DNA of 64,000 bases from Abditibacteriaceae bacterium (GTDB taxonomy: Bacteria; Armatimonadota; Abditibacteriia; Abditibacteriales; Abditibacteriaceae), in contig JANPJS010000045.1 of assembly GCA_031425655.1 (NCBI GenBank), positions 1-64,000 of the forward strand, given 5' to 3'. Below are positions 1 to 64,000 of this stretch, one piece after another. Position 1 is the first letter of the stretch; each line of letters starts with the position of its first letter. The position numbers were made by a program, and so were the translations under genes. The notes below the pieces were generated by a model that saw nothing but the letters and a program-made list of their open reading frames with translations, was not told where the DNA came from and ran no database searches.

Positions 1-101
1 CTCCTGTGGCTCTCCGAGTGGCTCCTATGGCTCTCCGAGTGGCTCCTATGGCTCTCCGAGTGGCTCCTATGGCTCTCCGAGTGGCTCCTATGGCTCTCCG
101 A
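1..101. repeat. 21-bp tandem repeat (CTCCTATGGCTCTCCGAGTGG), about 4.8 copies, truncated by window edge
   Basis: Units at 1-21, 22-42, 43-63, 64-84 and a partial unit at 85-101. Confidence 0.95.
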
Positions 102-105
102 ATGA

Positions 106-155
106 CTTCGGCCTCACTCAGACTCTTCGTGAGAGGAGTCTGAGCGAGGTCGAAG
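106..155. terminator. Long hairpin, probable terminator or REP downstream of the DUF11 gene
   Basis: CTTCGGCCTCACTCAGACTCTTC-gtga-GAGGAGTCTGAGCGAGGTCGAAG, 11 bp from the stop of the minus-strand gene. Confidence 0.6.
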
Positions 156-166
156 GCAACTTCGCC

Positions 167-2767
167 TTAGCCGTTGATACGCACGCCGAAGGTAATGACG
201 GCGGATTCGCCGGGTTGCAGGCTGCCGACGTTGAAACGCAGCGAACCGGCGCTGCCCGCAGCAGGCGTCGAGCCGTTGACGCCGGTCGCGGTTACGAACG
301 CGCCGCCGTTGGCCACGAAACCGGCCACGCCAGTCGCAGTCGAGGTGGCGTCACCGGCGTTGTAGACGGTGAATGTCGGCGTCGCGTCGTTGATGATCAC
401 GTTGGTGACCGGCGCGCCGCCCGTGTTGGTGACCACGATGCGATAGCGCACGATGCCGCCGGGCTGCGTGCTCTGGTTGGTCTGGGTGAAGGCTCCCGCC
501 GGCAAAGGCCCGGCGCCGTCGGGGTCAACCGACTGGAATTTGTCCACTTTCAAATCGCCCGAAACGACGGTTGTCGTATCAGTCGCGGTGTCGGTGGAAG
601 TGCCGTCGGTGCCGGTGACGGTCGTCACGTTGACGGTGCCCTGCGAAGCTCCGGCGGGCGCGAACACACGCACGAAGATCGGCAGACTGGCGCCCGCAGC
701 AAGTGTCGGGATAGTGGTTAAAGGCGTCGCGGCTTCGGCGGGATCGAGGATGCCGTTGTTGTTGGTATCCACATAAATCACGCTGGTGAAGCCGGGCGCA
801 GAGTTGGTCGAGGTCACCGCGACGTTGTTCAACGGATTGTTGCCCGTGTTGGTGATGGTGTGCTGATAAGTGATGGCACTGCCCTGAAAGACTTGTCCGG
901 TGTTGTTCGGCTCGATGCTGATGCCGTTGACCGGATTCACGGTGACAGCGTCGTGAATGATGTCGGCGGCGCCCGTCGTCGGCGAGATGGCGCGGAAGAA
1001 CAAGTCCACGTCAGCCGGCGACGCGTTGGCCGGGATGAAGATGAAAGCCGTCAGGTTGGCGACGGCGCCCGGCGCAAGCGTGCCGGTGTTGGTAACAACC
1101 GCGCCTGTCGAGTCGCGGAAAGTGACCGTAAACCCGGTGGGCAGAGCGGTTGCGGGCGTGAATCCCGCCGTGCCTGACACTTGCAAATTGAAGTTGTCGG
1201 GCGTGGGGCCGGTGTTGGTGACGTTGACCGGAATGGTCACAGTCGCGCCGGGATTGCCGGTGACGGTCGTGACCGGCGCGGCTTCGGGGCCGGCTCCGGC
1301 GCCTGCGCCCGCCGCGTTGGTGATGTCCACGCTGGCGGGAGTGACTGCGGTCAGGGTGTCCGTCGCCGGGTCGCTGACAGCGGGGTTGTTGCGCGAGGTG
1401 GCCAACTTGTCAATGCTGAACGGCCCGCCGGTCGCGGCGCCCGGCAGCGTGACTTTCAAGACGACGGTGTAGGTTCCGCCCGGCGCGACAGGGCCGGTGT
1501 CGGGAATGCCGTTGTTGGTCGAATCGAGCAAGGGCGTCTCGCCGTCGCTTTGGTAGAGCTTGTAAGACGAGCCTGCCGGGAAGGTCGAAGCGCCGGTATT
1601 GAGCGTGATGTCGAAGGTGTCGGTGCCGTTGCCGGTGTTGGTGAGCACGTTCGAGAAGCTGACCACGCCGCCCTGCGGCACGCTGGCGACGGTCGCGCCG
1701 GTGAAGGTCACGCCGGCGTTTTGCACAACCGTAAAGATGACGGTGTTCGAGGTGCCGGTGCGGTTGGGCGTGCCGGCGTTGCCGTCGTCGTCGTAGCTGA
1801 GGCTGGCGGTGTTGGCAATCGTGCCCGGCGCCACGCCGGAATCCACGTTCACCTGAAACGTCACGCGGCCCGTAACGCCCGGAGCGACCGAAGCGATGGT
1901 TGCCGTGACCGTTCCGCCGATGGACGAGTAGGTGATGCCTGCGGGGTCGCCGCCTGCCGGATCGGTGAGAGGAGTCACGCCCGAAACGCTCCAGCGTCCC
2001 GAAGCGGCGACGTAGGTCATGCCGGCGGGAATCACGTCGGTCAGGGTCACGCCGGTGGCCGTGGCGTTGCCCGTGTTGGTGTATTGCAGCGTGAAAGTGC
2101 GCGGCCCGGACGGTGAAGCGCCTTGTCCCACGTCAATGCTTTTCACCACGTTGATGATGGCGTTGGTGGAAACCGTAACCGTATCGGTATTGGTGTCGGT
2201 CACGGCGCTGTCGAAACCGCTGGTCGCGGTGACGAGGATGCTGGCGCTCTGCCCCGAAAGTGATGTCGGAGGAATGACGCCGCCAACCACGAACTTGAAG
2301 CTCGCGCCCGGAGCCAAAGGCCCGGTGGTTGTAATCGGCGTGTTGTTGTCGGGCACGCCGTTGCCGTCGGCATCGGCGTAAATCACCGGCACGATGTTGA
2401 AGTTGTCGCCGCCGTTGTCGGTCGCGGTCAGGCTGATGGTGTCGGTGCCGTTGCCGTTGTTGATGACGGTGTGCGGGAAGTAAATCGGGCTGCCCGGCGC
2501 AGCGAGTTTGCTGTTGTCGGCGGTCAGATCAAGTGCGGCGATCTGTTGCACCGTGGTTTGCACCGTGTTGGAAGTCGCGGTGCGCGTGACGTTCGAGCCG
2601 TCGGTATAGCTGGCCGTGGCCTGGTTGCCGATCACGGCGTTGGCCGGCGGCGTGGTTTGCGCCCACGCGGCGCGCCCGCCCAGACCCAAGACGAATGCCG
2701 CTACTAAAATTAACAGCAGCGGCATGAGTTTTAGACCGGCGGGACGTGTGTAACTTCGTTGCTTCAT
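167..2767 (-). CDS. Secreted multi-Ig/DUF11 (conserved repeat domain) surface protein
   Basis: Start MKQRSY after a GAGGAG RBS; signal peptide ending AWA; repeated 'TNTGN..D' Ig-like units; DUF11 motifs 'VVKS...FTLQYTNTG...LTDVIPAGMTYV'. Confidence 0.85.
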   Translation of the reverse strand: MKQRSYTRPAGLKLMPLLLILVAAFVLGLGGRAAWAQTTPPANAVIGNQATASYTDGSNVTRTATSNTVQTTVQQIAALDLTADNSKLAAPGSPIYFPHTVINNGNGTDTISLTATDNGGDNFNIVPVIYADADGNGVPDNNTPITTTGPLAPGASFKFVVGGVIPPTSLSGQSASILVTATSGFDSAVTDTNTDTVTVSTNAIINVVKSIDVGQGASPSGPRTFTLQYTNTGNATATGVTLTDVIPAGMTYVAASGRWSVSGVTPLTDPAGGDPAGITYSSIGGTVTATIASVAPGVTGRVTFQVNVDSGVAPGTIANTASLSYDDDGNAGTPNRTGTSNTVIFTVVQNAGVTFTGATVASVPQGGVVSFSNVLTNTGNGTDTFDITLNTGASTFPAGSSYKLYQSDGETPLLDSTNNGIPDTGPVAPGGTYTVVLKVTLPGAATGGPFSIDKLATSRNNPAVSDPATDTLTAVTPASVDITNAAGAGAGAGPEAAPVTTVTGNPGATVTIPVNVTNTGPTPDNFNLQVSGTAGFTPATALPTGFTVTFRDSTGAVVTNTGTLAPGAVANLTAFIFIPANASPADVDLFFRAISPTTGAADIIHDAVTVNPVNGISIEPNNTGQVFQGSAITYQHTITNTGNNPLNNVAVTSTNSAPGFTSVIYVDTNNNGILDPAEAATPLTTIPTLAAGASLPIFVRVFAPAGASQGTVNVTTVTGTDGTSTDTATDTTTVVSGDLKVDKFQSVDPDGAGPLPAGAFTQTNQSTQPGGIVRYRIVVTNTGGAPVTNVIINDATPTFTVYNAGDATSTATGVAGFVANGGAFVTATGVNGSTPAAGSAGSLRFNVGSLQPGESAVITFGVRING

Positions 2768-2878
2768 TAAATGCTCCTCAAACAAAATATTTACGGCGGA
2801 AATGGATAAGTGCAAAACAGAATTGATGTCCTCTAAGCCTCGCACCGACGCCTTGAGCGCGGTCGGGCCGGAAAAGGC

Positions 2879-3451
2879 TTAACGGGCACCTCCCTTTACG
2901 ACCTCGCCGGTGGCGCCGGCAGCTGTCGCGTTTTTCAGTGGGCCAATCACGCGGGCGCGGGCACTGACCGCGACGGATTTACCGGCGCCTAAGTCGCCTA
3001 CGTTCCAGCGCACGAAACGATATTCAGCGGCGGGCACGAACGCCACGTTGGTGCCGCCATCGGGAGTTTTGGTGAAGCGCTTCAACGGCGGCGCCGCGAA
3101 GTTTTTGCCGTCGGTGCTGACCAGAGCGCCGGTGGGCGCAGAGGTGCCGTTCAACAATTCCAGCGAAGCCGGAATCGGCAGCGTCGCCATCAGATTTCGC
3201 ACCATTTGGGCGCTGGTGTTGGCATAACGCGCCTGATATTCGATGATTTCGCCCGGCTTCATCTTCTCGGCGCTCTGCAACGCTTCTTTTTCGCCCTGCG
3301 CGACCACTTTATAAGCGGTCAGCTTCACTTCGACGGGGCCGCGCGAAGCGTCCGGCGCGGCTTGCAAGAGCGGCAAAGCCAGGCTGCCGGCGGCAAAAAT
3401 GCCTCCGAGGGCCAATTGTGTCATGCGGCGGGTTGTGTTCTGCATCTTCAT
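2879..3451 (-). CDS. Small secreted single DUF11-like domain protein
   Basis: Signal peptide; 'KPGEIIEYQARYANT...LPIP...VRWNVGDLGAG' DUF11-like pattern; co-oriented upstream of the large DUF11 gene. Confidence 0.7.
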   Translation of the reverse strand: MKMQNTTRRMTQLALGGIFAAGSLALPLLQAAPDASRGPVEVKLTAYKVVAQGEKEALQSAEKMKPGEIIEYQARYANTSAQMVRNLMATLPIPASLELLNGTSAPTGALVSTDGKNFAAPPLKRFTKTPDGGTNVAFVPAAEYRFVRWNVGDLGAGKSVAVSARARVIGPLKNATAAGATGEVVKGGAR

Positions 3452-3552
3452 TCCTAATCGAATCCTTTACGAGGCTGATAATAGGATAACCAGTTTTTCG
3501 GCAAAATAAACTACTGGCATTGAATTTGCCGTAAGAAAAGTGTTTCTTTTTG

Positions 3553-3588
3553 CAAAAAAAGCACACAGATAAATCATCTGTGTGCTTT
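3553..3588 (-). terminator. Rho-independent terminator of the dGTPase gene
   Basis: AAAGCACACAGAT-aaatc-ATCTGTGTGCTTT hairpin with an A-run (U-tract on minus strand). Confidence 0.75.
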
Positions 3589-3604
3589 CGACTTTTGTCA
3601 GAGA

Positions 3605-4822
3605 TTAAACGCCGCGCCAGCTTGAAGGCAGAAACAAGCGCGTATAAATGAGCGAAGCATAGCGGTCGGTCATGCCGGCGACGTAATCGCAGACTACGCG
3701 CGCTAATTCTTCGCGCGTAAGATTGGCGAAAAGCGCGTCGTCAGACGAAGCGCGGGCGGCGGATTCGTTGGTGGCCAAAGCGCCGTAAGTGCGGCGCATC
3801 AAATGCGGATGCTCCATGAAACACGCGAACAGCGCGTCTATAATAGTGGCTACGCGCGGCGTTTCGTCCACGCTGTCCAGCTTGTAAACGTGGTCGAACA
3901 TCCAGTTTTTCAAGGCATCGGTGGCTTCCATCACGTCGTCGCGCATGGCGATGCGGTCGCGCACGGCGCGTGTGTTTTGGTCGCTGCTGGCTTCGATAAT
4001 TGCCGTCACCATTTTGGTGATACGCTCCGAATGGCGTTTTCCCAGCACTTTGATGGCGCTTTTCGGCAAGTCGCTTTGCTTGATCAGTCCGGCGCGAATG
4101 GCATCGTCTACGTCGTGATTGACATAAGCCACGCGGTCGCAAATACGGATAATTTGGCCTTCCAGCGTGGACGGTTTGCCTTTTTGCAGCCATTTATCCA
4201 AGCCTTCGCCTGCCAACAGGTCGCTTTTGCCCTTCGAGTGGTGCAAAATGCCGTCGCGCACTTCCCACGTTAAGTTTAAGCCTTGCCCGTCGCGTTCGAG
4301 CTTGTCCACTATACGCAGCGAATGCTCGTAATGACGAAAGCGCGCCTCTGGGTCGAACCTGCGATATGCGGTGTCCAATGCTTCTTCGCCGACATGTCCG
4401 AACGGCGCATGGCCCAAATCGTGGCCCATGCCGATGGCTTCGGTCAGGTCTTCGTTTAAACACAGCGCCCGCGCGACGGTGCGCGAAATCTGTGTCACTT
4501 CCAAGGTGTGCGTGAGGCGCGTGCGATAGTGATCTTGCTCCGGCGACACGAAAACCTGCGTTTTGTGCTTGAGACGGCGAAATGCTTTGGTGTGAATAAT
4601 CCGGTCGCGGTCGCGTTGAAACTCGGTGCGAAACGGGTCTTTGCCTTCGCTGCGTTCGCGACCCTTCGAGTGTCCTGATTTCGCGGCGCGCACATCTAAC
4701 CACGCTTCCTCGCGCGCTTCGAGCCTTTCTCGAATCGAAGCTAAGCCCGGTGCTGCGCCGTTGAAAGAGGTTTTCGCGGTCACTTTCGCTGCTGGTTTCA
4801 CTTTTTCCGTAGCGGCTTTCAT
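3605..4822 (-). CDS. dgt: Deoxyguanosinetriphosphate triphosphohydrolase (HD family)
   Basis: 'FQRDRDRIIH..AFRRLKHKTQVF', 'RTRLTHTLEV', 'HDLGHAPFGH.GE', 'DYVAGMTDRYA'; start placed at MKAATE. Confidence 0.93.
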   Translation of the reverse strand: MKAATEKVKPAAKVTAKTSFNGAAPGLASIRERLEAREEAWLDVRAAKSGHSKGRERSEGKDPFRTEFQRDRDRIIHTKAFRRLKHKTQVFVSPEQDHYRTRLTHTLEVTQISRTVARALCLNEDLTEAIGMGHDLGHAPFGHVGEEALDTAYRRFDPEARFRHYEHSLRIVDKLERDGQGLNLTWEVRDGILHHSKGKSDLLAGEGLDKWLQKGKPSTLEGQIIRICDRVAYVNHDVDDAIRAGLIKQSDLPKSAIKVLGKRHSERITKMVTAIIEASSDQNTRAVRDRIAMRDDVMEATDALKNWMFDHVYKLDSVDETPRVATIIDALFACFMEHPHLMRRTYGALATNESAARASSDDALFANLTREELARVVCDYVAGMTDRYASLIYTRLFLPSSWRGV

Positions 4823-4969
4823 AACTTGCCAGTATGCCACAGCCGCTTGGCGGCAAAGACAGTTATTAGCGGCCATAAACCGTGCGTTGAAGCAATTTAA
4901 CACAGGCTTCACTTGGATTTAAATTGTCACGATCAAACTTCCGTTTAGTTTTAGGTTGGAGGTTTTCGT

Positions 4970-5824
4970 ATGAAGCATTTACCAGTCGCGCACCGCGCAT
5001 CCACACGCCGAGCTTTTACGCTCATCGAGCTTTTGGTCGTCATAGCCATAATCGCACTGCTCGCTGCGATTTTGTTCCCGGTTTTCGCACGAGCGCGCGA
5101 AAACGCCCGCAAATCGAGTTGTTCCAACAATTTGAAGCAAATTGGCCTCGGATTGATGCAATATCAGCAGGACTTTGATGGATATTATCCGGGTTCTGAA
5201 CAAGTCATTGATGCGAATCCGACAAGACGTATGTCCTGGCCTTCCATCATGCTGCCCTACATCAAAAATGGGCAGGTTTTTGTGTGTCCGTCGGGCGAAA
5301 AATCTGCTTTCGCGCCAAATCCGCTCTATATTCCATCTCCAGGCACGCGACGCTATTGCGGCGTAACAGATAGCACAGCAACGCCCAACAGTTTTGGCAC
5401 GGGTGGCGACGGCACGGCACTGGGTTTTGAAAAGGTGTATCAGTTGTCGTATGGGCGCAATCTGATTCCAACGGGCGGCTGGGTTGGCACTACTTGGCCG
5501 ACAGGAACTATCCACAATGGTTTCGTAACGACAGGCACAACTTTGTCGGTCAACGAAGCGGAAGTCGAAGATTCAGCCGGCACTATCCATATTATGGACG
5601 CTTGGACGGGCACTGATCCGGCGACCAACAATCCCTGCGCTCTTGGTAACTCGATTCGCGGCATTCAGGCGGAAGATCGCACAGATCGCCTACCAACTGC
5701 AACGGCTTCCAAAGTCGCGGCTCGACACTTCGATGGCTTTAATGCGATGTTTGGCGATGGTCACATCAAGTTCTTGCGATGGAGCACCACCAAAGCTGGC
5801 GATTGGTCAATTCAGAAGGATTAA
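4970..5824 (+). CDS. DUF1559 prepilin-type N-methylation / H-X9-DG domain protein
   Basis: '[43 protein letters not shown]' and C-terminal '[16 protein letters not shown]'. Confidence 0.93.
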
Positions 5825-5916
5825 CGGGCCGGGCCGTTTCGATTCGACGCCGGAAAGACGCCGCGATGTCCAAACATCAACGTCTTTCCGGCGTTTTCGT
5901 GTTTGGGCGATTTTCC

Positions 5917-7596
5917 ATGACTAAAATTCACATTTTCTTAGGCTACGCAGCCGTTTTGATGCTCGGCGCTTCGGCGCAGGCGGCAACACCGATTGGCGCG
6001 GTGCAGGGCGCGATTGAAAAATCGCCGCTCGCCGGGCAAAGCGTGACGATTCAGGGCGTCGTTACGGGCGATTTTCAAGCGGAAAACCAGCTCAACGGCT
6101 TTTTCGTGCAAGACGGCGGCGACAACGATCCGCGCACTTCGGACGGGCTTTTCGTATATACATCGCCGCGCCGCGCCAATAAAGTGGAAGTGCGTCCCGG
6201 CGATGTGGTTAGCGTGACGGGTCGCGTCGAAGAATTCAGCGGCATGACGCAAATTGGCACGACTACGCAAATCGTGGTGCAAAATAACGGCGCTGTTCCG
6301 ATGCCGCTGCCGTTAACCCTGCCTCTACCGCCGGATGTGGACGCTGAACGCTACGAAGGAATGCTGGTGACGATTCCGCAAACGCTGACTATCACCGGCA
6401 ATTACGATCTGCAACGCTATGGCACGCTGACTTTATCGGCGAACGGGCGCCTTATTGTGCCCGGCAACGTCGGCGGCGATGCCGCGCAGGAAATGGCGAT
6501 GACGCAGGCCAACGCGCGGCGCACTCTGCTGCTCGACGACGGCAACGCCAAGCAAAATCCGCAGCCAAAACCTTATCTCAACGCCGCCGGCACACGTCGC
6601 GCGGGCGACACCATTCAGGGCTTGACGGGAATTTTCAGCTTTGGCTGGGGCGCTTATCGTCTCCAGCCGACCATCGCGCCGCGTTTTATAGAAACGAATC
6701 CGCGCCCGGCTGCTCCGCCGCAAATCGGCGGCGATTTGCGCGTGATGTCCTTCAATTTGCGCAATTATTTCACGACGATGAAGCGCAGCAGCAATCAAGC
6801 GCGCGGCGCTTCATCGCCCGCCGAATTTGCGCGCCAAACGGCTAAACTGCTGGCAACCGTGCGCGCTGCTGACCCGGATTTATTAGCGGCTATCGAAGTC
6901 GAAAACAACGGCGATGTGACGGTTCTCGATTTTCTATCGAAGCTGAACGCGGTCAGCAACAACGCTTATGCGGCGGTTTTACAACCAAAAACCGGAATGG
7001 GCAAAGATGAAATCCGCGTGGCGATTTTTTACAAGCCGGCGAAATTGACGCCGCGCGGCGCTTCGCGCAGCGATGTCAGCGCCATTTTTAATCGCCCGCC
7101 GCTCGCGCAGACGTTTGCCACGAAAAACGGCGTGGTTTTCACGACGATTGTCAATCATTTCAAGTCGAAGGGCAGTTGTCCCGATGCAGGCGACGTAGAT
7201 AAAGGCGAAGGCTGCTGGAACGTGCTTCGCACCGCGCAATCCATGCAGCTTCTCAAATTTATCGAGCAGTTGCGGCAGGAAGCCAATTCGCCCGACATTT
7301 TAGCCATCGGCGATTTTAACGCCAACACCAATGAAGCGCCGCTGCGTGTTTTGCGCGGCGGCGGCCTGATTCAAGCCGGAGGAACGGCGCCCGAACGCTA
7401 TTCTTTCGTTTTCGGCGGGCAGGCGGGCGCTCTTGACCACGCCTTCGTCACGCCGACGTTTGCGCCGTTGATAACCGAAGTCGCCGAATGGCACATCAAC
7501 GCCGATGAGCCGTTGTTAGCCGAAGACGTGCCCGGTTTTTATCGCTCGTCGGATCACGACCCGCTGCTTTTAGGCCTTAAACTTACGCCGAATTAA
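5917..7596 (+). CDS. ExeM/NucH family extracellular endonuclease
   Basis: Signal peptide; OB-fold 'GVVTGDFQ...GFFVQD...TSDGLFVY'; EEP domain 'NHFKSKG', 'GDFNA', 'SSDHDP'. Confidence 0.9.
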   Translation: MTKIHIFLGYAAVLMLGASAQAATPIGAVQGAIEKSPLAGQSVTIQGVVTGDFQAENQLNGFFVQDGGDNDPRTSDGLFVYTSPRRANKVEVRPGDVVSVTGRVEEFSGMTQIGTTTQIVVQNNGAVPMPLPLTLPLPPDVDAERYEGMLVTIPQTLTITGNYDLQRYGTLTLSANGRLIVPGNVGGDAAQEMAMTQANARRTLLLDDGNAKQNPQPKPYLNAAGTRRAGDTIQGLTGIFSFGWGAYRLQPTIAPRFIETNPRPAAPPQIGGDLRVMSFNLRNYFTTMKRSSNQARGASSPAEFARQTAKLLATVRAADPDLLAAIEVENNGDVTVLDFLSKLNAVSNNAYAAVLQPKTGMGKDEIRVAIFYKPAKLTPRGASRSDVSAIFNRPPLAQTFATKNGVVFTTIVNHFKSKGSCPDAGDVDKGEGCWNVLRTAQSMQLLKFIEQLRQEANSPDILAIGDFNANTNEAPLRVLRGGGLIQAGGTAPERYSFVFGGQAGALDHAFVTPTFAPLITEVAEWHINADEPLLAEDVPGFYRSSDHDPLLLGLKLTPN

Positions 7597-7601
7597 TGAT
7601 C

Positions 7602-7912
7602 AAACACAAAGGCGCAAAAACACAAAGAAATTCACCTTACGCAGTGGGGTGTGATAAGCGAAAAGAGTGGCTTCGCCACTCCATAAAACCCCACCTGCCC
7701 AGAGGGCGCCCGCCCTTGGTAAGGGGGCGAAAGAATAACTTGGCAGAAGAAGGACCGCGTTATTCTTCCTCCCAAGCGTAAGAACATAGCCCCCTTACCA
7801 AGGGGGTTGGGGGTTTTATGGAGTGGCGAAGCCACTCTTCACACCGCTTACTATAAGTCCACCGAGTAACATGAGAAAGAAATTCTCTTTGTGTCTTTGC
7901 GCCTTTGTGTTT
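7602..7912. mobile_element. Nested inverted-repeat element (three layers of IRs), MITE/REPIN-like
   Basis: Outer AAACACAAAGGCGCAAAAACACAAAG / CTTTGTGTCTTTGCGCCTTTGTGTTT; middle TTACGCAGTGG / CCACCGAGTAA; inner AAGAGTGGCTTCGCCACTCCATAAAACCCC...CCCTTGGTAAGGGGGC and its inverse. Confidence 0.8.
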
Positions 7913-7940
7913 AATTGAATCTCGACCTCAAATCTCCGCC

Positions 7941-8852
7941 ATGAAACGTTTGATATTGCTGCTCTTTTTGCTGACGTTGCCGGCGCACGCGTGGTGGCCC
8001 GCCGGCCACAGTTTGGTGACTTCCGCCGCTGTGCGTGCTTTGCCCAAAAGCGACAAAAACGGTATGGAAGCCGGCAACGCCATGCCGCATTTTTTCCGCG
8101 CCGGCTGGAAAACCATCGCGCACTGCGCGCAAGACCCAGACGTATTCAAAAACCGCGATGCGCCGCACCTCAGCGACCGCGAAGCGCCGGAGCATTATAT
8201 TGATTGGGAATTGTTGGGCGGGCGCGCTTTGCCCGAAAAGCGCTCGTTTTTCGTGGCGTTGTGCGCGCGGGAAAAGCTCGACCCTGAAAATATCGGCTAT
8301 TTGCCTTACGCCGTCGTGGAAAACACCGAACGCCTGATGGTGGCTTTCGCCGAGCATCGCAAATGGCCGCAAGACAAAAGTATTCAGACGAAAATTCTGA
8401 TTTACGCGGGCAATTTAGCGCATTACGCGGGCGATTTGCAGATGCCCCTGCACACGACGATTGACCACGATGGCCGCGCCAAAGCCAACGGCGCCTCGCC
8501 GCGCACCGGCATCCACGCGCGACTGGATTCGTTGATCGAAAAGTTAGTGGAGAAAAAGCGTCTCAGCGCGAAGTCAATGGCGAAAAACCAGCAAATCTCG
8601 CCGCTCAGCGGCCCGCTTTTCCCGGCAGTTCTCGAAGAAATCGCGCGCAGCCGTTCTCACATTGACAAGGCTTATGCGCTGGAAGAACTGCTGCCACCCG
8701 CCAAAGCCGATCAAAAATGGACGCCCGACGCGAAAATCGTCGCCTTTGGCACCGAGCGCGGCATTGCATCTTCGCATTTCATCGCGGAGCTTTATCTGAC
8801 CGCGTGGCGCCGCTCAGCGGATGTGAAGTTGCCGGAATGGTTAGTGCGCTAA
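7941..8852 (+). CDS. S1/P1 nuclease / Zn-dependent phospholipase C-like secreted protein
   Basis: Signal peptide then 'WWPAGH', 'DPD', 'HYID', 'HYAGDLQMPLH', 'GIHARLD'. Confidence 0.8.
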   Translation: MKRLILLLFLLTLPAHAWWPAGHSLVTSAAVRALPKSDKNGMEAGNAMPHFFRAGWKTIAHCAQDPDVFKNRDAPHLSDREAPEHYIDWELLGGRALPEKRSFFVALCAREKLDPENIGYLPYAVVENTERLMVAFAEHRKWPQDKSIQTKILIYAGNLAHYAGDLQMPLHTTIDHDGRAKANGASPRTGIHARLDSLIEKLVEKKRLSAKSMAKNQQISPLSGPLFPAVLEEIARSRSHIDKAYALEELLPPAKADQKWTPDAKIVAFGTERGIASSHFIAELYLTAWRRSADVKLPEWLVR

Positions 8853-8861
8853 AGCGTGCAA

Positions 8862-9299
8862 TTAGTCTTCGTCGCGCTTTGGCCCCAGCGTGCCCGCCAG
8901 ATAAAGCCCGACTAAATAAAGCACGATTTGCATCAGCACGCCCCAACGTTCGTCGAGCGGCCATGTGGCGTGCTGCACCATATTGTTGTGCGTCGGGAAG
9001 AACTTGTCGTCCATCGCCTCGAAACGGCGCGGGTCTTTGCGAAGTTCGGCGGGAATATGCTCGAAATCGGGGCAAATCGCGCCCAAAGCGCCCCAGAACT
9101 GCGGCGAATTCCAGCCGTGTTGCTGGGCGATGCGCGCCATCGTGGCGAAAACAATCGGTGTTTCCGCCGGCCCCATATCGTGATGCGGCACAATATCGCC
9201 CACGAAGTGCGAACCGACACCCAACACGAACGACAGCGGCTTATTTTTAACAAAACGCCCGATGGCCGCGCCCAACGCGGCATGAACAGAACCAGTCAT
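8862..9299 (-). CDS. Small membrane protein, putative metal-dependent hydrolase
   Basis: 'VHAALG', 'SHFVGDIVPH', 'PDFEH' His/Asp motifs plus hydrophobic segments. Confidence 0.55.
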   Translation of the reverse strand: MTGSVHAALGAAIGRFVKNKPLSFVLGVGSHFVGDIVPHHDMGPAETPIVFATMARIAQQHGWNSPQFWGALGAICPDFEHIPAELRKDPRRFEAMDDKFFPTHNNMVQHATWPLDERWGVLMQIVLYLVGLYLAGTLGPKRDED

Positions 9300-9301
9300 A
9301 A

Positions 9302-9374
9302 GAGTTTTGAGTTTTGAGTTTTGAGTTTTGAGTCGAGTCGTTAACTCACAATTCAAAACTTAAAACTCAAAACT
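9302..9374. repeat. Heptamer tandem repeats in inverted arrangement
   Basis: (GAGTTTT)x4 followed by degenerate (AAAACTC)x3-4. Confidence 0.85.
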
Positions 9375-10582
9375 TACTTAAACATATCCGGCGCCAGCGA
9401 TTTGTAGGCGTAATACACTTTCCAGACGTATTTTTGCACTTGCGCGCCGGGCGGCACGTTGTATCCGGCGCGTTTGACGGCGTTCGGCCCGGCGTTGTAG
9501 GCGGCAACGGCCAAAAGCGGGCCGCGCGAGCCAAAACGGTTGAATTCATTGAGATGGCCGCGCAGCGTGCGCGCCATGCCGAACAGGTTTTGCGTCGGAT
9601 TATAAGCATCCACGCCCAATTCGCTGGCTTTGAACGGCATAAGTTGGCCCAAGCCCATCGCGCCCGACGCGCTGCGGCTGTAGATATTGAAATTGCTCTC
9701 GACGGCTACAACGGCGGCTAAAAAGCGCGGGTCGAGCCGGTGCTGATAACCGGCGGAAAGCAAGCCCGTCGCAATTTCATCAACCTGCGCGTCGGTGAGG
9801 CGGCTGTTATAACGGCGCACGATAGATTTATACGCCGGCTTTTGCGTGGCAATCATATCGCTGAGTTGTCCCGAAGAGGCCGCGCGCGGCGTGGCCGTCG
9901 GCGGCGCGGAGCGCGTCACGACGCGGCTGGTAATGGCTGGCGCATCGTTGTTGGTGGTGCCCGGCGTGAACACACGCGGAATGGAAGACGAAGGCCCACT
10001 CGAAGCGCGTCCGCCCGGCGTGGTCATCGTTACCATCGGCGGCACGACCACCACATCGTCATTGGGAGTGCGTGCAGGAGGTTCGGGCAGGGTTACTGTG
10101 GCCAGCGTTTCAAGCGTCGGAGCGCTGTTATCCAGCAGTTTCTCGGTGGCCGCGACGATAGTGAAACCGGCATCATCGCCGACTTCGACTAAAACGCGCG
10201 CTTTGGCGCCCGACCGCAGCGGGTCGAAATCTTTGAAATTGGGCGCGACGGCGAAAGTCGCCAGCGAACCGTCAATACGCAGCATGAAAACGCGGCCTTT
10301 GCGCGTCGCCATCATGCCGGAAACTTCGCCTTGCATCTCGACGACCGAACCAGCAATGGCTGCTACGTTGGCCCGCGCCTCTATCGGCGTAGTTTGTGTG
10401 CGGACGCGGAACATTTGCCGCGTTTGCTCATAAGTCAGAGTTTCCAGCGGCGCGCCGGGCGCCGTGAGATTCAATGTGTTGTCGGGCGTGATCGCGGCGC
10501 CTTCGCGGGCCGCATTTTGCGCCGGGGCAATGCCGGGCAGGGTAGAACAAGCCAGCAGAATCAGAGACAGCTTTTGCTTCAT
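9374..10582 (-). CDS. Lytic transglycosylase (SLT domain) protein
   Basis: Signal peptide; 'AVVAVESNF', 'SGAMGLGQLMP', 'AAYNAGP'. Confidence 0.9.
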   Translation of the reverse strand: MKQKLSLILLACSTLPGIAPAQNAAREGAAITPDNTLNLTAPGAPLETLTYEQTRQMFRVRTQTTPIEARANVAAIAGSVVEMQGEVSGMMATRKGRVFMLRIDGSLATFAVAPNFKDFDPLRSGAKARVLVEVGDDAGFTIVAATEKLLDNSAPTLETLATVTLPEPPARTPNDDVVVVPPMVTMTTPGGRASSGPSSSIPRVFTPGTTNNDAPAITSRVVTRSAPPTATPRAASSGQLSDMIATQKPAYKSIVRRYNSRLTDAQVDEIATGLLSAGYQHRLDPRFLAAVVAVESNFNIYSRSASGAMGLGQLMPFKASELGVDAYNPTQNLFGMARTLRGHLNEFNRFGSRGPLLAVAAYNAGPNAVKRAGYNVPPGAQVQKYVWKVYYAYKSLAPDMFK

Positions 10583-10624
10583 ACAACTTCCTTTTCAGCG
10601 TTACTACGGATTGAGATCAAGGTA

Positions 10625-10772
10625 TTTGAATGGGACACGGAGCTTCGCTATCCTGCCCAGAGGGCGCCCGAAACGACACAGATTTCCGCTGGATTTTGCA
10701 TTGATTTTGTCTGAAAAAATCCGTGTCAATCTGTGCTGTTTCCGTGTGGCGAAGCTCCGTGTCCCATTCAAA
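10625..10772. mobile_element. MITE/REPIN-like element, family A copy 1
   Basis: TIR TTTGAATGGGACACGG...CCGTGTCCCATTCAAA; right TIR overlaps the miaB stop codon. Confidence 0.8.
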
Positions 10773-12153
10773 CCATCGGCATTAATTCGATAATCGGCCT
10801 CGCGGCTTTGGAACGCTCGATAACGCGCGTCACTTCGCCGCTAAAGCCTTTGAGAATGCCTTCGCAAGTTTCGACTTCGACCAGAGAACCGGGCGGATAG
10901 TTTTGCAAATCGCCGGGGAAAAGCACCAGTTTGTTGGTGCGCGTGCGGCCCGCCAAGCGCAGGGCGCTTTTTTCGCTCAGCCCTTCGACCAAAACTTCGT
11001 AGCTTTGCCCGACTAAAGCTCGGTTTTTTTCGCGCGCGATCTCATTATGCAGCGCGATTAACTCGCCCAAACGGCGCTGTTTGACTGCCGGAGGCACATC
11101 GTCCGGCCATTCCCACGCTTCGGTTGTATGGCGCGGCGAATACGCGAACATATAAGCCTGGTCGAACTGAATTTCTTCAAAAGCGCGCAGCGTGTTTTGA
11201 AATTCGGCTTCGCTTTCGCCGCAAAAGCCGACAATCGCGTCGGTGGTGACCGCGACATCGGGCACTTTTTCCCGTATGGAATCAATGATAGCGCGATATT
11301 TTTCGATGGTATAAGTGCGATTCATGCGGCGCAGACAATCGTTGTCGCCGCTTTGCAGCGGCAAATGCAAATGCTCGCAGACCGAAGGCAGCGCGGCGAT
11401 GGTTTCTATCAAGCGCGTGCTGAAATACATTGGGTGCGGGCTGGTGAAGCGCACGCGCAAACGGGGATTGATGTCGTTGATGCGTTCCAACAGCCACGCG
11501 AAATCGCAGCGTGTGCCGTCGGGCAGCTTTTCCAAATCGTGGCCGTAAGCATTAACCGTCTGGCCAAGCAGGGTAATTTCGCGGTAGCCCAAATCGCAAA
11601 GCTGTTTAATCTCGTCTAAAATCTCGCCGGGCCGCCGCGACACTTCCTTGCCGCGGGCCGAAGGAACGGCGCAATATGTGCATTTGAAATTGCAGCCGAA
11701 AATGATGTCTACATAAGCGGTAACCGCGCTTGAACGACGCACCGGCGTGGCGGGCGTCGGGTCGCATTCGAGATCGAGGCCGTCGCCGATTCCGTCGTGT
11801 TGCGCCCGGCGCAGCAGATGCGGCAAGTGATGCAAATTGCGTGGGCCAAGCAATATATCCACTTCCGGCACGCGCCTGCGGATGCCGTCGGCTTCGCGCT
11901 GCGCCATGCAGCCGGCTACGCCGATGATGAGATTGGGATTGCTTTCTTTCAGTCTTCGCAGGATGCCAAGCTCAGAATACAGCTTGTGTTCGGGCTTTTC
12001 ACGCACTGCGCAGGTGTTCATCAGAATGACATCGGCGTCTTCGGCTGCGGGCGTAGGTGCGTAGCCCAGCGAATCAAGCATCCCGGCCATGCGTTCGCTG
12101 TCGTGAACGTTCATCTGACAGCCGAAAGTTTGAATAAAGTAGCGTGGTTTCAT
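10768..12153 (-). CDS. miaB: tRNA-2-methylthio-N6-dimethylallyladenosine synthase
   Basis: 'TFGCQMNVHDSE', 'NTCAVRE', radical SAM 'CNFKCTYC', C-terminal TRAM domain. Confidence 0.95.
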   Translation of the reverse strand: MKPRYFIQTFGCQMNVHDSERMAGMLDSLGYAPTPAAEDADVILMNTCAVREKPEHKLYSELGILRRLKESNPNLIIGVAGCMAQREADGIRRRVPEVDILLGPRNLHHLPHLLRRAQHDGIGDGLDLECDPTPATPVRRSSAVTAYVDIIFGCNFKCTYCAVPSARGKEVSRRPGEILDEIKQLCDLGYREITLLGQTVNAYGHDLEKLPDGTRCDFAWLLERINDINPRLRVRFTSPHPMYFSTRLIETIAALPSVCEHLHLPLQSGDNDCLRRMNRTYTIEKYRAIIDSIREKVPDVAVTTDAIVGFCGESEAEFQNTLRAFEEIQFDQAYMFAYSPRHTTEAWEWPDDVPPAVKQRRLGELIALHNEIAREKNRALVGQSYEVLVEGLSEKSALRLAGRTRTNKLVLFPGDLQNYPPGSLVEVETCEGILKGFSGEVTRVIERSKAARPIIELMPMV

Positions 12154-12220
12154 GGTTTACGACGTTTGCGAATAGCTCGAAAAGCGGAGCGGGCGCAAGA
12201 AAGAAGCTTACGGACAAAAC

Positions 12221-12252
12221 AAAAGCCCGTCAACGCGCGTTGACGGGCTTTT
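12221..12252. terminator. Intrinsic terminator
   Basis: AAAAGCCCGTCAAC-gcgc-GTTGACGGGCTTTT. Confidence 0.85.
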
Positions 12253-12270
12253 GTTTTGTTGTGGAACAGA

Positions 12271-13956
12271 TTACTTCGTGACAGTCAGCGTCACGAACTG
12301 GCTTTGGCCCTGCGAGTTGACGTAAAGCGAAACTTTCTTATCCTCGCCTTTTTGCGCGTCGAGCAAGCCCTTAATGGCAGCCTGCGCATCGCCGATGGCA
12401 TTGACGGGAGTTTGCGCCACGCGCTCGATCACGTCGCCGCGCTTGAGGCCGGCGTTCGCCGCCGGAGACTCTTCAACTACGCTGGTGATGACCAAGCCCT
12501 TTTTGGCCTTGATGCCCAATTGGGACGCCATGCCCGGCGTCAATACGCGCACCGTCACGCCCAATTCGTCGAACTTGGTGCCTTCGGGCAATTTATTCTG
12601 TGGCGCCTCATTTTCTTGCGGATTGGCCGGGTTGGTCGCTCCCTGATTCTCGTCCTTCAATTCTTCGAGAGTCGAGGACAAAGTCACGCGCTTGCCGGCG
12701 CGCAGAACGGTGATTTCACCTTTCGAGCCAACCGGCGCAGCTTGCACGGCACGCTGTAATTCGGTGCTTTTGCTGACCGTTTGGCCGTTGAAAGCGACAA
12801 CCACGTCGCCCGGTTGCAGTCCGGCGCGTCCACCCGGCGTATTTTCGTCCACGCCTTCGATGAGCACGCCTTTGGTGCCGTCCGGCAGGCCATGACCTTG
12901 TGCGTCCTGACCAAGATCGCGAATCTTCACGCCCAAATAAGCGCGGCGAATTTTGCCGTTTTTCACCAGTTGGTCGGCGATGTCGCGCGCCGTATCAATG
13001 GGAATTGCGAAGCCAATGCCGACGTTGCCGCCACTTTCGCTATAAATCGCGTTGTTGACGCCGATAACGCGGCCATAAATATCGAGCAATGGGCCGCCGG
13101 AGTTGCCGGGGTTGATCGAAGCGTCGGTTTGCAGATAATCGCCGGGATTGCGCGGGTTCAGCCCAACTTCGCGCGCTTTGGCCGAAATCACGCCGACTGT
13201 AACGGTGTGCGACAAGCCGAATGGGTTGCCGACGGCAATGGCCCAATCGCCGACGCGCACGTTTTTGGAATCGCCAAATTTCACGGTCGGCAGATTTTCG
13301 GCGTCAATTTTAATGACGGCTACGTCGGTGCGCTCGTCCACGCCCAAAACTTTCGCTTTGCGAAATTCGCGTTCGTCGTTGAGCGAAACGGTGACGGTGT
13401 CGGCATCACGAACAACGTGTGCGTTGGTCAGGATCAGGCCGTCGGAACGGTAGATCATGCCCGAACCTAAGCCGCCGTTTTGACGGTTTTGCATTTCTTT
13501 CCAGAGATTCTGCATCTGCGCTTTGTCGGCGGAATTAGGCGCCAAGCCGAAATCCTTGAAGCGACGCAGGAAATCCTCAAACGGGTCGCCGCCGCCTCCA
13601 CCTTGCTCGTTGCCGCCAAACGGGTCGTTGCCGCCGCCTCCGAAGGGACGAACACGCGCTCCCGGACGGCGACTGGCCGCTGTGACTTTGCGCTCCGTCG
13701 TGATGGTAACGACCGCCGGTTCGGAGGCTCTGGCAACAGCAGCGAAAGCGTCCTGCATTCGCACGGCGTCGTTGGTGGCCGCCGTGTTCACGACCGGAGC
13801 GCTGGGGCCGGGCGTGACGGCAGTCGCGCCTTGTTGCGCGTTGACATTGGTGCCGATGGTGTAGCCGGCGCCTAACGCCGCCAGCACGCCTCCGGCGAGT
13901 AACACGCCGCGAGTGTGGCCGCGCGGCGTTGCATTGATTTTTGAGTTCTGTTCCAT
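12271..13956 (-). CDS. htrA: HtrA/DegP-family serine protease with two PDZ domains
   Basis: 'LTNAHVV', 'DVAVIKI', 'QTDASINPGNSGGPL'; two PDZ regions. Confidence 0.93.
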   Translation of the reverse strand: MEQNSKINATPRGHTRGVLLAGGVLAALGAGYTIGTNVNAQQGATAVTPGPSAPVVNTAATNDAVRMQDAFAAVARASEPAVVTITTERKVTAASRRPGARVRPFGGGGNDPFGGNEQGGGGGDPFEDFLRRFKDFGLAPNSADKAQMQNLWKEMQNRQNGGLGSGMIYRSDGLILTNAHVVRDADTVTVSLNDEREFRKAKVLGVDERTDVAVIKIDAENLPTVKFGDSKNVRVGDWAIAVGNPFGLSHTVTVGVISAKAREVGLNPRNPGDYLQTDASINPGNSGGPLLDIYGRVIGVNNAIYSESGGNVGIGFAIPIDTARDIADQLVKNGKIRRAYLGVKIRDLGQDAQGHGLPDGTKGVLIEGVDENTPGGRAGLQPGDVVVAFNGQTVSKSTELQRAVQAAPVGSKGEITVLRAGKRVTLSSTLEELKDENQGATNPANPQENEAPQNKLPEGTKFDELGVTVRVLTPGMASQLGIKAKKGLVITSVVEESPAANAGLKRGDVIERVAQTPVNAIGDAQAAIKGLLDAQKGEDKKVSLYVNSQGQSQFVTLTVTK

Positions 13957-14162
13957 GATTGTGTCCTTCGTCCGTTGCCGGACTCGATTTTAACAAGCGT
14001 CGCAAACCTGATGCCTTACATTACTTGCTGTGTTCGGTGCGCTTGTGGCTTGTTGGTGTGACCCGGCAAGGCGCTTCAAGTTTCATCGCCAGACGCCTTC
14101 AGTTTCACGCGGTTGCTCCACTTTTGTGAGCATTTGTCAAGGTTCAACGTAAACTTCAAACC

Positions 14163-15023
14163 ATGAATTCACTACATCTCTGCGTTTTTTCCAAGCACCT
14201 CGCCGGCCCGCCTTTAGATGAAACCGCGCGGCGCCTGAGCGAAATGGGCATTACATCCATTGACTTGACGGTGCGCGCCGGTGGCCACGTCGAACCCGAA
14301 CGGGCTTTGGACGATTTGCCCGCCGCCGCTGCTTCATTGGCCCATCACGGCGTCCAAATCGCCATGCTGACGACGAGCATTACCGATGCGAACGGCGCGC
14401 AGACTGAAGCGGTTTTGCGCGCGGGTGCCAGCTTGGGCATCGGATATTACAAGTTAGGCTACTTTCATTACGCAGGTTTTGGCAGCCTGCGAAAACAGCG
14501 CCTCGAAGTGGCGGCGCGCTTCAACGATTTAGCGGCGCTCAACGCCGAAATCGGCATTCGTGGCGCTTATCATAACCATTCGCACGACTTTTTCGGCGCT
14601 GTGCCTGCCGATATTTTCGCCGCGCTGGAAAACGTTGATCCACAATGGCTGGGGCTTTACTTCGACCCGGCGCACGCGAGCATCGAAGGCGGCTCGTCGG
14701 GCTGGATGATGGGCCTCGATCTGCTGCGCGAGCGCACTTTCATGCTCGCGGTGAAAGATTATTTCTGGAGCAGCGCCGGACACGGTTACGGCGGCGGGCG
14801 GCGTCATAAAGCGCTGTTTTGCCCACTCGAAGACGGCAATGTGCCCTGGCCGCGCGTGCTGCAATGCCTCAAAGAAAGCAACTTCGCCGGCCCGATTTCT
14901 CTGCACTCCGAATATCAAGGCAACCACGCGTTTCGTGATTTAAGCACCGACGAAGTGTTCGCCCAAACCGCGCGTGATGTTGCTTTTTTTCGTCCTTTGT
15001 TACAGGATGCCGCACTGATCTGA
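14163..15023 (+). CDS. Sugar phosphate isomerase/epimerase (xylose isomerase-like TIM barrel)
   Basis: 'DLTVR.GGHV.PE', 'YHNHS', 'FDPAH', 'VKD', 'SLHSEY'. Confidence 0.85.
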   Translation: MNSLHLCVFSKHLAGPPLDETARRLSEMGITSIDLTVRAGGHVEPERALDDLPAAAASLAHHGVQIAMLTTSITDANGAQTEAVLRAGASLGIGYYKLGYFHYAGFGSLRKQRLEVAARFNDLAALNAEIGIRGAYHNHSHDFFGAVPADIFAALENVDPQWLGLYFDPAHASIEGGSSGWMMGLDLLRERTFMLAVKDYFWSSAGHGYGGGRRHKALFCPLEDGNVPWPRVLQCLKESNFAGPISLHSEYQGNHAFRDLSTDEVFAQTARDVAFFRPLLQDAALI

Positions 15024-15024
15024 C

Positions 15025-15064
15025 CCCACCTAACCCCCCTTGTTTACGATGAAGGGGGAGGAAC
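15025..15064. repeat. Single REP-like palindrome
   Basis: CCCCACCTAACCCCCCTT...AAGGGGGAGG, resembles the internal repeats of the 56759-56902 element. Confidence 0.5.
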
Positions 15065-15068
15065 TGGC

Positions 15069-18000
15069 CTACTCGCTCGGCTCATCCTCAAACGGTGCCA
15101 ACAACGCCGCTGCGTCATCGTTGCTGATGGTGCAGGTGCCTTGATTGTCGCCAATGTTCGCGCCCGATGCGCCGCTCAGGTTGATCTTAAAGGTCTCGGC
15201 AGATTCCACCGTGGTGTCGCCCACCACCGGAACCGTGATGGTGCCTGTCAACTGCCCGGCGGGGATGGTGAGCGTGCCGGTTGTCGTGGTGTAGTCGCCG
15301 AGGCTGCCCGCCGTCGCCGTGCCGTTCACCGTGGTGAAGTTCACCGTCACCGCGCGTCCGCTCACTTCCGACAGCGTCACCGTGAACACCGCGTTGCTGT
15401 TGCCGCCGCTGCTGCCCTCGACTTTCGTGATGTCGTTGATGGTCAGCGTCGGTGCCAGATCGTCGTCGTTGATGGTGCCCAGTCCCTGACCGTCAGCAAT
15501 CGTGGCATTCGTCGCGACGGAAAGGTTGACGAAAAATGTCTCGTTGGTCTCAACCCGCGTGTCGCCAACCACAGGAATCGTGATCGTTTTGCTGGTCTGA
15601 CCGGGTGCGAAGGTCAGGGTGCCATTGCGTGCGCCGTAATCCACCGGAGCCCCCGATTGCGCCGTGCCGTTGGCCGTCGCGTAATTCACGGTCACCGTGC
15701 GCCCGCTGGCCGCCGACAACCGCACGGTGAAAACCATGTTGACGTTGCCCGCATTGCCCTCCGTCACCGTTCTATCGTTGATGCTAAGACTGGGAGCGAC
15801 ATCATCATCGGCGATTGTGCATTGCCCTTGACCATCGCTGATGTTGGCGTTCACCGCGCCGGACAGGTTCACCACGAAGGTTTCGTCGGCCTCGTCGCGT
15901 GTGTCGCCCACCACCGGCACCGTGATCGTCTTGCTGGTCTGACCGGGACTAAAAGTCAGTGTGCCCGTGCGTGCGCCGTAATCCACCGGGGCTGCTGATT
16001 GCGCCGTGCCGTTAGCCGTCGCGTAGTTCACCGTCACCGTCTGCGTGCTGGCCGCTGAAAGCGTCACGGTGAAGGTGGCGCTGGCTGTGCCGGTGTTCCC
16101 CTCATTGATAGACCTGTCAGCAATGGAGATGGTCGCCTGCACTTCAAACGCGCCGATGTCGGGCGTGCCAGCGATGGGGAAGCCGCGCTGGTCGCTGGTA
16201 ATGCTGCTGCCCACGGCGGCATTCAGCGCCGGGCTGCCCGCAAACAAGGCCATGGTTTTGGTGGGGCCGCCGTTATTGGCCAGCGGCCCCAGTTGAATGG
16301 CGCCGTTCTGGGCCGTGGTGAGCAGCGTGGCGCTGGCCGCAAGGCCCGAATCGCTAACGTCGCCCACGAAGTTCGCACCGCTGGCAGTGACGGTGCCGAC
16401 AAATTTCCCAATATCCGGGCCGCCGTTGGTGGCGCTGTTCCCCGCGACGATGCTGTTGGTCAGCGTCAGCGTGCCGTTGTGGTTGTAAAACGCGCCGCCA
16501 AACAAGGAGGCGGAATTGCCGGAGAGCGTGCAGTGCGTCAGCGTCAGCGTGCCGACTGTGTTGGAAATCGCGCCGCCGTAGTTGGCGGCGGAATTGCCGG
16601 AGAGCGTGCACTGTGTCAGTGTCAATGTGCCCTCATAGTTGACGATTGCCCCACCGCCGAAACCCCCTAAAGTGCCCGTATGGTTGTCGCTGAGCGTGCA
16701 GCCGATGAGCGTCAGTGTTCCGGCATTGAATATCGCGCCGCCGTCGTAATCGGTATATCCACCAGTGAGGGTCAGTTTCGCCAAGGTGACGGTGGCCCCA
16801 CTGTTCACCGCAAAAATTTCGTTCGCGTAGTTCCCGCTGAGGGTCACGCCGCCGGGCAGGATGCTGGCATCTATCGTCAGGTTTTTCCCAATGACAACCG
16901 CACTGCCGAGCGCGATGGTCGCTCCGCTCAGCGAGGCATCGAAGGTGATGGTCGCGCCGGCGGGTGCATCGCGCACCGCCTCTCGCAACGACACGCCGGT
17001 GCCGAGCGTGCCGTTTGCGTCCAGTTCATCGGTGGCGGTCGTCACCACGATGGGGTTAGGATTGCCAACGGTTGGAACAGCTTGCGCCTCGTAGGCGCCG
17101 AGGTCGGGCACGGCTCCGGCGACCGCGTTCCCATCGCGGTTACGGTCAAAGCCGCGCTGGTCGGTTATCTCGCTGCTGCCCACGGCGGCATCAAGGGCCG
17201 GGCTGCCGGAAAGCAGTGCCATCGTCTGCGTCGGCCCACCGTTGCCCGCCAGCGGGGCGAGTTGAATCGCGCCGTTTTGTGCCGTGGTGAGCAGCGTGGC
17301 GCTGGCCGCAAGGCTCGAACTGGCGGGGTCGCCCACGAAGTTCGCACCGCTGGCGGTGACGGTGCCAGTAAATTTGTAAATGTCCGGTCCGCCCACGCCG
17401 GCGGTGTTTCCGGTGACGATGCTGTTGGTCAGCGTCAGCGTGGCGGTGTTGTTGTAAATCGCGCCGCCGTAGTTGTTGGCGGAATTACCGGAGAGGGTGC
17501 AGTGAGTGAGTGTCAGCGGGCTGGTGTTGGCAATCGCGCCGCCGTAGTTGTTGGCGGAATTGCCGGTGAGGGTGCAATGCCTCAACGTCAGCGAGCCGGA
17601 GTTGGTGTAAATCGCGCCACCAAGGCCGCTCGAATTGCCGAAGAGGGTGCAGCGCGTCAGAGTTACCGTGCCCCCGATGTTAAAAATCGCGCCGCCGTAT
17701 ACGGGACTGCCTACGCCGCCAATGCCGTTGCCTCCCGTGAGCGTGAGGTTTTGCAACGACACGGTCTGGCCGCTGCTCATGCGGAAGATGCGGCTGTTGC
17801 CGCCGCCGGAAACCGTCACGCCGCCGGGCAGGCTGGTGGCGTCAATGGTCACATCGCCGCCGATGACGATTTCGCCGCTCGTGAGCGTGATGCTCTGGCC
17901 GGAGAGCGTGGGGGCGAAGGCGATGGTGTCCGGCCCGGCGCGGTCCGCCGCATTAGCCAAAGCCCAGCGCAGCGATCCGGGGCCGGAGTTGTTGACATTC

Positions 18001-18641
18001 GTGACGGTGGTGGGGGCGGATTCCGGGCGCAGCGCGAGGCCGTAGAGGTGCCAAGTGTAGGCCACGTTGTTCGGAGTGAGGGTGATGGCCTGCGTGGCCG
18101 CCGTGGCGACGAAACTGTGGTCCACGCGGATGCCGTTGCTGGAGCTGTAGAGGCTTTCATCCACATTGAGGCTGGTGGAGCCGGCGTTGGAAAAGCTGAC
18201 GATGCGGGCACCCGCGCCTTCAAAGCCGACGCCGAACACGGAGGCGGTGTAAGCCTGTCCGGCGGTGAGGCCCTTCAAGGTGATGGTGGCCGGGTTCCCG
18301 CCATAGACGAAACGCCGCGCCATCTCCGCGCTGCCCGTGCCGCCGAGCGCGGTGAGGTTGTTCGCGTGGTCCACGCCATAAAGGAATTGCGTTCCCGCGA
18401 GGTCGAAATTCGCATTCGACGCTGTAGGCCCATCAAGGCCGGTGACGGTGACGCCATTGACGGCGGCGGTGGCGGTGGAGCCGAAATGATAGGCCCACAC
18501 CGTCTGCCCAGAGGCGATGTAACTGGAGGCGTCATTCGTCCACGGAGTGGTGGAGAATGTGCCCGCACGAGCCAGCGGCACAGCGCCCAACAGGGCGAGC
18601 AGCAGAAATACGGCGCGGCGCAGACGGCAGACATTCGACAT
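15069..18641 (-). CDS. Large secreted beta-helix (choice-of-anchor Q/CSLREA-like) protein with three Calx-beta domains
   Basis: Signal peptide at MSNVCR; GGAI repeats; 'DQRG..PDLGAYE' motifs; C-terminal 'TVNYATANGTA...DY..GTLTF.PGQTSKTI.V.VVGD' Calx-beta repeats. Confidence 0.88.
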   Translation of the reverse strand: MSNVCRLRRAVFLLLALLGAVPLARAGTFSTTPWTNDASSYIASGQTVWAYHFGSTATAAVNGVTVTGLDGPTASNANFDLAGTQFLYGVDHANNLTALGGTGSAEMARRFVYGGNPATITLKGLTAGQAYTASVFGVGFEGAGARIVSFSNAGSTSLNVDESLYSSSNGIRVDHSFVATAATQAITLTPNNVAYTWHLYGLALRPESAPTTVTNVNNSGPGSLRWALANAADRAGPDTIAFAPTLSGQSITLTSGEIVIGGDVTIDATSLPGGVTVSGGGNSRIFRMSSGQTVSLQNLTLTGGNGIGGVGSPVYGGAIFNIGGTVTLTRCTLFGNSSGLGGAIYTNSGSLTLRHCTLTGNSANNYGGAIANTSPLTLTHCTLSGNSANNYGGAIYNNTATLTLTNSIVTGNTAGVGGPDIYKFTGTVTASGANFVGDPASSSLAASATLLTTAQNGAIQLAPLAGNGGPTQTMALLSGSPALDAAVGSSEITDQRGFDRNRDGNAVAGAVPDLGAYEAQAVPTVGNPNPIVVTTATDELDANGTLGTGVSLREAVRDAPAGATITFDASLSGATIALGSAVVIGKNLTIDASILPGGVTLSGNYANEIFAVNSGATVTLAKLTLTGGYTDYDGGAIFNAGTLTLIGCTLSDNHTGTLGGFGGGAIVNYEGTLTLTQCTLSGNSAANYGGAISNTVGTLTLTHCTLSGNSASLFGGAFYNHNGTLTLTNSIVAGNSATNGGPDIGKFVGTVTASGANFVGDVSDSGLAASATLLTTAQNGAIQLGPLANNGGPTKTMALFAGSPALNAAVGSSITSDQRGFPIAGTPDIGAFEVQATISIADRSINEGNTGTASATFTVTLSAASTQTVTVNYATANGTAQSAAPVDYGARTGTLTFSPGQTSKTITVPVVGDTRDEADETFVVNLSGAVNANISDGQGQCTIADDDVAPSLSINDRTVTEGNAGNVNMVFTVRLSAASGRTVTVNYATANGTAQSGAPVDYGARNGTLTFAPGQTSKTITIPVVGDTRVETNETFFVNLSVATNATIADGQGLGTINDDDLAPTLTINDITKVEGSSGGNSNAVFTVTLSEVSGRAVTVNFTTVNGTATAGSLGDYTTTTGTLTIPAGQLTGTITVPVVGDTTVESAETFKINLSGASGANIGDNQGTCTISNDDAAALLAPFEDEPSE

Positions 18642-19065
18642 AAATTCTCCCCAAGACCAAACGGCAACTTTGCATCGCAGAGCGTGGTGACTCATGGCGA
18701 TAATATGGCGATAATAGCGAATTCGCCATCTGCGAAGATTATAACCAAGCTGTTGCACTATTAATCTGCATCCCAGGGCAATCGTATTAGAAACGGCAGG
18801 CATCGTCGTCACGCCAGATGCGAAGGTTAGCGTGTTCAAAGGCACGGCCTGCCTGGGCGCCCTCTGGGCAGAGGAATGAGTTCAACTCGGCGCAACTTGC
18901 CGTTCAGGTCGTTCGTGCCACGTCGCCGCCAGCCAAAAAATGATTCGCCGCCGGGCCTCACGCTCTGCACTTAAGCGATGTTGGCCGGATTCCACGGCGC
19001 GGCGTTCAGGGCAGCGCGGCGCGCAGTTGTCGCGCGATTTCGCTCATCTTGGGGAAATATCAAAG

Positions 19066-19192
19066 TTTCAATGGAACACGGAGCTTCGCTACACGGCGGC
19101 TTCGCCGACACGGATTTTCACTGATCAATCCAAAAAATCCGTGTAAATCTGTGTCGTTTCCGTGTCGGTGAAGCCGCCGTGTTCCATTGAAA
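19066..19192. mobile_element. MITE/REPIN-like element, family A copy 2
   Basis: TIR TTTCAATGGAACACGG...CCGTGTTCCATTGAAA. Confidence 0.85.
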
Positions 19193-19207
19193 GCTATTCG
19201 CTCAAAA

Positions 19208-20146
19208 TCACTCGTGCGTGGCGCGCGAAAAGTCTTCTCCGGCGTGATACGAAGAGCGCACGAACGGGCCGGATGCCACCATCGCAAAGCCGATTTCTTC
19301 GCCGATGCGCCGCAGTTCGTCGAATTCGTCGGGATGATAATATTTGAGAACGGGCAAATGGCGCGGACTGGGCCGCAAATACTGGCCGATAGTGATGAAA
19401 TCCACGTTATGCGCTTTCAAATCGTGCAAAACCGCGACGATTTCGTCCATTTCTTCGCCCAAACCGACCATCAAGCCGCTTTTGGTTTTGATTCTGGGAT
19501 GCTGTTCTTTAACGAAGCGTAAAAGTTCGAGCGAACGCTCGTATTTCGAGCCGGGGCGCACCGGCTTATACAGTCGCGGCACGGTTTCGATGTTGTGGTT
19601 GTAAACGTCCGGCTTCGTGGCCGCAACAAGTGCGACTTGTGCTAAATCGCCTTTGAAATCGGGCGTGAGAATCTCGACTTTGGCGTCCGGCAAAGCGCGC
19701 CGCACTGCGGCGACGGTTTCTACCCAATGATGCGCGCCGCCATCGGCTAAGTCGTCGCGGTCAACGGACGTGATGACCACGTATTTGAGGCCCAAACGCT
19801 GCGCGGCTTGGGCGACTCGTTCCGGCTCAGTCGCGTCGAGCGCCAGTGGGCGATTCGTCTGGATGTTGCAAAAGCCGCAATTGCGCGTGCAGCGGTCGCC
19901 GCCGATCATAAACGTCGCGGTTTTGTGGCTCCAACATTCGCCGATGTTGGGGCAGCGCGCTTCCTCGCAGACGGTCACGATTTTCAGTTCGTCCAACAGC
20001 GCGCCGGTTTGCACGGTCTGGCGCGCTTTGCCGGTTTTGACTTTGAGCCAGTCGGGCACGCGCGTCGCGTTGGGCTGCGCCGCCCGCGCTGCGCGATGCG
20101 TCCCGGCGGGTTTGGTGAGTGAATCGAGAGGAATGAGTTGAGGCAT
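19208..20146 (-). CDS. lipA: Lipoyl synthase
   Basis: 'TVCEEARCPNIGECW', 'CTRNCGFC', C-terminal 'VRSSYHA'. Confidence 0.96.
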   Translation of the reverse strand: MPQLIPLDSLTKPAGTHRAARAAQPNATRVPDWLKVKTGKARQTVQTGALLDELKIVTVCEEARCPNIGECWSHKTATFMIGGDRCTRNCGFCNIQTNRPLALDATEPERVAQAAQRLGLKYVVITSVDRDDLADGGAHHWVETVAAVRRALPDAKVEILTPDFKGDLAQVALVAATKPDVYNHNIETVPRLYKPVRPGSKYERSLELLRFVKEQHPRIKTKSGLMVGLGEEMDEIVAVLHDLKAHNVDFITIGQYLRPSPRHLPVLKYYHPDEFDELRRIGEEIGFAMVASGPFVRSSYHAGEDFSRATHE

Positions 20147-20219
20147 GAGCTTCCGGTCAGGAGAGAATTCGACAATTTGATTTTACAACTCCTACTTGGA
20201 ATCTGTGCCGCTAATCTAC

Positions 20220-20756
20220 TTATTTCAATTGCACATGAGTCTGTGCGATGATAGCCGCGAATTTGTATAGGGCATCCGGTCGTTTTTCTGCGGGAATATC
20301 TGAAAATTCGGGATGAGGTTCTGACGGCAATTCGCTTAAACCTTGGCGGAATTCTACGTTTTTGCGGCTTAACTCTTCTTCCACAGGGTCGTTGCAGGCA
20401 AGGATATAACGAACGGGCAACAAAACAATACCATGCTTATTTTTCCAGAAGCGAGGCTCCAGCGTAATGTTGGTGATCATTCCTGCCGCGTATTCCGCCC
20501 AGCTCCAAAGGTATTCAACCCCTTCGCCAATCCAATCTTGTTGCATAAACAACTCGAAGAATCGGATGAACTTATCGCCTTTGACTAAAAAATCGTCATT
20601 TTCTCGACAGTCAATTAAACCGCACGATGTTTCGAGTTTTTCTTCAATCAGCTTTGCTATTTCATAAAACAGAATGGCCCGTGACGGGGAGCAACTCATA
20701 ACGGGGTAATTGTGAACAGGCTCTGGTTCAGGCCATAAAGAGTAGATCATTCCCAT
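20220..20756 (-). CDS. Hypothetical protein (AT-richer than neighbours)
   Basis: 178-aa ORF filling the gap in a minus-strand gene run; no recognisable motif. Confidence 0.65.
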   Translation of the reverse strand: MGMIYSLWPEPEPVHNYPVMSCSPSRAILFYEIAKLIEEKLETSCGLIDCRENDDFLVKGDKFIRFFELFMQQDWIGEGVEYLWSWAEYAAGMITNITLEPRFWKNKHGIVLLPVRYILACNDPVEEELSRKNVEFRQGLSELPSEPHPEFSDIPAEKRPDALYKFAAIIAQTHVQLK

Positions 20757-20773
20757 AAGAATTCTGACTTGTC

Positions 20774-21499
20774 CTAATTAGTGCGCCGCACTTCGAGGGT
20801 GAAATCGGTGATATCGAGTTGGGCGCGCTGCTGTTCTGTGATGCTGCTGCCAAAAGGCGTAAAGGTGTCGCCGGTCGGTTCTCGCACCGTATCCGTATTG
20901 CGGATGGTGCGCGTGCCGGAAACATCGAAGGGAAACCATTGGCTGATGCCCGGCCCGAAGGCATCGAAGGGCTTGTTTTGCAGATTATTCGGGTCGCGGA
21001 TGATTTCCGAAGTGGTAACGAAATTCACGTCCAACTGCTGAAGCTGCACGAGCGGCACGAATAAACGCTGCGTTTGGTCGGCGTCTATTTTGGCATCGAG
21101 GTCAAGCGTGAATTGAATGGTATTGCCTGAACCAACCGGCACGCCGATGAAAGCGTTTGAGGCGCGTTCGAGTTGCTCTTGTCCGTTGCCCAAATCGGTG
21201 CGTTTGAAAGCGATGAACTGCCCGCCGCGATACTGCACCAAAACCGTGAATGCGCCGCCGACCACGCCATTTGTGGATTGCGTGGTGCCAATAATGGCAT
21301 CCGGCCCGTCGGCGGGATTGCCGTTGTCATCGAAGGCGAAGTCGTAAAAGAACAGCGGGTTGATGGCCTGCTGCAAAGTCAGATTGACCGTCAGGCGATT
21401 GGCGGCGATGGGCGTGACGCCACCCGCCGGGCCTTTAGCGCAACCCGCGAAACAAGCGCCCAATAATCCTAAAATCGGAAAAACAAGTATTTTTTTCAT
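20774..21499 (-). CDS. Hypothetical lipoprotein
   Basis: Lipobox-like 'FAGC' after a hydrophobic N-terminus. Confidence 0.75.
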   Translation of the reverse strand: MKKILVFPILGLLGACFAGCAKGPAGGVTPIAANRLTVNLTLQQAINPLFFYDFAFDDNGNPADGPDAIIGTTQSTNGVVGGAFTVLVQYRGGQFIAFKRTDLGNGQEQLERASNAFIGVPVGSGNTIQFTLDLDAKIDADQTQRLFVPLVQLQQLDVNFVTTSEIIRDPNNLQNKPFDAFGPGISQWFPFDVSGTRTIRNTDTVREPTGDTFTPFGSSITEQQRAQLDITDFTLEVRRTN

Positions 21500-21509
21500 G
21501 GCTAATGAC

Positions 21510-22283
21510 TCACAAATAAACTAAAACCGCCCACGCAACGTGAACTATGGCGTGAATGTAAAAGGCGGGCGCGAACGATTTTTCTTTCCAGCACAGCGCG
21601 CCTAAAATCGCGCCGCCGGCGAACGCGCTCAGCGTTTCGGCCAACGGCTTGCCGATGTGCGCTATTCCGAACAGAGCGGCCTGTAAAGCAATCGCAACAA
21701 CGGGGCCGAAGCCCTGCGCCATGCCGAACAGCAAAAAGCCGCGAAAGAAAAACTCCCAGCAGAACATATAAACGACGAGCGTGGCCAGCAAAATCGCCAT
21801 GTCGCCGGGGCCGGAAAGCTGTGGGAAGTAGCCGGTTTTGTAATCGGAAGCGGCTTGGATTCCTGCCGGCGTCAGGCGGAAAATTACCATGACGATCAGC
21901 ATTGCGCCTGCAAAACGCAGCGCCCATTTGCGATGCCGCCGCCAATCGCCAAACGACCAGCCGTAATTCCACGCGTTGGAACGCTGTTCTTTCAGCCAAT
22001 CGAGATGCACGATGCCCTGTCCGAAAAACAGCCAGATGATGCCGAGAGGCAGCACTAAATTCGCGGCGACGCTGATCTTAATCCAGCGCAGCCATTCATA
22101 AGTTGTCGAAATTTCCGCGTTATATTGCGCCCACGCCAGATAGCCGCCGCACAGCAGCGTTGCAACGGCGCGCAGGAAAAATCCGGCGCTCGTTTCGTCG
22201 TCTTCCCACGTCGGGCCGTCGCTCGGCTGATCGGGCGCGATTGGTTCTTCAGTCATTGGGGCGACGGATTCAGGAGCAGTCAT
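21510..22283 (-). CDS. CPBP (CAAX/Abi) family intramembrane metalloprotease
   Basis: 'WEFFFRG', 'LFGIAHIGKP', 'IHAIVH'; several TM helices; start placed at MTAPES. Confidence 0.88.
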   Translation of the reverse strand: MTAPESVAPMTEEPIAPDQPSDGPTWEDDETSAGFFLRAVATLLCGGYLAWAQYNAEISTTYEWLRWIKISVAANLVLPLGIIWLFFGQGIVHLDWLKEQRSNAWNYGWSFGDWRRHRKWALRFAGAMLIVMVIFRLTPAGIQAASDYKTGYFPQLSGPGDMAILLATLVVYMFCWEFFFRGFLLFGMAQGFGPVVAIALQAALFGIAHIGKPLAETLSAFAGGAILGALCWKEKSFAPAFYIHAIVHVAWAVLVYL

Positions 22284-22364
22284 GACGAAATAAAGCAGGT
22301 TCAGGGCGAAAAATGGCACGCTTCGCGCGCCGCGTTGGAGTGCGTTTCCACAGAGGCGCAGTGT

Positions 22365-22393
22365 TTGACAACACGAGTGCAGAGAAGTAAGAT
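22365..22393 (+). promoter_or_regulatory. Sigma70-type promoter upstream of the aminotransferase
   Basis: TTGACA-17 bp-TAAGAT. Confidence 0.7.
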
Positions 22394-22507
22394 TTTGCGC
22401 GGACAACGCGAATATTTTGCGTCCAAAAAACCACGATTCCACTTCTTTCGCATCGCCGCACAAAATACTAAAAACGCCCTTTTCCTTGCGGAAAATGCGA
22501 CCAAATT

Positions 22508-23698
22508 ATGCTTTCAGAACGCATCAATCGTATCCAGCCGTCGCCGACTCTGGCGATTTCGGCCAAAGCCAAAGCTATGCGCGCCGCCGGTGAAGACGTG
22601 ATCTCCTTCGACGTAGGCGAACCCGATTTCGACACGCCGCAGCACATCAAAGACGCTTGCATCGAAGCGCTGCGCAATGGCGACACGCGTTACACGGCAG
22701 CGGCGGGCACTCCGAAACTGCTCGAAGCCATTAGCCGCAAAATGCAGCGCGAAAGCCATTTGCGCTACGAGCCGGGCCAGATTGTCGTCTCGTGCGGCGG
22801 CAAGCACAGCCTTTACAACATTTTTCAAAGCATACTCAATCCCGGCGATGAGGTCATCATTCCCGCGCCGTATTGGGTGAGCTATCCCGATCAGGTTTTG
22901 CTTGCCGACGGCGTGCCCGTTATTCTGCACGCCGGGCAGGAGCAGGGCTTTAAAATCACCGCGCAGCAGCTTGACGACTGCCTCAAACAGCATCCGCGCG
23001 TCAAAGCCTTCATCATCAACTCGCCCAGCAACCCGACCGGCGCCGTTTATTCGCCCGAAGCCTTACGCGAATTGTGCGCTGTTCTGGAAAATTATCCCGA
23101 CGTTTTGGTGATTTCCGATGAGGTTTACGAGCACATGGTTTACGCGCCGCATGAAATGTGGAGCGTGGCGCGCTACAACGAAGATTTCCAAAAGCGCACC
23201 GTAATCGTGCAATCCTGCTCGAAATCGTATGCCATGACCGGCTGGCGCATCGGCTGGACGTGTTCATCGCCGGAATTGGCAAAAGCGATGGGCAAATTGC
23301 AAAGCCAGTCCACTTCTAACCCGACCAGTTTTGCGATGGCCGGCGCCGTTGCTGCGGTTGATAACCCCGTTGATTCCGCGATGATGGCCGAATTTGAAAA
23401 GCGCGGCAAAGTCATCCGCGAATTGCTCAAAGACGTGCCCGGTTTCAAGTGCGCCAAGCCCGAAGGCGCTTTCTACGCATTCCCGAAGGTGGACGGCATT
23501 TTCGGCGTGATGGTGGAAAAGGACACGCAAATCAACAGCGCGCAAATCCTCGCCGATTATTTGCTGCGCGTTGCCAAAGTGGCGGTCGTGCCGGGCGAAG
23601 GCTTCGGAGCGCCGCAGCATATTCGCTTCAGCTACGCCAATTCGATGGAAAATATCAAGGAAGGCATCAACCGCATTTTGCGCGTTCTGCCGGAGTAG
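22508..23698 (+). CDS. aspC: PLP-dependent aspartate aminotransferase (class I/II)
   Basis: 'GEPDFDTP', 'NSPSNPTG', 'SDEVY', 'SKSYAMTGWRIG'. Confidence 0.9.
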   Translation: MLSERINRIQPSPTLAISAKAKAMRAAGEDVISFDVGEPDFDTPQHIKDACIEALRNGDTRYTAAAGTPKLLEAISRKMQRESHLRYEPGQIVVSCGGKHSLYNIFQSILNPGDEVIIPAPYWVSYPDQVLLADGVPVILHAGQEQGFKITAQQLDDCLKQHPRVKAFIINSPSNPTGAVYSPEALRELCAVLENYPDVLVISDEVYEHMVYAPHEMWSVARYNEDFQKRTVIVQSCSKSYAMTGWRIGWTCSSPELAKAMGKLQSQSTSNPTSFAMAGAVAAVDNPVDSAMMAEFEKRGKVIRELLKDVPGFKCAKPEGAFYAFPKVDGIFGVMVEKDTQINSAQILADYLLRVAKVAVVPGEGFGAPQHIRFSYANSMENIKEGINRILRVLPE

Positions 23699-23779
23699 GT
23701 TTTAGGTGTTGGGGGCTGGGTTCTGGAAGCATTCCAACCCCGCCCCAGAACCCAGAACCCAGAACCTAAAACCTAAAAC
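23696..23779. repeat. Heptamer tandem repeats in inverted arrangement
   Basis: TAGGTTTTAGG..CTGGGTTCTGG versus CCAGAAC x3 and CTAAAAC x2. Confidence 0.7.
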
Positions 23780-23789
23780 CGAGGAAACA

Positions 23790-24938
23790 ATGGCCGATAA
23801 AATAGACAAAAAACCGTCGGGGCTGGAAGATGTCGTCGTTTGCGAGCAGGACATTTGCTATATTGACGGCAAACGCGGCCAACTCGTCTATCACGGCTAC
23901 GATATTGACGACTTGTGCGATCACTCCACCTTCGAGGAAGTCGCGTATTTGCTGTGGAACGGCAAACTGCCCAACCAAGCCGAGCTAACGGCGTTTCACG
24001 ATTCGCTTTTCGACGCCATGACGGTGCCGGACGCGGTTTTCGACGTGATGCGCCTTCTGCCCAAAAACACCGACGCCATGCGCGTTCTGGCAACGGCGGT
24101 TTCGGTTTTGGGCACTTTCGACCCGCAGGCCGACGATATGTCGCCCGAAGCCAATCGCGCCAAATCGCTGCGCTTGACGGCGCAAATGCCGATGCTCACG
24201 ACGGCTTGGTATCACATCAGTCAAGGCCGAGAGCCGCAGCCTGTCACTAATCCGGCGCGCGGAATCGCTTATAACTTCCTCAGAACCCTGACCGGCGAAG
24301 AGCCGGACAATTACACGGTTCGCACTTTCGACGTGGCTTTAATCCTTCACGCCGACCACGAACTTAACGCCAGCACCTTTTCGGGCCGCGTCACAGCGGG
24401 CACGCTCAGTGACTTGCATTCGGCGGTCGTGGCGGCAATTAACACGCTGAAAGGGCCGCTTCACGGCGGCGCCAACGAAGCCGTGATGAAAATGCTGCGC
24501 GACATCGGCGAAGTGGACAAAGCTGAAGCCTATGTGCAAAACATGGTTGCCAACAAGCAAAAAGTAATGGGCTTCGGGCACCGCGTTTACAAAGCTAAAG
24601 ACCCGCGCGCCGTGATTTTGGAAGAAATGAGCGAAGAATTGTCCAAGCGCACCGGCGACACCAAATGGTTCGACATGAGCCGCAAAGTTGAAGCGACTTT
24701 TCAGCCTTACGTCGCGGCCAAAGGCATTTATCCAAACGTGGATTTTTACTCGGCTTCGACTTATCACATGATGGGCATTCCCGACGACATTTTTACGCCG
24801 ATTTTCGCCTGCTCGCGCGTGATTGGCTGGACGGCGCACATCATGCAGCAGTATCAAAACAACCGCATTTTTCGCCCCAGTTCCGATTACGATGGCCCGC
24901 AAAACCTCAAATGGTCGCCGATTGAACAGCGCAGTTGA
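23790..24938 (+). CDS. Citrate synthase (type I-like)
   Basis: GAGG RBS; 'HADHELNASTF', 'GPLHGGAN', 'GFGHRVY', 'PNVDFYS'. Confidence 0.93.
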   Translation: MADKIDKKPSGLEDVVVCEQDICYIDGKRGQLVYHGYDIDDLCDHSTFEEVAYLLWNGKLPNQAELTAFHDSLFDAMTVPDAVFDVMRLLPKNTDAMRVLATAVSVLGTFDPQADDMSPEANRAKSLRLTAQMPMLTTAWYHISQGREPQPVTNPARGIAYNFLRTLTGEEPDNYTVRTFDVALILHADHELNASTFSGRVTAGTLSDLHSAVVAAINTLKGPLHGGANEAVMKMLRDIGEVDKAEAYVQNMVANKQKVMGFGHRVYKAKDPRAVILEEMSEELSKRTGDTKWFDMSRKVEATFQPYVAAKGIYPNVDFYSASTYHMMGIPDDIFTPIFACSRVIGWTAHIMQQYQNNRIFRPSSDYDGPQNLKWSPIEQRS

Positions 24939-24958
24939 GTGAGGAGATGGGGAGCAAG

Positions 24959-24997
24959 AAACGCGGCGCCTAATTTTTAGGTGCCGCGTTTTGTTTT
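24959..24997. terminator. Intrinsic terminator
   Basis: AAACGCGGCGCCTAA-t-TTTTAGGTGCCGCGTTTT. Confidence 0.8.
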
Positions 24998-25084
24998 CAA
25001 TCTCTCCCAGGCACTTTTCGCATTCTCAATGCTTGTTATTGGCATCTACCAGTCAAAATTGATTGCGAGGAAGCGATGCGAGTT

Positions 25085-26221
25085 TTAGGTCGGAATGTTT
25101 AATGCGCGCAATTCGCGCCTAATTTTCTCTCCGGCGCTCTCAATGCCATTCGATATGTCTATGTATTCGACTCCACTTATATCTGACGGTATTTCAAGTG
25201 GCCCTTTATGAAGCAAAAGTATTCTGCCGCTTTCCCGCTTCAGCACACCGAGAAAGAATCCCATCTCAAAAATGACATTCTGACGTGCCCGGCGCTTTTC
25301 GTCGTTAGAGTCGTTGGGAGAGGTTGCATTATCGTCTGGCGTTAGCAAAACGAATACTACCTCTATGCCTTGAGCATGGTGTTCAAACTTCTCAATTATT
25401 GTTCGGCCAAGACCTGCCTGCTCGCGTAAAATCGTAGGTTCGCCGAGCTTTAAAGTGTTTTGAATGTAATTTTTTAAGTTGAGTAAAGCTACTTCATCGT
25501 GGCCGTGGACAATGAATACGTTGACTTCTCGATCTGAGGGTTGATTAGTTTGATTTACACTCGTCATGTCCGCTCCCAGCCTTCTTAACAGATTTTGGAT
25601 TTGAATGGCTCTCGCTTCGTGTTCTGGATTATACACCTGTGGCAGGGCGGTAAGCTCCAACTCCCTTTTTGCTTTAATGATAGCCTGCTTTCTTCGATTG
25701 AGATCGTCCGCCATCGCGACGGCTAAATCTTTGTTGAAATCAACAAGTTTTTTAGTGAGTTCGTCTGCAAATTGTTCGATCAAGCCGGTTCGATAGTCCA
25801 GTTTCCGTTTTAAGGCGCCTTCTTCGTCATCTGGAGAGGCGCTAACTCTTATTTCGATACGATGACGTTCTTTATCTAAGAATGCCAAGGGAACGTTATG
25901 GATATTTTGATCGCTTATTTCATCCAGCCATTCAGCATCGCGTTCAATCGGAATAAAGAAAGGGTGGTAGGTAATTCCGGTTTTACGAAAGAAGGTATGG
26001 TCTACCGCCTCTAGGATTTCTTCATCCGCTTCCATCAAATCGAACCGAAGGATGGGCGGCGATACAGCATAATATCTGGTAAAGACAACCAATGTTCCGG
26101 TATCGCAGCGTAAAATATCCTCTTTAGAGAGTTCGTTGATGAACCTTAAGGCTTTTTCCCGACGCTCAATTAATTTTCTTTCCAGATAGCTGTAAGTGAA
26201 GGTAACTTCTTCATTGTTCAT
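25085..26221 (-). CDS. Protein with C-terminal CAP12/Pycsar-type TIR-like nucleotide-binding domain
   Basis: 'VFIVHGHD', 'TIIEKFE', 'LLTPDD', 'RARQNVIFEMGFF.G', 'PSDI.G'; AT-richer than flanks. Confidence 0.85.
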   Translation of the reverse strand: MNNEEVTFTYSYLERKLIERREKALRFINELSKEDILRCDTGTLVVFTRYYAVSPPILRFDLMEADEEILEAVDHTFFRKTGITYHPFFIPIERDAEWLDEISDQNIHNVPLAFLDKERHRIEIRVSASPDDEEGALKRKLDYRTGLIEQFADELTKKLVDFNKDLAVAMADDLNRRKQAIIKAKRELELTALPQVYNPEHEARAIQIQNLLRRLGADMTSVNQTNQPSDREVNVFIVHGHDEVALLNLKNYIQNTLKLGEPTILREQAGLGRTIIEKFEHHAQGIEVVFVLLTPDDNATSPNDSNDEKRRARQNVIFEMGFFLGVLKRESGRILLLHKGPLEIPSDISGVEYIDISNGIESAGEKIRRELRALNIPT

Positions 26222-26408
26222 GGTTGAATTAGTGCTGTAACCGGCATTCGGCGTGCCCCTTGCTAAACAAGGTTTCTCTTATCTGATTTCTCAAATTGAG
26301 AGTATCACAACTCAAAACCTAACTTTCAAACGCTCGGCGCGTAGGTTGGCTTCAAGCAGCGAATTTGTAAAATAGAAGGGCACGTCGCGCGGCGTGCCCT
26401 TCTATTTT

Positions 26409-27371
26409 ATGCCCCTGCTTTCGCTCGAAAACCTGCACATTCGCTTTGGCGCCACGACGGTCGTGGACGGCGTGGATTTATCTATCGAACCGGGCGAAAC
26501 ACTGGCTTTAGTCGGCGAAAGCGGCTGCGGTAAAAGCGTGACGGCACTGGCAATTTTGCGGCTTTTGCCGCCGCCCGGCGCGGTTTCCGGTTCAATTCGC
26601 TTTGAAAACGCCGACCTGACTTCGCACAGCGAAGCGCAACTCGACGATTTACGCGGCGGCGCCATCAGCGTGATTTGGCAAGACCCGTTGGCGGCTTTGA
26701 ATCCGCTTTTGCCGGTCGGCGTGCCGATTATCGAAGCCCTTGTGCGCCACAAGAAACTCGATAAAAAAGCGGCGCGCCTGCAAGCCATCGAAGTGCTGCA
26801 CCGCGTCGGCATTCCCCAGCCGGAAAAGCGTTTGGACGATTATCCGCATCAAATGTCGGGCGGTCAGCGCCAGCGCGTAATGATCGCCGCCGCTATCGCC
26901 TGCGGCCCCAAATTGCTCATCGCCGACGAGCCGACAACCGCCTTAGACGTTTCGGTTCAAGCGCAAATTCTCGAATTGTTAAAAGAGCTTTCGCGCGAAT
27001 TAGGCACGGCGCTGTTGCTTATCACGCACGATTTGGGCGTTGTGGCGCAATTGGCACAGTGCGTGGCCGTGATGTATGCCGGGCAAATCGTCGAAACGGG
27101 TAGCGTGGCAGAGATTTTCGCGCGCCCTCAGCATCCTTATACGCAGGGACTTTTGCTCGCCACGCCGCGCCTTGACAGCGATGCCATGCCATTGCCGATT
27201 CCCGGAACCGTCCCCGCTCCGGGCCGCTGGCCGCAGGGCTGCCGCTTCAAAGCGCGCTGCCCGTTGGCGCAAGAAATATGCAACGAAATGCCACCGCTCG
27301 AATCGCACAACGACGCGCAGCCGGCGCGTTGCTGGTTCGCCGGACAAAAAGCGTGGCCAATCGGGAAATAG
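26409..27371 (+). CDS. Oligopeptide/dipeptide ABC transporter ATP-binding protein
   Basis: 'GESGCGKS', 'YPHQMSGGQRQR', 'IADEPTTALD', C-terminal 'GCRF..RC' domain. Confidence 0.92.
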   Translation: MPLLSLENLHIRFGATTVVDGVDLSIEPGETLALVGESGCGKSVTALAILRLLPPPGAVSGSIRFENADLTSHSEAQLDDLRGGAISVIWQDPLAALNPLLPVGVPIIEALVRHKKLDKKAARLQAIEVLHRVGIPQPEKRLDDYPHQMSGGQRQRVMIAAAIACGPKLLIADEPTTALDVSVQAQILELLKELSRELGTALLLITHDLGVVAQLAQCVAVMYAGQIVETGSVAEIFARPQHPYTQGLLLATPRLDSDAMPLPIPGTVPAPGRWPQGCRFKARCPLAQEICNEMPPLESHNDAQPARCWFAGQKAWPIGK

Positions 27372-27521
27372 CACTTTCAATGGAACACGGGCCTACGGCA
27401 TCCTGTCCAGAGGGCGCCCGAAACGACACAGATTCATCCGCCCAAAGGGCACCCGATTTTTTGGATTGATCTGCGGAAATCCCTGTGCATCCGCGAAATC
27501 CGTGTTCTATTGAAAGTGCTA
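27369..27521. mobile_element. MITE/REPIN-like element, family A copy 3
   Basis: TAGCACTTTCAATGGAACACGG...CCGTGTTCTATTGAAAGTGCTA; the arms include the stop codons of both convergent flanking genes. Confidence 0.85.
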
Positions 27522-27815
27522 TTTCGGCCACAGCGGATGCAAAATGAGAAACAGCGAAACAACGCTGACCATTGACCACAACGCGGCGATGAGCAGCGGC
27601 TTTTTCAAAATGCAGCGCGTGTCGTTTTTGCCCGCGCGATAAGCCAGAATGTAGAAAATTGCCGTCGCACCGGCGGCGACCGGCAAAGCGAAACGGCCCG
27701 TTAGCAAAATCAACGTCGCGGCCTTGCAAAAGGTGAACGCAATGCCTTCGTAAACTTCGCCCGGCGTTTTAGTGCGCGTTTTGATTTCGTCGGTTGGAAT
27801 TGCTTCGTGCATCAT
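27519..27815 (-). CDS. Small membrane protein
   Basis: Hydrophobic 98-aa ORF at the end of an operon. Confidence 0.7.
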   Translation of the reverse strand: MMHEAIPTDEIKTRTKTPGEVYEGIAFTFCKAATLILLTGRFALPVAAGATAIFYILAYRAGKNDTRCILKKPLLIAALWSMVSVVSLFLILHPLWPK

Positions 27816-28142
27816 TTAGTCTCGTTTCGTCAGACGCATCAAAACGCGCCAACACGCAAAGGCGGCGGCTAAAAGAACGGCGCCGACCATGATTAAAATG
27901 GGCCGCAGTTCAGGGTATTCTCTGATGCCGTTAATGCCGGTTATCGTCGTGCAGGCGCCGAATGCGCCGAATCCCAAAGCGAGCAACGCCAGAACTACGA
28001 TGCCCGCAAGCCGCGCCGCTTTGAACGGTTTCATCTCAATGCGAGCGCCGCACGCCGGGCAAAGCGGCACTAATTCAGGCAGGGCCATGCCGCAGTTGGG
28101 ACAGGAATAAGGTTCAATCGGCGGAATCGGCGGCGCGCTCAT
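27816..28142 (-). CDS. Zinc-ribbon membrane protein
   Basis: 'CPNCG...CPACG' plus two TM helices. Confidence 0.75.
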   Translation of the reverse strand: MSAPPIPPIEPYSCPNCGMALPELVPLCPACGARIEMKPFKAARLAGIVVLALLALGFGAFGACTTITGINGIREYPELRPILIMVGAVLLAAAFACWRVLMRLTKRD

Positions 28143-28146
28143 GGTT

Positions 28147-28488
28147 TCACTTTCTCTTCAATTTAGCGATACCGATGGCGCACAGCACGGCGGTGGCGCA
28201 TAAAGCAAGGCCAACGGCGCCAAAGACCAGCGCACCGACATAATTATTGATAGTGCCGTCGAAAAACGCACTAATGGGCGCTGTCACGAAGCAGGCTCCC
28301 AAAAGACCCGTCGGCACCATAAAAAGCGCGAGGACGCTCATCATTAAACAGTTCAACCATTGCGGTTTGCGCTGCGCGTTATCGGTGTGCGCGCCACACG
28401 CCGGGCAAAATTCGACGATTTCGGGCAGCGGCAGACCGCAATTCGGACAGCTATACGGTTCAAAAGAGGGAATTGGCGGCGCGTTCAT
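28147..28488 (-). CDS. Zinc-ribbon membrane protein (paralog of 27816-28142)
   Basis: 'MNAPPIPSFEPYSCPNCG...CPACG' plus two TM helices; start overlaps the stop of the Lgt-like gene. Confidence 0.75.
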   Translation of the reverse strand: MNAPPIPSFEPYSCPNCGLPLPEIVEFCPACGAHTDNAQRKPQWLNCLMMSVLALFMVPTGLLGACFVTAPISAFFDGTINNYVGALVFGAVGLALCATAVLCAIGIAKLKRK

Positions 28489-29192
28489 AATGATGCTCTG
28501 AGTTGTGACTTGCGGCTTTGGCGAGTCAAATAACCATGCCAAATCACGATAATGGCCGCAATTTCCAGGCAAATAAGCTGCGCAAGCGAAAGCGGGCCGA
28601 TAATCGCCGGGCTTTCGCGGAAAAACTCCAAGACGAAGCGACCAAATGTGAAAAGCAGCAGATAAAGTCGAAATAAATCGCCTTCGCGCCGCGTTTTTGC
28701 GCGCAAATTCCACAAAATAACGAAAATCGTCGCGGCAATCAGCGTGGCATAAAGCTGCGCCGGATGTCGCCACGCGCCGTGCTGAAAAATCGCCCACGGC
28801 AGATGCGCCGCATCGCAGCGCGTGCCGAAACAGCAGCCATTGAAATAACAACCGATGCGTCCGATGGCTTCGCCTGTCGGTAAGGCCAGCGCCCACAAAT
28901 CGCCCGTCGAACGCCGAATGCCCAGCCGCTTTTTAGCGATTTCCACAAACAGCCAGCCGCCGAGCAAACCTCCGATTAAAGCGCGTCCGCCGGGCGCGGT
29001 CAATGATGCCGCGTCAGCGCCGGGCGTGGAAAGCCAAGCCGCGATGCGCGCTCCTAAAACTCCGCCGACCACGCCCCAGAACGCCACCAGTTTCATGCCT
29101 TCGGTGGATAAACGACGTTCGCGTGCTGCGATGAAAAAGACGGTTGCGCCCGCAACGTAAGCTAAAAAAGTGAAAAATTCGCCAAGTGTCAT
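28485..29192 (-). CDS. Prolipoprotein diacylglyceryl transferase (Lgt)-like membrane protein
   Basis: 'GAR', 'IGRIGCYFNGCCFG', 'HPAQLY', 'RFVLEFFR'. Confidence 0.85.
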   Translation of the reverse strand: MTLGEFFTFLAYVAGATVFFIAARERRLSTEGMKLVAFWGVVGGVLGARIAAWLSTPGADAASLTAPGGRALIGGLLGGWLFVEIAKKRLGIRRSTGDLWALALPTGEAIGRIGCYFNGCCFGTRCDAAHLPWAIFQHGAWRHPAQLYATLIAATIFVILWNLRAKTRREGDLFRLYLLLFTFGRFVLEFFRESPAIIGPLSLAQLICLEIAAIIVIWHGYLTRQSRKSQLRASL

Positions 29193-29199
29193 AAAAATG

Positions 29200-29324
29200 A
29201 ACCACAGAGGGCACAGAGAACACAGAGAAATTTGAGAACAGTCAAGCTAAAGGCTTTTTCGTGTTGCTTCATTGCTCAGTTCTCAACTCTTGAAACCTCT
29301 GTGTTCACTGTGCCCTCTGTGGTT
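29200..29324. mobile_element. Gene-less inverted-repeat element with three 9-bp units per arm
   Basis: AACCACAGAGGGCACAGAGAACACAGAG...CTCTGTGTTCACTGTGCCCTCTGTGGTT. Confidence 0.85.
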
Positions 29325-29326
29325 TA

Positions 29327-30886
29327 TTAAACAGCCTCCAGCGGAATTATGCCTTCCACGAGGCGATGTTCGGGAAAGTCTTCGGCGTCGTCGAACAAAT
29401 AGCGCCAGCAAAACGAATAACGGCGCGGGTCTTTTTCAAAAGTGCCGGTGTGAACGCAGCATTGCCGCAGGCGGGCCGAGTGCAGCGTGTGCGCGTCCAT
29501 GAACATTTTGACCGTGATGCGAAACGTCTTCTCGGCGGTTTTTTCCAGCATCGAATCGCTCCAATCGCGCGCCGGACGCCATAATTCCAGCAATTCCGGC
29601 AGGCCCGCGACACAGCCGCACAAACGCGATAAATCGCGCGCCAGTTGCGGCGCGCCAAGCGGCAGTTGCTCTGAGAAAACGCGCGCAAGGGCGCCCGAAC
29701 GCAGCATTTCTTTGAGCGAATCGGAGGCGCTTTCAAAAGAAATCGTGTTGGCGAAAAGGTGCAGCCACGATTTCAATTCGTCGCGCCCGATAAGCTGTGG
29801 CAACGATTTCCAGCCGTTGCGGGTTTGCAAAAGATAGGTAATATCGCAGCAATCGCGGTGCGAGCAGGGCAAAGGTATGAAATCGTCGCCGCGCAATAAA
29901 CCGTCGCTTTGAGCTTCCAATCGCCGCAAAACGCCGGTCGGCGTGAGGCGGTTTTGTGGGTCGTAAGCCACGGCGCGGCCCGAACCGAACATCGGCTGAA
30001 TCGCCAAGCCGGAACAATGCGGCGTGTCCAAACCGAGTTGCACGACGGCGCCCAATTCGTCGTCGTTGACGCCCTGTGCGGCTGTCATTACTAACGTCGT
30101 CCACACGCCGGCTTTGCTTAATCGCTGCAAAGCGCGCAATTTTTCTGCGGCCACGTCGTCGCCGCGCAAAGTGAGATAAGTTTGTGGTCGCAAGCCATCG
30201 AATTGCAGGTAAATCTCGATTTTCCTGCGATGTTTTTGCAAGAATTGCAGGAATTTATCGTCGCGCGCGATGCGGCGCCCGTTGGTGTTGATGAGAATGC
30301 GCGTGATCGGCAAATCGCTCAGCGATTCGATGACTTGCGGCAAATCTTCGCGCACGGTTGGCTCGCCGCCCGACAGCATCAGCACGCCCAATTTGCCGTT
30401 TTCGCGCGCCAACATGGTTTCGACGGTGCGGCGGATTTCGTCAATCGAAGGATGCTCCGGCTGCGGCGAGGGCGTGCCGGGCGCAAGCGCCGAAGCGTAG
30501 CACGCCGGGCACGAATAATTGCAGCGAGCCGTGACGTTGAGCAGCAAAATGCAGGTGTGTTGGCCGTGCGAGGCCGGCAAACCGTCGCGGTAGGCGTCGG
30601 GAAAGGCGCCGAAATTATCGGCGCGATCCGGCGTGACACGAAGCGTCGGCGCACTCCAACCTTGCCGGGCGCGCCACAATTCGGCGTCTTCTTCGTAAAG
30701 CGATTCGCTTTCGCCGTGCGAAGCACAAAAGCGGCGCATCCAGACTTTGCCTTCTCGGCTCACCAGCATTCCGTCTTTCCAAATATCGGCTTCATCCGAG
30801 CGCCGTGCGCGTTCGGCGAAGCATTGCGGGCAAACCGTGGTTGTGTATTCTTCGATGAGATAATCGCGCGGCGGCATTCCAATCAT
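29327..30886 (-). CDS. Radical SAM protein (Tes/MJ0619-like architecture)
   Basis: N-terminal 'CPQC...C..HG'; 'CNYSCPAC'; 'LSGGEPT'; 'INTNG'; 'IYLQFDG'; C-terminal 'CC...FC'. Confidence 0.85.
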   Translation of the reverse strand: MIGMPPRDYLIEEYTTTVCPQCFAERARRSDEADIWKDGMLVSREGKVWMRRFCASHGESESLYEEDAELWRARQGWSAPTLRVTPDRADNFGAFPDAYRDGLPASHGQHTCILLLNVTARCNYSCPACYASALAPGTPSPQPEHPSIDEIRRTVETMLARENGKLGVLMLSGGEPTVREDLPQVIESLSDLPITRILINTNGRRIARDDKFLQFLQKHRRKIEIYLQFDGLRPQTYLTLRGDDVAAEKLRALQRLSKAGVWTTLVMTAAQGVNDDELGAVVQLGLDTPHCSGLAIQPMFGSGRAVAYDPQNRLTPTGVLRRLEAQSDGLLRGDDFIPLPCSHRDCCDITYLLQTRNGWKSLPQLIGRDELKSWLHLFANTISFESASDSLKEMLRSGALARVFSEQLPLGAPQLARDLSRLCGCVAGLPELLELWRPARDWSDSMLEKTAEKTFRITVKMFMDAHTLHSARLRQCCVHTGTFEKDPRRYSFCWRYLFDDAEDFPEHRLVEGIIPLEAV

Positions 30887-30901
30887 GGCTACAATTTTAG
30901 T

Positions 30902-31441
30902 GTGAAACGAACGTGGATGCTGTTTATCATCGCGGCGATAATTGGAAGCGGCGTGTTCTGGCTGCGCCGCGCGCCGAATCCATCGTGGCCTGTGCCTGCG
31001 CCGCTTCCGCTGCGTTTAACTCTGCCTTACGGCATGGCGCCGCCGGCTTTTAAGGCGTTCGTGCGCGCTTGTCATCGCGCGAAAATTCATCCGTGGCGCA
31101 TCGGGCAAACCATCGGCGAGCATCCACTGTCGGTGGGCTACCATCGTCAAGACGGCGTGTGGCGGCTGAATAAAATGCCGTTCGATTATTGCGCCGCCGT
31201 GGATTTAGGCACCAGCGACCTCAACGAAACGCAGATTAAGGTATTTCTCGAAGAGTTGGCGAAGCAGGGATTTGCGTCCTTTTATCGTCACGGAGGCAAA
31301 TGGAAAGGCCGCGAGCATATTCACGCGATTTACGCGCTACTGCCGATGAAAATTCAACTGCGCCGCCAAGTGCGCGAATTTTTGCGCGAGCGCCGCGCCG
31401 CGAAGAAGCCGAATTTGAAGTGGGCGAAACGCTGGCGCTAA
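30902..31441 (+). CDS. Hypothetical membrane-anchored protein
   Basis: GTG start shortly after a TACAAT -10-like box; N-terminal TM; 'GYH..DG', 'AVDL', 'EHIHAIY' His motifs. Confidence 0.65.
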   Translation: MKRTWMLFIIAAIIGSGVFWLRRAPNPSWPVPAPLPLRLTLPYGMAPPAFKAFVRACHRAKIHPWRIGQTIGEHPLSVGYHRQDGVWRLNKMPFDYCAAVDLGTSDLNETQIKVFLEELAKQGFASFYRHGGKWKGREHIHAIYALLPMKIQLRRQVREFLRERRAAKKPNLKWAKRWR

Positions 31442-31502
31442 ACCGACGGGTTTCGCTTTGTTTTTGGTTTCAGCGCGGTTAAAATCAGCGCAGGAGAACG
31501 AA

Positions 31503-32765
31503 ATGAATCATTTAAAACATCCCTTGTTGATGGCCGGTGTGGCGCTTCTGCTTGCGGCTGAAATCGGGCACGCGCGTTGGATAAAGGTCACCGAACCTGT
31601 TCCCGTTGATCGTCTGGCCGCAAACGTAGCGCGCTATGTGAAAGAGCATCCGGCGGACGCCGAAGGCTATTACACGCTGGGGCGTATTCACAGCCTCGCC
31701 TTCGCGCGCGGCACGGCAACCGTTGAGGTGATTCCCGCCGGTAGCAAATATAAGCGGGAAAAGCCGGAATTGCCGGGCTTTGCCGGTTACGATTCGGTGC
31801 AGGTGCGACGGGAAAAATCGGAGGCGCCGCTCAGTGACGCGCTTGTGGCGCATTTGAAAGCCTCCGTAGCCAACTACGCCAAAGCCAGCGAGTTGGCGCC
31901 CACGAACGCGCTTTATCTGTTGGGTTACGGCTGGATGTTGGAGCAAGGCGCGCCTTATGCCTCCAAAATCGGCGCGCCGTGGGACGATAATCGGAAAAAG
32001 CAGGCCGAAGTCAAATCGGCGGATTGGCTGGAAAAGTCTTTGGCCGTTTATCGAAAAGCCTTTGATCTGACTGTTGAATCCGACGCCGGTAGAATGAGGG
32101 GGCCAAAGGCAGATAGCGCGATCAGTATCGAAGCTGGGCAGGGCATTTTTCGCATATATGGTGTTTCTCAGCACCCCTCTGAGGCCGACCAAAAGAAGAC
32201 GGATGCGGAAATGCAGGAAATCACCCGCGTGCGCGTCGGCTTCGCCAAAGTGATCGTTAGGCCGACGGCAGTCACGCCGATTATCGTGCCGCTGGGCCGC
32301 GAAACGTCGCTGCGCGGCCTGCTGGCGCCGGGCAAAAGCGTGAGATTCGATTTAGCCGGCGATGGTTTGGGAAAGCGTTGGCCGTGGGTAAAGCCGGACA
32401 CCGGCATTCTGGTGTGGGATCCGCAGCAGAGCGGGAAAATCACCTCCGGGCGGCAATTATTCGGCTCGGTAACGTGGTGGATTTTCTGGAAAAACGGCTA
32501 CGATGCGCTGGCCGCCCTCGACAACGACGGAAACGGTCTTTTAACCGGACGCGAACTGGATGGCATTTCAATCTGGCGCGATGGCAACGGCAACGGCGTT
32601 TCTGATTTCGGCGAAGTCAAGTCGCTCGAAGAGTGGGACATCCGCGCCATTGCAACGCGCGCCAGTCGGAAAATTGAAGGCGTGCCTGCCAATCTGCGCG
32701 GCTGCCTCCGCAGCGACGGCACATGGCTGCCAACCTACGATTGGACGCCGCAATCGCTGGATTGA
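31503..32765 (+). CDS. Secreted protein with TPR-like N-half and Ca-binding/EF-hand-like C-terminal domain
   Basis: AGGAG RBS; signal peptide; 'TPIIVPL...FDLAGDG...W...D.G.LVWD...G.ITSG.QLFG', 'DNDGNG', 'DGNGNG'. Confidence 0.75.
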   Translation: MNHLKHPLLMAGVALLLAAEIGHARWIKVTEPVPVDRLAANVARYVKEHPADAEGYYTLGRIHSLAFARGTATVEVIPAGSKYKREKPELPGFAGYDSVQVRREKSEAPLSDALVAHLKASVANYAKASELAPTNALYLLGYGWMLEQGAPYASKIGAPWDDNRKKQAEVKSADWLEKSLAVYRKAFDLTVESDAGRMRGPKADSAISIEAGQGIFRIYGVSQHPSEADQKKTDAEMQEITRVRVGFAKVIVRPTAVTPIIVPLGRETSLRGLLAPGKSVRFDLAGDGLGKRWPWVKPDTGILVWDPQQSGKITSGRQLFGSVTWWIFWKNGYDALAALDNDGNGLLTGRELDGISIWRDGNGNGVSDFGEVKSLEEWDIRAIATRASRKIEGVPANLRGCLRSDGTWLPTYDWTPQSLD

Positions 32766-32769
32766 ATGT

Positions 32770-32809
32770 TTAACCGCCAAGACGCCAAGGACGCCAAGAA
32801 TTGTGAGGG
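32770..32809 (+). repeat. Left 40-bp inverted repeat of the GxxExxY element
   Basis: TTAACCGCCAAGACGCCAAGGACGCCAAGAATTGTGAGGG. Confidence 0.95.
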
Positions 32810-32812
32810 ATA

Positions 32813-33196
32813 ATGGAACCAGGAAGTGAATTGGATTTGCTGGCGAGAGCCGTAATTGGTGCGGCCATCGAAGTGCATCGTCAGCTTGGCCCCGGTTTTC
32901 TGGAATCGGTTTATGAGCAGGCGTTGGCGATTGAGTTCGCAGAACGTGGCCTTTCCTTCGCCCGACAAGTGGAAATCGCGGTGAATTATAAGGGGCAGCG
33001 AGTGGGCGAAGGGCGTTTGGATTTTCTGGTCGGTGGACTGCTCATCATAGAATTGAAAGCGGTCGAATCTTTAGCGCCCATTCATACAGCCCAAGTTCTC
33101 TCATATCTCAAAACTACCGGGTTTCAACTCGGCTTGCTCATCAACTTCAATGTTCCGGTGCTTAAACAAGGCTTGCGCCGCGTCATTCTTTCTTAG
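32813..33196 (+). CDS. GxxExxY protein (PD-(D/E)XK nuclease-like)
   Basis: 'VHRQLGPGFLESVYE', 'RLDFLV', 'IIELKA', 'AQVLSYLK', 'GLLINF'. Confidence 0.95.
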   Translation: MEPGSELDLLARAVIGAAIEVHRQLGPGFLESVYEQALAIEFAERGLSFARQVEIAVNYKGQRVGEGRLDFLVGGLLIIELKAVESLAPIHTAQVLSYLKTTGFQLGLLINFNVPVLKQGLRRVILS

Positions 33197-35130
33197 CCCT
33201 CGCAATTCTTGGCGTCCTTGGCGTCTTGGCGGTTAACCAGCTTGAAATAGACCGTTGCCAGCGGCGGAAGCGTGACTTCGATGGAATAAGGCAGGCCGTG
33301 CCACGACTGTTCCTGCGATTCGACGCCGCCCAAATTGCCGACGTTTCCGCCCCAGTAGAGCGCCGAATCGGTGTTTAACAATTCGCGGTAAAAGCCGGGC
33401 TGCGGCACGCCGATGCGATAATGGTCGCGCGCAATTGGCGTGAAATTGGAAATCACAATCAGCGAATCGCTTTTGTCGGCGTCGTGGCGCATGAAAGAAA
33501 CGGTGCAGTTTTCGGTATCGCTGCCGTCAATCCACGAAAAACCTTCGCGCTTGAAATCCACTTCGTAAAGCGCCGGCTCGCTTTTCAGCAGCCGATTCAA
33601 TTCTTGCACCAGCCGTTGCACGCCCTGATGGCTGGACGCGGAAAGCGCATCCCATTCAAGCTGAGTGGCAAAAGCCCATTCCTGCCATTGGCCGAATTCT
33701 CCGCCCATGAAAAGCAGTTTTTTGCCGGGATGCGCCCACATAAAGCCCAAATACGCGCGCAAATTGGCGAATTGCTGCCATTCGTCGCCCGGCATTTTAC
33801 CCAGCAGCGAACGCTTGAGATGCACCACTTCATCGTGCGAAAGCGGCAGCACGAAGTTTTCGTTGAACGAGTAGTGCAGGCTGTAAGTGATTTCGCTTTG
33901 GTGCCAGCGGCGGTGAATCGGCTCGTATTTTATGTATTTCAGGCTGTCGTTCATCCAGCCCATGTTCCACTTCATGCTGAAGCCTAAGCCTCCGACATAA
34001 GTCGGCATCGTAACCATCGGCCACGAGGTGGATTCTTCAGCGATGGTTAGCGTGCCGGGAAAAAGGCCGTGCGCGGCTTCGTTCATTTTCTGCAAAAACG
34101 AAATCGCGCCCAGATTTTCGCGTCCGCCGTGCGCGTTGGGCATCCAGTCGCCGCCTTCGCGCGAATAATCGAGATACAGCATCGAAGCCACGGCGTCCAC
34201 GCGCAGGCCGTCGAAGTGATACTTTTCCAGCCAGAAAAGCGCGTTTGACAGCAAAAACGAGCGCACTTCGCAGCGTTCGTAGTTGAAGATTAAAGTGCCC
34301 CAATCAACGTGTTCACCCTGACGCGGATCGGCGTGCGAATATAAGTGCGTGCCGTCGAAATAATTGAGGCCGGAGCCGTCTTTGGGAAAGTGCGCCGGCA
34401 CCCAGTCAAGCAAAACGCCGATGCCTTCCTGATGGCACTGGTCAATGAAATACATTAAGTCTTGCGGCGTGCCGAAACGGCTGGTCGGCGCGAAAAATCC
34501 CAGCACTTGATAGCCCCACGATTGGTCGAAGGGAAACTCCAAAATCGGCAGAAATTCGATGTGCGTGAAGCCCATTTCCTTAACATAAGGGATGAGTTCA
34601 TCCGCCATTTCGCGGTAAGTGAGATAACGCCGGCCCCATTGTTCGTCGTGTTTGGTGCGCCACGAGCCGAGATGCACTTCGTAAATCGAAAGCGGCTGAT
34701 CGAGTGCTTGATGCTTCGCGCGATTAGCGACCCACGCGGCGTCGTTCCATTGATACGAATCGAGTTTGGCCACGACCGAACCGGTGCGAGGCCGCTGTTC
34801 CATCGCAAAACCATACGGATCGCATTTATCGTAGCCTTCGCCGCTCGCGCCGATGACGCGATATTTATAAACCGCGTGTTCGCCCAAACCGGGCATAAAC
34901 AGCGTCCAGATGCCGCCCGTTCCCGGCGTCATCGGGTGACTGCTGTTATTCCATTCGTTGAACTCGCCGAAGAGAAACACCTGCTGCGCGTTGGGCGCCC
35001 AGACCGAAAACCGCACGCCGTCTTTGCCGCCGTGTTGCGTGATATGCGCGCCCATTTTGTCGTAGATGCGCTCGTGCGTGCCTTCGCCAAAAAGGTGCAG
35101 GTCGAGATCGGTAAACCAAGAGTTTTTCAT
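33193..35130 (-). CDS. glgB: 1,4-alpha-glucan branching enzyme
   Basis: 'FSVWAPNA', 'YEVHLGSW', 'SWGYQ', 'DWVPAHFP', 'RVDAVASM', 'AEEST', 'LSHDEVVH'. Confidence 0.96.
   Translation of the reverse strand: MKNSWFTDLDLHLFGEGTHERIYDKMGAHITQHGGKDGVRFSVWAPNAQQVFLFGEFNEWNNSSHPMTPGTGGIWTLFMPGLGEHAVYKYRVIGASGEGYDKCDPYGFAMEQRPRTGSVVAKLDSYQWNDAAWVANRAKHQALDQPLSIYEVHLGSWRTKHDEQWGRRYLTYREMADELIPYVKEMGFTHIEFLPILEFPFDQSWGYQVLGFFAPTSRFGTPQDLMYFIDQCHQEGIGVLLDWVPAHFPKDGSGLNYFDGTHLYSHADPRQGEHVDWGTLIFNYERCEVRSFLLSNALFWLEKYHFDGLRVDAVASMLYLDYSREGGDWMPNAHGGRENLGAISFLQKMNEAAHGLFPGTLTIAEESTSWPMVTMPTYVGGLGFSMKWNMGWMNDSLKYIKYEPIHRRWHQSEITYSLHYSFNENFVLPLSHDEVVHLKRSLLGKMPGDEWQQFANLRAYLGFMWAHPGKKLLFMGGEFGQWQEWAFATQLEWDALSASSHQGVQRLVQELNRLLKSEPALYEVDFKREGFSWIDGSDTENCTVSFMRHDADKSDSLIVISNFTPIARDHYRIGVPQPGFYRELLNTDSALYWGGNVGNLGGVESQEQSWHGLPYSIEVTLPPLATVYFKLVNRQDAKDAKNCEG
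33197..33236 (-). repeat. Right 40-bp inverted repeat of the GxxExxY element
   Basis: CCCTCGCAATTCTTGGCGTCCTTGGCGTCTTGGCGGTTAA; one mismatch to the left arm. Confidence 0.95.
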
Positions 35131-35131
35131 G

Positions 35132-35166
35132 AAAATTTTGAATTTTGAATTTTGAATTTCGAATTG
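35132..35166. repeat. Heptamer tandem repeat (AATTTTG)n
   Basis: AAAATTTTGAATTTTGAATTTTGAATTTCGAATTG directly upstream of the glgB start. Confidence 0.7.
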
Positions 35167-35227
35167 CGACTCGCACAGAGCGCAGTTCTGTTCTCAATTC
35201 TATCGCGCTATGCAAAGCGCGGCGCGT

Positions 35228-36514
35228 TTAGCGGTTCACGCCGAAGACGAAATCGCCTTTGCTCTTGTCGCTTACTAAAAAGCGACCGGTCGTTGCGGTT
35301 TTGGCGGGATTCTCGATAGCTTTGCCGCCATCGTCTACGGTATCGGGGCCAACGCTCCACAAAACGTAGGTGCTACCTTGCTTTTTGTAGCGCAAACCTT
35401 CGCCGGCGCCAAAGGCATCGGCGGGAACGGCTTGCAGATAATTCGGCACAAGCTGCGTCAGTTTTTCGGGAAACGCGCCCTTTTCGAGTTGGTAAGCGCG
35501 CAAAGCCAAAGCGGTCATCACAAGCGAAGCGCCGGTTTCGGCGCGGGCATCGTTCCAGCGCGCACGAGTGAAAACCGGCTCTAAATCGCCGGTGAGAAAA
35601 TCAACGGGCGGAAGCGGCGTGGATGCCGTGGAATAAGGCTGTTTAGCCGATGCGCTCAGCGCGTCCATATAGGCCAGAAATTCGCGCATCACGCGCCTTC
35701 GGGTGGCTAAACGGAAATGCGGTTTTTTCGTGGCGGCATTGTAGCCGCTGATTTGAAAGGCTAACGATTGTGCCGCGCCGCTTTTCATCATGCCGAGAAT
35801 ATTGGCGGCGACTATCCATTTTTCCTGCTGCAAAACTTCGGAAAACGGCACGCGCCCGGCACGCAGCTTTTCGATTTCGCGCGCGGCGCTGCGGCAGGTT
35901 GCGGCGTCGAGATGCGGCAATAATTCTTGCAAACTTCGCCGTCCGTAAGCCTGCACCGCGTAGCCGACAAGCGTGCCGATAAGTGGCGCGCCGCGTGGAA
36001 TATCGTAGCCGAGATGGAGGCCATCTAAGGCGCTGCGTGTTGCGCCCTTCCAGTCGCCCCGTGCGGCGCGGGCTTCGCTTTCAGCGGCCAGGCTGCGCGC
36101 AAAATCGCGGACGCCCGCATAATGCGAAGGCGGGGGTGTGCCTTTCTGCGGCGGCTCACGATACGCATAAGCGAAACCTTGCCGCAGTAGTTGGAACGCA
36201 CGCTCGTTTTGCTTCAGCCACGCGTTCACTTGCGGTTGGTGCGTGCGATAAATCGGCAAGCGTTGCTCAAAGGGCACGCGCGGGCTGGATGCGATGCCCA
36301 GTGTCTTTTCTAAATCGCCAGAAGTCGAAACTTGCGCTTTAGCGGCTTGCACCACGAAATCGTAGGCGTTGGGTTTGGGTAACGCCACGATGGGAATGTT
36401 GACGGCAGGCATCGCCGTGAAAGCAAACCAACTCCACGCCGCGCCCAGCAGTCCGATGGCGAAGACCGTCATGCAGCCGAACATCCGGATTTCTTTGTGT
36501 GTAAAAGGTTTCAT
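35228..36514 (-). CDS. Membrane-anchored hypothetical protein, paralog 1 of 3 (pseudopilin GspG-like C-terminal motif)
   Basis: N-terminal TM; 'ALRAY.LE.G.FP..L.QLVPNYL...P.D.FG...LRY......LWSVGPD..DDGG'. Confidence 0.8.
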   Translation of the reverse strand: MKPFTHKEIRMFGCMTVFAIGLLGAAWSWFAFTAMPAVNIPIVALPKPNAYDFVVQAAKAQVSTSGDLEKTLGIASSPRVPFEQRLPIYRTHQPQVNAWLKQNERAFQLLRQGFAYAYREPPQKGTPPPSHYAGVRDFARSLAAESEARAARGDWKGATRSALDGLHLGYDIPRGAPLIGTLVGYAVQAYGRRSLQELLPHLDAATCRSAAREIEKLRAGRVPFSEVLQQEKWIVAANILGMMKSGAAQSLAFQISGYNAATKKPHFRLATRRRVMREFLAYMDALSASAKQPYSTASTPLPPVDFLTGDLEPVFTRARWNDARAETGASLVMTALALRAYQLEKGAFPEKLTQLVPNYLQAVPADAFGAGEGLRYKKQGSTYVLWSVGPDTVDDGGKAIENPAKTATTGRFLVSDKSKGDFVFGVNR

Positions 36515-36520
36515 CGTGTT

Positions 36521-37813
36521 TCAACGGTTCTTGCCGTGAACCCAATCGCCTTTGTAAGGCATTTCAACTTCGTTCTCGGCTTCGTCGCCGAAAACATCCT
36601 GCCGCGTGAGTCCGGGGCCGGCATTGCTGCCAACCGGCACGCCTCCGTCATCTTTTTTGTCGGGGCCGATGCTCCATAAAACAAAGTTGTTGCCCTGCTT
36701 TTTATAGCGCAAGCCTTCGCCGCCGCCGAACGGATCAGAGGGAATTTGCGGCAGAGTATTCGGCGTTAATTGCGAAAGCGTGGCGGGATATGCGCCGCTT
36801 TCAAGGTGATAAGCGCGCAAAGCCAGCGCGACGATCAAAAGTGCGGTGCGCGTTTCGGTAGCGGCGTTGTTGAAGCGCGCATTTGCATCGTCCATTGATC
36901 GGCGTTCCATCCACATTCCCAACACGCCTGCGGGCCTTGCCACAGACGGCGCCGTCGCGTAGGGTTTTTTCGCCGCCGCGATGCGCGCGTCGAAATAGCG
37001 CGTTAACTCGTTGAATAATCGCTTTTTGCCCTTGAATTGCACCGGCAGCAGATCCGAGTAAGATGCCGGTGCGCCAAGTTGCCTGAAAATCTGGTCGGCC
37101 CAATCGCGCTGGCGTAGAACGTCTAAAAGCATGAGTTGGTAGAAGTATTTTTGATGTTGAATCTGTTGCCATAAAGGTCGCCGCTGCGTGTGCCATTGAA
37201 AAATGCGACGCGCCGCTGAGCGGCAAAAATTGGCATCGAAGTGAGTTTGAAGCACTTTTAGCTGGCGCGTGCTGCTTTCCCCATTCTGTGTTTTGATGCC
37301 AAATTGAAGCCCCTCTAATGCGCTTTGCGCGGCGCCCTTCCAATCGCCCTGTGCGGCGCGCACGTCGCTTTCCACGCGCAGTGCGTTGGACAAATTGCCG
37401 TAGCCCCGCCACAGCATAAAATTGAACATCGTTTTCGGATCGGCTGGAAATTGATACGGTTTGGGCAAGCCTTCGCGCAACGCTTTCAGGGCCTGCGTGT
37501 TCTGGCTAAGCCACGCTTTTTTGCGCCACAGCGGATACACCCTCGGCCAGTCTTTGCGCGGCACGTTTTTGCGGTCGAACATCGCGTCGAGAGGCGGATT
37601 GCGCGGCGCGGCGACGGCCAGCATGGCGGCGCTGAAGAAATCATCGAAAGCGTTGACGGCTAACGGTGTCTGCGCGGGCATTTCGATTTCGGGCAATTCG
37701 TTGAGCGTGCCCCACCACAGCAACGTGCCCAAAAACGCGCCGGTCAGCAGCACGCAGACGAAAAGAAATCGCTTCTCGGCGCTATCGAAGTGCAGACGGA
37801 TGCGAGTAGCCAT
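36521..37813 (-). CDS. Membrane-anchored hypothetical protein, paralog 2 of 3
   Basis: Same motifs; ATG overlaps the upstream stop (TGATG). Confidence 0.8.
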   Translation of the reverse strand: MATRIRLHFDSAEKRFLFVCVLLTGAFLGTLLWWGTLNELPEIEMPAQTPLAVNAFDDFFSAAMLAVAAPRNPPLDAMFDRKNVPRKDWPRVYPLWRKKAWLSQNTQALKALREGLPKPYQFPADPKTMFNFMLWRGYGNLSNALRVESDVRAAQGDWKGAAQSALEGLQFGIKTQNGESSTRQLKVLQTHFDANFCRSAARRIFQWHTQRRPLWQQIQHQKYFYQLMLLDVLRQRDWADQIFRQLGAPASYSDLLPVQFKGKKRLFNELTRYFDARIAAAKKPYATAPSVARPAGVLGMWMERRSMDDANARFNNAATETRTALLIVALALRAYHLESGAYPATLSQLTPNTLPQIPSDPFGGGEGLRYKKQGNNFVLWSIGPDKKDDGGVPVGSNAGPGLTRQDVFGDEAENEVEMPYKGDWVHGKNR

Positions 37814-39129
37814 CAGCGGTTTTTTTCGTAAACCCAATCGCCTTGCGAGGTAACGTCTACAGTCACTTCGTCACTGTAAAGGTCATAGGCCCGCGAAGGG
37901 CGCGGCGTGCCTTGAATCGCTTTGCCGCCGTTATCTTTCTTGTCGGGGCCGATGCTCCACAAAACGAAGCTGTCGCCCTGTTTTTTGTAGCGCAACGCTT
38001 CGCCCCGGCCAAAGCCGTCCATCGGCAGTTGCGACAGATAATTGGGCACTAATTGCTCAAGTTTTTCGGGAAATGCGCCGCGTTCGAGATTGTAAGCACG
38101 CAAAGCCAGCGCGGTGGCCAACATCAGGTTGCCCGTCGCGGCGCGGGCGTCGTTAAAGCGCGCGTGTTCATAAGCCGGCGCCAGCGATTCGCCGACAAAG
38201 CCGTCGGGCAGCGGCACCGTGGGTGCCGTCGCGTAAGGCTGCTTTGCCGAAGCGATGATCCCATCCATGTAGCGCGTGTAATCGCTAAGAATCCGCCGCT
38301 TGGACGTGAAGCGGTAGCGCAAGTAATCGCCGATATTCGGTGGCCCGCCGCCGATTCCCCATGAAGCGTAAAGCTGATTCGCCCAATCGCGCTGGCGCAT
38401 GGCATCGAGCAAGCCGCCCTGTCCGCTCCACTTTTCCTCGCGCAGCACTTGCCAGAAGGGCACGCGCGCGGCGTGGATTTGCTCGATGCGGCGCGCGGCG
38501 GCGCGGCAGGTTGGGGCATCCAAATGAGGAACGAGGCTTTGCAACTGCCTTCGGCCCATCGCTTGAATCGTATAGCCGACCAGAGCGCCGATGAGCGGCC
38601 CGCCGTTGGGAATCTGCCCGCCAAATTGCATCGTATCTAAAGCGCTTTGCGACGCGCCTTTCCAATCGCCATCGGCGGCGCGCACACGGCTTTCGACGCT
38701 GATCACCCGCGCCATCTCGCGGAACCGCGCGTAATGCGGAAAAAGCGCCGAAAACGAACGCGGCGCCGGCTCGACGTAAACGCGGCGCAAGCCCTGCCGA
38801 AAGGCTTTTAAGGCCGGCGCATTTTGCCTGAGCCACACTTTTTTGCGCCACAGCGGATAAACCTTCGGCCAATCCTTTTTCGGCACCTCTTTGCTGTCTA
38901 ACATCGCATCTACTGCTTGTCTGGGCGGCGAGGGCATCAGCAGCACATTGGCTTGCACGAAGTCGTCGTAGGCGTTGAGCGCGGGCAACGCTTTCGCGGG
39001 AATTTCGATCTCCGGCAGCGTGTTGACCTCGCCCCACCAGCGCAAAGCGCCGAAAAACAGCGCAATCAGCAGCAAACTGGCGGCAAGAAATCGCTTTTCG
39101 GCTTTGTCAAATTGCGGGCGGGTAACCAT
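37813..39129 (-). CDS. Membrane-anchored hypothetical protein, paralog 3 of 3
   Basis: Same motifs; start placed at MVTRPQ because upstream codons fall inside a MITE. Confidence 0.8.
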   Translation of the reverse strand: MVTRPQFDKAEKRFLAASLLLIALFFGALRWWGEVNTLPEIEIPAKALPALNAYDDFVQANVLLMPSPPRQAVDAMLDSKEVPKKDWPKVYPLWRKKVWLRQNAPALKAFRQGLRRVYVEPAPRSFSALFPHYARFREMARVISVESRVRAADGDWKGASQSALDTMQFGGQIPNGGPLIGALVGYTIQAMGRRQLQSLVPHLDAPTCRAAARRIEQIHAARVPFWQVLREEKWSGQGGLLDAMRQRDWANQLYASWGIGGGPPNIGDYLRYRFTSKRRILSDYTRYMDGIIASAKQPYATAPTVPLPDGFVGESLAPAYEHARFNDARAATGNLMLATALALRAYNLERGAFPEKLEQLVPNYLSQLPMDGFGRGEALRYKKQGDSFVLWSIGPDKKDNGGKAIQGTPRPSRAYDLYSDEVTVDVTSQGDWVYEKNR

Positions 39130-39149
39130 AGAGTTATTTTTCGCAAAGT

Positions 39150-39276
39150 TTTCAATGGAACACGGGGCCTTCGGCCACACGGAAACGACACAGATTTTCA
39201 CAGATCAAGCCAACAGAAAAATCCGTGTTAATCCGTGTCGTTTCCGTGTCGGCGAAGCCGCCGTGTTCCATTGAAA
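39150..39276. mobile_element. MITE/REPIN-like element, family A copy 4
   Basis: TIR TTTCAATGGAACACGG...CCGTGTTCCATTGAAA. Confidence 0.85.
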
Positions 39277-39295
39277 CTATCTCGATGCAGCAAAA

Positions 39296-41392
39296 TCATG
39301 CGCCCTGCATCGCGGCGACGGCGCGTTTTTCCAGTTCGCGGGCGGCGCGCAGTTGGCGCGCGGCTTCGGCGAAACCTCGCCGCGCGTTGGGCGAAAGCGT
39401 GCTGCCGCCCAACGTATTGGCCGAGGGCAGTGCGGCGGCGGCGCGGCCTAATGCGGCGACCGAAGCGCGCAAATCGTCTCCGGCGCGGCCCAGTTGCGGT
39501 TGGCGCAGCGCGGCGGCGGCGACATCCAGATAAGCGGCGGCATCGCGCCGTGCGCCAATCCAGCGATGCAGCGGCGCCTTGAACCAGCCCAACAGCGCCT
39601 CGGCCCGTTCCACTTGCCGCGCGGCGTTGACCGGCACATTCGGAACGCTAATCGGCGGGCTAAGCGTTGCTTCAGGCGCAGTTGTCGCCGTTGGAGTGGG
39701 CACGGCGTTTTCATCGAGGGGAAAAGCCGCATCGGGCGTGGCTGTGGGTTCGACTGCGGGCAGCGGGAGTGGCAATTCCGGCGTGGCTTTGGGCGTTACG
39801 CCGGGCGGCGTGCCCAGACGTTCGAGTTCGCCGGCCAGCGCGTTTAACGCTTCCAGGTTGATCAGCACACCGCCGTCGCGGGCGCGCAGCATCAGCGTTG
39901 CGGCGCGACGTAAGGCGCGTTTGTGCGCGTCTGCCGAAGAAAGCGGCTTTAATTCAAAGACGAAAGTCGGGCGCAGGCCAAGCAGCGGCGGCGCGGTTGG
40001 TGTCGCGGTCGGTTCGGGCGTGCCGACCGGGCCGACAACGAGCGGTTTGCCATCAGCGCTTTCGATGCGTGCTACGGCGGCGTCTGCGGCGTTGCCGGGC
40101 AGACGCCGCACGCGCGTTCGCTCGCCGGGCGCGTAAAAACTGAGCAGCGTGAAGGCGCCGCCGTCCGGCGCTTTGCGTTTCCAGCCTTCCTGAAGCTGTT
40201 TCACGCTGACTTTTTGCACTCGCGCGCCCCGGCTTTGCAACAGCACTTGCTGATGCTCCGAATCGTAGCCGACCACCAGTTGCCATTGGCCGTTGAAAAT
40301 CACCGTGGGATGCACGGCGTCGAGTTCGCGCTGTAAATCCAGCAGTGCGGCGCCGCCGTTAGTGTTCTGGCGACGGTCGTAAAACAAGCCGGCGCTGTCT
40401 GCGATATTGTTGAACGGACTCAGCGGCGAAGCCGAAACCGACGACGGACGGCCCGGATCGAAGGCGGCCCAGAACGGTTCCAGCGACCAGCCTCGCAACG
40501 TGGTGACATCGGCATCCAGCCCGCGCGCCGCCAAAATCGGGCGTAGAGCTGCCGTTAAGGTGCCGCGCGCGAAAGCATCGCTGTCGCCGGTGTCGTCGGG
40601 CAAAGGTTGAGTTTCGATCAACACCAAGCGGTCGGGATGGCGCGTTGAACTCATTTGATAAATCAGCAGGCCGAGGCGCTGGCGCGCGTTGGCGGCCCAC
40701 ACCGTTGGCGCATAGCGGGCGATGGTGGCGCGGTAAGCGTTTTCGGCCCAGGTTTTGTTTTTGAAAAGCGTCTCGAACAGCACGCCGAGTTGATATTGCG
40801 CTTCGGCGCAGGCTTCGGGAAATGTCGGGTAACGCTGCAAAACGCGCTGCAAAAGCGTGCGCGCCTCGTCTTTTTTGCCTTCGTCGAGCGAAAGATGGCC
40901 TAATTTCAGCGTGGCCTGCGAAGCGTAGAAATCGTTGTTGGGAAAGCGCGTCAGCACGTCGTTGAAAATGACGCGGGCGGTCGCGCGGTCTTGCAAATCG
41001 TTGGCGGCGATGTCGCCCGCCGCGATGAGCGCCTTACCCGCCGCGCGGTCGTTGGCGTAAGTGTCGGCCAAGCGCCGATACAGCGCGATGGCTTCTTCCA
41101 ACTGTGTGCGGTTTCCGCTTTTGCGTCCTAATCCCGTCAGCAAATTGGCCTGCGCTTCCAGCGAAGCGGGCGCGAAAGCCGATTCGGGATGGCTGTCGCT
41201 GAGCAATCGGTAATGCTTGAGCGCCAGTTCGGTCAGGCCGCGCGCTTCGAGCTGCTGCGCCTTATAGAAAAAGCCGGCGTAAGGATCGGGCGCGAGAATC
41301 CCGCGCAGCAACACGGCTAAAAGTGCGACTCCGGCGGCGGCGGCGCACCACAGGGCAACGGAGCGAAGAACAAAAGGGACGGAGCGCGGCAT
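39296..41392 (-). CDS. TPR-repeat (BamD/YfiO-like) membrane-anchored protein with possible degenerate papain-like domain
   Basis: N-terminal TM; repeated 'Y..L...YP......A' TPR units; 'WQLVVGYD' segment; Pro/Thr linkers. Confidence 0.7.
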   Translation of the reverse strand: MPRSVPFVLRSVALWCAAAAGVALLAVLLRGILAPDPYAGFFYKAQQLEARGLTELALKHYRLLSDSHPESAFAPASLEAQANLLTGLGRKSGNRTQLEEAIALYRRLADTYANDRAAGKALIAAGDIAANDLQDRATARVIFNDVLTRFPNNDFYASQATLKLGHLSLDEGKKDEARTLLQRVLQRYPTFPEACAEAQYQLGVLFETLFKNKTWAENAYRATIARYAPTVWAANARQRLGLLIYQMSSTRHPDRLVLIETQPLPDDTGDSDAFARGTLTAALRPILAARGLDADVTTLRGWSLEPFWAAFDPGRPSSVSASPLSPFNNIADSAGLFYDRRQNTNGGAALLDLQRELDAVHPTVIFNGQWQLVVGYDSEHQQVLLQSRGARVQKVSVKQLQEGWKRKAPDGGAFTLLSFYAPGERTRVRRLPGNAADAAVARIESADGKPLVVGPVGTPEPTATPTAPPLLGLRPTFVFELKPLSSADAHKRALRRAATLMLRARDGGVLINLEALNALAGELERLGTPPGVTPKATPELPLPLPAVEPTATPDAAFPLDENAVPTPTATTAPEATLSPPISVPNVPVNAARQVERAEALLGWFKAPLHRWIGARRDAAAYLDVAAAALRQPQLGRAGDDLRASVAALGRAAAALPSANTLGGSTLSPNARRGFAEAARQLRAARELEKRAVAAMQGA

Positions 41393-41579
41393 GATAAATT
41401 CCAAAAGCGGCCCGATAAAAATGGCTTGAAAACCGATTCGGGCGTGCGGCACAGTGTAGGGCGCGCCTTCTGCGACGGCAATTTAGAAGCGCCGGCACAA
41501 CGCAAAGTTCGCTGTCGAACGCGATGCGGGCGCGCAGTTTGCAGAATGGTTTTCGACCTGATTTCAAGGAGAACTGACG

Positions 41580-42209
41580 ATGCAAAAGACGATGAAAATG
41601 CTAAGCTGCGCGGCTCTGTGCGGCGCGTTGTGGACAAGCGGAGCTTCCGCCGACCCCCCGACCGACATGACGAAAAAAGACAAAACGGCGCCGACCACAC
41701 CGCAAACAACCGACCGGCATTGGCCCAAGCCGCATCACGGCGCGATGTCGCCGGGCAGCGATGAGCGCGCCGACATGGTTTCGGTCAACGCGACCGCACT
41801 GGTCAACACGCTCAGCGAAGAAAAAACCGAAATCGCAGCCTTAGCGGCGCAGGTGGCGGAATTTCGCAAAATGGGTGGCCGCGATAATCTGCGCACCGCC
41901 GCGCTGTTGGAGCGTATGCGGCGCGAACACGTCGCCGCCGGCCCGACTCTGATGAAGCTGGCGCGCCGTTATGGCGGCGATCCTACTCTGGCCAAAATTC
42001 TCAAAGCGCCGGTTTTGGGCGACAAAGCCACGATGCTGCACGCCACGCACATGGATCGCATGAAAGCGGTGCAAACCTCGCAGATGCGCTGGAAAATGAC
42101 CAACAGTTGGCCGATTAAAACCGCGATGCGTAAACGTGCCACTTTAGCGCGCCGGCATATGCGCTGGATGAAGCCGCATCACGACCGCGCTATGGCCGCG
42201 AAGATGTAA
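41580..42209 (+). CDS. Secreted helical hypothetical protein
   Basis: AAGGAG RBS; signal peptide ending ASA; Met/His-rich helical body. Confidence 0.75.
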   Translation: MQKTMKMLSCAALCGALWTSGASADPPTDMTKKDKTAPTTPQTTDRHWPKPHHGAMSPGSDERADMVSVNATALVNTLSEEKTEIAALAAQVAEFRKMGGRDNLRTAALLERMRREHVAAGPTLMKLARRYGGDPTLAKILKAPVLGDKATMLHATHMDRMKAVQTSQMRWKMTNSWPIKTAMRKRATLARRHMRWMKPHHDRAMAAKM

Positions 42210-42211
42210 AA

Positions 42212-42345
42212 CGGCAGGAAGCAGGCGGCAGGCGGCAGGAAGCAGGAAACACAGAAAAGCCGCAGCGTAAATCACGCTGCGGCTTTTGTATCGCCTGACT
42301 CGCCTCCCGCCGTCTGCTTCCTGCCGCCTGCTTCCCGCCGTCCCG
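42212..42345. repeat. Inverted heptamer repeat arrays around a bidirectional terminator
   Basis: GGCAGGA/AGCAGGC/GGCAGGC units, then AAAAGCCGCAGCGT-aaatc-ACGCTGCGGCTTTT, then the inverse units. Confidence 0.8.
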
Positions 42346-42346
42346 C

Positions 42347-43207
42347 TTATGCTTCATTCCACGCTTGCTCGGCTAATTGTTTCATGACCAAACTTTGCGT
42401 CCAGCGGTCGGAGAATTCGCGGCCATCGGGCAGCGTGATGGCGTAGCGCGGCGGGCCAAGCTCGCTGGTGAAAGGCAGCACGTCGCCGGGCGTGGCATTG
42501 GCTTTCCAAGCGCGCATCGCGTGTGTCCACAAGCGCACGAAAAACTGCGCCGTATCGCCCCGTCCGTCGCCGACATCCACTTGCACTTGCTCGCCGTTGG
42601 AAATGCGCCCGTGGATATGTGACGTGCGTTCCAAGACCGGCGCCATGCGTTCTAAAGCGCCTTCGGCTTCCCAGCCGTAAAACTCTCCGACGACCACGAA
42701 GTGCGATAAATCGGCGGTAAAACGAATTTCGGGCACGGCTTCGATGAGTCGCAGTGTTTGCGGCAGGTTTTCCGTGAAATTATTGCGATGCGTTTCCACA
42801 AAGTGCGCGATTCCGGCGTCGTTGGCGATTTTACGGCCTTCGCGCACGATGTTTACCACGTCTTCGAGCGCATGAAACGCGCTGGCCGGCTGCGCGAAAA
42901 TGAAATCAGCGCCCAATCGGCTGGCGCGTTCAACGACTGTCCGCGTGTCGTCTACCGAATATGGGCGATGGCCTAAAATGAGGCGCAAACCGTGGCGGTC
43001 AAGCGCATCTTTCACTTCGCGCTCGTTTTCGTCGCTGAGCCAGCACTCAACGGCCTCGAAACCTGCTGCGCGCACCCGCGAAAACTTTTCGTCCAACGTC
43101 CACTCGTCGGCGTTCATCGGCAATTTAATCAATGACCACAGCGAATGCTGCACGCGCAATCGCGGCGCGGCGCCGCTGCCATCGTTATAGCGGTCGAAAT
43201 CGGGCAT
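42347..43207 (-). CDS. Sugar phosphate isomerase/epimerase (TIM barrel)
   Basis: 'AGFEAVE', 'VETHR', 'ADLSHF', 'HIHGR', 'SELGPP.Y'. Confidence 0.82.
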   Translation of the reverse strand: MPDFDRYNDGSGAAPRLRVQHSLWSLIKLPMNADEWTLDEKFSRVRAAGFEAVECWLSDENEREVKDALDRHGLRLILGHRPYSVDDTRTVVERASRLGADFIFAQPASAFHALEDVVNIVREGRKIANDAGIAHFVETHRNNFTENLPQTLRLIEAVPEIRFTADLSHFVVVGEFYGWEAEGALERMAPVLERTSHIHGRISNGEQVQVDVGDGRGDTAQFFVRLWTHAMRAWKANATPGDVLPFTSELGPPRYAITLPDGREFSDRWTQSLVMKQLAEQAWNEA

Positions 43208-43294
43208 AAAACTAAAACTCCTGTGCGTTGAAATCGCGGCGGATTCTATCAGGGACAAGTGATATGCCGCCAAAATTCACTTGGGAGGATTGTC

Positions 43295-43384
43295 GGCAAA
43301 AAATGGGTGGCAAAAAATGGTGAAAAGCATGACATTGCCCAACAAAAAACCGTTGTTGTTATTTTTTGCCACCCATTTTTTGCC
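43295..43384. repeat. Inverted repeat with 14-bp tandem units
   Basis: GGCAAAAAATGGGTGGCAAAAAAT...ATTTTTTGCCACCCATTTTTTGCC. Confidence 0.85.
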
Positions 43385-43413
43385 AATATGCCGTTGCCGC
43401 AAATGGCGTGGCT

Positions 43414-46400
43414 CTACGATGGCTTGGGTTCGGCGGTTTCCAGTTCGGCGTCCGTGACGGAGCGCGGCTTGATGTTGGTGACGTTCATAAAATAGCCGCC
43501 TTCGCCCAACGCGCCGCCTTCTTCCATTTGCGATTCGGGTTGGAGAATTTCTTCGGCTTCGGCGCCTTCGGGCGTGTTGGCGTGCTGCGGCGCCTTGCCA
43601 TCTTTGAGGGCTTGTTCTTCAGCTTGCAATTCACGAATGCCGGCCAAAAAAGCGTCGGCCATCACCGGGTCGAACTGCGTGCCTTTGCCTTTCACGATTT
43701 CCGCGATGGCTTCTTCCCAGCTCAAGCCCTGACGATAGGGACGGTTGGTGGTCATCGCCGAAAAACAGTCGGGCACGGCTAAAATGCGCCCGAAAAGCGG
43801 CGTGTCTTCGCCGCTTGTTTTGTCGGGATAGCCGCGCCCATCGTAACGCTCGTGATGGTTGCGAATGCCGCCCAAGACTTCTTCGACGTTCGGCACATCT
43901 TTGACGATGAGCGCGCCGAAAACCGGGTGCGCCTGCATGATTTTGAATTCATCGTCGCTTAAGCGGCCCGGCTTGCGCAAAATCGAGTCGGGCACGGCGA
44001 TTTTGCCGACATCGTGCAGCAGGCCGCACATCCGAATCGAGCGCTGCTGTTCCTGCGAATAACCCAGTTGGCGCGCGATCATGACAGCCCAGCGCGCCAC
44101 GTCTTCTGAATGGCGGCGCGTGTAATTGTCTTTGTTGTCAATGGCCGTCACGAGCGCGTCCAACACGCCGAAGCTACCGCCCACGGCGGCGTCTTTGAGC
44201 GCCTTGAGTTCTTCGCTTTCTTCTTCGTGGCGCCGCACCACGAAGCCGCCGCCCTGATGCTTGGCTTCGATGAGGTTGGTGCCGGCTACGCCCAGCAAAT
44301 CGAGCGCGCTTTCGCCGTCGTGCGGAAAAATCGAGGCGGCGAACGAAAGGCCGATGGGAATACGCCGCCCGTCACTGGATTCCAATGCTTGTTCCGCGGT
44401 TTTTTCTTCCAGGCGATTGACGACGACGCGGGCACCTTCGACATCGGTGTCCATCAAAATGGCGATGAATTCGTCGCCGCCGTAACGCCCAATCACGTCG
44501 CTGATGCGGCACGACTGGCGCAGGCATTCGGCAACGCGGCGCAGCACTTCATCGCCCGCCGTATGGCCGTAGGTATCGTTGAAAAACTTGAAGTTATTCA
44601 CGTCCAACATCAAGATCACGAACTGATCGCGCGAGCGCGCGGCGCGGGCCAGACACACGTTAAGCTGCTGCTGCACGGCGCGATGGTTCAGTAAATCGGT
44701 CAGGCTGTCGCGGTCGGCCAAACGCACCGCTTCCTGATAAAGATGCGCGTTCTGCAAAGCCGCGCCGACTTCGAGCGCCAGGCTTTGCATCAGTGTTTTT
44801 TCGGCCTGGTTCAGCGCACCTTTTTGGCGCAAAACAGCCATCGCACCCAAAATTTCGCCCTTCGATTGCAGTGCGACGATGAAAGTGCCGCTGAACGAAT
44901 TATTCAGCGAGCGGCACGCGATGAGGGCGTTTTCCAGATCGCCTTGCTCCAAGCCGTTGTTCAGAGAAATCAAAGCGGTGCGCTGCATTTCGCCGCGCGG
45001 GGCTTCAGCGTCGTCGCCGGACAAAACTAAATGCCAGCGCTTGCCTTTGGGAATCCATTCGGCGCGACTGCCGCTCATCATTTGCCCGATGGCCGATTCG
45101 ACCAGGGCTTTACGAATCGAAGCCGCGCTGGTGCGGGCCGCGACGGGTTCGGCGGCGTCCTCGGCGCGGCGTCCGCCACGCTTTTCTCCGCGCCGTTCGC
45201 CGGATGGCGTTTGCGCGGCGGCGTTTTCCGGCCCTCCGGCGTTTCCGCTCAGGGGCAGCGTCGTGCTGCGCTCTTCTTCGTCGCCGCGAAATAGCCAGAG
45301 CGCGCCGGCGTCCGCGTGCAGCGCGGTCATCATGCGGTCGAGCGCCGTCGTCAAAATATGCGCGCTATCGAGCGTATTCGACAGGTCGGCAGCGACGGCG
45401 TGCATCGTAGATAACTCGCGGGTGCGCGCGGCCACGTCGTGCTGCAAGCTGGCTGTGACATCGTTCCACGAGCGATAATCCTCGAAGGTTTGGCGCGTGA
45501 TTAAAAGCGAATCGAAGGCGTGGCGAACTAAAGCGATGGCGATGAGAAGGATGCCCCACCACGCTTCGCCCGCCGCACCCGGCAGCGGCGCGGCTTTAGG
45601 TGAAACCGCCGCGAAGTGCCGGTGCGCGACGATGCTGGCGACTCCGGCAAAAAGCAGCGGCGCGAAATTACGCAGCCAAAAAGCACGCGCCGCTCTGGGA
45701 TCGAGCGGCGAATTCGCCATGCCGGGACGCTGGCCGACTAATTGGAAGCTTTCGCCCAAAGCCGCCACGCCGATCAGCAGCGGCGCCGCGACGCGTGAAA
45801 ACACGTCGAACGAACTCAGGGGCGCGCCGCGCAGCCAGAAAAAACGATAAGCCACGACGGTAAGGAAGAAGGCGCCAAGCGCGGTTAAAGCCCAGCCGAT
45901 GTTCCAGCGTGGCGCGGGCACGCCTTCGCCGCGCGCCGCATCGTGCAAAATGGGCCGCAGCTCGTTGCGCCCGATTACTAACAAGGCCAAAACCGCGACG
46001 TGGGCCGCAGCTAACAAGTGATGCAAGAGCGCGTAATGTCCGTCGAGGTTGGCTCTGGCGGCTGGTGGCGCGGCGCGCAGCGAAGGCGCAACCAACATCC
46101 ACCACAGCAGCGCCGATACTGCGCCGCCGATGACTAAAGCGTCGGGCGCTAAAGCCCAATCGAAGGGCGGCGCGGCGTTTTCGGAAGCTTCTTCACCGGG
46201 TTGCGCGGCCTGCGGAACAATAGCCGAGCGCGCGATGAACAATAATCCCAAAAGCAGGAGCAGAGGTTGCACCGTCAGCAACACGGTGCCGAGCCATTCG
46301 ACTTTCGCGGCCAAAAGCAAGCCTGCAAAGCGTATGAATAGGGACACCGCGACAATCAGCCAGCCCAGCCGCCGCGCCGGGAAGTTTGTGGAGCGCAGGC

Positions 46401-46572
46401 CGGCGAAAGCACAAAGCAAAGCGCCCAAAAAGGCGCTGGCCGCCGCTAATAAAGCGCTTTTCTGGCCGCCCGCCATCGCGCCCAATGCCGATAGCACTAA
46501 AACGGCCCCGCCGCCGCCGGCCCAGATCGGCAGCGCCAGACGCGCCGCTGCGCCGCTGTTTGGTGCGCTCAT
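43414..46572 (-). CDS. Membrane sensor GAF-GGDEF-HD-GYP c-di-GMP enzyme
   Basis: Multi-TM N-terminus; GAF; 'RYGGDEF'; 'LHDVGK'; 'HHERYDGRGYP'. Confidence 0.92.
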   Translation of the reverse strand: MSAPNSGAAARLALPIWAGGGGAVLVLSALGAMAGGQKSALLAAASAFLGALLCAFAGLRSTNFPARRLGWLIVAVSLFIRFAGLLLAAKVEWLGTVLLTVQPLLLLLGLLFIARSAIVPQAAQPGEEASENAAPPFDWALAPDALVIGGAVSALLWWMLVAPSLRAAPPAARANLDGHYALLHHLLAAAHVAVLALLVIGRNELRPILHDAARGEGVPAPRWNIGWALTALGAFFLTVVAYRFFWLRGAPLSSFDVFSRVAAPLLIGVAALGESFQLVGQRPGMANSPLDPRAARAFWLRNFAPLLFAGVASIVAHRHFAAVSPKAAPLPGAAGEAWWGILLIAIALVRHAFDSLLITRQTFEDYRSWNDVTASLQHDVAARTRELSTMHAVAADLSNTLDSAHILTTALDRMMTALHADAGALWLFRGDEEERSTTLPLSGNAGGPENAAAQTPSGERRGEKRGGRRAEDAAEPVAARTSAASIRKALVESAIGQMMSGSRAEWIPKGKRWHLVLSGDDAEAPRGEMQRTALISLNNGLEQGDLENALIACRSLNNSFSGTFIVALQSKGEILGAMAVLRQKGALNQAEKTLMQSLALEVGAALQNAHLYQEAVRLADRDSLTDLLNHRAVQQQLNVCLARAARSRDQFVILMLDVNNFKFFNDTYGHTAGDEVLRRVAECLRQSCRISDVIGRYGGDEFIAILMDTDVEGARVVVNRLEEKTAEQALESSDGRRIPIGLSFAASIFPHDGESALDLLGVAGTNLIEAKHQGGGFVVRRHEEESEELKALKDAAVGGSFGVLDALVTAIDNKDNYTRRHSEDVARWAVMIARQLGYSQEQQRSIRMCGLLHDVGKIAVPDSILRKPGRLSDDEFKIMQAHPVFGALIVKDVPNVEEVLGGIRNHHERYDGRGYPDKTSGEDTPLFGRILAVPDCFSAMTTNRPYRQGLSWEEAIAEIVKGKGTQFDPVMADAFLAGIRELQAEEQALKDGKAPQHANTPEGAEAEEILQPESQMEEGGALGEGGYFMNVTNIKPRSVTDAELETAEPKPS

Positions 46573-46793
46573 GGAAGTTTTGTTGTTAATGCCGGAAAGA
46601 TTCACTGCGCCATTCATTTTAGTGGCATTTCTCTTCAATAAAAAGGCGAAAATACACAAACAGTGATGAGAGCGGCGCTGGAAGCAGCGCCCTTGCCGGG
46701 TTCATGTGTTTCAAAGACGCCCGGTGTCTTACCACGGGGAAGCGCCTGCGGTAAAAACTAAAATGCCGTTCAATTCATCCTGCCAGAGGTTTC

Positions 46794-48788
46794 ATGCACG
46801 ATTTTCTGAATTTTCGCCAGATTCATCTCGACTTTCACACCAGCGAAGCCATTCCCGGCATCGGCGCCGAGTTTGATCCCGAAGAATACGCCGCTACGCT
46901 CGATAAAGCGCGCGTTAACTCGATCACGACTTTTGCGCGCTGTCATCACGGCTGCATTTATTACGACTCAAAAGTGCATCCCGAACGCGTTCATCCGCAA
47001 TTATCGCGCAAGAATTTACTCGTCGAGCAAATCGAAGCCTGCCACAAGCGCGGCATAAAAGTGCCGATTTACACGACGGTTCAATGGGACGAATACACCG
47101 CCGACCGTCACCGCGATTGGCTGATGATTGACGAAAACGGAGCGGAATTCGGCACCAAACCCTTTGATGCCGGTTTTTATCGCAACCTCGACGTGTTTCA
47201 TCCCGGTTATCGCCAGTTTCTCTACGATCACGTCAAGGAATTGCTGGAAACCATGCCCGTTGATGGGATTTTCTTCGACATCGTGCAAAACCGGCCCTCG
47301 GTTGCCAAACATTGGTTGGACGCGATGGATAATCTGGGCTTCAACCCCGAAAACGAAGGCGAACGCCAACGATTCGCGGCCAAAGTGCACGATGAATGGG
47401 CGCTGGAAATGACCGAATTCATCCGCCAAACCCACAAAGACGCGACGATTTTCTACAACTCCGGCCACGTCGGGCCGCGCCACCGCACTTCGATGGCGGC
47501 CTATTCTCATTACGAACTGGAATCGCTGCCGTCGGGCGGTTGGGGCTATTTGCACTTTCCGCAAGCGATGCGCTATGCGCGCGGCTTGGGCAAAGACTGC
47601 TTAGGCATGACCGGAAAATTTCACACCTCGTGGGGCGATTTTCACTCGTTCAAAAACCCCGCCGCGCTGCAATTCGAGTGCTTTCATATGCTGGCTTTGG
47701 GCGCCAAATGCTCGGTCGGCGACCAGTTGCATCCGTCGGGCCGAATTGACGAAACAACCTACGATCTTATCGGCGGCGTGTATAGCGAAGTCGAAAAGAA
47801 AGAAGCGTGGTGCCGGGGCGCGATTCCGATCAACGAAATCGGCTTGCTCACGCCCGAAGAATTCGTGACGCAGCGCCCGGCCTTCAACGCTAAATCCGAC
47901 CGCGACCAACCGGCAGTCATGGGCGCGATTCGGATGCTGCAAGAGCTTCGTTTGCAGTTCGATATTCTCGATTCCGACCGCGATTTTAATCAATATAAAT
48001 TGCTGATTTTGCCCGATGAAATTCCCGTTGACGACGTGTTGGCCGAAAAACTGGAAAATTATTTGGCCGGCGGCGGCTCGATTATCGCCTCGTATCATTC
48101 GGGCTTATCGCACGATGGTGCGAATTTCACCTCGCGCGCGTGGGGCGTGAATTATGTCGGCGATGCGCCGTATTCGCCCGATTTCATCGTGCCCGGCGAA
48201 CTGAGTAACGGTCTGCCCGAAACCGGCCACGTCATGTATTTCAAAGGCTTGGAAGTGCAGCCTGAAAGCGCGCAGGTTTTGGCGCGCGTCGAAGTGCCGT
48301 ATTTCAACCGCACATGGCGCCACTTTTGTTCGCATCGCCACACGCCGTCGAAAGGCGAAATCGCCTATCCAGCGGCGACGAAAAATGCGCGCGTTATTTA
48401 TTTCGCACACCCGATTTTCGCGCAATATCAGGACTGCGCGCCGCGCTGGTGCAAGCAACTGGTCTCGAACGCCATTGACCTGCTGCTGCCCGAAAAACTG
48501 GTCGAAGTCACCGGCCCGTCGTCGCTTTTAGCCACGCTTAACGAGCAACCGGAACACAATCGTCGCGTGCTGCACCTGCTTCATTACATCCCCGAACGGC
48601 GTGGGCAAGCCTTCGACATTATCGAAGACGTGATTCCACTGCATTCGCTAAAAGTCAGCGTTGCGGGCGAAGCGCAAAGCGTAAAACTGGTGCCGTCCGG
48701 CGAAGAATTAGAATTTCAAAACGAGGGCGGGCGCGTGCTTTTCACGCTGCCGAAATTGGACGGGCACGCGATGGTGGAGATTAGTTGA
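46794..48788 (+). CDS. Putative alpha-L-fucosidase (GH151-like) with beta-galactosidase trimerisation domain
   Basis: 'RQIHLDFHTSE', 'FARCHHG', 'DGIFFDI', 'ELESLPSGGWGY', 'KFHTSWGDF'. Confidence 0.8.
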   Translation: MHDFLNFRQIHLDFHTSEAIPGIGAEFDPEEYAATLDKARVNSITTFARCHHGCIYYDSKVHPERVHPQLSRKNLLVEQIEACHKRGIKVPIYTTVQWDEYTADRHRDWLMIDENGAEFGTKPFDAGFYRNLDVFHPGYRQFLYDHVKELLETMPVDGIFFDIVQNRPSVAKHWLDAMDNLGFNPENEGERQRFAAKVHDEWALEMTEFIRQTHKDATIFYNSGHVGPRHRTSMAAYSHYELESLPSGGWGYLHFPQAMRYARGLGKDCLGMTGKFHTSWGDFHSFKNPAALQFECFHMLALGAKCSVGDQLHPSGRIDETTYDLIGGVYSEVEKKEAWCRGAIPINEIGLLTPEEFVTQRPAFNAKSDRDQPAVMGAIRMLQELRLQFDILDSDRDFNQYKLLILPDEIPVDDVLAEKLENYLAGGGSIIASYHSGLSHDGANFTSRAWGVNYVGDAPYSPDFIVPGELSNGLPETGHVMYFKGLEVQPESAQVLARVEVPYFNRTWRHFCSHRHTPSKGEIAYPAATKNARVIYFAHPIFAQYQDCAPRWCKQLVSNAIDLLLPEKLVEVTGPSSLLATLNEQPEHNRRVLHLLHYIPERRGQAFDIIEDVIPLHSLKVSVAGEAQSVKLVPSGEELEFQNEGGRVLFTLPKLDGHAMVEIS

Positions 48789-48807
48789 ATAAGTGGGTGA
48801 CTACTCC

Positions 48808-49869
48808 ATGCCTGCAAAACGACGCCGCATCGCCATTGCTGCACTGCTGTTGATCCTGCTTTGCGGCTTGCTGTGGCTGAACATTCGCCGCAAGGAGAAC
48901 CTCATTGTGGCGGCGCAGGGGCGTGAAGCTTTTCGCATTGCTTTTGTGCCCGACGGTTCAGCGATTGCTTGCGGCGGCGTTGATGGAACCGTGCGTTTTT
49001 GGGATGTCAACGTGGATTGGTGGCGTTCGCGGCGAGTGCTGAAAACTTTTACTGGACATCGCAGAGGCATCACGCAATTGACGTTCACGAGAGACGGAAC
49101 GCTGATGGCAACGGCGGACGCAAACGGCGAAATCAGAATTTGGGACGTGGCGCAGAGCGCGTTGCGTCGCGTTTTTCCTGCACGAAAAGACACCATTGTC
49201 GCGCTGACTTTGTTTCCCGACGATCAAACTTTAGCAGTTACTTTCGACCCGCCTTACTCCTCACCGCCAAAATATGGGCCGAGCTGGCTGGAATTGTGGA
49301 ACATTTCGTCAGGTAAACGACAGCGCGTTATCACAGTCATTCAGGCCAGAGGAATCAGTGTTTCTCCCGATGGGCGCTTTTATGTTGTAAGACACGACTT
49401 AGATTCCGAAAAGAAATGCTGCGAGCCAAAGGGTGAATTGCGGCGCTTATCCGACGGTAAGTTGCTCCGCGTCATGCAAGGATTCGGTTACGATATAGGC
49501 TGTTGCACCACCCTATTTTCTCCCGATGAGAAGACCTTAGCGCCAATTACGGGTGTGGGCTTTGCCCAAACTTGGGACGTAACCAGTGGAAAACTGCTGC
49601 ACACCTTTTCTACTCATGCATCTCCGTTTTTCGGAGTAGCAGCGTTTTCGCCTGATAGCGGTTGGTTGGCAATTGGTGGAGGTGGGTGGGGAATTAATCC
49701 CCATACGCCAGTGAATTTATTTTCGGTGAAGTCACCGGCTGTTAGCCGCGACATCGGCCCTTACCTCACGACTGAAAATGCGGTTGTTGATGTCGCGTTT
49801 TCGCCCGATAGCACTTGGCTTGCTACCAGCCGCTATGGAATTGGCGTGCAGGTTTGGCGCATCAAATAA
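48808..49869 (+). CDS. WD40-repeat protein
   Basis: 'DGTVRFWDV', 'GH...ITQLTF..DG', several 'FSPD' repeats; N-terminal TM. Confidence 0.88.
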   Translation: MPAKRRRIAIAALLLILLCGLLWLNIRRKENLIVAAQGREAFRIAFVPDGSAIACGGVDGTVRFWDVNVDWWRSRRVLKTFTGHRRGITQLTFTRDGTLMATADANGEIRIWDVAQSALRRVFPARKDTIVALTLFPDDQTLAVTFDPPYSSPPKYGPSWLELWNISSGKRQRVITVIQARGISVSPDGRFYVVRHDLDSEKKCCEPKGELRRLSDGKLLRVMQGFGYDIGCCTTLFSPDEKTLAPITGVGFAQTWDVTSGKLLHTFSTHASPFFGVAAFSPDSGWLAIGGGGWGINPHTPVNLFSVKSPAVSRDIGPYLTTENAVVDVAFSPDSTWLATSRYGIGVQVWRIK

Positions 49870-49899
49870 TCACCGTGCGCCACAAATTTAACGTCAGAT

Positions 49900-49939
49900 G
49901 AAACAAAAATCCTCACGCTCTGCGCGAGGATTTTTGTTT
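49900..49939. terminator. Hairpin terminator
   Basis: AAACAAAAATCCTC-acgctctgcgc-GAGGATTTTTGTTT. Confidence 0.65.
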
Positions 49940-49996
49940 TTGTAATCTGCTGTTCACATGGCTGCATTAGAATGCTGTGGGGAGTTTGAAATTGCG

Positions 49997-52900
49997 ATGA
50001 GTATGGATTTGAACAAAGCAAGCGCGGCGGGCAGTCGGCAAATGCTGCAATACGTCAATTTGAAATTGGGATTTCTCGGATGCCCGACGGTCGGCACGGC
50101 GGGCGATCCACAATTTAACCAGATGCTTTCGGCGCTGCTGGTGCGCCAACAGGAAACCGACCGCTTATTGGCCGATTATTTGTGCCCGGCGGACGCGCGC
50201 ATCCAAGAATTTTTACAGCGCACGCTAAAAGATGTCGCCGATTGCCCGAAATTGCCGTCGCGCACGTTCGTGCTCGATCAGCCGGAATTGGCGCGCACGC
50301 TTTCGTTGCCGCCCGACCGCGATGAGTTCGTGTCCGACATCGTGAGTTCGTATCGCGTGCGGCAGGGCGTTTTGCACAATCCGGCCAGCGAAAGGCGCAC
50401 TACGCACGGCATTTTTCATATTGTCGAAGGCGGCTTGCCGATCCCCGACGATAAAAAAGGCGTGCCCAAAGCCGCTTATGCCAATCTGCTGAAATTGGCG
50501 CTCAATCCGCCGCGCGAGTTGATGAAACTGCCCTTTACCTCGTCGCAGCAAGCGCAAGCCGAATGCTGGGTTTCGCTGCTGTTGCGTCCGCTTGTTTGCC
50601 CCAAAGTGCCCGGTTATATAGGTGAAAAGCGCACGGAAATTCGCTTTTTCGTGCCGGGAAACTTGGTCAGCAACCTCGATTTCGTGGAAACGATTTTCGG
50701 CAACGCCGGCGACCCGTTTTTGCCGTCCAACGATGCCGCACTTGATGTCGAAGGCTGGACGGGGCACACAGGCTGCGTGATTTTGGCGCCGCATTTAACC
50801 GGCGTGTTGAAAAAAGACATCGGCCTGCCGCATTGGGACGATGCTACCGAACGTCAGCGCCGCGACGGAATGTGCTGGAAAAGTGCCGATGAAAAATACA
50901 ACGAAGGCGGTGCTTTTAAAGTCGCCTGTCGTGACGAAAGTGGCGTGATGGTCACCATCATTACCGACAATTATTTCGGCTACTGCAAAAAGGAAGTCAA
51001 GACGCAGATCAGCTTTTCGGCCAACCTTTCAGGCCGTTACGAAGAAGAACACGCGGGCGGCGCCTTAGTTTTTCCGGCTTACGATTTAGGCGAAGAGTTC
51101 AGCGGCGAAGCGCACGCGCCGCTGCAAGAGCATAATTTTGCCGATGCTCTGGCTGAATATGCCGAAATAATGCGCGAACAGCCCGAAGGCCACGCGATTG
51201 ATGCCAACTTTTCCAGCATCGTTTATGTGCCCGAAAACGCGCACTTCGATTTGCCGACGCAAAGCGTAACGTGGCCGCGCGGCGACGGCGAATCGCGCAT
51301 CAAACTTTTGCCGGAAAAAGTCTACGTGCGGCCATCGGGCTATCGCGTGTGGATGGAAAAAGTGCCGGGCGGACGCGGCTGGCGCTTGGTCGGAACCGTC
51401 GCTGAAGGCACGCTGTGTCACAAGCCTTGCACCGTTTCGGGCGGCGGCAAATCGGAGATTTCCAAGCCGATTACCGATGCGATTTTGCAAGGCCCGGTTT
51501 TCGTCGCCGATTTTCAAAAAGACTTCGATGTCGTGGAACAGATCATCAACCGCGATTATTCGGATCGTTTCAGCGAGCAATATCGCCAAAAACTCTCCAT
51601 CAATCGTGACAGTCGCCCGATTCTTGGCTCGCAGCGCTCGCTTGGCTCGGTTATAAAGCTGCTGATTCCGGCTTCGCGCGATTACAACGTCGAATACAAC
51701 GACTGGCTGAAATCTATTCCGCAATACCTCAAAGAATTGGTTTTCGTGGTCAAGCGCCTTTACAAACCGGAATGGGACGGCAACTGGCGCGAGCATTTCA
51801 GCGTGGACGTGATTAACGGCACGCCGGGCAACGAACTCAAGTGCGACAACCGCAAAATCATCTCGCATTATCTGCGCGTGGGCTACGCGGAAGACGGCTC
51901 GTGGCGCGTTTTCGGATTGCGCCAAGACTTTCATCCCGCCGCCAAATTGGCCGTTGAAGACGATATTTCGGCTTCGATTGTCGTGCCATCAAGTGTGCTG
52001 GAAAACCTCAATCCAAATTACCAAAACCCGTCTGTGAAATTCGTGCAGAACTGCGAATTCCGCTTGTTCCAACGGCCCGACGACGCCATTCATCGCGGCT
52101 ACGACAAACAATGCGAAGCCGATTTCGCGCAGCCCGATAACTTTTTCAGCAACTACGAACCGCTGACCGTCGCGCAGGCGCGCGAAGCCATCGAGGATTT
52201 CATCGGTTTCGACCAATATACGGCGCCGATGCAGCAACTCATCGAAAACGCGGCCAACGAGCCGGGCGCCGATTATTTCGTGTCGTCGGCGCATCCGCGT
52301 TTGGTAGACGGGCAGCCTTCGAAAAACCCGCGTTATTTGCAAAAACGTCCCGATTTGGTGCATCCGCGCGAATCGTATATCGCCGATATTTGCGCGCGAA
52401 TGCGGCGGCGTATTCCATTGGACAAGCCGCTTTATCAGCCGGTCAATGCGGTTTTGCCGGGACGCCGCAATAATCCGCCGGACGCCGCAGCCGGTATTCG
52501 TTCACTCGCGGTTTACAACCCGATTCACTTCATGGAATTGCCCGAACTTTTCATGGAATTCATTTGCAGCATGACGGGAAAATCGCCTTCGACGACCGGC
52601 GCCGGTTCGGAAGGCGCGATGACAAAAGGGCCGTTCAACGCCCTGCCGCCGATTTTAGATGTCAACGCCGCGCTCATTTCCTACGTGCTGACCGGCTACG
52701 ACGGTTTCGTGACAGCCGCCGGTTATGTCGGGCCGAAAGTGCGCGTAGATCACGATGTCAGCCTGCTGGTGCCCGAAGTGTGGTGCCGCATGGCTGTGGC
52801 CGAGCGTGAGCCGGATTTCCTGATTCGCAACGGTTATTTGGAAAAATGCGAGGATTTTGAACACGACGGCCAAAAAGTGCTGACCAGCCGCCTGGGTTAT

Positions 52901-53386
52901 CGCATCACGCGGCGTTTCGTGCGAACGTATTTCGGGCGCGTTTTCAACCATCCTCAGGCGATTTTCACCGAAGAAATGCTGCGTCCCGAAAAGCAAAGCG
53001 TGGAACTCGTCGTGGACGGCATGAGCAACATCGTCGAAACGCAAAAGCGCGTGGCCGAAGGCTATTTCGCCGATGGCAGCATCGAACTCGCGTGTCCGCC
53101 GCTGCGCGCCATTTTGCACATCATGCGCGATGGAACTTTCGAGGGCAAAGAACTCAGCGACCCCGAAGTGCGCGACTTGTTTTCGCGCGAAAGTCTGCTG
53201 CGTAGCGCTTGGTATCATCAGCGCGAAGCGGCACTTGGCGCCGCCGATGCGCGCTTGTGGCAGCGCCATGTTGATTATTTAGAAGATTTTCTGGCGCGTC
53301 CCAATTATGTCGAAGAAGCCGAGCGGCTTGGCATCGCCGAGCGGCTTGCGACGGCGCGCGAAGCGCTGGCGAAGTTGCAGGCGTAA
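49997..53386 (+). CDS. PPi-type phosphoenolpyruvate carboxykinase
   Basis: About 1130 aa; 'GVLHNP...RTT.G.FH', 'DNYFGYCKKEVKTQIS', 'EEEHAGGA', 'CHKPCTVSGGGKSEISK', 'GKSPSTTGAGSEGA.TK.PFN'. Confidence 0.88.
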   Translation: MSMDLNKASAAGSRQMLQYVNLKLGFLGCPTVGTAGDPQFNQMLSALLVRQQETDRLLADYLCPADARIQEFLQRTLKDVADCPKLPSRTFVLDQPELARTLSLPPDRDEFVSDIVSSYRVRQGVLHNPASERRTTHGIFHIVEGGLPIPDDKKGVPKAAYANLLKLALNPPRELMKLPFTSSQQAQAECWVSLLLRPLVCPKVPGYIGEKRTEIRFFVPGNLVSNLDFVETIFGNAGDPFLPSNDAALDVEGWTGHTGCVILAPHLTGVLKKDIGLPHWDDATERQRRDGMCWKSADEKYNEGGAFKVACRDESGVMVTIITDNYFGYCKKEVKTQISFSANLSGRYEEEHAGGALVFPAYDLGEEFSGEAHAPLQEHNFADALAEYAEIMREQPEGHAIDANFSSIVYVPENAHFDLPTQSVTWPRGDGESRIKLLPEKVYVRPSGYRVWMEKVPGGRGWRLVGTVAEGTLCHKPCTVSGGGKSEISKPITDAILQGPVFVADFQKDFDVVEQIINRDYSDRFSEQYRQKLSINRDSRPILGSQRSLGSVIKLLIPASRDYNVEYNDWLKSIPQYLKELVFVVKRLYKPEWDGNWREHFSVDVINGTPGNELKCDNRKIISHYLRVGYAEDGSWRVFGLRQDFHPAAKLAVEDDISASIVVPSSVLENLNPNYQNPSVKFVQNCEFRLFQRPDDAIHRGYDKQCEADFAQPDNFFSNYEPLTVAQAREAIEDFIGFDQYTAPMQQLIENAANEPGADYFVSSAHPRLVDGQPSKNPRYLQKRPDLVHPRESYIADICARMRRRIPLDKPLYQPVNAVLPGRRNNPPDAAAGIRSLAVYNPIHFMELPELFMEFICSMTGKSPSTTGAGSEGAMTKGPFNALPPILDVNAALISYVLTGYDGFVTAAGYVGPKVRVDHDVSLLVPEVWCRMAVAEREPDFLIRNGYLEKCEDFEHDGQKVLTSRLGYRITRRFVRTYFGRVFNHPQAIFTEEMLRPEKQSVELVVDGMSNIVETQKRVAEGYFADGSIELACPPLRAILHIMRDGTFEGKELSDPEVRDLFSRESLLRSAWYHQREAALGAADARLWQRHVDYLEDFLARPNYVEEAERLGIAERLATAREALAKLQA

Positions 53387-53395
53387 CGAAGAAAC

Positions 53396-53428
53396 AAAGG
53401 CCGTCGCACGATGGTGCGGCGGCCTTTG
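53396..53428. terminator. Hairpin between convergent genes
   Basis: AAAGGCCGTCGCAC-gatg-GTGCGGCGGCCTTT. Confidence 0.7.
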
Positions 53429-53432
53429 CAAT

Positions 53433-53900
53433 TTATCCGCGCTGTTGAAATTGCGGTATGCCGCGTGGCGCGTCGGGATGCGGCGGGCGGCTGTAGCGGT
53501 AGGAGCGGCGCAGCAAACACAAAATGCGTCCGACATAAATCGGCGCCTCGAAAGGAAAGGCGATGCAATCGTCGGCGCCGGTATTGAGGCATTGAATCTG
53601 GTGCAAAGCATCAGTGTGCTTGGTCAGGAAAATCATCGGTATCGTCGAGGTCAGGCGAATTTTTGAACACAATTCCTGACCGCTGATGCCGGCCACGGCA
53701 TCGCCGACAATCAGCAGTTGTGGATGCCATGAATTCATTTTCTCAAACGCCGCCGCTTCGCTGATGACGCGCACCAAGTCGAGGCGATCTACCTGTTTCA
53801 AGATGTCCAAGCAGTGTCGCGCGACGTGTTCGGTGGCTTCGATGATAAGCACGCGCGCCGGAATGCGGCGCTCGTGTTCGGAAGGCGGAGTGTGGGACAT
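53433..53900 (-). CDS. Single-domain response regulator (atypical receiver)
   Basis: 'ISGQELCSKIR..STIPMIFLT', 'GADDCI..PF'; canonical acidic pocket and Lys are altered. Confidence 0.75.
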   Translation of the reverse strand: MSHTPPSEHERRIPARVLIIEATEHVARHCLDILKQVDRLDLVRVISEAAAFEKMNSWHPQLLIVGDAVAGISGQELCSKIRLTSTIPMIFLTKHTDALHQIQCLNTGADDCIAFPFEAPIYVGRILCLLRRSYRYSRPPHPDAPRGIPQFQQRG

Positions 53901-54026
53901 AATGTTTTCCTTTGTTCAAGGGTGTGTTGCCACACAAAGCGCAGTGTTTGAGTGTTAATCGAGAATCACGTCACGCTCGCCGGCTTGGTTGACGCTCCGG
54001 CGCGCCTTTGCCATGCTGAAAAGGCA

Positions 54027-55022
54027 ATGAATTCTTTGACGACACTCGTAAATTTTCAAGAACTGGCCGATGTTTCATTAAGTGGCGCGCTGCTGTCGCG
54101 CGAACAGGCCCGCGCGGTTTTAAACGCCGACGAACCGCAGCAAAGCGAATTATTAAACGCCGCGCTGCGAGTGCGCGAAACCTATTTCGGGCGCCGCGTG
54201 AAGCTGTGCGTTTTGCTGAACGCGCAAAGCGGCATCTGTCCCGAAGACTGCGGATATTGTTCGCAATCGAAGATTTCCAAAGCTTTGGTTGACAAATACA
54301 AGCTGCTACCCGAAGACGTCATGGTGCAACGCGCGCAAGACGCCGCGCGTTCGGGCGCCAAACGCTTTTGCATGGTGATTGCAGCGCGCGGCCCGCAGCA
54401 AAAAGATGTGGATCGCATCAGCGCCGCCGTGACGCGCATCAAAAGCGATGCAGCCACGCAAAAGCTGGAAATCTGTGCTTCGCTGGGCCTCATGAATCGC
54501 GCGCAATGCGACCAGTTAAAAGCAGCGGGCGTGGATTACGTCAATCACAATCTCAATACCAGCGAAAGCCATTACGAGAAGATTTGCACGACGCACTCTT
54601 ACGCCGACCGCGTGGAAACCATCAATCACGTCAAAGACGCGGGCCTGCAAACTTGTAGCGGCGGCATCATCGGATTGGGCGAAAGTGACGAGGACATCAT
54701 TGACATGGCGTTCGCGCTGCGCGCCATGAACATCGAAAGCATCCCGATGAACACGCTACTTTCCTTAGACGGCACGCCGATGCAGGGACAGCCCGATGTC
54801 GAGCCGGATCGTGCTTTAAACGTGCTGTGCCTGATGCGCCTTTTGAATCCCGATAAAGAAGTGCGCGTGGCCGCAGGCCGCGAACGCTTGGGCGAAAAGC
54901 AATCTCTGGCGCTTTATGCAGCCAATTCGCTTTTTGTGGACGGCTATCTCACCACACCCGGCGACCCGCACGCTGAGGTCAAAAACTGGATCGAAGCCGC
55001 CGGATTTGAAGTGGAAATTTAA
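54027..55022 (+). CDS. bioB: Biotin synthase
   Basis: 'CPEDCGYCSQS', 'CASLG', 'VNHNLNTS', 'CSGGIIGLGES', 'AAGRE'. Confidence 0.95.
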   Translation: MNSLTTLVNFQELADVSLSGALLSREQARAVLNADEPQQSELLNAALRVRETYFGRRVKLCVLLNAQSGICPEDCGYCSQSKISKALVDKYKLLPEDVMVQRAQDAARSGAKRFCMVIAARGPQQKDVDRISAAVTRIKSDAATQKLEICASLGLMNRAQCDQLKAAGVDYVNHNLNTSESHYEKICTTHSYADRVETINHVKDAGLQTCSGGIIGLGESDEDIIDMAFALRAMNIESIPMNTLLSLDGTPMQGQPDVEPDRALNVLCLMRLLNPDKEVRVAAGRERLGEKQSLALYAANSLFVDGYLTTPGDPHAEVKNWIEAAGFEVEI

Positions 55023-55023
55023 G

Positions 55024-55103
55024 TTCACCGCCGAGACGCTGAGACGCAGAGAAATTTAAGCATATATTTGGTTTTCTCTGCGCCTCAGCGCCTCGGCGGT
55101 GAA
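55024..55103. mobile_element. Gene-less inverted-repeat element with three 8-bp units per arm
   Basis: TTCACCGCCGAGACGCTGAGACGCAGAGAA...TTCTCTGCGCCTCAGCGCCTCGGCGGTGAA. Confidence 0.85.
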
Positions 55104-55121
55104 TAAGAAAAGGTGGTTTTC

Positions 55122-55916
55122 ATGTTACGCAGTGCCAAAGATTTACACGGTTATACGCTCCACGCCAGCGGGGCACTCTCTGGGTCGGGAAATATCGGTC
55201 ATGTGGACGAGTTTTACTTCGATGACGAAAGCTGGACGGTGCGTTATTTCGTGGTGGACACCGGCCACTGGCTGCCGGGCCGGCGCGTTTTAATGGCGCC
55301 GCAGGCCATCGAAAAGGCCGATTGGGGCACGCGTCAGTTGCATACCAATCTCACGCGCGAGCAAGTCGAAAACTCACCGGATTCCGGCACGCATCAGCCT
55401 TTGTCACGGCGCTGGCAAGCACATTATCACGCGTATTATCAATGGCCGGTTTACTGGGCCGGCGCCGCGTTAGGCGGATTGGCCGCTTATCCAAGCCTGC
55501 TCGCCGAACAAGAGCCGGAACCGCTGCCCGATGCCCCCGGCGACGAAGATTCGCATCTGCAAAGCTCGGCTGACGTGACGGGCTATCAAATTCACGCGGT
55601 TGACGGCGATATTGGCCACGTCGCCGACTTCATCGTGGACGACGACAATTGGGCGATTCGCTATCTCGTGTTAGATACCGGAGCGTGGTGGCCCGGCAAA
55701 AAAGTGCTGCTCTCGCCGGCGTGGATTGAGGCCGTAAAATGGTCGGAAGCGAAGGTTTACACGCCGCTTTTGCGCGAGGCGATGCAAAGCAGCCCGGCGT
55801 ATGAATCGCGTTATCCCATCACGCGCGATTACGAAGTGCAGCTTTTCGCGCACTACGGCCAAACCCAATATTGGGACGTGGAAGATCACGCCAAACACCG
55901 CGCCGAGAATCCGTAA
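55122..55916 (+). CDS. PRC-barrel domain protein (two barrels)
   Basis: Duplicated 'IGHV.(E/D)F..DD..W..RY.V.DTG.W.PG..VL..P'. Confidence 0.9.
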   Translation: MLRSAKDLHGYTLHASGALSGSGNIGHVDEFYFDDESWTVRYFVVDTGHWLPGRRVLMAPQAIEKADWGTRQLHTNLTREQVENSPDSGTHQPLSRRWQAHYHAYYQWPVYWAGAALGGLAAYPSLLAEQEPEPLPDAPGDEDSHLQSSADVTGYQIHAVDGDIGHVADFIVDDDNWAIRYLVLDTGAWWPGKKVLLSPAWIEAVKWSEAKVYTPLLREAMQSSPAYESRYPITRDYEVQLFAHYGQTQYWDVEDHAKHRAENP

Positions 55917-55922
55917 AATAGG

Positions 55923-56018
55923 TCAATGACCGCTGACGGCCCATTGCAGCAGTTGCGCTTTCTCCTCCCATGTCATGCGCGTCAGCAATGGTTCGACTTC
56001 AAGCAGTGCGCTGGTCAT
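55923..56018 (-). pseudogene. Probable N-terminal remnant of a DUF433-type antitoxin gene
   Basis: 'MTSALLEVEPLLTRMTWEEKAQLLQW' resembles the leader of DUF433 proteins but stops after 31 aa. Confidence 0.45.
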
Positions 56019-56137
56019 GGTGAGTTTGAGTGTGAGCCAAAGCTGCCGCGCTGAACGAATCTGAACACCTCTTCGTTTATGTCGTATAATCTCCCCAAAT
56101 CGGCCCCGCCAAAGGTGCCGCTTCAAAGGAGATTGTC

Positions 56138-56398
56138 ATGCAGAAAACAGATCGTTTGACCAAGACGTTGCTTGCCTTGCTGGTTCTCGGCGTGTGGGGT
56201 TTGCTCCTGCGCCCCCTCGTCCCCGTCACGCCCGCCGAGGCGCAATCGGGCGGGCGCACCAAGTGGGAATATGTTGTGCCGGATATGGATGGCAGCTTGA
56301 ATGGCGCCATAGCAGCTTGTAATCGGATGGGTAAAGAAGGGTGGGAACTTGCAGTCGTATCTGGTCACGCTTTTTATTTTAAGCGCCCTATCAGATAA
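56138..56398 (+). CDS. Small DUF4177-like protein
   Basis: AAGGAG RBS; TM/signal; 'KWEYVV...N.MG.EGWEL..V....FYFKRP'. Confidence 0.75.
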   Translation: MQKTDRLTKTLLALLVLGVWGLLLRPLVPVTPAEAQSGGRTKWEYVVPDMDGSLNGAIAACNRMGKEGWELAVVSGHAFYFKRPIR

Positions 56399-56417
56399 CA
56401 CTGATCCCGAAACAAGA

Positions 56418-56455
56418 CGAAAGCGCCGCCCGAATCGGATTCGGGCGGCGTTTTT
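56418..56455. repeat. Palindrome/terminator, inverted copy at 57555-57596
   Basis: CGAAAGCGCCGCCCGAATCGGATTCGGGCGGCG. Confidence 0.75.
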
Positions 56456-56472
56456 CGTTGTGAGGGCAAAAT

Positions 56473-57252
56473 TTAATCTTGCGACAGCGTGATAGGACGA
56501 AAATAGCCCAAAATGCAGTCGAGATTGCGAACGCAGATTTGGATGTGATTGGCTTCGCGCACACTGGCGCCGGGATAGATTTCTGCGCCTTCCCAAAACA
56601 GGCCGCGCACGGTGTCGTAGTCGGGAAAACCTTCCTGCTTGCGAATATCATGCAAGGCGTTAAACACAGCGCAATCCAGGCGACGGGCTTTAAAGTCGGC
56701 TCCGTTTGAGGGCAACCGTTTGCCTGTGGCCTGAATTACTTCTCGAAAGTCTCTGTAAGAGATAGTCTGAAAAGTCCCCTCCCCTTGCCGTTTGAAGGGG
56801 AGGGTTAGGGTGGGGTTCTGCCATTTCTCGAACCCCATCCCCAACCCTTCCCCTTGAAACGGCAAAGGGGAAGGGAGTCGCCGCCACTTTTCAGACTGTT
56901 TCTAAGAATCTTTTACCTGATCTATGGCGCTGCTGTCCGCCAAATTCAGGCACCGATGGAGATTGATGATCGCACCCAACACAAAGGGCTGATTGATCTG
57001 GCCGCGTGAGTTTTTCCCGCCCTCGGCACGCTCTCGCACAAATTTCAAGGCACGGGCCGGGTTTCCTTCCCAGAAGTAAACACCAGAACCAAGCCAATCG
57101 TAATCGTTTTCGCTGCGCTTGAGATGCCGGATTTCCCCCGAAAGAATCGCCTCGCCAACCGTGGCGTCGCAACCGTGAAAACCCAACAAGAAGGAGGGAA
57201 GAAACTCATAGTTGCCCCACTCCTGCGCCGCTGGGAAATTCGGCTCCCTCAT
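56473..57252 (-). pseudogene. ADP-ribosyltransferase-like gene interrupted by a MITE
   Basis: N-half 'GFHGC...NDYDWLGSGVYFWE' and C-half 'LDCAVF...YDTVRG.F.EG..IY.G...HIQICVRN' are in the same frame; removing 147 bp gives ...DQVKDS-YRDFRE... and a 210-aa ORF. Confidence 0.85.
56759..56902. mobile_element. 144-bp MITE with 17-bp TIRs and TAA duplication
   Basis: TAA|GAGATAGTCTGAAAAGT...ACTTTTCAGACTGTTTC|TAA; internal CCCCTCCCCTT/AAGGGGAGGG REP-like doublet. Confidence 0.9.
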
Positions 57253-57506
57253 TTGGTTTTGGTTCGTTTCTTGGAGGTCTTGCCAACTTCAGGTTTTGTG
57301 GCGGGCGGAGGATAAGCAACGAGGTCTTCTCCGTTGTCCCGTTCGGGATACATATCGAAATAGCCTGTTCTCCGCAGGAAAGCCAGTGCATACAGTCTGT
57401 CTTTTTTGGCCCTCTCGACAACGCGAGCCGACGCTGCGCGAAAGAGTTCCACTTCTTCGCTCTTGGTCATTTCTCGTGGGAATTTTGGTAAAGGTGTGCG
57501 TGCCAT
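57249..57506 (-). CDS. Small protein, putative partner/antitoxin of the ART-like gene
   Basis: GGAG RBS; 85 aa; stop overlaps the ART-like start (ATGA). Confidence 0.65.
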   Translation of the reverse strand: MARTPLPKFPREMTKSEEVELFRAASARVVERAKKDRLYALAFLRRTGYFDMYPERDNGEDLVAYPPPATKPEVGKTSKKRTKTK

Positions 57507-57609
57507 ACATCTCCCAGTATAAATCGAACGCGCGAGTTTGGGGAAAGCTAATACTGCCGCGCGAATCCGATTCGGGCGGCGCTTTCGTTTCAGGACAAAG
57601 TGGGAGTTT

Positions 57610-60021
57610 TCACTGCCCCGCCACAATCAGCGCGGCGTTGCCGCTCCAACGCGGGTCGGTGTCTTTCAATTCCTTCGTTTCGCCGCCTTTGGTTTCGCGC
57701 AAAATGGTGTGGAAGTGGCCGCCGCCGAAATCAATTTCGCAAAAGCTGAACGTCGCGCGCGAATTTTCGACGATAAACATTGGTGTGGTTAGATTCTGGC
57801 CGGACGAGTAGGCCATGCCGCCCAAAATTTCGGTCGTGCCGTCATTCGTGGTTTGGTGCAAGGTGCCGCCGCCTTCGGTTTTGTAGCCTAAAATCCACTG
57901 CGTGCCGCCGTCGTTGGAAATATGCACGCCGCCGCCTTCGACGTTGAACTGCCGCGCCCACAGCTTTTCGTTCTTGAAACGAAAGTTATGGCCGACCACG
58001 TCTTCGATAAACACTTCGCCGCTGCCTTTGCCGCGATACGCGTCGCCGCCTTGATAGTTGATGGCTAAACGGTGCAAAACAAGGGTGCGTTTAGCGTTGT
58101 TTTCGAGGAAGCAATGCGCGCCGCCCGCGAAATCGGTGCTCATGCCTTCGACAATCACGACCGGCGCGATTCCGTCCTCGAAGCGAAAGGCGGGTTTGCC
58201 GGCTTTGCGCAGCGCATCGGTCATGTCGAGCCACGCGCGGCATCCGATAATGCGGCGCACGTTGCCGCGAATCACAACCGTGTCGCCGATATTGTAGTTG
58301 CCGCGCGGCAGATAAACCGTCGTGGCGCCCGAATCAATCGCTTTCTGAATCGCCGCGCTGTCATCTTGCCCGTCGCCTTCTTTGGCGCCGAATTGCTGCG
58401 CGCCGGCCCAACTTTTCACGTCGTCCCACGGCACAATCGGCGTTTCTTTAATCGGCAGATTCAACGGCTTGACGCCGCCGCCAAACAGGTTCGACGGCGC
58501 TTTGTTGACGAAGAAATCCACATTTGCGCCGTCCACGCCCTTTTTGTCTCCAGTGCGGTTTTCAATCGCCTGTTTGTAGCCCGTCGTTTTGATATTGCGC
58601 GCCAGCATCGTGCCTTCGAGCAGAATCGCCGGTTGCGTTGTGGCTGCGCCCAGTCCTTTAAACTCGCAGTCAATTAAGACGTTCAGGCCGCCGAGCGCGA
58701 GAAAAGCCGGCACGTCGTTGAGGCTTTTCAGGCCGCGCGCCGTGAAAGGCTGGCCGTCGTTGCGAAATCCGGCTTTGTTTTGATGCTCGACCGAAACGTG
58801 TTCCAGCGTTTCGCCATTGACGGTCGTGGCCGTCTTCACGCCGAAATCGAAGCCGCGCACAAGCACGTTTTTGATAAAACAGGGGCCTTGTTCGTCGCTG
58901 TAGGCCAAATCGAGGCCGTTGACGCCCTGACCCTCGCCGGAAACAATCGTCACGTCCCACATTCCGCCTTGATTATTGGCGATGAACTGCACGCCGCACG
59001 CGCCGGGATTGCCGGTTCCTGTATCCACCGTTAAATTGTGAATCTCGTTGGAAAAGCGTTGCGCGGGCGCGTTTCCCGTCCAAATCACGCCTTTGGGTTT
59101 GCGCGGATTTTCGTAGCCGGGACACGAATCTTTGAGCTTAATCACGGCACCGGCGCGGCTTTGGCCCCACAAAACCGTGTTGCGCTCGTCTTTGCCCCAG
59201 CGAATTGTGTCCGACACGAGATAAACGCCGTTCGGCAGATAAATAATGGCGTTCTTCGAGCCGTAATCGGTGAAGGCTTTTTGAATCGCGGCGGTGTCGT
59301 CAGTCGCGCCGTCGCCTTTGGCCAAATACGGCGCTTTTGTCACGTCAATTACGCCGGCGCCTTCGGGGAAAATCGCGCCGGGCGCGAGTTTGGGATGAAC
59401 AGGGCGCGGATATTTGGGCGTCCACACGATTTTGCGCGGTGCGGGCGCTGCTTCGCTGGCATTGGCGAAGCGAATTTCTGCCAAGCCGCTTTGTTCGCCG
59501 CCGCGATAATTCGACTTGATTTGCAGCTTGAAATAACGCGCCGCGACGGTTTTTTCAAATTTAACGGCCTGCCCTTTGTAATCGTCTTTGCCGGGCGCTT
59601 CCTGCAAGGTAAAATCGCCGACCGGCGCGAAGGTTTTGCCGTCTGGCGATGCGGAAATTGTCACGTCTTTGAGGCCGCGATTCGTCCAGCCCGGCTCGTT
59701 GTAATTCCACGCATAAAATCCGGCGACGTTGAAACTCTTGCCCAAGTCGAATTGCAGCCACGCATTGGCGTCGCCGTTCCACATATTGTTGCCGTCCCAA
59801 ATGTTGGAGCTATGCACAAAAACCGCGCTGCCCGGAATGGTTTCGCCCCAGCCGGAGCCGTCAATGGTTTTGCGCGGCGTGCGTCCGGCGCCGTCCTGCG
59901 AATTGGACGCGGTTGCGTCAACCGGCGCGATAAAAGCACCGATTGTCGCGTTGGGTGCTTCCTGAGTGTGAGCTGCACAAGCAGACATCAAAACAGCGCA
60001 AAAGAGAAATTTAAGTCGCAT
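57610..60021 (-). CDS. Secreted beta-helix glycoside hydrolase (GH55/pectate lyase-3-like) with N-terminal discoidin-like domain
   Basis: Signal peptide; 'WLQFDLG...WNYNE...GLAEIRF'; two 'AKGDG..DD..AIQKA...YLP.G.Y' motifs. Confidence 0.82.
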   Translation of the reverse strand: MRLKFLFCAVLMSACAAHTQEAPNATIGAFIAPVDATASNSQDGAGRTPRKTIDGSGWGETIPGSAVFVHSSNIWDGNNMWNGDANAWLQFDLGKSFNVAGFYAWNYNEPGWTNRGLKDVTISASPDGKTFAPVGDFTLQEAPGKDDYKGQAVKFEKTVAARYFKLQIKSNYRGGEQSGLAEIRFANASEAAPAPRKIVWTPKYPRPVHPKLAPGAIFPEGAGVIDVTKAPYLAKGDGATDDTAAIQKAFTDYGSKNAIIYLPNGVYLVSDTIRWGKDERNTVLWGQSRAGAVIKLKDSCPGYENPRKPKGVIWTGNAPAQRFSNEIHNLTVDTGTGNPGACGVQFIANNQGGMWDVTIVSGEGQGVNGLDLAYSDEQGPCFIKNVLVRGFDFGVKTATTVNGETLEHVSVEHQNKAGFRNDGQPFTARGLKSLNDVPAFLALGGLNVLIDCEFKGLGAATTQPAILLEGTMLARNIKTTGYKQAIENRTGDKKGVDGANVDFFVNKAPSNLFGGGVKPLNLPIKETPIVPWDDVKSWAGAQQFGAKEGDGQDDSAAIQKAIDSGATTVYLPRGNYNIGDTVVIRGNVRRIIGCRAWLDMTDALRKAGKPAFRFEDGIAPVVIVEGMSTDFAGGAHCFLENNAKRTLVLHRLAINYQGGDAYRGKGSGEVFIEDVVGHNFRFKNEKLWARQFNVEGGGVHISNDGGTQWILGYKTEGGGTLHQTTNDGTTEILGGMAYSSGQNLTTPMFIVENSRATFSFCEIDFGGGHFHTILRETKGGETKELKDTDPRWSGNAALIVAGQ

Positions 60022-60099
60022 AAAAGCTCCTGAAAACGCAAAAGAGGCAGGCAAATGCCCACATCTTGTTTAGCTTAAAATCGTTCGATTGTGTGAAGG

Positions 60100-60993
60100 T
60101 TAATCCGGCAAAATCGCGTTGTGAATTTCAAATGGGTCATCCCAAAATTCGAGGCTATAGAGCACGAGGCGCGGCGGTGTTGTTTTGGTTGTGACCCACC
60201 ATTCGAGCGGCGCTTCTTGGGAGGAATCTTGAGACTGTTGATAAATTAGCAGTTCTGTTTCGGCAAATTCTCGATAGGCATTGGGTGAAACATAGTCCAC
60301 AGGCGGTGGTGCGTGATGTGTAGCCGGAAAGTGCTGCGGGATTTCGGCAAGAGGCATCGTGCGATGACAGACGACTTGTGCCCAGTTTGAATAGAGGATT
60401 ACCTGCTTGATTTCGCATTCACAAAGCACAGATTGTTCCAACATTTCGGGGTGCATTTCCCACCCGTTGAGGAAAGCCAACGTGGGCCGAAAGAGCAGCC
60501 AAGCGCGCTGACCCTCTCGAAATTCGGGATCCGCTGGGATTTTTGCCCATCGTGATTCTCCGACTTGCGGGCAGGTTTTATTTTGTTCCCAATGCTCTTC
60601 TTCGGCTTCCTCTTCGCCGACTTCACGCCATTCTACATGCGAAAATCCAAGCAGGCGAGTGCGCTCTGCCACAACACTGGCCTTTTGTTCCGTCGCAAAT
60701 TCCAGAAGCCAAAGCATTTTTCCTACTGGACTTTGTTTGTCAGCAGTAGGAAAACAGGCGCACAACGCTTGCAACGCGGCTCCAACGTGCGCGGCGGGTA
60801 GCAATAAATCATCGAAAAAGCCGCCGAACGGTAACTGCGCCGCGCGACAGGCCTGCACCCACGGCAAAAGAGCCGCGTATTCGCTTTCCAGCAAAACGGT
60901 GTCTGGCTGAACACCTTCCAGCAAATCGAGAGTCGTTTGTCGCGCGTTTGTGTCAATCAGCGCGGAATCTTGCACGAAGAGTTGTAGCAGCAT
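60100..60993 (-). CDS. Hypothetical protein, paralog of 63150-63812 with an extra N-terminal domain
   Basis: Shared 'NKTCP..GE.R.A.I', 'WLLF.PTL..L.GW...P..L..S...ECEI', 'WWV.TKT.P.RLVLYS.E...D..EIHNAILPD'. Confidence 0.75.
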   Translation of the reverse strand: MLLQLFVQDSALIDTNARQTTLDLLEGVQPDTVLLESEYAALLPWVQACRAAQLPFGGFFDDLLLPAAHVGAALQALCACFPTADKQSPVGKMLWLLEFATEQKASVVAERTRLLGFSHVEWREVGEEEAEEEHWEQNKTCPQVGESRWAKIPADPEFREGQRAWLLFRPTLAFLNGWEMHPEMLEQSVLCECEIKQVILYSNWAQVVCHRTMPLAEIPQHFPATHHAPPPVDYVSPNAYREFAETELLIYQQSQDSSQEAPLEWWVTTKTTPPRLVLYSLEFWDDPFEIHNAILPD

Positions 60994-61008
60994 CGTCGCT
61001 CAAACTTA

Positions 61009-61068
61009 CTAACTTTCATCCGCCGCCGACAAAGCGGCTTCGCGGCGGGCTTGAATCGGCGCAGCGAT
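61009..61068 (-). repeat. Displaced copy of the prfA 3' end
   Basis: Reads [19 protein letters not shown] versus prf[20 protein letters not shown]. Confidence 0.92.
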
Positions 61069-61091
61069 AAAATCTCAAAACTCTACAGCAT

Positions 61092-61898
61092 CTACACAAT
61101 TTGCGGCCATGCGCCGCAGATGCGGCCTTCGTGAAAGCGCAGCGCGTCATTTTTAAGCGCCGCTTCGAGGTCGCGCGGGCCGAGGTTGCACAGCGTGCCG
61201 TCGGCGGTCACTACGCATTTGCCGACTTCTTCGGGTGGCAGAATTTCGGCGATTTCTCGCGCCTGCGCCAGCATCGCGCGCCACTTTTGGCCGAGTTCGA
61301 TGGGACTGGGCGGCGGGCCATCGAAGCTCAATTTAGCGAATTGCGGCGCCGAAAAACGAGCGGTGCGCGTGGCTTCTTCCAGCAAAAACAGCGGAGAATA
61401 ACCGGGGTCTTTGCCACACGCCGCCCATGCCAGCAAGCCAAAATGCTGCAAAATATCGCTGCAAGTCATGGCGTCCACCCAATCGCGCGGCTCAATACGT
61501 CCGACAAACGCCAAAACTTTGTTGGTCGCGGCGTCCAGAGGATGCAGCGTTAAACCAAAATCGGGATGTTCGATCAGTGGAAAAAAACGAAACGCGCTAT
61601 CGTAAGCCCATTGCATCAAGAGCGATTCGCTGCCACGCATTATGCGCGCTTCGATGAAAGTGGGAAAAGCGCGGAGTTGTTCAATGGCGTAGCCGCTTTT
61701 TTCAAGCGTTTGGCGGTCAGCATTCCACGAAGCGGCGACAGCGGTTTCCGTGTCGTGAAACACGTCTACATCGTCGGAAAGCCGCGCGCCGCCCAAAAGC
61801 ACGTTCAATGCCGCAGCGCCCGCGACATAGCCGCCACCAGCGGTGCGGTTTTGGGCCAGCAAACGGCAAACTTCGCGTTGAAAAGCAGTGAGCGCCAT
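61092..61898 (-). CDS. AbiEii-like nucleotidyltransferase
   Basis: 'YVAGAAALN...RLSDDVDVF', 'NKVLA..GR.EPRDWVD'; start placed at MALTAFQ. Confidence 0.75.
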   Translation of the reverse strand: MALTAFQREVCRLLAQNRTAGGGYVAGAAALNVLLGGARLSDDVDVFHDTETAVAASWNADRQTLEKSGYAIEQLRAFPTFIEARIMRGSESLLMQWAYDSAFRFFPLIEHPDFGLTLHPLDAATNKVLAFVGRIEPRDWVDAMTCSDILQHFGLLAWAACGKDPGYSPLFLLEEATRTARFSAPQFAKLSFDGPPPSPIELGQKWRAMLAQAREIAEILPPEEVGKCVVTADGTLCNLGPRDLEAALKNDALRFHEGRICGAWPQIV

Positions 61899-61903
61899 TT
61901 CGA

Positions 61904-62098
61904 TTAATTTCCCAGCCGGCGCCGCAGCGTCATGGCGCAAATAAACATTTCGCGGTCGCCGCGCGTGGCGATGCTTTTCAAAACGTCGCGCGCCTGCTCG
62001 GTGTTTTGCGGGTAATAATCGGCGCGCATCCACCACAGTGCCCGCGCGCGATGCTCGTCCACGAACGCCCAAATTTCACGCTTGAGATTCTCGTCCAT
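61904..62098 (-). CDS. Small putative antitoxin upstream of the nucleotidyltransferase
   Basis: 64 aa, 'R.RALWW.R.DY.P.....LKSI..RGD', tightly linked to the downstream gene. Confidence 0.65.
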   Translation of the reverse strand: MDENLKREIWAFVDEHRARALWWMRADYYPQNTEQARDVLKSIATRGDREMFICAMTLRRRLGN

Positions 62099-62121
62099 TA
62101 GTCGTCCCGAAGGCTCAATTC

Positions 62122-62529
62122 TCACGGCACTTCAAGGCCAAAGTGTCCGCGTTGCCCAAAGTTGCCGTAGGTAAAGGAATCAAGAAAGCGAATCGTAGCG
62201 ATGCCGGCAAAACCAGCGGGTAGCGTTTCAATGGGAACAATCATGGCGTTGACGCGACGCACCATGCTTAAATCTCGAATCGCAATCGTTACCGTGAAGA
62301 CCTCAAAGTGTCCGGGAATGGCGCCGCCCGATACGACGCGGCCTTGAAAACGCCGCGCGAAAAGTGCGCCATCTTCTGTGCCTAAAACCAAATCTACCGG
62401 CTCATGCTGCGAACCGGCTCCTGTATCGGCTAATAAAATTCGACTCGCTGAAACGCCGGTGATTTGATTTTGCAGTTCCATTTGAACCGCAGGTTGGCCG
62501 TTTTGCAGAGGCCACAGCGCACGCGGCAT
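62122..62529 (-). CDS. Clan AA aspartyl protease-like small protein
   Basis: 'LLADTGA' motif; 135 aa; start overlaps the upstream stop. Confidence 0.65.
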   Translation of the reverse strand: MPRALWPLQNGQPAVQMELQNQITGVSASRILLADTGAGSQHEPVDLVLGTEDGALFARRFQGRVVSGGAIPGHFEVFTVTIAIRDLSMVRRVNAMIVPIETLPAGFAGIATIRFLDSFTYGNFGQRGHFGLEVP

Positions 62530-62807
62530 CAGGGCATTCTCCAGAACATGACTTTGCGGTCATAATCAGCGTTGGCTTCAATAGCGACGCCTTGATCATC
62601 GTCGCCCAAAGCATCCAACTGGTCGCAGACTTTATCGAGCGTGTTCCCGACGGCTACCACTTGCTGATGCAAAACGCCAACATATTTTCCTGTGTAAGGC
62701 GACTGGGGATTAGCGCGCGTTTCGCGGTTAATGCGTTGCGCGACTTGCCAGTTCTTTTCCTGCTCTTCGGTCACCTGCAAGGTGTCCCTGACTTTCAAAG
62801 TGATCAT
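62529..62807 (-). CDS. DUF5678-like small protein
   Basis: 'Y.GKYVGV....VVAVG.TLD.V'; GAGG RBS. Confidence 0.65.
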   Translation of the reverse strand: MITLKVRDTLQVTEEQEKNWQVAQRINRETRANPQSPYTGKYVGVLHQQVVAVGNTLDKVCDQLDALGDDDQGVAIEANADYDRKVMFWRMP

Positions 62808-62874
62808 TGCCCTCGCCTCGCAAGGGAGTTTAGCGTGCAAAAGTTCACCCGGCGATTCATCGCCGGGTGTCAAG

Positions 62875-63059
62875 CAGGGCAATCGCATGAGAAATACCCG
62901 GCGGCTAAAGCCGCAGGCAACAGCGGCACGAAGGCTCCCTTCGGAGCCTAAAAGCTCTATTTTTAGGCCGCGCAGGCGGTCTTTGTGCCGGCGTTGCCTG
63001 CGGCTTTAGCCGCCGGGACGCTCAGGCAGGACACAAAAAATTCTCATGCGATTGCCCTA
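62875..63059. mobile_element. 185-bp MITE with ISAs1-like ends, 10-bp TSD and an internal REP doublet
   Basis: GGGTGTCAAG|CAGGGCAATCGCATGAGAA...TTCTCATGCGATTGCCCTA|GGGTGTCAAG; inside CCCGGCGGCTAAAGCCGCAGGCAAC...GTTGCCTGCGGCTTTAGCCGCCGGG. Confidence 0.88.
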
Positions 63060-63064
63060 GGGTG

Positions 63065-63121
63065 TCAAGCATCCGTCGCAGACAAAGCGGCTTCGCGGCG
63101 CGCCTGAATCAGGGCCGGGAT
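63065..63121 (-). repeat. Displaced copy of the prfA 3' end
   Basis: Reads [18 protein letters not shown] with synonymous changes relative to prfA. Confidence 0.92.
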
Positions 63122-63149
63122 TAAATCAACGCAAACTTAGATGGAATTC

Positions 63150-63812
63150 TTAATCCGGCAAAATCGCGTTGTGAATCTCGCAAGCATCACGACCAATTTC
63201 AAAGCTGTAGAGCACTAAACGGCGTGGTGAGGTTTTCGTAACAACCCACCATGCACGGGCTTCACCGTAGCTATTAAATGTGTAAATTAACTCTTCAGTC
63301 TCCACTATCACAGACTGGCATTCTGCGATGGGAGCACCGGCTCCGATTGCCTTTGGAGACTGTGTGGGAGGAAATTGATAGGGAATCTGGGCTAACGGCA
63401 CGACTTTGTGGCAGACGACCTCGACATTTCCATAATATTCGTCGTCGGGTGGCCAACCAATAACGATACCAATTTTTTCCAGACCTTCGAGCGTAGCGCG
63501 TGCTTCGGGTTCACTGCGAGATTTTCTTGCGCGTTCCAAGTGCCATTCAGTTTCGTGACGCGTGATAATTTCGCATTCGACAACTGCGGATTCGTCCAAT
63601 TCCTGTGGGTATTCATCCCAGCCATCCAAACAAGAAAGCGTTGGCTGAAAAAGCAGCCATACTCGCCCGCCGAGCGGTGTTTGATGCCAATTTTCAATTC
63701 TTGCCCTGCGTATTTCTCCAGCGCGAGGACAGGTTTTATTGGGTTCGGGGCTATCGTCGTTTGCTCGCCAGTAAACATTGTGCAAGCAGACAGTGAAATT
63801 CGTGGATTCCAT
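63150..63812 (-). CDS. Hypothetical protein, paralog of 60100-60993
   Basis: Starts 16 bp after the prfA stop; last 27 nt identical to those of 60100-60993. Confidence 0.75.
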   Translation of the reverse strand: MESTNFTVCLHNVYWRANDDSPEPNKTCPRAGEIRRARIENWHQTPLGGRVWLLFQPTLSCLDGWDEYPQELDESAVVECEIITRHETEWHLERARKSRSEPEARATLEGLEKIGIVIGWPPDDEYYGNVEVVCHKVVPLAQIPYQFPPTQSPKAIGAGAPIAECQSVIVETEELIYTFNSYGEARAWWVVTKTSPRRLVLYSFEIGRDACEIHNAILPD

Positions 63813-63828
63813 CGGCGTTTCTCGTCTC

Positions 63829-64000
63829 TTACGATTCGTCCGGCGCCGACAAAGCGGCTTCGCGGCGGGCTTGAATCAGGGCGGCGACGAGGTCGTCTAA
63901 GCGGCCTTCCATGATTTGGTCGAGGTTGTTGCTTTTGAAGTTGATGCGATGGTCGGCAACGCGGTTTTCGGCGAAGTTGTAGGTGCGGATTTTGTCACTG
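63829..64000 (-). CDS. prfA: Peptide chain release factor 1, 3' end (partial)
   Basis: Manual translation [56 protein letters not shown]. Confidence 0.9.

What the first reader, a model, noticed from the sequence alone, without database searches (positions are those of the whole stretch)
32770..33236. GxxExxY nuclease-like gene exactly bracketed by 40-bp inverted repeats: candidate new class of minimal mobile element
Seen: the left arm ends 3 bp before the ATG and supplies the GAGGG RBS. The right arm starts directly after the TAG. The arms match at 39/40, each holds three CGCCAAG units, and both end in TTAA. The unit is 467 bp and has no DDE, HUH or tyrosine/serine recombinase. Established: GxxExxY proteins are PD-(D/E)XK-fold proteins of unknown function. 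Inference: the protein binds or cleaves its own iterated IRs and spreads the cassette and its gene-less derivatives; TTAA could be the target site.
Basis: partly seen in the sequence, partly recalled or inferred. Interest (0 to 1): 0.9.

Follow-up and report, generated by a model that had tools for sequence, protein, structure and literature searches.

The report
Tiny nuclease paired with its repeats
A very small DNA-cutting-type gene sits between mirror-image runs of a 7-base motif that its protein appears to read with two amino acids, and gene-less pairs of the same runs are scattered through the genome, which points to a kind of self-spreading bacterial DNA that seems not to have been described.

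Summary
In detail: a 127-aa GxxExxY (PF13366) gene lies between inverted arms (39/40; 42/44 when extended). The layout is general. All 8 full paralogs in this genome, and 247 of 313 homologous loci, are bracketed by inverted arrays of a C-R-C-N-R-A-K heptamer (controls 0/391 and 13/1500). This genome also holds 169 inward-facing doublets, nearly all gene-less. The fold is Cas4/RecB-like with near-invariant catalytic residues. Residues 8 and 11 track heptamer bases 4 and 5, also within clades, so the protein very probably reads its own arms. TTAA is not a target site. Fourteen filled/empty site comparisons in close relatives of a Methylophilaceae genome show no duplication; target DNA is lost and extra flank gained. 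It works like REPIN-RAYT but fails membership: no HUH enzyme, arms not palindromic, gene moves between loci and phyla. Best model (0.55): a sequence-specific nuclease spreads its arm pairs through cutting plus host repair. Binding and cutting are untested. An unrelated four-helix-bundle family shows the same design, so the nuclease may not be the mover. Not found in print. This scan noted the family before on other DNA (126 notes match the search words).

The parts
32770..32813 (+). Left arm: TTAAC, three CGCCAAG units (32775-81, 32783-89, 32792-98), then an inner extension not seen in other family members, with GAGGG (32805-09) and a TAA overlapping the start codon
32766..32813 (+). Possible 15-codon leader read through the left arm, from the upstream TGA-ATG to TAATG (translational coupling inferred, not shown)
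   Evidence: the left arm lies in the gene's open frame in 123 of 220 homologous loci
32813..33196 (+). GxxExxY / PDDEXK_3 gene, 127 aa; Cas4/RecB-like fold; E31, D70, E80-x-K82, Q94-xxx-Y98; specificity residues D8 and A11 in helix 1
33193..33236 (-). Right arm, inverted copy of the left (units 33208-14, 33217-23, 33225-31); also encodes the last residues and the stop of the glgB-like gene
31458..32765 (+). Upstream neighbour, 435 aa; no Pfam, NCBIfam or PADLOC match; not found in 5 relatives searched; not part of the element
33193..35130 (-). Convergent neighbour, glycogen branching enzyme-like (CBM48 plus alpha-amylase domains; the name glgB is recalled). Its orthologs in G001-G003 have no cassette at the 3' end; G001 has a gene-less CACAGAG/CACAAAG doublet there
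55029..55098 (.). Gene-less doublet of a sister heptamer family (CGCAGAG type)
19070..19188 (.). Gene-less doublet of the CACGGA-type family (cognate paralogs on C215 and C228); others at 27379-27511 and 39154-39272

Best explanation
The cassette is the gene-carrying member of a two-part selfish system, organised like REPIN-RAYT but with different chemistry. SHOWN: the gene is bracketed by inverted triple-heptamer arms. Each paralog has its own heptamer variant, and gene-less doublets of those variants are scattered. Elements are present or absent at orthologous sites among close relatives. They sit just 3' of stop codons. There is no target duplication, and target DNA is replaced. Partner arms resemble each other more than arms elsewhere. 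STRONGLY INFERRED (about 0.85): the protein binds the heptamers on DNA through helix 1, where residue 8 reads base 4 (D=C, N=A) and residue 11 reads base 5 (A/G=A, T=G). INFERRED (about 0.55): several protomers load on the three units of each arm and bring the arms together. The Cas4/RecB-type site then nicks or cuts a variable distance outside them. The released or copied piece carries ragged flanks and is put in elsewhere by host recombination or repair rather than by a strand-transfer enzyme, which deletes a few to tens of target bases. Repair templated from one arm on the other keeps partner arms alike and lengthens the repeat locally, as in the 44-bp arms here. The gene itself moves rarely and across taxa; doublets multiply in trans.
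For: All 8 full paralogs here are bracketed, each by a different array; the divergent ninth hit is not. 86 of 107 loci score 30 or more against 0 of 391 shifted controls; 247 of 313 in the larger set; 13 of 1500 random small ORFs. G000 has 469 three-unit arms against 17 in the reversed genome, and 169 inward doublets against 3 outward. All 29 gene-positive genomes have 13 or more arms, while 8 of 12 gene-negative genomes have 3 or fewer. G189 has the gene and 42 arms; close relatives G200, G196 and G195 have no gene and 0, 0 and 1 arms. Residue code: base 5 agrees with residue 11 in 167 of 171 rows with A, G or T there, and base 4 C goes with D8 in 29 of 31. It holds with labels from the downstream arm alone. 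Residues 8 and 11 rank first or second among 127 columns in within-clade permutation. The four D/N x A/T combinations occur as four paralogs here (C298 read). Arms and helix 1 switch together at one orthologous cyanobacterial locus (L047/L053 versus L055/L061). Catalytic residues are conserved in 225-230 of 230. At 14 filled/empty sites there is no duplication, 3-71 bp of target is lost and 6-188 bp of extra flank is gained. Partner arms are identical in 28% of doublets versus 1.5% between doublets. A few spacer families are copied with up to about 20 bp of flank.
Against: There are no binding or cleavage data. Strongly supported independent pairs on the tree are too few for significance: 4 pairs, p 0.25; 5 pairs, p 0.06. 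Ser at residue 11 goes with either base, and base 4 G or T has no clean residue. Repeats also occur where no matching gene was found: 4 of 12 gene-negative genomes have 11-154 arms; G197 has 16 arms; 3 of 5 genomes with CGCCAAG arms show no D8/A11 gene. 62 of 313 loci, roughly a fifth, fall below the threshold (66 under score 30). 84 of 109 spacers have no match elsewhere in the genome, so whole-element copying is rarely caught. Four-helix-bundle genes (PF05635; no nuclease activity known, recalled) are bracketed the same way in 5 of 7 cases, so the design does not need a nuclease. The compared genomes differ by 2-16%, so drift could erase a 2-bp duplication and blur the ends.
Confidence: 0.55

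Rival explanations
1. RNA-level element like an ORF-bearing intervening sequence: the arms pair in the transcript, RNase III or the protein processes the stem, and spread happens by host recombination or reverse transcription.
For: The transcript folds into one long stem enclosing the ORF (z -8.3). Doublets lie mostly within 20 nt of a stop codon (122 of 146) and avoid divergent spacers (4 of 120 versus 417 of 3057). The family known from IVS ORFs, PF05635, is bracketed alike. The Coxiella IVS has a 28-bp stem cut by RNase III (PMC4990558 passages).
Against: RNase III needs a stem, not iterated heptamers. A base-by-residue code is easier to explain on duplex DNA (inference). The element is not in rRNA and has no Rfam match. 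Cutting a stem in mRNA would not restore the message. No RNA data were available.
Confidence: 0.15
2. Domesticated host factor: the protein binds (and perhaps nicks) dispersed sites for the host, for example in repair, transcript ends or chromosome folding, and the arms around its gene are autoregulatory operators.
For: One copy per specificity. Vertical retention at one locus in 8 of 20 Dolichospermum-genus genomes and in 5 other cyanobacterial loci. Doublets are enriched between convergent genes (30 of 120 versus 413 of 3057).
Against: Patchy distribution (53 of 151 genomes in the phylum). Gene and sites are absent from relatives 93-98% identical. Insertions replace intergenic DNA and sometimes gene ends. 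Broken copies occur.
Confidence: 0.15
3. Addiction or conflict module: a nuclease held in check by binding its own arrays, which spread as decoys or protective marks.
For: Invariant active site; a separate specificity per paralog; 8 plasmid records carry the family.
Against: No partner gene. No PADLOC match. Only 4 loci found in viral contigs. Does not explain the strict inward pairing.
Confidence: 0.08
4. Classical cut-and-paste transposon with terminal inverted repeats and a TTAA target duplication; the doublets are its MITEs.
For: TIR-like layout; TTAA at both ends here; a collapsed derivative at the same locus as the cassette in 3 of 20 Dolichospermum-genus genomes; similar cassettes (about 83-90%) at different loci.
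Against: TTAA at only 24 of 38 ends. No duplication at 14 of 14 sites. Ends are ragged and spacers mostly unique. No spacer except the cassette's own matches a GxxExxY gene. No DDE fold.
Confidence: 0.05

Closest known systems
REPIN-RAYT / REPtrons (PMC3116915, bioRxiv 10.1101/2021.07.10.451892, PMC3733652; passages read)
   Same: A single-copy enzyme gene flanked by its cognate repeats; several enzyme-repeat pairs per genome; extragenic doublets of about 100 bp with conserved inverted arms and a variable spacer; repeats scarce where the enzyme is missing.
   Different: The enzyme is PD-(D/E)XK, not HUH/Y1. Arms are tandem heptamer arrays with no internal palindrome (single arm -0.5 to -3.6 kcal/mol). 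The gene changes locus, crosses phyla and occurs on some plasmids, whereas RAYTs are described as vertical, fixed in place and absent from plasmids.
ORF-bearing 23S rRNA intervening sequences (S23p / PF05635; PMC4990558 passages)
   Same: A small ORF enclosed by terminal inverted repeats that form a long stem; sporadic, horizontally acquired; PF05635 genes in this genome have the same array brackets.
   Different: Not in rRNA; sits at protein-gene junctions; carries a nuclease; has many gene-less copies; RNase III excision untested.
IS elements with TIRs and their MITEs (DDE; TTAA-type targets recalled)
   Same: One ORF between terminal inverted repeats; non-autonomous derivatives; iterated binding sites near the ends (as in Tn7 or Mu ends, recalled).
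   Different: No DDE fold, no target duplication, no fixed ends, no near-identical gene copies in this genome.
Cas4 / RecB-family / Hjc nucleases; TnsA (PMC3424549 passages)
   Same: PD-(D/E)XK core; QxxxY motif of the RecB/Cas4 group (motif name recalled); top Foldseek rows are Cas4, lambda exonuclease and Hjc. TnsA is the known PD-(D/E)XK protein that cuts transposon ends.
   Different: Only 127 aa; no Fe-S cluster cysteines conserved; no Cas1 or TnsB partner; an added N-terminal helix appears to give sequence specificity. PMC3424549 lists PDDEXK_3 as function unknown with multiple transfers.
Intergenic heptamer direct repeats of Beggiatoaceae (PMC4679880 passages)
   Same: Short arrays of 7-mers at gene junctions; the author suggests an unknown repeat-binding protein may be the mobile agent.
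   Different: Different motif; almost all direct rather than paired inverted; no protein identified there.

Membership tests
GxxExxY / PDDEXK_3 | Profile match above the curated cut-off | tested here: met
   PF13366 147 bits (cut-off 22), TIGR04256 147 bits (cut-off 35)
PD-(D/E)XK nuclease | Fold plus conserved E...D...E-x-K active site | tested here: met
   Model pLDDT 96; nearest Cas4, lambda exonuclease, Hjc, best E 2.4e-3, best Z 7.8 tied with others; D70 230/230, E80 225/230, K82 229/230
PD-(D/E)XK nuclease | Metal-dependent cleavage | not testable with these tools
   needs an assay
REPIN-RAYT | HUH/Y1 transposase | tested here: not met
   Only PD-(D/E)XK families match the ORF
REPIN-RAYT | Each arm is itself a short palindrome (REP) | tested here: not met
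   Single arms hardly fold
REPIN-RAYT | Extragenic inverted doublets with variable spacer, each family tied to one gene | tested here: met
   169 inward versus 3 outward; 19 of 169 midpoints in long ORFs versus 81% genome coverage; spacers mostly unique
REPIN-RAYT | Enzyme gene fixed in place, vertical, absent from plasmids | tested here: not met
   Absent at this locus in 3 of 3 congeners; several loci within one genus; 8 plasmid records
TIR transposon / MITE | Target-site duplication and fixed ends | tested here: not met
   0 of 14 sites, 26 pairwise comparisons; a 2-bp duplication erased by drift is not excluded
TIR transposon / MITE | DDE transposase | tested here: not met
   The ORF matches PD-(D/E)XK profiles with an E-D-ExK site instead
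23S rRNA IVS | Located inside an rRNA gene | tested here: not met
   Lies between two protein genes; no Rfam match in 32000-35500
23S rRNA IVS | Terminal stem enclosing the ORF | tested here: met
23S rRNA IVS | RNase III excision from the transcript | not testable with these tools
   no RNA run was listed
Homing endonuclease element | One conserved insertion site; cuts the empty allele | tested here: not met
   Insertion sites differ between loci; the code points to recognition of the element's own arms, which the empty allele lacks

The most novel reading that the evidence does not exclude
GxxExxY proteins are the mobilisers of a widespread class of elements that uses neither DDE, HUH, tyrosine/serine recombinase nor RT chemistry. 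A 127-aa nuclease, naturally re-programmed by a two-residue code in one helix, reads iterated heptamers, cuts outside them and lets host repair write the arm pairs into gene junctions, replacing spacer DNA and even rewriting gene ends. The four-helix-bundle cassettes would be a sister class.
Probability: 0.45. Interest if true: 0.92.

Novelty: categorically new. Interest (0 to 1): 0.8.

Why it matters
It gives a testable function to a common unknown family (53 of 151 genomes of this phylum; the best hits span many phyla). It may explain a large class of intergenic repeats: 469 arms in this genome. If the protein mobilises them, it is a new transposition chemistry that arrived independently at the REPIN-RAYT strategy, which bears on how such repeats persist. 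A 127-aa nuclease with a readable residue-to-base code is also a concrete starting point for structure and engineering work. The code makes the central claim testable with two point swaps.

Tried and rejected
TTAA target site: rejected. The single-sequence fold was useless (pLDDT 43) and was redone with an alignment. No solved relative by sequence. Foldseek gave no match at E <= 0.001 and VIA Z stayed under 8, so the exact subgroup is open. Dimer prediction gave no verdict. No RNA holder was listed. Among the listed joints none skips the whole cassette, 48 were not shown, and those at 32798-33208 come from gene-less doublets elsewhere; contigs drop rare variants. An empty site for this exact locus was not found: the upstream gene was not found in 5 relatives. 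Dolichospermum loci were too rearranged to define ends. Four of the 18 G189 elements had no empty allele in the DNA fetched. The signal at residue 127 versus base 2 is probably an end-of-alignment effect and was not pursued. Base 7 follows a deep clade split, so no single residue can be assigned. No promoter or terminator matches. Literature searches found no description of the association: 'GxxExxY' 3 papers, 2 listed (one passage read, unrelated); family identifiers 2 papers; the repeat strings 0; concept searches. The library lacks most subscription journals. I read no supplements, and those of bioRxiv are closed, so a mention there cannot be excluded.

Full report
OBSERVATION. The repeat extends to 44 bp (42 of 44), and each arm ends inward in a TAA. 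On the left this gives TGA-ATG, a 15-codon leader, then TAATG. On the right the convergent glgB-like gene reads through the arm and stops on the TAA that overlaps the nuclease gene's TAG. The ORF is GxxExxY/PDDEXK_3.

THIS GENOME. tblastn finds 9 hits. The 8 full paralogs, the query plus 7 at 41-56% identity to it, are each bracketed by an inverted array with a different sequence. The ninth is longer and divergent, and has none. Most arrays reduce to a heptamer C-R-C-N-R-A-K, spaced mostly 8-10 bp. The genome has 469 arms of three or more units (17 in the reversed genome), forming 169 inward pairs against 3 outward; 132 of 169 have the same type on both arms. They are extragenic (19 of 169 midpoints in ORFs of 200 aa or more, against 81% coverage). 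They lie mostly within 20 nt of a stop codon (122 of 146) and are rare in divergent spacers (4 of 120). The CGCCAAG family has 19 pairs, this cassette included, and TTAA ends 24 of its 38 arms. Congeners G001-G003 have no CGCCAAG arms and no cassette after glgB; G001 has a gene-less doublet of another type there.

OTHER GENOMES. 86 of 107 homologous loci have a flanking inverted repeat of score 30 or more, against 0 of 391 shifted controls (3 more loci were dropped for short flanks, and 3 of the 107 had truncated flanks and count as misses). In the enlarged set it is 247 of 313 (320 distinct proteins, 7 dropped), against 13 of 1500 random small ORFs. The set consists of top hits to two queries plus relatives, so it is not an unbiased sample. 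Among 41 related genomes, all 29 with the gene have at least 13 arms; of the 12 without, 8 have 3 or fewer and 4 have 11-154. Kin are not independent, and several genomes are incomplete.

PROTEIN. The alignment-based model is confident (pLDDT 96). Its nearest folds are Cas4, lambda exonuclease and Hjc, with no match standing clear. E31, D70, E80, K82, Q94 and Y98 are kept in 225-230 of 230, which argues for an active nuclease (inference).

RECOGNITION CODE. 230 of 320 loci had at least two units on each side. Base 5 tracks residue 11: of 171 rows with A, G or T there, 167 agree; the other 59 rows, mostly Ser, which goes with either base, were left out. Base 4 tracks residue 8: C with D in 29 of 31, A with N in 72 of 120; 40 mixed rows were unlabelled. 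The combinations are factorial: CA with D/A 18 of 20, CG with D/T 10 of 11, AG with N/T or N/S 59 of 100. Labels from the downstream arm alone give the same pattern. Within clades defined by residues 14-125, columns 8 and 11 rank first or second of 127. The traits change 16-18 times on the best tree, but only 4-7 pairs rest on strong branches, and the sign tests do not reach 0.05 at the median. Four paralogs of this genome realise the four combinations. At one cyanobacterial locus both arms and helix 1 switched together.

FILLED AND EMPTY SITES. G189 (record L102, a Methylophilaceae chromosome) carries the cassette between two genes, trpE and trpG by recalled motifs. These genes are adjacent and empty in four relatives 95-98% identical over these genes and in eight more distant ones. 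G189 has 42 arms; G200, G196 and G195 have 0, 0 and 1, G197 has 16, and none of the four has the gene. Of 18 G189 elements examined, 14 had an empty allele. In 26 pairwise comparisons none shows a duplication; 3-71 bp of target is lost and 6-188 bp of non-target flank is present, of which about 5-8 bp is arm consensus. At some sites a gene end is rewritten (my reading). Drift of 2-16% blurs the junctions, but the empty alleles still align with each other. In the Dolichospermum genus the cassette is at one locus in 8 of 20 genomes, collapsed there in 3, and at other loci too; the DNA after the right arm varies widely.

HOW COPIES RELATE. 84 of 109 spacers have no other match in the genome, and none matches a GxxExxY gene except the cassette's own. 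A few families are clearly copied, with up to about 20 bp of shared, self-complementary flank. Partner arms are identical in 28% of doublets against 1.5% between doublets, and the likeness runs several bases beyond the units. This points to arm-to-arm templating or to selection for pairing.

MECHANISM. Most likely (0.55), helix 1 binds the heptamers, the arms are paired, the nuclease cuts outside them, and host repair inserts the piece with target loss. The binding step alone is about 0.85. The rivals are an IVS-like RNA element (0.15), a domesticated factor (0.15), an addiction module (0.08) and a classical TTAA transposon (0.05). The strongest point against the nuclease as mover is that 5 of 7 four-helix-bundle genes here are bracketed in the same way by other motifs.

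KNOWN SYSTEMS. It works like REPIN-RAYT (passages of PMC3116915, bioRxiv 2021.07.10.451892 and PMC3733652). It is not a member: no HUH enzyme, no palindromic REP, and the gene is not fixed in place. It resembles ORF-bearing IVS in layout (PMC4990558 passages) but is not in rRNA. PMC3424549 lists the family as of unknown function with multiple transfers (passages). PMC4679880 (passages) describes other heptamer arrays without a protein. PMC5581495 and PMC8266576 were seen as listings only. Searches found no description of the association; supplements were not read.

VERDICT. The feature is real and widespread and appears undescribed in print, with a testable recognition code and a non-transposon insertion signature. 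The mechanism of movement is unproven. This scan has noted the family before in other genomes; those notes are leads, not support. Categorically new, interest 0.8.

Noticed in passing
G000 C74, C253, C54, C92, C262 (PF05635 genes); window about 35131-35165: 5 of 7 four-helix-bundle genes are bracketed by inverted arrays of other 6-7-mers. A gene-less array of that kind precedes glgB in the window and in G001-G003.
   Followed up: partly
G000 C33:2911, C48:3025, C84:1317, C126:21391, C278:6532, C286:18997, C23:7134: A seven-copy small element with its own short terminal repeats carries a CGCAGAG doublet inside it: apparent hitch-hiking in another MITE.
   Followed up: partly
G000 C298:36394, C186:20726, C310:11019, C73:19563, C143 right arm; window 27379: A constant GC-rich module of about 18 bp (core CCCAGAGGGC) is inserted between heptamers in arms of several different families.
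   Followed up: no
window 25085-26221 (-): 378-aa protein with a C-terminal CAP12/Pycsar TIR domain; matches PADLOC PDC-S35; a likely defence gene.
   Followed up: no
G000 C106:16818 (L219): Divergent GxxExxY-like gene in a 267-aa frame, without flanking arrays; possibly a fused or domesticated form.
   Followed up: no
L156-L163 (Dolichospermum genus): The DNA right after the cassette's right arm differs in most of the 8 genomes carrying it, so the arm may be a hotspot for gene capture.
   Followed up: partly
L468-L470 (G011, G001): Broken GxxExxY genes that keep clean arms.
   Followed up: no
window 35228-39201 (-): Three tandem paralogous ORFs of 428-462 aa ending in a similar pilin-like pseudo-domain (resemblance recalled, not tested).
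   Followed up: no
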